Shown piece after piece: positions 1 through 29,380 of a stretch of DNA of 29,380 nt. Source of the stretch: Candidatus Woesearchaeota archaeon (GTDB lineage: Archaea > Nanobdellota > Nanobdellia > Pacearchaeales > GW2011-AR1). Position 1 is the first letter of the stretch, and the number at the start of each line of letters is the position of its first letter. Under the pieces are notes generated by a model, which made no database searches, was not told the origin of the DNA, and worked only from the letters and a program-made list of their open reading frames with translations. The translations under genes and the position numbers were made by a program. The stretch covers positions 1-29,380 of the forward strand of contig CAZHYK010000002.1 in assembly GCA_964536715.1 (NCBI GenBank), written 5' to 3'.

Positions 1-28
1 ATAAAACATAAATGCTTTTAAGTCTTGG

Positions 29-598
29 ATGTTAGATATGAATATGATAACTTATAATGATATGTATGAGGCTTTGAGAAAAGAAAGATATTCGGATGAG
101 CTTCAAGTTTTACCGAAGGATTTTGTATCCAATGTTGCAGAATATTTTAGCGATAAGAAGGAAACTATGGATGTAAAGGATGATTTTTTTTCAGAGGCTA
201 CTATAAAGAATAAGAAAAAACTTGAAAATGCTATTTCTATATTTAAGGAGTTAATTTCTAGAAGAAAGAAGAAAATTCTAAATCTTGCTTTTGTAGCTTC
301 TGAAACTGGAATTTCTAAGAGGGATTTTGCGAATATGTTGGCTTTTGAAAAGGAACTTTTTGAATCTACAGTTAGAGCTTTAGAAAAAACCGAACAAAAT
401 TTAAATGATAATATGGCTGGAGGTAAGGTGGAAGATAAATTTTTGCTAGTTAGGTTTTTAGATTCTGTAGATTCTTTTTTAAATTTGGAAGGAGAGGAAA
501 TAGGACCATTTGGAAAAGGAGAGATTGCGAATATAGATAGGGAGATTGTTGAAATCTTGGAGAAAGATGGGAAGGTTGAAATTTTAGAAGAGGATTAG
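29..598 (+). CDS. gins51: DNA replication GINS complex subunit (Gins51/GINS15 type)
   Basis: N-terminal 'Y..L..ER....LQ.LP.DF' helical A domain, central 'RRKKKILNLA', and C-terminal B domain 'VRFL....F....G...GPF.KGE...I...I..IL...G.VE'. Start could be ATG 41. Confidence 0.75.
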   Translation: MLDMNMITYNDMYEALRKERYSDELQVLPKDFVSNVAEYFSDKKETMDVKDDFFSEATIKNKKKLENAISIFKELISRRKKKILNLAFVASETGISKRDFANMLAFEKELFESTVRALEKTEQNLNDNMAGGKVEDKFLLVRFLDSVDSFLNLEGEEIGPFGKGEIANIDREIVEILEKDGKVEILEED

Positions 599-619
599 AT
601 TTAAATAGTATTATTTTCT

Positions 620-883
620 ATGTTTAATATGAAAAAGGTGCTAGGTTATATTTCGGTGATATTAGGATTTGTATTAGTCGCTATTCCCAAAATTCCTACA
701 GTTTTTAGCAAGCTATCTTTTTTACCTAAATTTATTTTAGGATATTTAGTCTATATTGGAATCGGATTGATTGTTTTGGGAATTATATTTATATCTTTTT
801 TAAAAGAGCCTATAAAATCCAAACAAGCTGTAGAGGTTCCAATCTATAAGGGAAAACAAATTGTAGGATATAGGAGAGCATAA
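620..883 (+). CDS. Small hypothetical membrane protein (2 TM) with soluble tail VEVPIYKGKQIVGYRR
   Basis: Two hydrophobic segments; stop overlaps the next ATG by 1 nt (TAATG). Confidence 0.7.
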   Translation: MFNMKKVLGYISVILGFVLVAIPKIPTVFSKLSFLPKFILGYLVYIGIGLIVLGIIFISFLKEPIKSKQAVEVPIYKGKQIVGYRRA

Positions 884-1467
884 TGAGAATTGGAAATTTT
901 TATTTTAACTCTCCTCAAGATTTATTGAGAAATGAATGGGTTTTATTTTTAGGAATTTTTTTATTAACTTTTGCAGTAGTTTACTATTCAATTAGTAAAT
1001 TTTTTGGAAGTAAAGAAAAGGCGGATTGGAGAGGAATAATAGAGGGGAAAAAGGATAAGTTTGTAGTACATCCTGTAGCAATGATTATTTCTATAGTGAT
1101 TGCATTTTTTACAGCGGCAAGTATTTCTCGCTATGGTCCTTTTTATGATTATTTTTCGACAGTTTTAGGAGCTTGGATGTTGCTTTTCGTACTCATAGTA
1201 ATGTTTATTCTAAGTCTGCCTTTTTTTAAGGCTTTAAAGTCTGCAACAGGGGATACGTGGTATGCCGGTGCTATTTTTGGAGGGGTGCTTGCAGTAGCTT
1301 ATTGGTTTTTTTTCAAATCTTATTTATTCTATGAATCTTTTTCACACTCATTTAGCGGTTGGAGTTACTCATTTCATATCTTTTTAATTTCCCCTGGAGG
1401 ATTAACTCTATTAATAATTTTATTTGGAATACTGGGTGCGATTTTACCTACTAAGAAAAGAATTTAA
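883..1467 (+). CDS. Hypothetical multi-pass membrane protein
   Basis: About 5 hydrophobic segments; translationally coupled to the upstream ORF. Confidence 0.75.
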   Translation: MRIGNFYFNSPQDLLRNEWVLFLGIFLLTFAVVYYSISKFFGSKEKADWRGIIEGKKDKFVVHPVAMIISIVIAFFTAASISRYGPFYDYFSTVLGAWMLLFVLIVMFILSLPFFKALKSATGDTWYAGAIFGGVLAVAYWFFFKSYLFYESFSHSFSGWSYSFHIFLISPGGLTLLIILFGILGAILPTKKRI

Positions 1468-1570
1468 TACATAATAACAATCCTTTTAAACTTCATTTTC
1501 CTTGAGAAAGCATGATAATTAAATATATCTCGGATGAGATTTAAATTGAAAGGGGGTTAATCTTATAGAT

Positions 1571-2227
1571 ATGAGTGAAAATAAAAAACCAAATTATTTT
1601 TTTATACTTTTTGGAATCTTAGCATTTATTGGAGTTCTAATTTTAATGGCTTTTTCTACTCGTTGGATGATTTCTCAATGGGGAGAATTAGGAAAACCAG
1701 ATGGAACAGTACCTCTATCAAATCCTGTAAGGATTCCCTCTTCTTGGAAGTTAGGAGGGTTTGGACGAGGACTTGAATCAACTCTTAATTGGATATTTGC
1801 TCCTGACGGTTCTTCACTTACTTGGCAAATGCTATTATTACAGGTAATAATCCTGATAATATTTGGGGTCTCGTTTAGTGATATCTTGACTCAATTTAGC
1901 ACGTTCAGAGAACGTACGGCAAGTTTACTTGGATGGTTATTAGCGGCTATAGCTGCTCTTACTGGAATGGTGCGGTTTACAATGGTATGGCTAGGTCTTA
2001 CAGCAGGAATCGGAGCTATAGGGATAGGAATTATATTTGTAAATGCGATTGTAGTCTTTGTTTTGATGAATCTATTTATAGGAAATAGAGCTATAAAATC
2101 TATGAAGAGTGCTAGAGATTTAAGAGAAATACAGAGTAAGGCAAGAAGTACTAAAAATGCATTTGCTGGAGCTAGGGCCACTGTAGATGCTATAAACAGG
2201 GGCAATGCCGAAGGAGCAAGAAGTTAA
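1571..2227 (+). CDS. Hypothetical multi-pass membrane protein
   Basis: Hydrophobic helices and a basic C-terminal tail; shares a motif with 2308..3018. Confidence 0.75.
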   Translation: MSENKKPNYFFILFGILAFIGVLILMAFSTRWMISQWGELGKPDGTVPLSNPVRIPSSWKLGGFGRGLESTLNWIFAPDGSSLTWQMLLLQVIILIIFGVSFSDILTQFSTFRERTASLLGWLLAAIAALTGMVRFTMVWLGLTAGIGAIGIGIIFVNAIVVFVLMNLFIGNRAIKSMKSARDLREIQSKARSTKNAFAGARATVDAINRGNAEGARS

Positions 2228-2307
2228 TTAATTTTTTATTTTTTTATTTAGAATAGTTTCTATAAAATTCTAGAAACTCTTATAAACTTCTTTATCTAAA
2301 AAATTTT

Positions 2308-3018
2308 ATGTTAAAAAGAAGTGTTACAATTATATTAGGGATTTTATTAGTTCTAATGATTATCCCTATTGCTCTTGCAGATAATCCTTTAGATGGATTA
2401 GTTGATCAGATAGAGGATGCAAAGAATAAAGTAGATAATACTACTGAGCAAATTCAAAAACTATCTCGAGAGGATGTCAAATGGCAAGAACTGGGAGATA
2501 GATTTCAGGAAATAATCCTAAGAAATAAAGTAGTTTCTACAATAGATGAATTTTTAAAAAAAATAAATATTCTATTTGTTATCTTATTTGGAAGAGATTA
2601 TGCTCTTTCCTTAACTCTTCTTTTTTTAATATTTATTTGGTTATATTTTTTTAATCAGTTTGGAAAAATTATTGAAACTTTTTCTATGTTTAGTTCAATG
2701 ACTTCTACAGTTATTTCTCTAGGGATTGTAATCATTATGGCTCAATTAAAATTTTTTGATTGGCTCTCGCAAGTTCTATTTAAATTAATATTTTATAGGG
2801 ATGGAGCCTGGGGTTGGGTTTGGAACATTGCCTTCTTTTTTGTAGCAATATTTGTTGGAATGGTATTTGGAAGATTTTTTACTAGTTTGAAGAAGTCAGT
2901 TAGGAAATTTAGAGAAGAGGCAGATAGGAGGGCTGCGCTAGGAGAAGATGATCAAAGAAGGAAGATGTTAGATGTGTATATAGATGCTTTCAAGGGAATA
3001 TTTTCTTCAAAAGAATAG
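2308..3018 (+). CDS. Hypothetical membrane protein with N-terminal signal/anchor, coiled-coil segment and 3-4 TM helices
   Basis: Signal-like N-terminus ending IALA-D; TATA-like CTTATAAA at 2279-2286 upstream. Confidence 0.75.
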   Translation: MLKRSVTIILGILLVLMIIPIALADNPLDGLVDQIEDAKNKVDNTTEQIQKLSREDVKWQELGDRFQEIILRNKVVSTIDEFLKKINILFVILFGRDYALSLTLLFLIFIWLYFFNQFGKIIETFSMFSSMTSTVISLGIVIIMAQLKFFDWLSQVLFKLIFYRDGAWGWVWNIAFFFVAIFVGMVFGRFFTSLKKSVRKFREEADRRAALGEDDQRRKMLDVYIDAFKGIFSSKE

Positions 3019-3048
3019 GTTTATTAACTAGCATAAATTGGTTAAACT

Positions 3049-3279
3049 ATGGATAATATTAGTAAAATAATTTCGGGAGCAGCTTTTTTATTTTTCGGAT
3101 TTAGCTTCGGATATTCTTCGTTTCAACAAACAGAAGATTTTTGGACTTTCTTAGTCCTTGGAGCTATATTCGTTCTTTTAGGGATTTTTATTTTATTTAA
3201 TAAAAACGAGGATAGAATAGAGGCGATAAAAAAGTCTTCAAAATCTTCAAAATCTAAAAAGAAGGTAAAGAGAAAATGA
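3049..3279 (+). CDS. Small hypothetical membrane protein (2 TM, Lys/Ser-rich tail)
   Basis: Two hydrophobic helices; ATGA overlap with ybjQ. Confidence 0.65.
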   Translation: MDNISKIISGAAFLFFGFSFGYSSFQQTEDFWTFLVLGAIFVLLGIFILFNKNEDRIEAIKKSSKSSKSKKKVKRK

Positions 3280-3602
3280 ACTCTAAAATAATTTTAACGA
3301 CGACAGAAAAAGTTCCGAAGAAAGAGATTGTGAAAATTTTAGGAGTTGTTCGAGGGAGTACAGTTAGAGCAAGAAATATCGGAAGAGATATTTCTGCAGG
3401 ATTTAAAAATATTGTCGGTGGAGAGATAAAAACCTATACTGAATTGACAGAACAATCTCGAGATGAAGCATTTAATCGGATGGTAAATCAGGCAATAGAT
3501 TTAGGTGCAGATGCCGTTGTCGGAATTAGGTTTATGACTTCGGTTGTTATGCAAGGAGCTTCTGAAATGTTGGCTTTCGGTACTGCAGTAAAATTGAAAT
3601 GA
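3276..3602 (+). CDS. ybjQ: YbjQ/UPF0145 family protein (putative heavy-metal-binding)
   Basis: Family motifs 'GVVRGSTVRARNIGRDI.AG.K.IVGGE...YTEL....R.EA..RM...A..LGADAVVG.RF' and 'GTAVK'. Confidence 0.93.
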   Translation: MNSKIILTTTEKVPKKEIVKILGVVRGSTVRARNIGRDISAGFKNIVGGEIKTYTELTEQSRDEAFNRMVNQAIDLGADAVVGIRFMTSVVMQGASEMLAFGTAVKLK

Positions 3603-3693
3603 GCCAAATGCAGCTACAGAAAAAGAGGACCTTTTTCTATCCTTCCAAAATTTACATTTTGAAAGTTTCGGTACTGCGGTAAAATTGAAGTGA
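3575..3693 (+). repeat. 28-bp direct repeat of the ybjQ 3' end (3575-3602 and 3666-3693) flanking a 63-bp spacer with a hairpin
   Basis: TTTCGGTACTGCAGTAAAATTGAAATGA vs TTTCGGTACTGCGGTAAAATTGAAGTGA (26/28). The spacer holds AGAAAAAG-aggac-CTTTTTCT. Confidence 0.9.
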
Positions 3694-3722
3694 TAAAAAT
3701 AAACTTATAGAAAACTTGTTAA

Positions 3723-3911
3723 TTATTTTTCTTGAGCATCGACAATATTTGATTCTGCTTTTTCCAGTTCAAATTGTCCTTTGATTAGTGCTTTAGTTTT
3801 GGTAGGAGTACAATCTTCTCTGTCCTCGCATTTTTTGGATTCTTCATTTAATAATTGTTGAGCGATTTTTACGTGCTCTTCTGCCAATTCTAATGTCTCA
3901 TTTTTTCCCAT
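3723..3911 (-). CDS. Small hypothetical helical protein
   Basis: 62-aa ORF with ATG, same strand as and downstream of sdo1; no recognisable motif. Confidence 0.5.
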   Translation of the reverse strand: MGKNETLELAEEHVKIAQQLLNEESKKCEDREDCTPTKTKALIKGQFELEKAESNIVDAQEK

Positions 3912-3958
3912 ATTTAGACTATACTTTTATGCTATTTAAATGTTTAGTAGAAATAAAA

Positions 3959-4627
3959 TTACTTTAGTTCTTCAGCGATAGCAGATCCCTGAGTTATGCT
4001 ATTCAATTTATCGTAAAAATCTAGAATCATTCCTGCAGGGATTTTAACGGTAATTACCAAGTCCCCATTAGATAGCCATTCTTCCTCGTCTCTAAATTCG
4101 GTTAAAAAACCATAAGATTTTCCCGTATGTTGTGCGGGCACAGTAATTTTAATTCTTTTAGTGTCAATTTTTATAGGTATAATTTTTTGGATTGAACTGA
4201 CAATTTCATCAATTTGACTTTCTATGGATTTATTTTTTACATTAACTTTTGCCTCTTTCAATACAGTCATAATTCTATCCGGAGTGTAGGGTCTTCCTTC
4301 TGGAGAGATTGCATTCTTTACAAGAAAATCTACAATCTGCTTATATTTTTTTTCTGATTGTTCGTTAATATATTCTGTTGGTAGAACCACTTCTCCTGAA
4401 CGAATTATTTTTTCAGCAACACCATATAATTCCGAGGTTCCAAATTCAACTTCTAAGATATCTTTCCCAGCATGTTCTCCAGATTTTAAATTTGTAAAAA
4501 TATTATCTGTCAAAACAGCAGAAGAAATATCTCCCTCTCCTCTTCTAACTTTTAAAGCTTCATCTAAATCAACTAAAATTTCAAAATTATTTTTTCCCTT
4601 TCTTATTCTTGCTATTGTTTGTACCAT
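3959..4627 (-). CDS. sdo1: Ribosome maturation protein SBDS/Sdo1
   Basis: 'ARI.KG...FEILVD' N-terminus, 'I...GE..L..E.....E.K.KQI...L..NAI.P.G.PY.P.RI'; follows psmA as in the conserved archaeal superoperon. Confidence 0.92.
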   Translation of the reverse strand: MVQTIARIRKGKNNFEILVDLDEALKVRRGEGDISSAVLTDNIFTNLKSGEHAGKDILEVEFGTSELYGVAEKIIRSGEVVLPTEYINEQSEKKYKQIVDFLVKNAISPEGRPYTPDRIMTVLKEAKVNVKNKSIESQIDEIVSSIQKIIPIKIDTKRIKITVPAQHTGKSYGFLTEFRDEEEWLSNGDLVITVKIPAGMILDFYDKLNSITQGSAIAEELK

Positions 4628-4637
4628 TTGAATCTAA

Positions 4638-5333
4638 TTAAAAGTTTGATCCACTTTTCTTTTCAATTTTCTTATCTTTTTTTAAAACTCCAATATCAAA
4701 TCTACCCTTATCAAAGTTATCTCCCTTCACTTCAGAGAATATCTTCAATGCTAGTTTTATTCCTTCTTCACAACTCAAACTTTCATTATATTCACCTCTT
4801 AATTTCTCTTTTATTTTTTCATCATCTTCTCCGATGGCATTTGCCTTATATTGAAGATAATTTCCGGTAACTTCCGTAGTGTAAAGTTCTGGTTTTCCGT
4901 TAATTCCTGCGACCATTAATGAAACTCCGAAAGGTCTTGCTCCTCCATATTGAGTAAATTGTTGTTTTATATCTGCAATCTCTCTAACAATAGATTCGGT
5001 GGTTGCAGGAGAATCATAGGTTACTCTATTTTGTTGTGCGAGAACTCTTGCCTTATCTATCAGAACTCTACAATCGGAAACTACTCCTGCTCCGACAGCC
5101 ATAATATGTTCATCAATTTCAAAAATTTTATTTGCAGATTCTTCTATCACAAGTTTATCTTTATGTCTTCTATCTGAGATAATTATTACTCCATCTTTAC
5201 AAACCATTCCGATAGATGATCCTCCAAGTCTTATTGTTTTTTCAGCATATTCAACTTGTAAAATTCTTCCATCTGGAGCAAACATTGTTGCTGCTCTGTC
5301 ATAACCCATTGTTTGATGTTGTATATCTTCCAT
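4638..5333 (-). CDS. psmA: 20S proteasome subunit alpha
   Basis: 'GYDRAATMFAPDGRILQVEYA' and 'GGARPFGVSLMVAG' signatures. Confidence 0.97.
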   Translation of the reverse strand: MEDIQHQTMGYDRAATMFAPDGRILQVEYAEKTIRLGGSSIGMVCKDGVIIISDRRHKDKLVIEESANKIFEIDEHIMAVGAGVVSDCRVLIDKARVLAQQNRVTYDSPATTESIVREIADIKQQFTQYGGARPFGVSLMVAGINGKPELYTTEVTGNYLQYKANAIGEDDEKIKEKLRGEYNESLSCEEGIKLALKIFSEVKGDNFDKGRFDIGVLKKDKKIEKKSGSNF

Positions 5334-5334
5334 T

Positions 5335-5664
5335 TTAGCCCTTATATAAATCCGGGTTAGTTTTTAAGTCTTTCTTTGTTTTTAAACCTTTAATTGTTCC
5401 TGAAACTCTTAAAACTTTTATATTTGCAAAAACGAGAGAGGCAAGAATGTCGTTTAATTCCTCTCGTAAACAGGATCCTATAATTCCTTCATTCCACTCA
5501 TCAACGAATAAGTAGGCAGATTTTGCCATTCCTAAAATACCTACATAATCTAAAATTGCTTTTTCTATCTTTTCTTTTTTCTTCTCTTTAACGAAAAAAT
5601 ATCTCCGATTATCTCTTGCGGAGGGTTTGAGTTTTAATTTTTTTAATTTAGCCATGGAATTCAT
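5335..5664 (-). CDS. pop5: RNase P protein component, Rpp14/Pop5 family
   Basis: 'LKPS.R...RY', 'G..G.A', 'VLRVSGTIK'; sits directly upstream of psmA. Start may be ATG 5655. Confidence 0.85.
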   Translation of the reverse strand: MNSMAKLKKLKLKPSARDNRRYFFVKEKKKEKIEKAILDYVGILGMAKSAYLFVDEWNEGIIGSCLREELNDILASLVFANIKVLRVSGTIKGLKTKKDLKTNPDLYKG

Positions 5665-5732
5665 ATGTTTAAGGAATATAAAAATCTTTCTTATTAAAGA
5701 ACATTTAAAAACTCTAATTAACTTTTTAATTT

Positions 5733-7064
5733 ATGAAAATTCATGCAGTTGGAGGTTATTCAGAGGTCGGTAAAAATATGTCTGTTCTTGAAATCGGAGA
5801 GGATGCATTTATCTTTGACGAGGGATTCTATTTACCTGCAATAGTTGAATTACAGGAAAAAGAGAATTCTCGATATACAGAATCTAAACTTAGGAATGTT
5901 AAGGCAATTCCAGATGATTTAACAATAGATTCTATCCGGCATAAAATTAGGGCTCAGATGATTGGTCATGCTCATTTAGATCATGTTGGGGCTGTTCCTT
6001 ACCTCTCAGATAGATACAAGGCTCCAATATATGGGACTCCTTTTACAAATGCTATTTTAGATTCTTTGTTAAAAGATGAAGGTCATTATTTAAATAATTC
6101 TATAAAAACAATTCAGCCAAATAGTTCCTTTTATATTCAAGGGAAGAATAAAAAATATCTTGCAGAATTTATTAACATTACTCACTCAACTCCTCAAACA
6201 AGTATGATTGCTATTCATACAGATGAAGGAGTTTTGATTTATGCAAATGACTTTAAGCTAGATGATACTCCTGTGTTAGGTTTAAAACCAAACTATGATA
6301 AACTGAGAGAGCTTGCTAAAGAGGGGATTAAGGCAATTATTATAGATTCTCTTTATTCAGGATCTGATAGAAAAACTCCTTCGGAGGATATTGCAAGAAG
6401 TTTATTAAAAGATGTTATATTTAGAATTAACGAAGATAATTCTGTAATCTTTGTAACTACATTTTCTTCACATATTGCTAGATTGAAGAGTATTGTTGAA
6501 TTTGGAAAGAAGGTAAATCGTGAGGTGATTTTTTTAGGAAGGAGTTTGAATAAATATTCTTCTGCAGCAAGGGATGTGGGAATTGCTCCTTTTCTTAAGG
6601 ATGTTAAATTCTGCACTTATAGAAAACAACTTGAGAGAGCATTAAGTCAGGTAACCAAAAAGAGGAAGAAATATCTTGTAGTTTGTACAGGGCATCAGGG
6701 AGAACCAGGTTCTATTCTTGAAAGAATTTCTAGAAATCAATTACCTTTTAGATTTGAGAAAAACGATAATCTAATTTTTTCATCAAGTGTTATTCCTACT
6801 GAAGTTAATGAAATGAATTTTCAAAGAATGGAGGAGAAATTAAAGAAGAGAAAGATGAGAATTTTTAAAGATATCCATGTTTCAGGCCATGGGGGAAGGG
6901 AAGATTTAAGAGAGATTATTCAAATTTTAAATCCTGAACATGTAATCCCCTCTCATGGAGAGGAGGAAAAGACTAAACCAATGGTTGACCTAGCAATTGA
7001 CATGGGATATAAAGCTTCTAAACAAACCCATTTATTGTCTAATGGAGTTAGTATAATAATATGA
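5733..7064 (+). CDS. rnj: Ribonuclease J (MBL/beta-CASP)
   Basis: 'GGYSEVGKNM', HxHxDH (HAHLDH), 'THS.P', 'TG.QGEP', 'HVSGH', 'P.HG' motifs. Confidence 0.95.
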   Translation: MKIHAVGGYSEVGKNMSVLEIGEDAFIFDEGFYLPAIVELQEKENSRYTESKLRNVKAIPDDLTIDSIRHKIRAQMIGHAHLDHVGAVPYLSDRYKAPIYGTPFTNAILDSLLKDEGHYLNNSIKTIQPNSSFYIQGKNKKYLAEFINITHSTPQTSMIAIHTDEGVLIYANDFKLDDTPVLGLKPNYDKLRELAKEGIKAIIIDSLYSGSDRKTPSEDIARSLLKDVIFRINEDNSVIFVTTFSSHIARLKSIVEFGKKVNREVIFLGRSLNKYSSAARDVGIAPFLKDVKFCTYRKQLERALSQVTKKRKKYLVVCTGHQGEPGSILERISRNQLPFRFEKNDNLIFSSSVIPTEVNEMNFQRMEEKLKKRKMRIFKDIHVSGHGGREDLREIIQILNPEHVIPSHGEEEKTKPMVDLAIDMGYKASKQTHLLSNGVSIII

Positions 7065-7408
7065 ATGAATTAACAGGTGCATTTATCAGGGCTAGAGAAA
7101 GGGGAGAAAACTCCAATATAACTCGTCAGAGTTTAGCAAATGCAGGATATACAATTCCAGAAATTGAGGAGGCATATAGAGAGTCAACTCAGATACTTTC
7201 ATCTCCCATTTCGATCATATCGACAACACAAAAAGGAGGAAATAAGAAGGCAAAGCTCTTATGGTTGTTGTTATCTTTTCTAATTATTGTTTTGGCTGGA
7301 GCTTCTTTAATTATGTTTTTAAACCATAGGGAGGGGACGGATGTATTCTCCACAAGAGGATTCTCTGTTATTTCAGAGTTTCTTAGAGGATTATTTAAAA
7401 AAAATTAA
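7061..7408 (+). CDS. Hypothetical protein: small N-terminal helical domain plus one TM helix
   Basis: 'FI..A..RGE....I...L.NAGY...EI.EA' helical pattern, then a hydrophobic helix; ATGA-coupled to rnj. Confidence 0.65.
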   Translation: MNELTGAFIRARERGENSNITRQSLANAGYTIPEIEEAYRESTQILSSPISIISTTQKGGNKKAKLLWLLLSFLIIVLAGASLIMFLNHREGTDVFSTRGFSVISEFLRGLFKKN

Positions 7409-7877
7409 AATTCCAAATAGATTTTCTATATTAGATATGGGTTCGGGTAGTGGAATATTAGCGGAAACTTGCTCAGAATTTATTTCTAAAAAAGATATTG
7501 TTTGTGTAGACATTCAGTATGACCGTGTTAAAGATTTGAGAGCAAAAGGATTTCCTTCTATAAAATCAAATTTGTTTAGGGAAGTTCCTAGAGACAACAA
7601 TTATGACTTAATTTTATTTAATGCACCTTATCTTCCGGAGGATAAGAGAGAAGATAAACAAAGCAGGATTGAGACTACGGGAGGAAAAAGAGGAGATGAA
7701 ATTTCTTTAAGGTTTCTTAGAAGTGCAAGAAATTTTTTAAAACCATGTGGAAAAATTCTTTTATTAATTTCTTCTCTAACTCCTATGGAACGGATTGAAA
7801 AATTTAATCCTAAAATTGTTTCTAGAAAAAAATTATTTATGGAAGAATTATTGATTTTAGAATTTACGAAGGATTAG
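7341..7877 (+). CDS. HemK2/PrmC-like SAM-dependent N5-glutamine methyltransferase
   Basis: 'Y.P.EDS.L' start, 'LDMGSGSG' motif I, 'FNAPYLP' (NPPY variant), 'GG..G.E'. Confidence 0.9.
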   Translation: MYSPQEDSLLFQSFLEDYLKKIKIPNRFSILDMGSGSGILAETCSEFISKKDIVCVDIQYDRVKDLRAKGFPSIKSNLFREVPRDNNYDLILFNAPYLPEDKREDKQSRIETTGGKRGDEISLRFLRSARNFLKPCGKILLLISSLTPMERIEKFNPKIVSRKKLFMEELLILEFTKD

Positions 7878-8410
7878 TTTTTATTTTTAAGAAATTTCCA
7901 AATTATTCCTGCTACAAATCCGATAGTAACAATCAAAATAATATAGTTGGAGATAGTTTCTTTAAATGAGAATAATGCAATTTTCAGTGCATAGATTCCT
8001 GAAATAAATATTACAAAATAAAATAAATATTTGGATAAAAACTCTTCTTCATTTATATTAAATTCCTTAACTATTCCCTCTAGATATTTTCCGATAGTAA
8101 ATCCTAAAACAATCAGAATTATAGATCCTAAGAAAAATGGAATTGTCAATAAAATATTACTCAAAAAATCTGTAATGTTGGGAATGTCTAATCTAGAGAG
8201 AGATATGCTTATGAAAACTAGATATATACTCCATCTCACTAATGTAATTATCAATTCTATGAAACTAGGTCTAATCTTTTTATTAAATTCTGTTTTTTCT
8301 ATAATTTTATTTAAAAGGTAAGTTACAATCTTTCCTAGAAAAATTCCTAAAATTAAGATAGATACTGCAAAAATTATTTTTAACAAGTCACTATTAGATA
8401 AAATATCCAT
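7874..8410 (-). CDS. Conserved TM-helix membrane protein related to the MscS transmembrane region, no cytoplasmic cage
   Basis: Repeated 'A..IL.LG..LG..V..L' and 'GSII LIVLG..IG..L' helices. Confidence 0.65.
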   Translation of the reverse strand: MDILSNSDLLKIIFAVSILILGIFLGKIVTYLLNKIIEKTEFNKKIRPSFIELIITLVRWSIYLVFISISLSRLDIPNITDFLSNILLTIPFFLGSIILIVLGFTIGKYLEGIVKEFNINEEEFLSKYLFYFVIFISGIYALKIALFSFKETISNYIILIVTIGFVAGIIWKFLKNKN

Positions 8411-8440
8411 ATATGTATATAGTATGATTGGTTTAAAAGA

Positions 8441-9754
8441 TTATTGTTTTTTATCCAATCCAGAGATTTTCTCTAATTCGGTAATCATATCTCCCATTTC
8501 TTCTTTTTTTTGATCTCTGGATTTTGAAGAATTCTTCCCAACCGAATCATATATTCCTAAAACTCTTTCAGAGATTTCTTCCCAACCAAATTTTTCTGCT
8601 TGTTCAATTGCTTTTTTAGAATACTTTTCTCTTAGTCTATAATTCTCTAAAAGAACTTTTATTTTTCTTGAAAACAATGCGGTATTTAGGGGAATTACCT
8701 CTCCTGCATCGGAAACTACTTCGGGGATTCCTCCCTTGTTAGAAGTTATTACACAACATCCGCAAGCCATTGCTTCTAGGATTGTCATTCCAAATGCTTC
8801 ATATCTCGAAGGCTGCATATATATTATAGATTCATTGTATAGTTTTGCTAGTTCAGTACTTGAAATAGGTTCCCTTATCCACTTAAATCTCTCTTTGTAA
8901 GTTTCCTCTAGATATTCAAACTGTTTTGATACGTTCTTCAATGATTCTGGTGTATGGCTATTAGATGCAACAACTATAAATCTTACATTAGGGTTAGAAT
9001 CTAAGACATTTTGGGCAATTCCAGGGATGAGATCTACACCCTTCTCCAAACTGAATCTTCCCACATATAGGACTTGTTTCTTTTTTTCTATATTTTTATC
9101 TCTAAAAAATATTTTATGATCTACACCATTAGGAATAACAAAAGTTCTTCGATCTTTTATTTCATATTCTTCCATGGATTCTTCTCTAAGATGTTCGGAT
9201 ACTGAAATGACAGCATCTGCATGGTTAATTGTACTTTCCATCCATCTTGCAATTTGGAAATATTTTTTTTCCTCAGGAGTCATAAACTTAATTCTATTTT
9301 TTTCCAATGCATGAAATGTATGAACCCATGGAACTCGATTTAGATTCTTAGCAATGAATGCTCCCGCGGTTAACCAACCATGAGTATGAATAACATCAAA
9401 AGAAGACTTTTTATTTTCCTTAGAAATTTCATCTATGACTCTGTGATCGTAGATAAAATAATTCATTCGTTTATTTGCTACAGGATCTGAAATTTTAGAA
9501 TCGACTACAGTTTCTATTCCATGAATTATGATTCTTCCCTTGCCTAAATATTCTTTTTTAGTAAACTTTTTTTCAGTCTTCGTGAATATGTGAATGTCAT
9601 AACCTTTTTTGGCCAACTCTCTTGAGAGGTAATAACTATGTAATGCTACCCCATTATTACCACTTTTACCGATAGGATAATAGTAACTAACAATTCCTAT
9701 TTTGAAGGGTTGTTTAATTAACTCTTTAATTTTATAGATAAATTTATCAATCAT
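8441..9754 (-). CDS. Glycosyltransferase family 4 (GT-B)
   Basis: 'DVIHTHGW', 'VIPNGVD', 'LYVGRF..EKG', 'PSRYEAFGMTILEAMACG'. Confidence 0.95.
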   Translation of the reverse strand: MIDKFIYKIKELIKQPFKIGIVSYYYPIGKSGNNGVALHSYYLSRELAKKGYDIHIFTKTEKKFTKKEYLGKGRIIIHGIETVVDSKISDPVANKRMNYFIYDHRVIDEISKENKKSSFDVIHTHGWLTAGAFIAKNLNRVPWVHTFHALEKNRIKFMTPEEKKYFQIARWMESTINHADAVISVSEHLREESMEEYEIKDRRTFVIPNGVDHKIFFRDKNIEKKKQVLYVGRFSLEKGVDLIPGIAQNVLDSNPNVRFIVVASNSHTPESLKNVSKQFEYLEETYKERFKWIREPISSTELAKLYNESIIYMQPSRYEAFGMTILEAMACGCCVITSNKGGIPEVVSDAGEVIPLNTALFSRKIKVLLENYRLREKYSKKAIEQAEKFGWEEISERVLGIYDSVGKNSSKSRDQKKEEMGDMITELEKISGLDKKQ

Positions 9755-9809
9755 TCTATTTCTTAAAATATAATCTCTCTTAAAAGCCTTTTGATTTCAA
9801 ATTAAAAGC

Positions 9810-9824
9810 AAAAGCTTTATAAAG
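9810..9824 (+). promoter_or_regulatory. Candidate BRE/TATA promoter of the rRNA operon
   Basis: AAAAG-C-TTTATAAA about 230 nt upstream of 16S. The same A-rich + TTTATAAA/CTTATAAA pattern precedes several other genes (about 2279, 26038, 28677, 28851). Confidence 0.55.
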
Positions 9825-9890
9825 CGTTCCTCCAGTATAATTCTACAAATGAGAACTTTGGATACTATTTCCAAAGCTTCAATCATATTT

Positions 9891-11561
9891 ATTGAAGCTA
9901 GAATGAGTGCTTTATCTAAGATAAAGTATGATGTAAGCCAATTCTAGTGAGTCAATCTTTTAGCAGTTTAGGATAGATCTTGTTTATTTGATATCGGTTA
10001 AACCTTTAGGATATTAAAGCTAATTAATAATAATTTTATTAGTTCAATTCCAGTTTATCCTGCTGGAGATTGCAGCTATTTGGTTTGGATTTAAGCATGC
10101 AAGTCTGACGCAAGTCGGCGAACGGCTCAGCAACACGTAGTTAATCTGCCCTTAGGTCAGGAATACCCTCGGGAAACTGAGGTTAATATCTGATAGGAGT
10201 TTTGTTCTGGAATGATATTACTCTGAAACTCGAGCCTAAGGATGAGACTGCGGCTGATTAGCTTGTTGGCGGGATAAAAGCCCACCAAGGCGATGATCGG
10301 TAAGGGCCCTTAGCGGGGTCGCCCTGAGAAGGAATCTGAGACACTATTCCTAGCTCTACGGAGTGCAGCAGCTGCGAATTTTCTGCAATGCGCGAAAGCG
10401 TGACAGAGCGAACCAAAGTGCTATTCTTTTTGAATAGCTTTTGTCTGCTGTAAAAAGGCAGATGAATAAGGACTGGGAAAGACCGGTGCCAGCCGCCGCG
10501 GTAATACCGGCAGTTCAAGTTGCAATCAACTTTATTGGGTCTAAAACATCCGTAGCTTGTTTAGTAAGTTTCTTGTGAAATCTGGTATCTCAAGTATCAG
10601 GCGGGCAGGAAATACTACTATACTAGAGACTGGGAGATGTAAGGAGTACATTCGAGGTAGTGGTTAAATACGTTAATCTTGGATGGACTAACAATTGGCG
10701 AAGGCACCTTACAAGAACAGGTCTGACAGTGAGGGATGAAGGCCAGGGGCGCAAAACGGATTAGATACCCGTGTAGTCCTGGCAGTAAACACTGCTCACT
10801 AAACATTGGGGCCTCTTCGGGAGGTTTCAGTGCTGAAGCGAAGGCGAAGAGTGAGCTACCTGGGAAGTATAGTCGCAAGATCGAAACTTAAAGGAATTGG
10901 CGGGGAGACACTACAACGAGTGACGCGTGCGGTTTAATTAGATTCTACACCGTGAACCTCACCAGGAGCGACAGCAGGATGAAGGTCAGTCTGAAGGGCT
11001 TACCTGACACGCTGAGCGGAGATGCATGGCCAACGTCAGCCTGTGCAGTGATGTGACCTGTTAAATCAGGTAACAGGCGAGACCCGTATGTATAATTACT
11101 ATCGAAAGAAGAACATTATACAGACTGCCTTGGTAACAAGGAGGAAGGTGCGGGCTACGTTAGGTGAGTACGTCCCTAATCCCCTGGGCTACACGCGCGC
11201 GGCAATGGCATATTCAATGAGATGCAACACCGAAAGGTGGAGCTAATCCCCTAAAGTATGTCTTAGTTCAGATTGAGGGTTGCAACCCACCCTCATGACG
11301 CTGGAATTCGTAGTAATCGTTTATTAGCAGTGAACGGTGAATATGTCCCTGTCTCTTGCACACACCGCCCATCAAACCAACCGAGTTATGCGGAGAAGAA
11401 GCTCGTCTGGGAAGATTTTTTGTATGACAAGGTAGGTTAAGTTGTCACAAGGTATCTGTAGGGGAACCTGCAGATGGATCACCTCCTATAAAATTTTAAA
11501 ATAAAATTTGTAAATTAAGTTAATATTGATAATGATTTAGAGTTGGCTTTCTAGCTTCAAT
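9891..11561 (+). other. Long-range pre-16S processing stem
   Basis: 9891-9903 ATTGAAGCTAGAA pairs perfectly with 11549-11561 TTCTAGCTTCAAT; 9935-9946 AAGCCAATTCTA pairs with 11538-11549 TAGAGTTGGCTT (one G-U). Confidence 0.8.
10047..11487 (+). rRNA. rrs: 16S rRNA (archaeal, DPANN-like), no intron
   Basis: 5' ATTCCAGTTTATCCTGCTGGA, GTGCCAGCCGCCGCGGTAA, ATTAGATACCC, AAACTTAAAGGAATTGGCGG, 3' GGATCACCTCCT; about 1440 nt. Ends approximate. Confidence 0.98.
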
Positions 11562-11621
11562 TAATTTTCTTCTTTAAGAAGAAATAAATGCTGGTGCAAG
11601 CAGACTGCAAGTACCAGAAAT

Positions 11622-11692
11622 GGGCCTGTAGTCTAGTAGTAAAACACTTCGCTTGCACCGAGGAGTCCCGGGTGCGATTCCCGGCGGGTCCA
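11622..11692 (+). tRNA. tRNA-Ala(UGC) in the 16S-23S spacer
   Basis: Cloverleaf GGGCCTG/CGGGTCC with the G3-U70 Ala determinant; anticodon loop CT-TGC-AC; no CCA. Confidence 0.93.
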
Positions 11693-11773
11693 TAACTAAT
11701 CAAGGGAACCGAGATTAGTTTGGAGTCGACGGTACTAAAAACCTCAAAGGTTTTTTCAATCGGCGGGTCCATA
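11682..11773 (+). repeat. 13-bp direct repeat of the tRNA-Ala 3' end flanking a 66-nt two-hairpin cassette
   Basis: CGGCGGGTCCATA at 11682-11694 and 11761-11773. Confidence 0.8.
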
Positions 11774-11915
11774 TAAAATCATACTCACAAAGAGATTCGA
11801 AAAAACGAATTAAAAAAATTAGGGAAGAAATTCCATGAACTATGAAGTTCGCAAGATGCATTGCGGATGGAGTTGGAGAACAAAGTAAGTGCATTTATGC
11901 ATATCATGTTCAATG

Positions 11916-14869
<2,954 letters not shown>

Positions 14870-14910
14870 ATTGTAACAAATCTTATAAACTTTGTTTTGT
14901 TTTTAGATTT

Positions 14911-15366
14911 ATGATATTTGAAATTATTATTGGAATCGTACTTGGAATTATTTTAACAATTATTATTTTAAATCAAATTCATAAAAGGAAAATTTTAGAG
15001 TTAAAATCGGAGTTTAGAGATAGTGAAAAAGAGATTAAGAATAAAACTCTTTCAGCTTCAAGAAGAAGTTTAGTTGGTAAATTTATTGAGAAGTTTGTTC
15101 CTTTTTTAGAGAGATTTGATTATGAGCCTTCAGATGCACATTTTATTGGGCAGCCAATAGATTATATTATATTTGATGGTCTTCACGAGGATAAAGTTAG
15201 GAAAATTATATTTTTAGAGGTTAAATCAGGGAAGAGTAAATTAACCTCTAGAGAAAGAAGTTTGAAAGAAGCTATAGAAAATAAAGAAGTTTATTGGGAC
15301 GAATTAAGGGTTGATACAGAGGGTTTAGGGGATTTGGATTTAGGGAATGAAGAAGATTTAAGTTAG
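14911..15366 (+). CDS. Holliday junction resolvase-like PD-(D/E)xK endonuclease with N-terminal membrane anchor (Endonuc_Holl type)
   Basis: 'G...E...PF...F.Y.P.D..FIG.PIDYI.FDG.......I.F.EVKSG.S.L...E'. ATG 14911 preferred because the 14863 start lies inside the 23S processing stem. Confidence 0.88.
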   Translation: MIFEIIIGIVLGIILTIIILNQIHKRKILELKSEFRDSEKEIKNKTLSASRRSLVGKFIEKFVPFLERFDYEPSDAHFIGQPIDYIIFDGLHEDKVRKIIFLEVKSGKSKLTSRERSLKEAIENKEVYWDELRVDTEGLGDLDLGNEEDLS

Positions 15367-15417
15367 GTATCTAGATGCGATATCCTTATAAACTAGCGAT
15401 ATTTATAATAATTAAGA

Positions 15418-15798
15418 ATGAAAGGAAATTTAGTGACTCTTCCTTCGGAAAAATATACAAAACTCGAAGCAAGAGTTAATACAATAGAGGGAATTAATCA
15501 AGAGAATGCATTAGGATTATTTATGGCTTCTATGGTATATCGAAGAAGAACTAATTCCTCGAGAGAGTCATGGCTATATTTAGGGGATAGTCATTCAATG
15601 AGGGGTGCTAATATGTTAGAAACTTCTAATATTATTAGTTTAGAGGGAAAGTTCAATGAACCTTTGGAAGTTTATATAGAGGGGATAGATGAAGAGGCTA
15701 AAAAATTTTCAGACGAACTAAGAGTATTATTTGACAAGGAAGAATATTTTACATTTTTCCTAGAAGAATATTCGGGACAGAAATTTATTAGAAGTTAA
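15418..15798 (+). CDS. Hypothetical protein
   Basis: 126-aa ORF with an upstream TATA-like site; no recognisable motif. Confidence 0.6.
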   Translation: MKGNLVTLPSEKYTKLEARVNTIEGINQENALGLFMASMVYRRRTNSSRESWLYLGDSHSMRGANMLETSNIISLEGKFNEPLEVYIEGIDEEAKKFSDELRVLFDKEEYFTFFLEEYSGQKFIRS

Positions 15799-15809
15799 AT
15801 GTTCAAAAT

Positions 15810-16202
15810 TTAAGCCAGTTTACTTCCGGCAACAACTTCTGGGACTATAACTAGATTCGCTCCGGCTTTTTTTAGCTTTTCAATAAAATCACTATGCTCG
15901 GCACGAGCATTTATTTCCATTGTCTTATTAAGTTCTTTTGCAGTTGAGATTATAGAAATATTTGTTTCTGCTTTTGGAAGAGTTATAATGAATTTTCTTG
16001 CATTTTTTATTCCTGCTTCAATAAGTGTTTCTTCTTCTTCAACATTTCCTTGAATGATGTTATATTTTTTTTCTTTTAATCTATCTACCTTTAGAGGGTT
16101 TATTTCTACTATTGTAAACTCTTCCTCTCTTTCAGCTAGAATTCTTGCAATCTCCTCACCTACCCTTCCCCCTCCAGCAATAACAACTTGATTTTTAACC
16201 AT
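15810..16202 (-). CDS. Stand-alone RCK/TrkA-N (NAD-binding) domain protein
   Basis: 'VVIAGGGRVG..IA..L', 'IQG...EE.L..AGI..A', 'ARA......KL.KAGA..V..PE'. Confidence 0.85.
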   Translation of the reverse strand: MVKNQVVIAGGGRVGEEIARILAEREEEFTIVEINPLKVDRLKEKKYNIIQGNVEEEETLIEAGIKNARKFIITLPKAETNISIISTAKELNKTMEINARAEHSDFIEKLKKAGANLVIVPEVVAGSKLA

Positions 16203-16249
16203 AGTTGATTTTAGTTCTTGGACTTTTTAAATGTGCCTGTTTGAAAAAA

Positions 16250-16516
16250 TTATTTTTTATCTTTTAATTTTTTAGAAATCAATCCGATGATAGCCCCAAC
16301 AATAAACCAAAAAATAGCAGAATAAATTATCATTAAAAGAAAATACCCATCAATGGAGGGGCTGTTCATTATGTCATATCCAATGAGAGAAATAAAATGA
16401 ATTCTTACAAAATTTATTAGCATAATTATTACAATAAGTTTTAGTGGTAAGATAATGAGATTGAATAGAAGAAATATTCCTACGGATATTAGTCCGAATT
16501 TAAGCTATTTTTCTAT
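16250..16516 (-). pseudogene. Probable pseudogene of a small membrane protein (lost start plus in-frame TAG); not in the ORF track
   Basis: Open hydrophobic frame 16504 to 16250 (LKFGLISVGIFLL...FWFIVGAIIGLISKKLKDKK*), preceded in frame by ATA GAA AAA TAG. The only internal start is ATG 16423 (57 aa). Confidence 0.5.
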
Positions 16517-16597
16517 GATTATATGTGTTCTTTTTAGTTTATAAGGTTTTATATTTCCTCTAGTTAGTCTTTTAAAGAAGGTTCATATAATCTATCT

Positions 16598-17446
16598 ATG
16601 GAAGAGGAGATTAGTCAGGAAGAATTTTTAAGAAAATTAGAAATGGAATTGAAGATTTCAAAAAATTCTCCATACACTATTAAGAATTATGTTTTAAGAA
16701 ATAGGGAGTTATTCAACTTTGCTAAAAAAAATCCTTCTGAAATTATTGAAGATGATGTGAAATATTTCGTCGCAGAAAATCTTTCGGATAAAGCTGCAAG
16801 TTCAATTATTCAGTTTCTTGCAGCAATAAAATATGCCTATCTTACTATCTTGAAAAAAGATATTACTATTGGAATTAGAAGACCTAAAAAAGAAAAAAGA
16901 ATTCCTTCGGTTTTAACTAAGGAAGAAATATCTAAGTTATTAAATTCTTTCTATAGCAAGAAATCTAAACTGATGGTTTCTTTACTTTATGCTTGCGGAT
17001 TGAGAGTTTCGGAATTAGTAAACTTAAAAATTGAAGATTTATTTTTTGATGAAAAAGTGGGATATGTGAAACAAGCTAAGGGAAAAAAGGATAGGATGTT
17101 TAATATTCCTAATTTTCTTTTAGAGGATTTGAAAAAACAGGTAGAGCTTCAAAAAAAATCTAATGAAGAATTTTTATTTTCAGGAACTAATGGAAAACTT
17201 ACCGAGAGAAATATTCAAAAAATTGTTGAAAAAGCTTCTAAGAGAGTAGGACTTCAAAAAAATGTTCATTGTCATACCTTAAGACATTCTTTTGCAACTC
17301 ATCTTTTAGAACAAGGAGTTGATATAAGGAAAATTCAGGAACTTCTAGGACATGCAGACTTATCAACTACACAAATTTATACTCATATTTCTAGGGAAGA
17401 ATTGAAGAAGATTAAAAGTCCTATAGATAGCTTGGAAGTGAGTTAA
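16598..17446 (+). CDS. xerA: Tyrosine recombinase XerA (XerC/D family)
   Basis: Complete catalytic set: GLRVSE (R), KGKKDR (K), HTLRH (HxxR), LLGH (H), TQIY (Y); N-terminal SAM-like domain. Confidence 0.92.
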   Translation: MEEEISQEEFLRKLEMELKISKNSPYTIKNYVLRNRELFNFAKKNPSEIIEDDVKYFVAENLSDKAASSIIQFLAAIKYAYLTILKKDITIGIRRPKKEKRIPSVLTKEEISKLLNSFYSKKSKLMVSLLYACGLRVSELVNLKIEDLFFDEKVGYVKQAKGKKDRMFNIPNFLLEDLKKQVELQKKSNEEFLFSGTNGKLTERNIQKIVEKASKRVGLQKNVHCHTLRHSFATHLLEQGVDIRKIQELLGHADLSTTQIYTHISREELKKIKSPIDSLEVS

Positions 17447-17499
17447 GATATATAGAGAATTATATAACTATTTATAAAGAGAATGTAGTTCTATTTATT

Positions 17500-18087
17500 A
17501 TGGAAAGAAATGTTCTTTATATAGGAGCAGATGATTCTAACAATCACGATTCTAGAACTGCAAGAGTTTTAGCGACTACTTTTTCAATTTTTCATAAAGA
17601 TTCTATATATCGAAATTTTCCTCGAGAGAAAAATCATAAAGAACTTTTTTATTGGTTAGGTTCAGATAAACAAGAAAGAGATTTCAGATTTGCATTATTA
17701 ACTGAATCCTACTTTAACTCTATGCAACCCATACTTCCCTTCGCGATCCCAAAACTTGCCTTGGATTATGTTCCTACATTGAGAGAAACTCCTAATAAAG
17801 TTTGGATATCTATAGATGGAATTTTACCTAGAGCTCATAGAGAGTATATAAGAAGATCTCTTAATCCTTATTTTAAAGAGATTGTTATAAATAATGTAAT
17901 AAAAAGAAGAAATATTATGGCGAGAAGATCTCATGATAAAAAACTTTTTTGCCCTACCGTCCTAAAGATGGCTGATAGTTGTGCAAATCATATTTATGAT
18001 TATTTCTCAAATTCGTATTTAGAAGAAAGAGTAGTTTTAGATCAATCAAGATTGAGAGATATATATCTAGAACTAAAAGCTAAATAG
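17500..18087 (+). CDS. Putative RNase H-like fold nuclease (RNase HII/DUF3800-like)
   Basis: 'YIGADDS', 'ISIDG' and 'LKMADSCA' acidic motifs in RNase H-like order. Confidence 0.5.
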   Translation: MERNVLYIGADDSNNHDSRTARVLATTFSIFHKDSIYRNFPREKNHKELFYWLGSDKQERDFRFALLTESYFNSMQPILPFAIPKLALDYVPTLRETPNKVWISIDGILPRAHREYIRRSLNPYFKEIVINNVIKRRNIMARRSHDKKLFCPTVLKMADSCANHIYDYFSNSYLEERVVLDQSRLRDIYLELKAK

Positions 18088-18121
18088 TAAGATTTAAATT
18101 CTATTTGATTCTGTCTAGTAT

Positions 18122-18658
18122 ATGGCTTGTGAAAAATGTAATTATAGAGATAAAAAAGAGATTATAAAATTTAATACTCCCCTCTGTCAAATTTGTAATT
18201 TTTTCTCTCCAGATAATGAAGATAAGTTTATGTTTTATATAAATGAAAAAATTGACTGGAGAAATTTAGAAACATTTAGAAAGTTTGGACAGAAAATTGG
18301 TTCAAGGCAAAAATCCGGAATGATAGAAAAAGCAAGACAAGGAGAGGTGATGTCTAGAGTTGCATTAGGATACTCTTTAGTTGATAAGAAACTTGTTGAG
18401 AATGAAGATGCCTCTAAGGTTCATTCTATATTTACGAAATATTTGAATAGTGAAATTTCTTTAAATCAGCTATCTAAGAAATATGGTCTTTCACTGAATG
18501 GTTTGAAGAAAATTTTAAAAAATAGAACTTATCTAGGAGAAATAAAATTTGACGGGCAAACATTTAAGGGAGATCATAAGGCTTTAATTTCTCCAGAAAT
18601 TTTTTATGCAGTCCAGAGAAAATTGAATAATAGGAAAATTAAAATAAATATTAGTTGA
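18122..18658 (+). CDS. Zn-finger plus large-serine-recombinase DNA-binding (Recombinase) domain protein, no catalytic domain
   Basis: C3xxC6...C22xxC25; 'RQKSGM..KA..G......LGY'; 'IL.N..Y.G.......G.H..LIS.E.F..VQ..L'. Confidence 0.8.
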   Translation: MACEKCNYRDKKEIIKFNTPLCQICNFFSPDNEDKFMFYINEKIDWRNLETFRKFGQKIGSRQKSGMIEKARQGEVMSRVALGYSLVDKKLVENEDASKVHSIFTKYLNSEISLNQLSKKYGLSLNGLKKILKNRTYLGEIKFDGQTFKGDHKALISPEIFYAVQRKLNNRKIKINIS

Positions 18659-19445
18659 GAGATCTATACATTCCCTCCTGAATTTTAGAGAAATTAGTTG
18701 GAGATACATTTCTCGGATCTGCACCCACATGGCTTGCAATACTTTGAAGAAGATTTAGATATTGGGGAGTGATATCAAATCTTTCTACTTCGGGAGAGTA
18801 AACTACTCTTCCTTGGATATTTTTACCATCCTCCTTAAATCTAATTGTATTCATAGCTACATTATCAATTGTTGGAATTTCCTTAAAATCTACGGTTCTA
18901 GCGATGCCTTTGGTTATAAGTTTTCTGAATGAGGGATTCCTATCGTATCCTTGTTCACTAAATCCTACTATTTTATAGTCTATATTCTTTCTTAATCTTT
19001 TTAAATGATAATCATAAGCTTCAACTTCATTTGTAAATTCCCTTGATTTTTCTTTTGCTAAGTTATTTATAGAATTTAGGAATTGTCTATATCCTACTAC
19101 CGATGAAGAACCTGATAGGACCTCGTCTAAGCAAATGATTTTTGTTTTACTAGATATATTTTTTTCCTTATAAAAATTTTTATACCATCTTTCCATTAGT
19201 TCAGTTCTATTCCTAAATCTGCTAGAATTTGGAAGATACTCCACGTCATTTAGCGGAAATTTTCTATCAACTATATATAACATATCAACTAGTGGAACTG
19301 CTCCAGCTACGGGCGCAAATATATAATCCGGAGAAATCATACGAATTAGCGAAGATGCTTTCTTTAATTTTTTTGTAAATTTATACATATCCTCAGGTAA
19401 TTCTTTTCTTAATTCAGGTTCCATAGATAAATTAGAAGAGGACAC
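18651..19445 (-). CDS. Phosphoribosyltransferase-like protein
   Basis: 'PDYIFAPVAGAVP' and PRPP-loop-like 'IICLDEVLSGSS'. Start may be the downstream MEPEL ATG. Confidence 0.55.
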   Translation of the reverse strand: MSSSNLSMEPELRKELPEDMYKFTKKLKKASSLIRMISPDYIFAPVAGAVPLVDMLYIVDRKFPLNDVEYLPNSSRFRNRTELMERWYKNFYKEKNISSKTKIICLDEVLSGSSSVVGYRQFLNSINNLAKEKSREFTNEVEAYDYHLKRLRKNIDYKIVGFSEQGYDRNPSFRKLITKGIARTVDFKEIPTIDNVAMNTIRFKEDGKNIQGRVVYSPEVERFDITPQYLNLLQSIASHVGADPRNVSPTNFSKIQEGMYRSLN

Positions 19446-19493
19446 TATTTAAACCTTTCTATTTGTTACTCTTAATCAGGAACAACAAAATGA

Positions 19494-20462
19494 TTAAGAA
19501 ATTAGATTAATATTAATTTTTTTAATACCTTTAGACTCGGTTATTATTTTTTCCAAGGCATTAAATGGAATTTCTCCAATCACTTCTAGATTATTTTCTC
19601 TTACATTTAATTTAACTTGTCCAGGTATATTCTTTCCTCTAAGATAGCCACTTAATCGATGTTTTAATCCATAGCTTGCATTAGGGCTTCTAGATTCAAA
19701 GTTTATCATATAATTTTGCAGCCCTGCCATTTTGTCTTCTGCACAACGCAAAGCAGAGAGTTCTCTTCGAGCAAGGTAGTCATAAAATTGTAATTGTTTT
19801 TGTTCAGGATTTAAGAAAGGAGATAATTTTTCACTAGTCTCAGATCCTGACTCTTTAAATCCTTCAATTGCTCCAAATAGATAGTCTTGGAAAAGGATGG
19901 ATTCTCCTTGAGGAATGGTGATTGGTAAAAATTCTAACTTTTTTAATCCGACATTCATTATAATATTTGCAGTTCTTTTATTTCCATTAGTAAAGGGTTG
20001 AATTCTTATTAGGTGAAAATATTTTAATATAGATTCTTCTAATGGGTGAAATTCTCCTACCTCGATAGATTGGGATAATCTATCTAATTGTGTTTCTATC
20101 CTAAATCTATCAATAGGAGCATAATGAATATTTGAAAATCTTGCTCCTCCTTCCCTAAATTTTGCATAGTTTCCTTGAGGACTTTTTAGGATTGGTTCTA
20201 CTCTTCCGGCTATTTCTTTTAGAGTTTGATAATTTAAGTTGCTTCCTAAATTTTTATCTGCATAATTCCAGGCTTTTTTAAAATTTTCAATAACTTCTAT
20301 TTTTCTTTCTTCATTATCCCTGTCTTGTATAGGGGCATTTTCCATTACCTGTTCCTCCATTGTTTTGAATACTTCTCCAATCATATTAGGAACTTTAGAT
20401 TTATCAAGTCTATTTTTTGCATCTTCTATTTTATCTAATAAATTTTGATTTAGAATTTTCAT
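19494..20462 (-). CDS. Fic/Doc family protein with a degenerate motif and a C-terminal alpha/beta domain
   Basis: 'HLIRIQPFTNGNKRTAN' against the canonical HPFx(D/E)GNGR/GNKR; 'G..A.FR.....F' flap. Confidence 0.85.
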   Translation of the reverse strand: MKILNQNLLDKIEDAKNRLDKSKVPNMIGEVFKTMEEQVMENAPIQDRDNEERKIEVIENFKKAWNYADKNLGSNLNYQTLKEIAGRVEPILKSPQGNYAKFREGGARFSNIHYAPIDRFRIETQLDRLSQSIEVGEFHPLEESILKYFHLIRIQPFTNGNKRTANIIMNVGLKKLEFLPITIPQGESILFQDYLFGAIEGFKESGSETSEKLSPFLNPEQKQLQFYDYLARRELSALRCAEDKMAGLQNYMINFESRSPNASYGLKHRLSGYLRGKNIPGQVKLNVRENNLEVIGEIPFNALEKIITESKGIKKININLIS

Positions 20463-20527
20463 AAAGGTATAAATGAATAAATATTTTTAAGTCTTTCTAT
20501 TCGTCATTTTTAAATAGGAACACTTAA

Positions 20528-20935
20528 TTATCGATACGAAGTTTGTCGTTTTGCTCTCGCCTTAGAATCTCCGGGTTTGTAGGCCTCTCTTCTTCGTGTA
20601 TCTGCTACAAGTAAGTTCCTATCGTAGACTAGATAAGATTTTCGGAGATCTTCATTTTTTGTAAATGCTACAATTGCTCTTGCAATTGCTAATCTTGCGG
20701 CTTCTATTTGTGAGGAGATTCCTCCTCCTTTTACATTTACTGAAATATCGTAATTTGCCTTTCCAAGAAGATTTTCTGCTATCCTCAAAGGTTCTTGGAT
20801 TTGTAATTGTTGAATTTTAGAAAAAGAAGATAAGTTTCTTTGATTTATTTTAATCGTCCCAGTTCCTTCTTTTATTGTTGCCTTTCCTACGGCTGTTTTT
20901 CTCTTACTGGAAATTACTAGATTTTTTGGAACCAT
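20528..20935 (-). CDS. rps9: 30S ribosomal protein uS9
   Basis: 'KRKTAV.KA', 'V.GGG...Q.EA.R.AIA', 'YDR.LLV.D.RR.E..KP...KARA..Q.SYR'. Confidence 0.97.
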   Translation of the reverse strand: MVPKNLVISSKRKTAVGKATIKEGTGTIKINQRNLSSFSKIQQLQIQEPLRIAENLLGKANYDISVNVKGGGISSQIEAARLAIARAIVAFTKNEDLRKSYLVYDRNLLVADTRRREAYKPGDSKARAKRQTSYR

Positions 20936-21330
20936 ATTAATTTAGATACCTCCGAAAGTTTCATATATTTTTGAGGAAGCCTTGCATCCAATTTAGTGAA
21001 TTCTATTTTTGATGAATCAAATTCATTTTTGCCATAACATTTTATTTTCTTATAGGCATCTCTTCCTCTTTGCTTATCCCAAGGTAACATTCCCCTAATT
21101 AATCTTTTTAATAATCTAGGAGCAGGTCTTGGAATTTTCGGTCCCTTGAGACTATTCCCTCCTTTATTTCTTAAATTTGTAATTCTCTCTAAAACATCTT
21201 TTTTATTTCCAGAAATTATTGCATCCTCACAATTCAAAATGTAAACTTCATCTCCTGTTAAAACTTTTCTTGCTGTAAAAGTTCCTATTCTTCCTAAAGG
21301 CAAATTTGTTGCATCTATATATATTTTCAT
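20917..21330 (-). CDS. rpl13: 50S ribosomal protein uL13
   Basis: 'IDA....LGR....A', 'GP..PR.....LKR.IRGMLP....RGR.A'. Confidence 0.95.
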   Translation of the reverse strand: MKIYIDATNLPLGRIGTFTARKVLTGDEVYILNCEDAIISGNKKDVLERITNLRNKGGNSLKGPKIPRPAPRLLKRLIRGMLPWDKQRGRDAYKKIKCYGKNEFDSSKIEFTKLDARLPQKYMKLSEVSKLIWFQKI

Positions 21331-21698
21331 TTTATTAATCTTAAATTATTTAATTCTGGATTCTTTTTAATCTCTTCTAAAATTTCTACGAAATCTGTTT
21401 TAGAGTCTTTCATTTTTTCTTTTGCTTTTTCAGAGGCATTCCAAGAGACAACTTTTATTTTTTTTGTTAAAATTCCCGAACTTAAAATTTTTCCTGGAAT
21501 AAAAATTGCATCATTTTCTTTTACAAGTTTATCTATCTGATCAAGGTTTAACTCTATTTGTTTTTTTACAGGTAGTGCAAGATATTTAGCAAATCCAGGA
21601 TTTTTCTTTTTGATAATTGTTATTGCTTCAGCTAATTCTTTGTTAGTCTTTCTAGAAGATCTCTTCTCAATTTTCGTTTTGGATGTTTTTCTTTCCAT
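21327..21698 (-). CDS. rpl18e: 50S ribosomal protein eL18
   Basis: 'NL..I', 'IPGKILSSG', 'S..A.EK'; first gene of the L18e-L13-S9 cluster. Confidence 0.9.
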   Translation of the reverse strand: MERKTSKTKIEKRSSRKTNKELAEAITIIKKKNPGFAKYLALPVKKQIELNLDQIDKLVKENDAIFIPGKILSSGILTKKIKVVSWNASEKAKEKMKDSKTDFVEILEEIKKNPELNNLRLIK

Positions 21699-21790
21699 TT
21701 TTTTAATGCGATAGAAGTCTATTAAGACCTACTCAACGCGTGAGCTCGCAGGTGATTGGAGTTGCCAAACTTTGTTTAAAAAGCTTTTGA

Positions 21791-22327
21791 TTATTCCTTA
21801 TATTCGGTATCTACTCGAATTTTACAGGGAAGTCTAGGTTTAACTGCCTTTATAAGCTCTCTTACTTTTTCTTCATTCTTTTTTCCGTTTACTCCGATAA
21901 TAAATAAAATACTTTCTGCTTTTATCAATGCGGATCTATTTAATGCCTTTCCAAATGAACGGGCCATACCACTACTCATTCTATCTGCTCCTGCTCCTGT
22001 CAACATTCTGTTTTCTCTAACGATGTGATGAGGATAGGGTCTAATTTCAAGATAAAATTCTTTTCCTATATCTTCAGTTAAAAATCTGTTGAGATACTGC
22101 CTAGTTGCTTCAAGAGCACCATCTCTTAGCTGTATGGATTCTTTGGCCCTTATAGTCAAAATTGTTTTGTATCTTTCGTCCCTGTATCCTTTTAAGTCCC
22201 CCATTCTGAATTTTGTTAATTTCATATGTGGAACAGTTCTAACATAGGAGAGTTTTTGTTTTTTACTTTTTCTTGTATATGGGACTGCAGTTATCTTGGA
22301 ATAACAGCTTGCTTTTCTTACCGCCAT
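21791..22327 (-). CDS. rpl10e: 50S ribosomal protein uL16 (L10e)
   Basis: 'Q.RD.ALEA.R...N', 'PYPHH.VREN.M..GAGADR.S.GM..SFGK'. Confidence 0.97.
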   Translation of the reverse strand: MAVRKASCYSKITAVPYTRKSKKQKLSYVRTVPHMKLTKFRMGDLKGYRDERYKTILTIRAKESIQLRDGALEATRQYLNRFLTEDIGKEFYLEIRPYPHHIVRENRMLTGAGADRMSSGMARSFGKALNRSALIKAESILFIIGVNGKKNEEKVRELIKAVKPRLPCKIRVDTEYKE

Positions 22328-22599
22328 TATTTCTTCTCCTCTAAAATTTTAACTTCAGTTCCGATAGATTGTCCAGGAAGTCCGGTTTCAAAAATAGCTC
22401 TTAAGATTCCATTTCTCCCGTGAGTTGAGGCAATTTTCCCAGAAATAATTTTATTAGCTGGGGAGGTCCACTCCACCTTTTTTTCTATAAATTTTTCAGC
22501 TTTTTCTTTAGAATCTATTCCTTCTATTTCTATGAGCATATGTTTCTCGTGAATTGTTCTCTTTCCTCGTCTGAATTGCATAATTTTTGCTTTTACCAT
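22327..22599 (-). CDS. rpl35ae: 50S ribosomal protein eL33 (L35Ae)
   Basis: 'FRRG', 'G.I...HG..G..RA.F..GLPGQ..G..V'. Confidence 0.95.
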   Translation of the reverse strand: MVKAKIMQFRRGKRTIHEKHMLIEIEGIDSKEKAEKFIEKKVEWTSPANKIISGKIASTHGRNGILRAIFETGLPGQSIGTEVKILEEKK

Positions 22600-22656
22600 G
22601 TGATTAGGTTGAGAAATTGGTTTATAAAGTTTTTGATAAGGAATTTTAAATCTAAC

Positions 22657-24537
22657 TTAGTATTTTAAGTTAAAATTTTTAAATTCCTTTTTTAGAATTT
22701 CTATATCTTTATAACTTATTGAAACTGGTTTATTTTTATGTTCTTCAAGTGCCTTGTTTAATTCCTCAATATTAGATTCTTTTAGAGAGTTTTCTGAGAC
22801 TTTTTTCACAATTCCCTCTTCAATGATAAAAGTTTCCTTTAGGAAGAAAAGCTCCGCTTTTCTCTTCCCATTATCTATTAAAAATCTAGATTTATTTAAG
22901 GAATTTAGGTCACATCTTTGATTATACTCGATTAGAGTATCAACAATTTCCTGTCCTAGTTTTCTTGCCTGATCTACATGATTTATCTCCTTTCCAGTCA
23001 TTATATCTACTTTCTTTTTTCCCTTAGGATCTTTTTTAGTTTTTGGGTTTTTCTTTTCTTCTAAAATCCCCTTCTTAGTTTTAGCAATAAACTCTAAATT
23101 TTCCAAGAATTTTTTAGGGAATTTTCCAGTTTTTACCATTTGTTTTTCAAACTCTTTCAAAATTTCTTTTTCCTCTTTTTTATCAATGAGAGCTCCTACC
23201 ATTCCGAAGGTTTCTTCATAAACACTTTTTATTAGATTTTCTTGAACTCTTACTTCAATTTGTTTTCTTAAATCCTTTAATCTCTTGATATAATCTAAGG
23301 ATTTTTTATAAATGATATCTAGATCGGTTCCAGAGATTTTTTTTATTTTCCCATGTTCATATCCCTTGAAATATTTTATAACGACTTCGTGAAGGATGTC
23401 AGCATATTTTTGTTCTATTAATTTTTCTTTAGTTACAAAAGTTTCTTTAAATAACTCTACAGTTTCTTTGTGTGTCGGTGGAGCAAGTCCATAGAGCATC
23501 AAAACTCCTTGTGTCGGAGTTAGTACCCCCCAATAAATATCTATCATTAAGATATCTAAAAGTCTTCTATCTACACTTTCTGCAAGTCTATCTCCGGAAG
23601 ACATGAATATATCTAGAGCTTCAGGACTAGGCTTTATTTTACCCATTCTTAGAAGTTGTTTCCAAGGTAAGAAAGCTCCCCTATCATAAAGAGGAATACC
23701 ATCTCTAATGAATGTAAACATTACAGGTTGAGCGTCTTTTACAGCTTCCCAAAATTCAGTTAAAAGATAGGTTTGAACATTAAGAATATTTTTTACTCCT
23801 GCAAGTGCAGTTGCTTCTTGGATGTATTGAAAAATTATTGCTCTAAGTTTCTCTTTTAATTCTAATCTAGGCATTCGTTTTACATCGGTATCATCAATAA
23901 CTACAAAAATATCTACATCGGAAGTAGGTTTTGCCTCTCCTCTAGCCAAAGAACCAGCGAAGACATAACTTGTTACATATTTTTCAAATTTTTTTAGAAC
24001 AAGGGATTTATGTATTTGAGCAACTCTTATTCCTCCTAAAATTCCCTTATCTAAAATCGGATAAGACATTGCAAGAGCTTCGGCAACTTCAAACTTTGAA
24101 TCTAGGCAGAGATTCCACATATCAACAGGAGTCATTAAATGAACCCAAATATTAGAATCTATGGACTTGGCAATTTTAATTAATTCTAGTTTTATTTTTT
24201 GAATTTCTTTAAATTTATCTTCAGGAATAATTGTTAAAACATGAATTAATTCTTTTTTAGAATCTTCTTCAGAAATTTCATATTCTTCTTCAATTTTTTT
24301 ATTAGCTTGTTGAGGAATTAGGCCTATAGCTTCAATAAATTTAAATTTTGTTATAGATTCTTTTTTAAATTTTTCAAGATTATTTTTCATTTCATCCATT
24401 TTTTTTTGCATATCACTTTCTAGAGGATTTTGAATAGGAAGATCTCCCAGCTTAGATTTAGGAATATAACTATCAGAAATATTTTGTTCAACAGATTCTT
24501 CTCTTTTTTTATTTTTCCGAGAACTTTTTTCAACCAT
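22657..24537 (-). CDS. Nucleotidyltransferase (Pol beta/MNT-like) plus HEPN-like helical domain fusion
   Basis: 'FAGSLARGE....SDVD.FV..DD' NTase motif; helical 'DIYW...TP.Q..LM..G..PP..KE....F...FV....I...Y' HEPN-like region; degenerate NTase-like N-terminal half. Confidence 0.75.
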   Translation of the reverse strand: MVEKSSRKNKKREESVEQNISDSYIPKSKLGDLPIQNPLESDMQKKMDEMKNNLEKFKKESITKFKFIEAIGLIPQQANKKIEEEYEISEEDSKKELIHVLTIIPEDKFKEIQKIKLELIKIAKSIDSNIWVHLMTPVDMWNLCLDSKFEVAEALAMSYPILDKGILGGIRVAQIHKSLVLKKFEKYVTSYVFAGSLARGEAKPTSDVDIFVVIDDTDVKRMPRLELKEKLRAIIFQYIQEATALAGVKNILNVQTYLLTEFWEAVKDAQPVMFTFIRDGIPLYDRGAFLPWKQLLRMGKIKPSPEALDIFMSSGDRLAESVDRRLLDILMIDIYWGVLTPTQGVLMLYGLAPPTHKETVELFKETFVTKEKLIEQKYADILHEVVIKYFKGYEHGKIKKISGTDLDIIYKKSLDYIKRLKDLRKQIEVRVQENLIKSVYEETFGMVGALIDKKEEKEILKEFEKQMVKTGKFPKKFLENLEFIAKTKKGILEEKKNPKTKKDPKGKKKVDIMTGKEINHVDQARKLGQEIVDTLIEYNQRCDLNSLNKSRFLIDNGKRKAELFFLKETFIIEEGIVKKVSENSLKESNIEELNKALEEHKNKPVSISYKDIEILKKEFKNFNLKY

Positions 24538-24616
24538 AATTCTTTTAACTTTATAGAGTTTATAAAGTTTCTCTAGGATTAAAGTGGAAGTCGAAGCTTC
24601 AGATTTATAAAATCGA

Positions 24617-24879
24617 AAGGACAGAAAATTTCTTATTTTCTGTATCTAAAGAAAAGGAGTTTAAATAATCAATTTTTGTTCCTCAAAAATTCTATCTTAG
24701 TTTCTTTTGGTTAGGAGGAGCTTTTCTTTTCTAAAGAAAAGGAGTTCGTTTGGAGACAATGATTGATAAGCGAAGCGAAGAAATCCTAACTAAATTTTTC
24801 TTTATTAGGAGGAACTTTCTTTTTTCTAAAAAGAAAGGAGTTCTTCGGAAGGACAGAAAATTTCTTATTTTCTGTATCT
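24617..24879. repeat. Cluster of modular hairpin repeats (A units 24617-24647 and 24849-24879; B units about 24696-24749 and 24795-24843)
   Basis: A: identical 31-mers AAGGACAGAAAATTTCTTATTTTCTGTATCT with a 9-bp stem. B: TTAGGAGGA..CTTTTCTTT-TCT-AAAGAAAAG.GAGTTC and CTTTCTTTTT-TCT-AAAAAGAAAG. Confidence 0.9.
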
Positions 24880-24916
24880 GAGCTCTATCTCTTAGAGCGA
24901 GGGGTGAGACTCCAAC

Positions 24917-24989
24917 AGCCTCGAGTGGGAGTCGAACCCACGACCTATTGCTTACGAAGCAATTACTCTACCAACTGAGCTATCGAGGC
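24917..24989 (-). tRNA. tRNA-Thr(CGU)
   Basis: GCCTCGA/TCGAGGC acceptor, anticodon loop TT-CGT-AA, T-loop TTCGACT, U73; no CCA. Confidence 0.96.
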
Positions 24990-25592
24990 TTAGAATAAAT
25001 TCTTTTGAGGAATTTCTTTTTTAACAATTTCTATATCTTCTTCCCAGAGAGATTTTAATCTTTGATTATAAATTATTGCAGCAGGATGAAAAAGAGGAAT
25101 TAATTTTATCTCTTCTCCTTGAAAATTTAGTTCCTTTATTTTTCCGTGGAGGGAAGTAATTCCAGGTTGTTTTTCCATAATCTCTACTTCTCCATTCGAT
25201 AGAAAAAACTTTGTTGCATAGTTCCCAAGAGAACAAATTATGGAAGGTTTCATTTCTTTAATTTGCTTGACTAACCAAGGAGTGTGCATTTTTATTTCTT
25301 CAATAGAAGGATCTCTATTTTCTGGAGGACGACATTTCAGGATATTTGCAATATAGATATCTTCCAAAGAAAGTCCTACACTTTCTAAAAGTTTATCTAG
25401 GTTTTTTCCTGCTGCTCCACAAAAAGGAATTCCTTGTTCATCCTCATTTTTTCCAGGAGCTTCACCAACAAAAAGAATTCTTGCATTTATATTTCCTTTT
25501 CCTACCACGATATTTTTACAATTCTTACAAATTTCAGTTTGTTTAACTAATTCAGCTTCAGGAAAATTAAATTCCAGCTCATTTAATGCCAT
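24990..25592 (-). CDS. udg: Uracil-DNA glycosylase family 4
   Basis: 'FVGEAPG..ED..G.PF.G.AG..L', 'N.LKCRPPENRDP', 'HPA..'. Confidence 0.95.
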   Translation of the reverse strand: MALNELEFNFPEAELVKQTEICKNCKNIVVGKGNINARILFVGEAPGKNEDEQGIPFCGAAGKNLDKLLESVGLSLEDIYIANILKCRPPENRDPSIEEIKMHTPWLVKQIKEMKPSIICSLGNYATKFFLSNGEVEIMEKQPGITSLHGKIKELNFQGEEIKLIPLFHPAAIIYNQRLKSLWEEDIEIVKKEIPQKNLF

Positions 25593-25642
25593 GAGATAAT
25601 AATGGTTAAACTATTTAAATAACTTTTTACAATAAATTTTAT

Positions 25643-25715
25643 GCTCCTATAGTTCAGCTGGATAGAATACAGGGTTGCGGTCTCTGTGACCGAGGTTCAA
25701 GTCCTCGTAGGGGCA
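25643..25715 (+). tRNA. tRNA-Arg(GCG)
   Basis: GCTCCTA/TAGGGGC acceptor, anticodon loop TT-GCG-GT, T-loop TTCAAGT; no CCA. Confidence 0.94.
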
Positions 25716-25979
25716 TTAATTCTTACCTCCCTTTACTTTCCCCCAATTATCCTCTAAAAAAGAAAACTCATAATTTTGAAGATTAATATTTCCAAGAATA
25801 GAAAGATTATCAAAAAGTTCTTTAGGAAGAGTTCTATTTTCGTTAAAATAACTCTTCAATGTTGAATATGGAATGTCAAACCCTCTTTCAATTAGATTTC
25901 TCAGCGAGGGGCAATTTGCATTTTCTAGAACTTCCTTAAAGAATCTTCTTTGTTGTCCTTTGTGAAATTTAACTCTCAT
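25716..25979 (-). CDS. Small HTH-like hypothetical protein ending in NWGKVKGGK
   Basis: Helical 'SLR.L....DIPYSTLK.Y..E.R.LP..LF..L' pattern; its stop abuts the tRNA-Arg 3' end. Confidence 0.65.
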   Translation of the reverse strand: MRVKFHKGQQRRFFKEVLENANCPSLRNLIERGFDIPYSTLKSYFNENRTLPKELFDNLSILGNINLQNYEFSFLEDNWGKVKGGKN

Positions 25980-26073
25980 AATTTTAAATATATTTCAGAG
26001 TTTATAAATTTCACTGCGCAACCATACCATGCAAAACTTTATAAAGGAAAAATTTGATTTAATTGAAACTAAA

Positions 26074-26169
26074 GTTTTCCTAGTTTAGACGACGTGTCAA
26101 GAAAACTTAAGGTTGTCTACGCAGAACGCAGTGGGCTAACTTAAGGGAAAAGTGACGTGTTAGGAAAAC
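26074..26169 (+). ncRNA. Candidate structured RNA / 5' leader of the rpl44e operon
   Basis: Four nested helices: 26074-82/26161-69, 26092-99/26153-60, 26106-11/26140-45, 26115-20/26131-36. G-U pairs work only on the + strand. TATA-like site at about 26038. Confidence 0.45.
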
Positions 26170-26187
26170 CGTAGGTTGTCATACACA

Positions 26188-26496
26188 ATGAAAGTTCCAA
26201 AGAAAACAAAACGATATTGTCCTTATTGTGACAAAGTAACTGAACAGAAGATAAAACAAGTTAGCACCGGAGGAAAGAAAGGTGCACTTACTCGAGGAAC
26301 TAAGATTAGGGCTAAACTTAGAGGTAAAAATAGGGGGATGGGAAATTTAGGAAGATATAGTAAAAAACCGGTTACAAAATTTAAGATGAAAACAAAGACT
26401 ACTAAAAAAGCGGCATTTTTATATACATGTTCTGTTTGTAATAAATCTAAACCTAAATCAAAAGGAATCCGAACAGGAAAATTGGTAATGGAATAA
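26188..26496 (+). CDS. rpl44e: 50S ribosomal protein eL42 (L44e)
   Basis: 'MK.PK....YCP.C', 'KTTKK....Y.C..C.K'. ATG 26188 preferred over TTG 26176. Confidence 0.95.
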   Translation: MKVPKKTKRYCPYCDKVTEQKIKQVSTGGKKGALTRGTKIRAKLRGKNRGMGNLGRYSKKPVTKFKMKTKTTKKAAFLYTCSVCNKSKPKSKGIRTGKLVME

Positions 26497-26497
26497 A

Positions 26498-27181
26498 ATG
26501 GCAATAAAGGAAAAACCTACAAGAAAAGCAACAGTAAAGAAGAAATTTATTCAGATAGAGGTTCCAGCCTTAAATGAGGAAATTAGCGCTCTTGGAACTA
26601 TTGAAAGTTTAAATGGAAGAATGATAAAACTGGACCTCTCTAGAAAGTTAAGGGGAAGAAGTTTAGAAGCTACGTTTTTAGTAGGAATAGAGGATGAAAA
26701 ACTAGTTGCTTATCCCAGAAGATTAAAATTAACTAGACAGTATATTTCAAGAATGATGAGAAAGAGAATCAATTATGTTGAGGACTCCTTTGAAGCCTCC
26801 TGTAAAGATATTAGTTGTATTGTAAAACCATTTTTATTAACGAGAAAAAAAGTTTCCAGAGCTATAAGAAATAACTTGAGAAAAGCAACTAAAGAATTTA
26901 TTCTAGATTATATAAAGGAGAAAAATTATCTTGATATTTGTGAAAATATTCTCTACTCCGAACTTCAAAAAGAACTCTCCCTTAAACTTAAGAAAATCTA
27001 TCCATTATCATTCTGTGAGATAAGAGTTTTTGAGACTAAGAATTTAGGCAGTGCAGATAAGACAAGAAGTGAAAAAATAGTTAGGGAAGAAATTTTAGAA
27101 AATGAAGAAGAATCCAATGAAGAACCCGAAGATATAGAAAATAATTCTAAAGATGAATTGACTGAAGAAAAGGAGGAGTAA
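26498..27181 (+). CDS. rps3ae: 30S ribosomal protein eS1 (S3Ae) with acidic tail
   Basis: 'GR.I..DL', 'Y..R..RK....V.D', 'KKIYPL..CEIR'. Confidence 0.88.
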   Translation: MAIKEKPTRKATVKKKFIQIEVPALNEEISALGTIESLNGRMIKLDLSRKLRGRSLEATFLVGIEDEKLVAYPRRLKLTRQYISRMMRKRINYVEDSFEASCKDISCIVKPFLLTRKKVSRAIRNNLRKATKEFILDYIKEKNYLDICENILYSELQKELSLKLKKIYPLSFCEIRVFETKNLGSADKTRSEKIVREEILENEEESNEEPEDIENNSKDELTEEKEE

Positions 27182-27717
27182 TGACAATCCAACAATGTTT
27201 AGTTCTTGTAAAGCCGGATGGTTTAGTAAAATCTATTACAGGAGATATTATTTCTGCACTTTCTGAATCTAGATTAAAAATTGTAGGTTCTAAAATTGTT
27301 TCTGTAAAAAGAGAGCTTGCAGAAAAACACTATTCCGGATTAAAAGAAGATCTTATCAACAAGTTTGGAGAAGAAAAAGGCATTCAAACTTTTGAAAATA
27401 TAATGGAATACATCCAAGGAAAATTTCATACCAATAGAGTAATGGCCTTGGTTTATCATGGAGAGAATGCAATTTCTAAGATAAGAGAAATTGTCGGATC
27501 TACAAACCCTGAAAGTGCAAATCCTATAAGTATTAGGGGAAAATATGGAAGAATAAATTCCTCTACAAATGTTTTTGAAACAGCAGTTCATGCATCCGAT
27601 TCTGAAGAGTCTGCAAAAAGAGAGATTCAACTCTGGTTTTCTCCAGACGAATTGACCGAGATAATTTATCCTATAGAAAAAATTAATGAGACAATTGAAA
27701 GAAATTCTTGGAAATAA
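27181..27717 (+). CDS. ndk: Nucleoside diphosphate kinase
   Basis: 'LVKPDG', 'R..VG.TNP..A...SIRG.YG', catalytic 'VHASDS'. Confidence 0.96.
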   Translation: MTIQQCLVLVKPDGLVKSITGDIISALSESRLKIVGSKIVSVKRELAEKHYSGLKEDLINKFGEEKGIQTFENIMEYIQGKFHTNRVMALVYHGENAISKIREIVGSTNPESANPISIRGKYGRINSSTNVFETAVHASDSEESAKREIQLWFSPDELTEIIYPIEKINETIERNSWK

Positions 27718-27753
27718 TAACTCTTTTAAACCCTGCTTCTTAAAATCTATTGT

Positions 27754-27826
27754 GCCTGCATAGCTCAGTTGATAGAGCAATTGCCTTGTAAGCAATAGGT
27801 CGGGGGTTTGACTCCCTCTGCAGGCT
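27754..27826 (+). tRNA. tRNA-Thr(UGU)
   Basis: GCCTGCA/TGCAGGC acceptor, anticodon loop CT-TGT-AA, U73; non-canonical D/T loops; no CCA. Confidence 0.93.
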
Positions 27827-27846
27827 TCAACGAAATGTTAAGAGTC

Positions 27847-28110
27847 TTAATCCTTCTTTCTCTTAATCCAAGAAATAATTAACATTACAATTATAAAAAG
27901 AATTATTATAAAGATAATCCAATAAGTAGGAGTTATTTTTGGAATATTTCTTTCAGATTCATCTATAACATCTGAATTAATTACACTTCCTACAATTCCT
28001 CCATAATTTGATGAATTTACCTTTGAAAGAATAATTGTACTGGCTACAGCCATAATAAGAACTACAGCTAAAAATATTTTCGCCGGATTGAATTCTCCTT
28101 GCTTTTTCAT
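27847..28110 (-). CDS. Small hypothetical membrane protein (N- and C-terminal TM helices)
   Basis: Two hydrophobic segments; TATA-like site at about 28133 on the minus strand. Confidence 0.65.
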   Translation of the reverse strand: MKKQGEFNPAKIFLAVVLIMAVASTIILSKVNSSNYGGIVGSVINSDVIDESERNIPKITPTYWIIFIIILFIIVMLIISWIKRKKD

Positions 28111-28254
28111 TTTTTTAATAAGTACTTAGACTTTATAAGTTTTTTGAATGGTGGTTTCTTTAGGATTAGATTGACAATTTTAGTAAAACTAGAATATTCT
28201 TATAATAAAGAAATTGAAATATTGAAGATAGATCATATCTCACTTCGTTCGATA

Positions 28255-28427
28255 TAATATGGGCCCGCCAGTCTTAAAAAATTACTTTGTAATTTTGGGA
28301 ACTTCAACGAACTATCTTTCTTTAGAAAAGAAAGATTTCTCCCAATCAAAGAAACTAAGTTAGTTGAAGTGAATCAAAGAACTTCTTTCTTTTTAGAAAA
28401 AAGAAAGTTTCTTCTAATAAAGAAAAA
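28255..28427. repeat. Second cluster of B-type hairpin repeats (inverted relative to 24.7 kb) plus a tRNA-3'-end-like 17-mer
   Basis: 28379-28427 is the reverse complement of 24795-24843 (46/49). 28306-28359 resembles the reverse complement of 24696-24749. 28255-28271 is the reverse complement of 28768-28784 (16/17). Confidence 0.88.
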
Positions 28428-28478
28428 CCTATATTAGATTTTGAGAAATAAAATTATTGAAATTTCGATTCCAAACTA

Positions 28479-28549
28479 TGCGCGGACCGGGAATCGAACC
28501 CGGGACACAACCTTGGCAAGGTCATATTATACCACTTAACCATCCACGC
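28479..28549 (-). tRNA. tRNA-Gly(GCC)
   Basis: GCGTGGA/TCCGCGC acceptor, anticodon loop TT-GCC-AA, T-loop TTCGATT; no CCA. Confidence 0.96.
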
Positions 28550-28625
28550 TTACATAATATTTATTCCTTAGATATTTAAAAAGATATTGATTATTCTCTC
28601 TATCCAACTTCAAAATCCAAGAAGT

Positions 28626-28655
28626 TAGACATAATGTTAAACCCTCTCGTTTACA
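28626..28655 (+). repeat. Degenerate copy of the tRNA-Val D-arm and anticodon 5' half
   Basis: TAGACATAATGTTAAACCCTCTCGTTTACA vs tRNA TAGGC-TAATGGTAGACCCTCTCGTTTACA; the last 15 nt are identical. Confidence 0.75.
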
Positions 28656-28708
28656 AGATATTTTGTTCATCTAAAGATTTATAAAACACAATTTTCTATA
28701 TATTCTAT

Positions 28709-28779
28709 GGGCCTATAGGCTAATGGTAGACCCTCTCGTTTACACCGAGATGGCCCAGGTTCGATTCCTGGTGGGCCCA
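28709..28779 (+). tRNA. tRNA-Val(UAC)
   Basis: GGGCCTA/TGGGCCC acceptor, anticodon loop TT-TAC-AC, T-loop TTCGATT; no CCA. Confidence 0.95.
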
Positions 28780-28900
28780 TATTACATTGAAATAAATGAT
28801 ATGTTTTTTTAAGAAGGATTATTTAAATTATTCTTTATAAAAACCTAAAAGTTTATAAATCCCTTATAACTCACTAAATGGTGATTATTCGGTGATTGAA

Positions 28901-29053
28901 ATGGGGGAAATTAAAATTATTGTTTCTGAAGAGACTGAAAAATTAGTTGAACAAATTTGTAATAGAATTGGAATTAAGAAGACGGAATATTTAAAAGGTT
29001 TATTAATCGAGGAGTTACGTAGGAGGGAAAAAAGAAATGAAAGAAATATTTAA
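28901..29053 (+). CDS. Small ribbon-helix-helix (CopG-like) protein, 50 aa; not in the ORF track
   Basis: MGEIKIIVSEETEKLVEQICNRIGIKKTEYLKGLLIEELRRREKRNERNI: beta-strand 'IKIIV', then helix-G-helix; GGTGA SD-like site upstream. Confidence 0.7.
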   Translation: MGEIKIIVSEETEKLVEQICNRIGIKKTEYLKGLLIEELRRREKRNERNI

Positions 29054-29380
29054 AAATATATTCTATAAATTAAATAATAGGGTGGTGAAAAAGATTTGTT
29101 TAAGTTTGTTTGTGCTTGGAATTTTGATGTTCTCGTTGAGCGGGGTTTGGGCTTGGGAGGCAACAGATTTTGTTTCGACTTGGAATACTTCTGCTGTTTC
29201 CGATGGGTCTAGCAATTCAACATCAATAACTCTTCCGTTAGAAGATACAGGAACTTATAATTTTAGCATTGATTGGGGGGATGGGAATACGAGCATTGTT
29301 ACTACATGGGATAGTGCGAATAAAACTCACGATTATGGCACCGAAGGAATTTATAATATTACAATTAATGGAACGATTAG
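29037..29380 (+). CDS. N-terminus of a secreted surface protein of BspA/DUF285 type with a PKD-like domain (runs off the window); not in the ORF track
   Basis: ATG 29037 after GGAGG; signal peptide 'KKICLSLFVLGILMFSLSGVWA'; 'FVSTWNT....G.S....ITLPL...G.YNF.IDWGDG......W......H.Y...G.Y.I.I.G.I'. Confidence 0.75.
   Translation, partial: MKEIFKNIFYKLNNRVVKKICLSLFVLGILMFSLSGVWAWEATDFVSTWNTSAVSDGSSNSTSITLPLEDTGTYNFSIDWGDGNTSIVTTWDSANKTHDYGTEGIYNITINGTI

Follow-up and report, generated by a model that had tools for sequence, protein, structure and literature searches.

Hairpin cassettes at tRNA and protein gene ends of a Woesearchaeota-type archaeon: a candidate family of non-coding mobile or recombining DNA

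The stretch of DNA analysed here (29,380 nt in full, hereafter the window) comes from an archaeon whose closest named genomes are 'Candidatus Woesearchaeota' MAGs, consistent with DPANN. It carries two clusters of short hairpin units, both of which lie 3' of tRNA genes, as the preliminary description of this DNA had stated, the two genes being on the minus strand: cluster 1 at tRNA-Thr(CGT) and cluster 2 at tRNA-Gly(GCC). A related cassette lies behind a YbjQ gene. The features of cluster 1 and of the YbjQ site are listed first (compared loci carry L numbers).

24916–24990, minus strand: tRNA-Thr(CGT), intact (ARAGORN and Rfam); cluster 1 starts directly 3' of it
24905–24915, minus strand: tRNA-Thr trailer GTTGGAGTCTCA (comparison with L225 and L095)
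24880–24904, minus strand: left part of the X cassette, CCCCTC and the hairpin GCTCTA-AGAGA-TAGAGC, then TCAGAT (homologous hairpins in L095 and L225)
24845–24879, minus strand: unit A copy 2, 35-nt repeat with hairpin 24853–24875
24791–24843, minus strand: unit B2, stem CTTTCTTTTT/AAAAAGAAAG (covariance-model match, 66 bits)
24770–24776, plus strand: mini-hairpin GCGAAGC in the B1–B2 spacer (read from the sequence)
24697–24747, minus strand: unit B1, stem CTTTTCTTT/AAAGAAAAG (covariance-model match, 73 bits)
24645–24661, minus strand: half B unit joined to unit A (17/17 identical to 24730–24746)
24613–24647, minus strand: unit A copy 1, 35-nt repeat with hairpin 24621–24643
24596–24620, minus strand: right part of the X cassette, CCTTTC, the small hairpin GATTT-TAT-AAATC and TGAAGC (L225 has the equal segment CCTTCCGATTTTACAAATCTGAAGC)
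24584–24595, minus strand: decayed copy of the tRNA-Thr T-loop and T-stem, TTCGACTTCCAC versus TTCGACTCCCAC in the gene (read from the sequence)
3575–3714, plus strand: X-like cassette behind the YbjQ gene (cassette 3603–3665, A-type hairpin 3616–3640; direct repeat D4)

Unit A had been reported as two identical copies with a diverged inverted copy near 3611–3646, and both observations hold. The 28-mer GGACAGAAAATTTCTTATTTTCTGTATC occurs exactly at 24619–24646 and 24851–24878, with no matches expected from shuffles, and the repeat extends beyond it to 35 nt (24613–24647 versus 24845–24879, 97% identity). Both copies contain a 9-bp stem, ACAGAAAAT/ATTTTCTGT, at 24621–24643 and 24853–24875, and the diverged A-type hairpin at 3616–3640 on the minus strand pairs ATAGAAAAAG with CTTTTTCTGT, including one G-T pair. 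A stems show two-sided changes in four of eight pairs and are 98% paired, a pairing figure that is biased because the set was collected with a hairpin finder. The A hairpin is part of an X cassette of 78 nt (78–81 nt across copies), whose left-part hairpin has counterparts with two-sided changes in L095 (ATTCTA/TAGAAT) and L225 (GCTTTA/TAAAGC), and whose right part has covarying versions at 3641–3665 of the window and in L219. The small hairpin GATTT-TAT-AAATC of the right part is TATA-box-like. Around the X-like cassette, the last 28 nt of the YbjQ gene are duplicated (3575–3602 and 3666–3693).

Unit B was likewise recovered in the four places and the half unit previously described. A degenerate pattern matches four copies in the window (24711–24747 and 24805–24843 on the minus strand, 28309–28345 and 28379–28417 on the plus strand) against none expected, and a covariance model sets the full bounds at 24697–24747, 24791–24843, 28309–28359 and 28379–28431 on the same strands. 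B2 and B4 are 94% identical across 51 nt in inverted orientation, in line with the similarity first noted. The half-B/A junction is of the type seen at nested insertions in L231 and L225. A modular family, as proposed, is borne out. Where the preliminary description had the unit order differ between the clusters, a B1-like unit is followed by a B2-like unit at equal spacing in both, each B unit being individually inverted between clusters 1 and 2 (inverted repeats I2 and I3). Stem covariation also stands: 92% of cells in the B stems are paired versus 82% in shuffles, and two-sided changes occur in five of ten pairs, a 'compensatory' signal that arises partly from a register shift of C/G inside T/A-rich arms. 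The GCGAAGC mini-hairpin is present where it had been placed; GAA-triloop hairpins, which are stable and frequent, recur in further modules.

Cluster 2 and the tRNA remnants around it comprise the following features.

28600–28660, plus strand: decayed 5' fragment of tRNA-Val, hairpin CCAACTTCAAAATCCAAGAAGTTAG, then D-loop to anticodon loop (comparison with L095)
28479–28549, minus strand: tRNA-Gly(GCC), intact and intron-less (ARAGORN; the L095 ortholog has a B-unit intron)
28379–28431, plus strand: unit B4, of B2 type (covariance-model match, 59.6 bits)
28371–28378, minus strand: T-loop remnant TTTGATTC (minus strand), directly before H1 (position as AGGTTCGAATC in L212, L216, L226 and L232)
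28301–28370, minus strand: H1 cassette, 8-bp stem ACTTCAAC (28301–28308)/GTTGAAGT (28363–28370) around B3 (sequence, relatives)
28309–28359, plus strand: unit B3, enclosed by the H1 stem (covariance model)
28272–28300, minus strand: H2 hairpin TCCC-AAAATTAC-AAA-GTAATTTT-TTAAGA (nine loci)
28237–28271, minus strand: tRNA-Val-like leftover 3' end (CTGGCGGGCCCA) and trailer (inverted repeat I8 of 28768–28802)

The further stem that had been noticed around the 28.3-kb copy is that of H1, and the B3 unit within it is inverted relative to the H1 copies of L212, L226 and L232. H2 occurs in nine loci, two of which are the window's own sequence or its ortholog, in three covarying stem versions. The decayed tRNA-Val 5' fragment sits upstream of an intact tRNA-Val (28708–28780); its counterpart in L095 retains the acceptor strand and has an A-type hairpin after position 13. 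Cluster 2 would be the leftover 3' end of a tRNA-Val gene, split by H1 (with B3) and H2, with B4 alongside; cluster 1 would be an X cassette at tRNA-Thr(CGT) to which B2, B1 and a truncated B have apparently been added between the two A copies. The tRNA-Thr trailer forms the end of the duplicated 'core' ahead of the X cassette, and the junction ...TCA-CCC(C/T)TC is also found in L225 and L095. In L225 (39 nt) and L095 (35 nt), the duplicates analogous to the decayed tRNA-Thr piece at 24584–24595 are intact.

Further copies were found at other loci and in other genomes, with 29 strong B copies in 16 loci by the covariance model. Each B subtype is near-identical from genome to genome, which could alternatively reflect constrained RNA. 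B1 is 51/51 identical to copies in L038, L212 and L232; in L038 (Woesearchaeota MAG CAZJUG01) the flanks of this copy are unalignable, and a neighbouring 626-aa protein shares only 80% identity with its counterpart in the window. Of 26 non-redundant B copies, 15 fall within a tRNA gene or no more than 450 nt downstream of one and none is upstream, compared with 6.6% expected by chance, the counts referring to loci that were picked for containing B and not to genome-wide copy number. Across several Woesearchaeota/Pacearchaeota genomes the modules B, A/X, H1 and H2 appear in varied orders and orientations with unrelated flanks. In addition, the repeats have 4–8 times the contig depth of their flanks, and contig breaks coincide with the units, a multi-copy signal.

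The cassettes are found in four settings: (a) with an intact tRNA gene on one side and, on the other, a direct duplicate of that gene's 3' end and trailer (also 5' end), (b) in the loops of leftover tRNA fragments, at positions 8/9, 13/14, 53/54 and 61/62, (c) in the loops of other cassettes, the B2 hairpin of L225 and the B3 hairpin of L231 being split at the loop by H1(B3) and an A hairpin, and (d) directly behind protein genes with likewise duplicated 3' ends. Direct duplications of tRNA- or protein-gene 3' ends, 20–65 nt long, flank many inserts: the 78-nt X cassette at tRNA-Gly(CCC) of L225 lies between perfect 39-nt repeats, the repeats at tRNA-Gly(GCC) of L095 measure 35 nt and those in L216, L232 and L212 20–22 nt, and a protein-gene 3' end is present in triplicate in L219.

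These duplications might suggest that larger plasmids or viruses integrated in tRNA genes, duplicating a 3' (or 5') att core, and that later deletions left their short ends as the modules. The direct repeats span the T-loop to the 3' end and trailer, like typical att cores; a 144-nt unit at tRNA-Ile of L225 is repeated 2.3 times in tandem as core-insert-core-insert-core; and the window has a tyrosine recombinase gene (16598–17446). There is also a precedent in Caldiarchaeum subterraneum, where disruption of tRNA-Thr, with intron gain and fragment scattering, was ascribed to integration of a 1.8-kb mobile element and recombination (Sugahara et al., 2012; PMC3293823), and where, as here, an intact tRNA gene has its own fragment close by. 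However, that element encodes a recombinase, whereas the inserts here are 50–330 nt, non-coding, modular and located at many tRNA genes. The 78–81-nt X cassette has identical borders at three different tRNA genes, where it lies between cores, and behind one protein gene, which independent deletions would not produce, and the attP core of one element cannot match every target here. H1 and H2 split the duplicated tRNA core instead of being placed between cores. The modules were not found in the IMG/VR, phage and plasmid records searched, and no element-borne integrase was detected beside the clusters or anywhere in the window; the recombinase gene keeps a syntenic position among relatives, at a distance from the clusters, so it probably encodes a housekeeping Xer-type enzyme. 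We regard such integrase scars as quite improbable.

The preliminary description had likened the units to REP/BIME-like or IS200/605-end-derived elements; on that view a RAYT would move REP/BIME-like repeats, or a TnpA (HUH) transposase acting on single-stranded hairpins would move miniature derivatives of IS200/IS605 ends. Like bacterial REP/BIME/REPIN elements, the cassettes are short extragenic palindromes whose flanks are conserved, they form clustered mosaics in both orientations at the 3' ends of genes, and they can serve as targets of further insertions; insertion into hairpin loops would fit an enzyme acting on single-stranded DNA, and stable GAA-triloop hairpins are frequent. However, no transposase domain, whether HUH (RAYT/TnpA), TnpB or of another kind, was found among the window ORFs tested or among cluster neighbours at ten related loci. 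The sequences left of the insertions differ (..ATC, ..TTT, ..AGAT), so no tetra- or pentanucleotide serves as a fixed target. To our knowledge, IS200/IS605 elements do not produce long flanking duplications, and duplications such as the 20–65-nt ones here are not known as a feature of either family. The archaeal host, the tRNA fragments and the tRNA intron further set the cassettes apart from the bacterial repeats. This origin is highly unlikely.

That intron is found in L095 (9630–9786), where ARAGORN calls a tRNA-Gly(gcc) whose 84-nt intron starts with a B unit matched by the covariance model and lies at the canonical 37/38 site; the neighbouring protein of this relative has 80% amino-acid identity to that of the window. 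A strict bulge-helix-bulge motif was looked for in the units here and not found. Accumulating beside tRNA genes, placed in leftover tRNA fragments and in each other's loops and, in one relative, forming a tRNA intron, the cassettes bear on how archaeal tRNA genes become interrupted.

Orthologous sites across relatives are empty, differently filled or multiply filled. The H1 site contains B3 in the window; a short-loop hairpin occupies it in L095, and a different hairpin in L092, which is ~94–96% identical to the window at the nucleotide level. The Ogg spacer measures 42 nt in L234; that of L095 contains a single decayed B and is 135 nt long, and that of L231, which holds many cassettes, reaches 398 nt. 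A recent insertion with a clean empty site within one population was not seen.

When the window is compared with L092, cluster 1 itself shows 1 mismatch in ~355 nt, but the neighbouring gene diverges by 15% at its third codon positions; such conservation, far beyond neutral sites, indicates selection for a host function or gene conversion and not junk. The elements might accordingly be host-functional RNA or DNA, namely conserved hairpins of tRNA trailers and gene 3' ends (bidirectional oligo-T terminators, signals for processing, or small RNAs produced along with the tRNA) that were duplicated with gene ends and are not mobile. Covarying stems, T4–T6 runs on both strands of the B arms, the frequent abutment of B on start or stop codons, the downstream position of every tRNA-linked copy and the tolerance of B in tRNA-Gly, where it is presumably spliced as RNA, are all in keeping with this. 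However, L233, L234 and L236 share the tRNA and gene neighbourhood without cassettes or leftover fragments, close relatives hold different cassettes at the same site, the units are found in either orientation with respect to the neighbouring tRNA, they nest in one another and split leftover tRNA fragments, and no Rfam match was obtained for them. A purely host-functional origin is unlikely, though it keeps some real weight.

With further copies, kept pairing and variable occupancy all found, the dispersed hairpin family first proposed holds up as such. The best reading of these sequences is that the cassettes would be non-autonomous mobile or recombining DNA that targets hairpin loops. We consider it somewhat probable that A and B belong, as modules, to a lineage-specific family of such non-coding hairpin cassettes (~50–170 nt) in Woesearchaeota/Pacearchaeota-type DPANN, spreading or recombining as DNA and settling in hairpin loops and gene ends, chiefly of tRNA genes. 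Insertion would be coupled to long target duplication, through either staggered cleavage or a template switch at hairpins, and the moving enzyme could be encoded elsewhere or be a host recombination or replication function. Insertions in working tRNA genes might persist only where the splicing machinery removes them, which would account for all other observed cases being in leftover fragments. The T-rich hairpins and the TATA-like hairpin may have a secondary role as terminators or promoter.

Among known systems, the nearest kinds are MITE/REP-like repeats and transposed archaeal tRNA introns. The GC clusters of yeast mitochondria are palindromic, form hairpins and nest in one another. They are described as very short mobile DNAs without coding capacity that insert in intergenic DNA (PMC4478555). 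They are similar to the cassettes in being very short, non-coding, nesting hairpins, but they are unrelated in sequence and host, are GC-rich where the cassettes are AT-rich, and are not known to be linked to tRNA fragments or introns. The MITE-like element of Pyrobaculum calidifontis (Lui et al., 2018; PMC6009581), similar to a C/D box guide RNA, is likewise archaeal, non-coding, multi-copy, lineage-specific and modularly rearranged, with no transposase identified; in contrast, the cassettes have no C/D boxes or Rfam match and are linked to tRNA gene ends. Finally, highly similar short sequences occur at differing positions in different tRNA genes of Thermoproteales, which implies that intron-like sequences have moved (Fujishima et al., 2010, Mol Biol Evol 27:2233; cited in PMC4390854). 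Unlike those introns, the cassettes belong to a DPANN lineage, are without the strict bulge-helix-bulge motif and lie mostly outside working tRNAs, in trailers, leftover fragments and each other's loops and behind protein genes; the likeness is that one member of the cassette family is an actual tRNA intron.

The hairpin units of this AT-rich archaeal window are modules of one family, designated A, B, X, H1 and H2, in which the A hairpin sits within a 78-nt X cassette and the stem of H1 encloses B. The best-supported reading is that these modules are non-autonomous cassettes, moved or copied as DNA into hairpin loops and gene ends. All the features listed in the preliminary description were found in their places and far above chance, and they lie mainly in two clusters, each beside one of the five tRNA genes that the window carries in addition to its 16S-tRNA-Ala-23S operon (10047-14819).

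Hairpin units of the window and their clusters
Cluster 1, between tRNA-Thr(CGT) at 24916-24990 (-) and the start of the 626-aa gene; the space is fully occupied
24619-24646 and 24851-24878, unit A, two exact copies (0 expected), each within a 35-nt repeat with a 9-bp stem
24645-24661, half B unit, equal to the right half of B1
24697-24747 (-), complete B unit B1
24770-24776, GCGAAGC, readable in the sequence
24791-24843 (-), complete B unit B2
Cluster 2, between tRNA-Gly(GCC) at 28479-28549 (-) and an 87-aa ORF
28301-28308 and 28363-28370, outer stem ACTTCAAC/GTTGAAGT, readable in the sequence
28309-28359 (+), complete B unit B3
28379-28431 (+), complete B unit B4, of the B2 type
3616-3640, diverged A-type hairpin, outside both clusters

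An origin of cluster 2 by plain inverted segmental duplication of tRNA-Thr and its flank was rejected, because unit order is retained, yet each unit is individually inverted. A 43-aa ORF across B2 and the second A (24750-24881) was rejected as coding, since elsewhere the same modules are reordered and occur in both orientations. The 626-aa gene beside cluster 1 (22657-24537, -) encodes a nucleotidyltransferase-domain (NTP_transf_2/Polbeta) protein whose closest named homologs belong to Pacearchaeota, Nanoarchaeota and Woesearchaeota MAGs; among the candidates scored, 4939 full-length homologs were found at E <= 1e-10, mostly in DPANN-type archaea and none with an assigned function.

That the stems change in a compensatory manner is borne out for both B and A. 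In a model-based alignment of B, 92% of cells are paired versus 82% in shuffles, and two-sided changes occur at five of ten pairs (26 cells versus 8.5, with 0 of 500 shuffles as high), all slid controls collapsing; this signal consists in part of a C-G pair shifted along T/A-rich arms. In the 19 A-type hairpins two-sided change occurs at four of eight pairs and 98% of cells are paired, a percentage biased by the choice of most of this set with a hairpin finder. Covariation is also seen in hairpin 1 of X (GCTCTA/TAGAGC, ATTCTA/TAGAAT, GCTTTA/TAAAGC) and in H2 (AAAATTAC/GTAATTTT, AAAAACTT/AAGTTTTT, AAAAAAC/GTTTTTT).

Further copies, whose presence elsewhere had been put forward as a check, do exist outside the window. 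A first pattern gave 85 chance matches and 5 true ones in the genome collection and missed loop and arm variants; the true copies of this one-genome-per-species scan come only from DPANN MAGs, two of Woesearchaeota (locus L018; loci L030 and L038) and one of Pacearchaeota (L079), and they align with the window in the repeat units only, their flanks being unalignable. A refined pattern added ten true loci from JGI metagenomes, and a covariance model of B recognizes 29 strong copies at 16 loci. Three B subtypes, with stems CTTTTCTTT, CTTTCTTTTT and ATCTTTCTTT, are each almost constant across several loci and genomes. B1 is identical at 51 of 51 positions to the copy at L038, from MAG CAZJUG01, whereas the ortholog of the 626-aa protein in CAZJUG01 is only 80% identical.

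Because the JGI contig L225 has a depth equal to that of the window in run X1 (25-33 versus 27-30), several JGI loci probably belong to the same genome as the window. Contig depth rises over the repeats to 4-8 times the flanking value, and short contigs end at units. A contig joint that skips 198 nt (24646/24845) was rejected as a deletion allele, since on one side no more than 30 nt match and the joint has the form of two tandem A hairpins; it probably derives from another locus. An exact-protein match of a neighbouring gene led to an identical contig and no polymorphism. The window sequence is also found in landfill, wastewater and digester metagenomes, in which the host lineage is common. 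A purine-rich pattern gave no true copy among the IMG/VR matches listed, specific B and X patterns gave no match in IMG/VR, and blastn gave none in phage and plasmid records, so that no carrier virus or plasmid was seen.

The modules recur in a small number of architectures. The X cassette consists of CCCCTC, hairpin 1, TCAGAT, the A hairpin, CCTTYC, a small TATA-like hairpin and TGAAGC, and at its sites an intact tRNA with a 12-19-nt trailer stands on one side and a direct duplicate, from T54 of the same tRNA, on the other. H1+H2 inserts follow the order intact tRNA, short spacer, T-loop remnant AGGTTCGAATC, H1 (ACTTCAAY, B unit, RTTGAAGT), H2, acceptor 3'-strand remnant matching the upstream tRNA, and duplicated trailer. 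In a third arrangement, the intact gene is preceded by a 5' fragment of a tRNA and a duplicate of the promoter, and an A-type cassette of two hairpins interrupts each fragment behind position 8 or 13.

Cassette sites with duplicated or leftover gene parts
L225, tRNA-Gly(CCC), X flanked by a perfect 39-nt repeat
L095 (from CAZJUG01), tRNA-Gly(GCC), X flanked by a 35-nt repeat
Window, tRNA-Thr(CGT), X-flanking duplicate reduced to a decayed 12-nt remnant, TTCGACTTCCAC, at 24584-24595; B2, B1 and a truncated B added between the two A copies
Window, 3603-3665, X-like cassette after the YbjQ gene, the last 28 nt of which are duplicated beyond the cassette
H1+H2 inserts, tRNA-Ile (L232), tRNA-Glu (L212), tRNA-Leu (L216), L226, L018 and window cluster 2; direct repeats of 20-22 nt at L216 and L232; B inverted within H1 in the window and L018
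tRNA 5' fragments, tRNA-Glu (two loci), tRNA-Ser and tRNA-Val; a decayed one in the window at about 28600-28660

Cassettes also enter one another: H1(B3) and an A hairpin together interrupt the B2 hairpin of L225 and the B3 hairpin of L231 precisely at the loop, and the junction of half B with the first A in the window is of the same type. At tRNA-Ile of L225 a 144-nt core-plus-insert unit is repeated 2.3 times, and at L219 the 3' end and terminator hairpin of a 765-aa gene are present in triplicate, with cassettes between the copies.

Enrichment of the units 3' of tRNA genes was confirmed. Fifteen of 26 non-redundant B copies are tRNA-linked (14 at most 450 nt downstream, one inside and none upstream), and only 6.6% of the searched sequence lies equally near downstream of a tRNA; three additional B copies adjoin tRNA 3' remnants at contig ends. 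The copy inside a tRNA gene is found at L095, where the ortholog of the window's intron-less tRNA-Gly(GCC) is split by 84 nt starting with a B unit. ARAGORN calls this locus a tRNA-Gly(gcc) with an 84-nt intron at 37/38, and excision of the insert gives a normal tRNA; B can thus be a tRNA intron. Archaeal tRNA introns of the bulge-helix-bulge type have a 3-nt bulge, a 4-bp helix and a 3-nt bulge at the splice sites. The L095 precursor folds into an extended anticodon stem, an internal loop of 8 nt/9 nt and an inner helix, which departs from the strict 3-4-3 motif and could represent a relaxed form. By folding or inspection, the strict motif was not evident at the L095 intron, at H1/H2 inserts in T-loop remnants or at nested inserts, and the position inside a tRNA gene is shared with such introns by the L095 copy only and by no B unit of the window.

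Comparison of relatives at orthologous sites, which had been suggested for detecting insertion polymorphism, shows that occupancy differs. Locus L092, which is about 94-96% identical to the window and lies on a 617-kb contig, keeps B4 and has an unlike 30-nt hairpin in place of the 71-nt H1(B3) cassette. At the H1 site of L095 there is an H1 hairpin whose 16-nt loop lacks B. In another three relatives, with protein identities of 72-79%, the neighbourhood of tRNA-Gly, tRNA-Val and the nucleotidyltransferase is retained, and B copies and tRNA remnants are absent. Behind the Ogg glycosylase gene, the spacer of L234 measures 42 nt; that of L095 measures 135 nt and contains a single decayed B, and that of L231 measures 398 nt and contains a cluster of many cassettes.

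Other differences were seen in the same comparison. The leftover tRNA-Val 3' end and trailer at 28237-28271 form an inverted repeat of the real tRNA-Val 3' end at 28768-28802 (35 nt, 80%, about 500 nt apart); in L095 this remnant immediately follows tRNA-Val as a direct repeat, which suggests an inversion of the segment with tRNA-Gly and the B units in the lineage of the window. Upstream of the 87-aa membrane ORF, 127 nt (28110-28236) are 100% identical to L092, unlike the strongly diverged intergenic stretches 28431-28478 and 28550-28707. L092 has two ORFs absent from the window, both adjoining a tRNA gene or gene end: one of 262 aa between tRNA-Arg and the uracil-DNA glycosylase gene (L092 8118-8906, window about 25592-25642) and one of 154 aa behind the nucleotidyltransferase gene (11878-12342, window 22600-22657). 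Contig L094 (1-306, compared with window 24539-24560) combines an L092-type promoter variant and an L092-type substitution in the first A with a nucleotidyltransferase protein 99% identical to that of the window, which indicates that strains have recombined mosaically at this locus.

A possible alternative is that the units serve the host as trailer or terminator RNAs. Between the window and L092, cluster 1 has one difference in about 355 positions, as against 6-7% overall and 15% at third codon positions in the adjoining coding sequence and 8 of the 18 nt immediately upstream of the ORF; such conservation speaks against pure junk. A scan for bacterial-type terminators found none at the units, the stems of which are AT-rich. 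Rfam gave no family at gathering and E-value thresholds, the units are neither C/D box nor H/ACA RNAs, and metatranscriptome contigs of the same studies gave only 20-nt tRNA-like matches.

Derivation from REP/RAYT or IS200/605 elements, as first proposed, is a second rival. The likeness to REP/BIME holds in part: these 29 copies at 16 loci are short, multicopy extragenic palindromes, clustered and in both orientations. However, the RAYT gene that REP repeats typically flank was not found with the units; no RAYT (Y1 HUH) domain occurs in 20 window ORFs, 20 cluster-adjacent ORFs or the precomputed Pfam lists of related loci. More broadly, neither the tested ORFs of the window nor those beside clusters at other loci include a transposase, HUH protein or element-borne integrase, which leaves the predicted HUH (RAYT/TnpA) transposase with matching hairpins without a counterpart in the window or among cluster-adjacent ORFs of related loci. 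IS200/IS605 elements insert 3' of a fixed 4-5-nt target and make no target duplication. Here the left junctions vary (..AATC, ..ATTC, ..TTTTT, ..AGAT), X-type inserts have 28-39-nt duplications, and a full-length parent (tnpA/tnpB) with the same end hairpins is absent from the window and related loci; an origin from IS200/605 ends is not supported.

The units might also be scars of larger integrative elements. As with elements integrated at tRNA genes, direct repeats of the tRNA 3' part flank the inserts (39, 35 and 20-22 nt, and the 12-nt remnant of the window); such elements are kb-sized with their own integrase, whereas the present inserts are non-coding and 9-330 nt long. The 282-aa tyrosine recombinase of the window is Xer-sized, lies 7 kb from the clusters and is syntenic in relatives. 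A 178-aa ORF (18122-18658) has a 33-bit match only to the 'Recombinase' domain of large serine recombinases, without a catalytic domain, in conserved synteny beside a Fic-domain gene and the Xer-like gene.

H1 resembles classical MITEs in its 8-bp terminal inverted repeats (ACTTCAAC/GTTGAAGT) and in its occurrence in both orientations between the same flanks, but its junctions and those of H2 lack the short fixed-length target duplication, and no transposase of a related transposon was found. Integron attC sites end in RYYYAAC ... GTTRRRY, the cassettes between them carry ORFs, and an IntI integrase belongs to the system. The H1 arms CTTCAAC/GTTGAAG match this consensus in part, the outermost base deviating, but there are no ORFs between H1 sites and the sole tyrosine recombinase is the Xer-sized one.

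For the cassettes as non-autonomous DNA, the length of the duplications at their flanks points to cleavage at staggered positions or to template switching; one duplication junction, at L232, has a 7-nt microhomology, CATTCAA. The target loops would be tRNA D-, anticodon- and T-loops, terminator hairpins and other cassettes. Insertion into a working tRNA gene would be lethal unless splicing removed the insert, and this would account for their occurrence in remnants of tRNA genes and, in a single case, as an intron at 37/38. We tentatively propose, as a possibility that may well prove wrong, an undescribed class of non-autonomous DPANN mobile cassettes that enter DNA/RNA hairpin loops, duplicate the adjacent gene end and at 37/38 become spliceable tRNA introns.

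If true, this would provide a traceable present-day route to archaeal tRNA introns and fragmented tRNA genes. Within one lineage the same modules form a tRNA intron, interrupt leftover tRNA fragments and nest in one another, at sites that are empty, differently or multiply filled among relatives, so that the process can be compared directly across natural strains. DPANN genomes are usually regarded as streamlined, and a repeat family is here added to them. For annotation, caution is advisable, as tRNA flanks in this lineage hold pseudo-tRNA pieces and assembly-breaking repeats. The origin of archaeal tRNA introns, splits and fragments is a long-standing question, approached so far mainly through intron similarity in Thermoproteales and one Caldiarchaeum locus. 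The nearest precedents are the tRNA introns that have been transposed in Thermoproteales (Fujishima 2010, cited in PMC4390854) and the tRNA-Thr locus of Caldiarchaeum (PMC3293823). Among repeat types, the closest are REP/BIME elements of bacteria and, in Pyrobaculum, a MITE-like sRNA element (PMC6009581). Such repeats were not found described for Woesearchaeota or Pacearchaeota in the literature.

A trailer hairpin motif, ATATYGARYGAAR..GAGATAT, for which no known function was found, is common to different tRNA genes of different genomes (window 28237-28259 and 28781-28802; L038 about 830-870; L212; L225) and often precedes GATACTTTGCAAATTTATTTG. The module GGTTCGAACACCAAGGAGGTGCGAGTACCTCTTCGAGGTCAC, with an ACCTC-GAA/TTC-GAGGT hairpin, is conserved downstream of tRNA-Leu and tRNA-His (L038 657-706 and 4538-4569; L018 39-88). 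In two genomes (L079 3931-3981; L229 3977-4027) just 1-2 nt separate the end of a B unit from the start codon of a membrane-protein gene. The AGGAGG/GGGAGG flank of the unit is located upstream of its hairpin, so that hairpin formation could place a Shine-Dalgarno-like sequence near the AUG.

What the first reader, a model, noticed from the sequence alone, without database searches (positions are those of the whole stretch)
26074..26190. 96-nt folded RNA candidate with a built-in alternative structure upstream of rpl44e-rps3ae-ndk
Fold 1 is a long interrupted hairpin: GTTTTCCTA/TAGGAAAAC, ACGTGTCA/TGACGTGT, CTTAAG/CTTAAG, GTCTAC/GTGGGC. Four G-U pairs fix the + strand. Fold 2: TAGACGAC (26086-93) pairs with GTTGTCTA (26112-19), excluding two fold-1 helices. 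GACGAC can also pair with a second GTTGTC at 26175-80, next to the start codon. The segment is GC-richer than other intergenic DNA and follows a TATA-like site at about 26038. It lacks 5S, SRP, RNase P, tRNA and C/D hallmarks. Candidate new riboswitch-like leader, r-protein autoregulatory element or independent ncRNA.
Basis: partly seen in the sequence, partly recalled or inferred. Interest (0 to 1): 0.6.

Follow-up and report, generated by a model that had tools for sequence, protein, structure and literature searches.

The report
Mobile hairpin element before rpl44e
The folded stretch in front of the ribosomal-protein gene rpl44e is real, but it is two tandem copies of a small hairpin-forming repeat that is scattered in front of many unrelated genes and tRNAs in tiny archaea (and, surprisingly, also occurs in bacteria and giant-virus-like contigs), not a switch dedicated to this gene.

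Summary
The hairpin exists as described: + strand -32.4 kcal/mol, z -2.35; - strand z -0.17. It lies between a conserved TATA box (26038-26045) and the rpl44e ATG (26188).

It is not an rpl44e-specific riboswitch or autoregulatory site. Of 30 relatives, 27 have the ATG about 21 nt after the TATA box and so appear leaderless. Only 3 carry an insert there.

The 3' half (26144-26186) is one copy of a dispersed module of about 45 nt. The module has an AGGGAAAG box and a hairpin whose top is invariant (GAAAACC-GYA-GGUUKUC) and whose base covaries freely. A second, decayed unit lies 63 nt upstream. Pairing between the two units produces the long hairpin and the "alternative fold".

A covariance-model search found the module in 84 of 151 genera of the family, at 1-17 copies per genome. 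Copies abut start codons of housekeeping genes and tRNA 5' ends, lie antisense in tRNA introns, and lie beside duplicated tRNA ends.

This scan found the same family before on other DNA (e1-2801518 and others). New here: the same core occurs in CPR bacteria, Clostridia, Actinomycetes, Verrucomicrobia and giant-virus-like contigs. Rfam 15 has no match. The way it spreads is unknown. A role in RNA 5'-end processing is not excluded.

The parts
26038..26045 (+). TATA box (TTTATAAA, within AAAACTTTATAAAG) of the rpl44e promoter
   Evidence: Invariant in six aligned relatives. In relatives without the insert the ATG follows about 21 nt later.
26063..26084 (+). Left junction. TTGAAAC..AAAGTTTTCC is a possible decayed duplicate of the gene start ATGAAAGTTCC.
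   Evidence: In the filled/empty-site alignment A5 it lies where relatives have their ATG. The match needs two indels, so it is only suggestive. G001 shows the same pattern (ATAAAATTAAACC against ATGAAAATTCC).
26091..26117 (+). Upstream, decayed unit: hairpin part GACGTGTCAA-GAAAACT-TAA-GGTTGTC. It has no AGGGAAAG box and its loop is changed.
   Evidence: Direct repeat D1 with 26154-26180, 27 nt, 81% identity, period 63. Alignment with other family members.
26106..26145 (+). Central hairpin (CUUAAG..GUCUACGC..GUGGGC..CUUAAG) between the two units
   Evidence: Part of the minimum-free-energy fold. It is kept even when the canonical hairpin is forced. AACTTAAGG is repeated at 26104 and 26138.
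26144..26152 (+). Conserved purine box AGGGAAAAG (family consensus AGGGAAAG)
   Evidence: Nearly invariant in 29 family members. Required by the pattern that recovered more than 119 loci across domains.
26157..26186 (+). Canonical family hairpin P2. The base is GUGU/ACAC plus UA/UA. The invariant top is GAAAACC (26164-70), GUA, GGUUGUC (26174-80), with an A.G mismatch.
   Evidence: Covariance model R1 scores 26127-26192 at 61.2 bits, E 8e-14. Alone it folds at -7.0 kcal/mol. In the whole leader its pairs have probability below 0.6%, because the long hairpin wins by 4.3 kcal/mol.
26075..26169 (+).
26188..26496 (+). rpl44e (eL42). The ATG lies 1 nt after the foot of P2, 7 nt after the core.
   Evidence: Pfam Ribosomal_L44, E 1.7e-4. 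56 of 61 relatives have the ortholog.

Best explanation
The segment is an insertion of two tandem units (63-nt period, the upstream one decayed) of a small dispersed structured element. One unit is about 40-60 nt. It has a purine box AGGGAAAG, a short variable linker, and a hairpin whose top is invariant (GAAAACC-GYA-GGUUKUC, usually with an A.G mismatch) and whose base is free to vary as long as it pairs.

The insertion sits exactly between the rpl44e promoter and the start codon. It turns an ancestrally leaderless mRNA into one with a folded leader of about 115-120 nt. The long hairpin and its alternative folds arise because arms of the two self-complementary units, and the left junction, can pair with each other. 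They are not a conserved switch.

Shown: family membership, tandem structure, covarying hairpin, patchy presence at this site, and multi-copy, variable distribution in relatives.

Inferred: the family behaves as a mobile, largely selfish element. It lands, or survives, where an insert is harmless: at transcript 5' ends (start codons of leaderless genes, tRNA +1), in tRNA introns, and beside tRNA 3' ends, often with a duplicated target. At rpl44e it is tolerated and at most modulates translation. The transposition machinery is unknown.
For: - Most of 30 relatives (27) have the ATG about 21 nt after the TATA box. Only G000, G001 (same genus) and G027 (another genus) have about 125 extra nt, while G003, G005 and G006 of the same genus do not.
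- BLAST of the leader against 400 genomes of the family hits only its 3' half, at 80-90% identity, at many unrelated loci. In G001 the best hit is a different locus, in front of an aRF1 gene.
- A covariance-model census found the element in 84 of 151 genera, at 1-17 copies per genome, with one locus in G000.
- Of 132 instances, 50 have an ORF start within 30 nt. The peak is exactly 5 nt after the core, and the reverse orientation shows no peak. Nine have a tRNA starting 4-6 nt after the core. Seven or eight lie antisense inside tRNA genes at position 36-40. Others are followed by a duplicate of a tRNA 3' end.
- Near-exact 11-mer target duplicates occur in 24 of 132 instances, against 10 of 132 in an offset control.
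- The hairpin base covaries. Mean MFE is -11.4 against -7.9 +/- 0.2 when 3' flanks are swapped. On an 80-sequence cross-domain alignment, 147 cells are changed on both sides against 40 +/- 8 in shuffles (0 of 500 shuffles reach it), and 88.9% of cells are paired (the alignment is fitted to the model).
- G.U pairs outnumber A.C 23 to 7, so the sense strand is the one that folds.
- G000 has a tandem direct repeat. Tandem arrays occur elsewhere too.
- Earlier scan notes reached the same reading on other genomes.
Against: - The 17-nt core and the box are identical from 30%-GC archaea to 70%-GC Actinomycetes and in giant-virus-like contigs. It is single-copy in genomes of 3.3 and 4.1 Mb. That degree of conservation is unusual for a merely selfish repeat and hints at a function or a universal partner.
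- The genes it precedes are strongly biased to highly expressed housekeeping genes, always in sense orientation and at a fixed distance. A functional leader would also give this pattern.
- No transposase or reverse transcriptase is clearly linked to it.
- The target duplication at the G000 site needs indels.
- The only expression evidence is one RNA-library contig of depth 2.
Confidence: 0.7

Rival explanations
1. The unit is a functional RNA module that defines the 5' end of whatever follows it. It would be a processing signal for a conserved endonuclease, or a small ribozyme cutting at its own 3' foot. It would release leaderless mRNAs and mature tRNA or rRNA-fragment 5' ends. The rpl44e copy would then restore a leaderless message.
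For: - AUGs and tRNA +1 positions sit at the same fixed distance (4-6 nt) from the invariant core, directly at the foot of the hairpin.
- One copy lies 14 nt before a 23S rRNA exon in a CPR bacterium.
- The box and core are conserved across domains.
- The genome is mostly leaderless: TATA-like sites occur at -35..-15 in 143 of 282 long ORFs, and SD-like sites in 13%.
- The sense strand is the one that folds.
Against: - No known ribozyme or RNA family matches.
- Nothing downstream of the supposed cut is conserved to hold a substrate.
- An RNA-library contig runs uncut across the junction, 26101-26370 (weak).
- In Curtissbacteria the AUG lies 13-18 nt after the core.
- Antisense copies in tRNA introns, tandem arrays, decayed copies and patchy presence fit a mobile repeat better.
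- In G000 the canonical hairpin is predicted to be out-competed by the long hairpin.
Confidence: 0.12
2. The unit acts on DNA. It would be a binding or cleavage site (three GGAAA-like half-sites, palindromic top) for a recombinase, an HUH-type enzyme or a regulator, and the hairpin would form in single-stranded DNA.
For: - The top is palindromic, and the box resembles the 5' arm.
- Copies occur in both orientations relative to transcription.
- Copies lie beside duplicated tRNA ends in an att-like layout.
- IS200-type Y1 transposase genes are frequent in the family (47 of 151). Genomes carrying the motif are enriched among them, 34 of 47 against 50 of 104.
Against: - The end hairpins of those IS200 copies are unrelated to the motif.
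- G.U pairs exceed A.C 23 to 7, and compensatory changes favour a folded single strand of fixed polarity.
- Duplications vary in length (9-21 nt), unlike those of a single site-specific recombinase.
Confidence: 0.1
3. One reading: a riboswitch-like or ribosomal-protein (eL42/eS1) autoregulatory leader dedicated to the rpl44e-rps3ae-ndk operon, switching between two folds.
For: - It is a structured, GC-richer, strand-specific leader directly upstream of the operon.
- Alternative pairings exist.
- The AUG is partly paired in the predicted minimum-free-energy fold.
Against: - It is absent from this operon in 27 of 30 relatives.
- The conserved part precedes dozens of unrelated genes and tRNAs.
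- The 5' arm that makes the 'switch' is not conserved in G001 or G027.
- There is no Rfam match.
Confidence: 0.03
4. An independent small RNA gene (C/D, H/ACA, SRP-like or other) that happens to lie upstream of rpl44e.
For: - It has a stable fold of about 96 nt.
- SRP RNA was not found in this 81%-complete genome.
Against: - There are no box motifs and no Rfam match.
- There is no terminator or separate promoter between it and the ATG (sequence).
- The RNA-library contig joins it to the coding sequence.
- Its conserved part is a multi-copy leader element elsewhere.
Confidence: 0.03

Closest known systems
Dispersed mini-element of Pacearchaeota-type DPANN archaea noted earlier in this scan (e1-2801518; also e1-3371097, e1-1472246, e1-4727970, e1-4540227)
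   Same: - e1-2801518 shares 7 of 7 short words with a family member.
- The contexts are the same: flush with start codons of housekeeping genes, beside tRNAs, and in tRNA introns.
- It also has a hairpin with a covarying stem and target duplication.
   Different: - Here there are two tandem units whose mutual pairing makes a long hairpin.
- Those notes are AI notes, and only partly re-tested here.
Bacterial MITE-like small repeats: Correia/NEMIS, RPE, ERIC, RUP (review PMC2229807; PMC3184786)
   Same: - They are small non-autonomous repeats whose transcripts form long stem-loops.
- They are found intergenically and in genes.
- They are co-transcribed with neighbouring genes and sometimes affect the mRNA.
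- Filled and empty sites occur between relatives.
   Different: - The units are shorter (about 40-60 nt against 100-200 bp).
- There are no terminal inverted repeats or TA ends. The conserved part is the top of one hairpin plus a 5' box.
- Target duplicates are long and variable in length.
- Placement at start codons and tRNA +1 is exact.
- Distribution across domains is not known for those families.
Transposed tRNA-intron families of Thermoproteales (Fujishima et al. 2010, as summarised in PMC4090602)
   Same: Near-identical short sequences are found as introns in different tRNA genes, implying intron gain by transposition at the DNA level, by an unknown mechanism. Here 7-8 of 132 copies are tRNA introns at position 36-40.
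   Different: - Most copies here are not introns but 5' leaders.
- The intron copies are antisense to the leader orientation.
- The family also occurs in bacteria, which lack this splicing system.
Ribosomal-protein autoregulatory leaders and riboswitches (Rfam families)
   Same: It is a structured 5' leader of a ribosomal-protein operon with possible alternative folds.
   Different: - It is not conserved with the operon.
- There is no ligand-related or protein-related gene association.
- There is no match to any Rfam 15 model.

Membership tests
Dispersed AGGGAAAG-box / GAAAACC-GYA-GGUUKUC hairpin element (this scan's DPANN mini-element) | Purine box followed by a hairpin with the invariant top | tested here: met
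   Box at 26144-26152 and core at 26164-26180. R1 scores it at 61.2 bits, E 8e-14.
Dispersed AGGGAAAG-box / GAAAACC-GYA-GGUUKUC hairpin element (this scan's DPANN mini-element) | Base of the hairpin pairs, with a sequence free to vary between copies | tested here: met
   G000 has GUGU/ACAC plus UA/UA. Family-wide covariation.
Dispersed AGGGAAAG-box / GAAAACC-GYA-GGUUKUC hairpin element (this scan's DPANN mini-element) | Foot of the hairpin abuts the start codon or tRNA +1, in sense orientation | tested here: met
   The ATG is 7 nt after the core and 1 nt after the last pair. The family mode is 5 nt.
Dispersed AGGGAAAG-box / GAAAACC-GYA-GGUUKUC hairpin element (this scan's DPANN mini-element) | Presence/absence polymorphism at orthologous sites, and variable copy number | tested here: met
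   3 of 30 rpl44e sites are filled. Copy number is 0-17 per genome.
Dispersed AGGGAAAG-box / GAAAACC-GYA-GGUUKUC hairpin element (this scan's DPANN mini-element) | Duplication of the target flanking the insert | tested here: inconclusive
   At G000 the duplicate is decayed and needs indels. It is clear in other copies, for example L072, L065, L083 and L089.
Riboswitch | Conserved aptamer upstream of functionally related genes | tested here: not met
   The downstream genes are unrelated in function and include tRNAs. There is no Rfam match.
Ribosomal-protein autoregulatory leader | Conserved with the operon of the regulating protein in related species | tested here: not met
   27 of 30 relatives lack any leader at rpl44e.
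Ribosomal-protein autoregulatory leader | Mimics the protein's rRNA binding site and binds the protein | not testable with these tools
   Only noted that AACCGUAGG also occurs in 16S helix 45, which is expected by chance at about p 0.15 (own estimate).
MITE (Correia/RPE type) | Terminal inverted repeats at both ends of the unit | tested here: not met
   The unit has a 5' box and one internal hairpin. Its ends are not inverted repeats of each other.
MITE (Correia/RPE type) | Autonomous partner element encoding a matching transposase | tested here: inconclusive
   RVT_1 and Y1_Tnp genes are present in part of the family but are not clearly linked. The IS200 ends are unrelated.
Archaeal tRNA intron (bulge-helix-bulge type) | Lies at an intron position in a tRNA gene | tested here: not met
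   The G000 copy is not in a tRNA. 7-8 other copies are, in antisense orientation.
Known self-cleaving ribozyme classes | Match to a class consensus (hammerhead, twister, pistol, hatchet, HDV-like and others) | tested here: not met
   cmscan at E <= 10 on the leader, and at gathering threshold on 14 loci, gives nothing over the motif.
Known self-cleaving ribozyme classes | Site-specific cleavage | not testable with these tools
   Only contigs were available. One RNA-library contig spans the junction uncut (weak).
5S, SRP, RNase P, tRNA, C/D or H/ACA RNA | Covariance-model match | tested here: not met
   5S and RNase P RNA are on contig C9.

The most novel reading that the evidence does not exclude
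The 40-45-nt unit (AGGGAAAG box plus hairpin with invariant top) is a functional RNA module shared by archaea, bacteria and giant-virus-like genomes. It would create or mark the exact 5' end of the downstream RNA, either as a processing signal for a universal nuclease or as a new small ribozyme that cuts at its own 3' foot. It would make leaderless mRNAs and mature tRNA 5' ends. Its mobility would then be that of a portable 'clean 5'-end' cassette.
Probability: 0.1. Interest if true: 0.9.

Novelty: new variant of a known kind. Interest (0 to 1): 0.5.

Why it matters
For this window, it removes a tempting false lead. The folded rpl44e leader is not a new riboswitch or ribosomal-protein sensor.

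For the family, a repeat this small has three unusual properties:
- It targets or survives exactly at start codons and tRNA ends.
- It doubles as tRNA intron material.
- It keeps an identical 17-nt core from DPANN archaea to high-GC Actinomycetes and giant-virus-like contigs.

It bears on three questions: how leaderless genes tolerate or acquire leaders, how archaeal tRNA introns arise, and whether a still unknown universal partner (enzyme or RNA activity) recognises the core.

If the processing or ribozyme reading were true, it would also be a useful tool for making defined RNA 5' ends.

Tried and rejected
- **Standard RNA.** Rfam gives no match on the leader, the window or 14 other loci. 5S and RNase P RNA are elsewhere. 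SRP RNA was not found in this 81%-complete genome, and the motif lacks SRP features.
- **RNAalifold on G000 and G001.** The MAFFT alignment is not structure-consistent, so this was uninformative.
- **Shine-Dalgarno supply by the core.** The duplex with the 16S 3' end is -7.0 kcal/mol, and 10% of shuffles do as well. Not significant.
- **Link to reverse transcriptase.** The counts (RT+/motif+, RT+/motif-, RT-/motif+, RT-/motif-) are 35/21/49/46, and several high-copy genomes have none.
- **Link to IS200/IS605 TnpA.** There is a modest enrichment, but it is confounded, and the IS ends are unrelated hairpins.
- **Neighbouring genes in bacteria.** These include gyrA, POR, mnmG, an amylase, a TetR-family protein, a histidine kinase and fumarase, with no mobile-element protein.
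- **Cultured phages and plasmids.** No match.
- **Full-text search for the core string.** No paper holds it.
- **RNA evidence.** X20 covers only rps3ae, and X24 laid nothing. Uncovered parts say nothing.
- **GTTTTCCTA as the 3' arm of a truncated third unit.** It matches 9 of 12 positions but is off the 63-nt period. Left open beside the target-duplicate reading.
- **Purine-triplex or mirror-repeat idea for the box.** It fits sister repeats (L207, L036) but not the main family. Not pursued.

Full report
**Observation**

The window is an AT-rich archaeal contig. It carries a 16S-tRNA-Ala-23S operon and six tRNAs, and belongs to a 0.52-Mb genome that is 81% complete.

The energy is -32.4 kcal/mol, z -2.35, and 5 of 200 dinucleotide shuffles do as well. 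The complementary strand does not fold better than chance (z -0.17). The segment is 43% GC against 20-31% in other spacers. It follows a TATA box at 26038-26045. Downstream lie L44e, S3Ae and NDK genes.

**Not a gene-specific leader**

I fetched the rpl44e locus from 30 relatives and read the upstream regions. In 27 of them the same promoter (AAAACTTTATAAAG) lies about 21 nt before the ATG, which is a leaderless layout. Only G000, G001 (same genus) and G027 (another genus) have about 125 nt in between. Three other species of the same genus, with equally similar L44e, have the empty site (alignment A5). In G001 and G027 the 5' parts of the insert are different sequences. A riboswitch or an eL42/eS1 autoregulatory site would be expected to travel with the operon. 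This does not.

**What the conserved part is**

BLAST of the leader against 400 genomes of the family hit only its 3' half (about 26136-26185). The hits were 80-90% identical, at many loci and often several per genome. In G001 the best hit is in front of an aRF1 gene, not rpl44e.

The shared module has an AGGGAAAG box, a short linker, and a hairpin. The top of the hairpin is invariant: GAAAACC-GYA-GGUUKUC. In the 114 instances counted, position 3 pairs as A.G in 83 and as A-U in 29. The base of the hairpin differs from copy to copy but stays paired.

- Swapping the 3' flanks between copies raises the mean folding energy from -11.4 to -7.9 +/- 0.2 kcal/mol.
- On an 80-sequence alignment, 7 of 12 pairs show compensatory changes. 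147 cells are changed on both sides, against 40 +/- 8 in shuffles, and no shuffle of 500 reaches the observed value. This alignment is fitted to the model, so it leans towards the structure.
- G.U pairs outnumber A.C 23 to 7, so the strand I call sense is the one that folds.

**Why G000 shows a long hairpin**

The leader holds two tandem units. 26091-26117 and 26154-26180 are a 27-nt direct repeat, 81% identical, with a 63-nt period. The upstream unit has lost the box and changed its loop.

GACGUGU is nearly self-complementary through G.U pairs, and CUUAAG is a palindrome present in both units. The left junction also carries GUUUUCCUA, which is complementary to the 5' arm of unit 2.

In the predicted ensemble this long hairpin out-competes the canonical family hairpin: -32.4 against -28.1 kcal/mol, with pair probabilities below 0.6%. 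The long hairpin is therefore a local accident of tandem copies, not a conserved feature.

The left junction, TTGAAAC..AAAGTTTTCC, lies where relatives have their ATG and resembles the gene start ATGAAAGTTCC. G001 shows ATAAAATTAAACC against ATGAAAATTCC. This is a possible decayed target duplication, but it needs indels.

**Behaviour of the family**

A covariance model (R1) finds the module in 84 of 151 genera of the family, with 1 to 17 copies per genome. G000 has one locus.

Among 132 distinct instances:
- 50 have an ORF start within 30 nt downstream, with a sharp mode 5 nt after the core. The reverse orientation shows no such peak.
- Nine have a tRNA gene starting 4-6 nt after the core.
- Seven or eight lie inside tRNA genes at the canonical intron position, but antisense.
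- Others lie just after a tRNA and are followed by a duplicate of that tRNA's T-loop-to-3'-end.

The ORFs include EF-1a, EF-2, S3Ae, S8e, S10, S17e, TFB, RpoP and CDC48. In bacteria they include S12, S13, IF-1, GroES, GroEL and Lon (read from the N-termini on my own knowledge).

Near-exact 11-mer duplicates of the downstream flank occur upstream of 24 of 132 copies, against 10 of 132 for an offset control. Tandem arrays with periods of 38-63 nt are common. All this is the signature of a small mobile or at least proliferating repeat.

Earlier agents of this scan reached that reading on other genomes. One of their windows shares the sequence family.

Besides Pacearchaeota, Woesearchaeota, Nanoarchaeota, Aenigmatarchaeota and Micrarchaeota, it included Curtissbacteria, Peregrinibacteria/Peribacteria, Clostridia, Actinomycetes, Verrucomicrobiae, Omnitrophota and Dormibacterota.

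- In high-GC hosts the base of the hairpin is GC-rich, while the box and top are unchanged.
- An Actinomycete genome (3.3 Mb) and a Verrucomicrobia genome (4.1 Mb) each hold a single copy. One Clostridia MAG holds four, one of them upstream of gyrA and another upstream of a POR gene; a copy in a different Clostridia MAG lies upstream of mnmG.
- IMG/VR contigs labelled as giant-virus MAGs, and one with a Pox_A32-type packaging ATPase, carry compact 38-42-nt units. Some are in tandem arrays next to AAAATTGA motifs, which I know as the mimivirus early promoter.
- One copy lies in a 23S rRNA insertion of a Peregrinibacterium, and one inside an HSP70 gene of a GVMAG contig.
- Rfam 15, the phage and plasmid collections, and a full-text search for the core string gave nothing.

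**Mechanism**

Shown: family membership, tandem structure, a covarying sense-strand hairpin, patchy and multi-copy distribution, and exact placement at gene starts.

Inferred: the element proliferates into places where an insert is harmless, and at rpl44e it is a tolerated 5' leader.

No reverse transcriptase or IS200-type transposase is convincingly linked to it. The core is not significantly Shine-Dalgarno-like.

The exact common distance of AUGs and tRNA +1 from the invariant core, together with the cross-domain conservation, keeps alive a more interesting reading. In that reading the unit is a 5'-end-defining processing signal or a 3'-cleaving ribozyme. I give that about 0.1. One RNA-library contig of depth 2 runs uncut from 26101 into the coding sequence. 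That weakly supports transcription of the leader and weakly argues against efficient cleavage.

**Comparison with known systems**

The closest described systems are the bacterial MITE-like repeats (Correia, RPE, ERIC; PMC2229807) and the transposed tRNA-intron families of Thermoproteales (PMC4090602). The element differs from both in several ways:
- its size;
- the lack of terminal inverted repeats;
- long duplications of variable length;
- precise placement at start codons and tRNA +1;
- its spread across domains.

**Verdict**

The feature is a new variant of a known kind (a dispersed small structured repeat) and was already met by this scan. Interest is moderate, mainly because of the unexplained universal core.

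Noticed in passing
window 26010-26026: TTCACTGCGCAACCATA lies just upstream of the rpl44e TATA box and faces the divergent 87-aa ORF (25716-25979, no Pfam hit). It is conserved across several genera. It is a candidate operator or second promoter element.
   Followed up: partly
G000 whole genome: No SRP RNA (RF01857) was found in this 81%-complete genome. 5S rRNA and a sub-threshold RNase P RNA (82.4 bits against a cut-off of 84) lie together on contig C9.
   Followed up: no
L140:4916-5000: In a Peregrinibacteria MAG the motif lies inside a 23S rRNA gene insertion. It is 14 nt before the exon sequence AAGTTCCGACC and about 120 nt after a group-I-intron-like ATATAGTCC element.
   Followed up: no
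L196:10575-10625: In a contig labelled as a giant-virus MAG, the motif interrupts an HSP70 gene and ends in TTTTCTTTTAG (polypyrimidine plus AG). This looks like the 3' end of an intron.
   Followed up: partly
L143:1-260; G151:C15:25-252; G066:C3:414-586; L193:403-518; L208:5-112: There are tandem arrays of 3-4 units with periods of 55 nt (archaea) or 38-42 nt (virus-like contigs). The L143 array ends 5 nt before tRNA-Thr.
   Followed up: partly
L207, L203, L198; L036:133-195: Sister repeats have the same architecture but a different sequence, for example AAGGAGGGGUCAUAGGGGAACC-UUGG-UUCCCC. In these the purine tail is a mirror-like copy of the 5' arm of the hairpin.
   Followed up: no
L216-L223 (G070, G172, G067, G086): Near-identical IS200-type elements (136-aa TnpA) have their own conserved end hairpins. 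Y1_Tnp genes occur in 47 of 151 genera of this small-genome family.
   Followed up: partly
L035:1000-1323: G001's second copy of the element ends with the same CATATACA-ATG junction as the rpl44e copies, but precedes an aRF1 (eRF1 domain 1) gene.
   Followed up: partly
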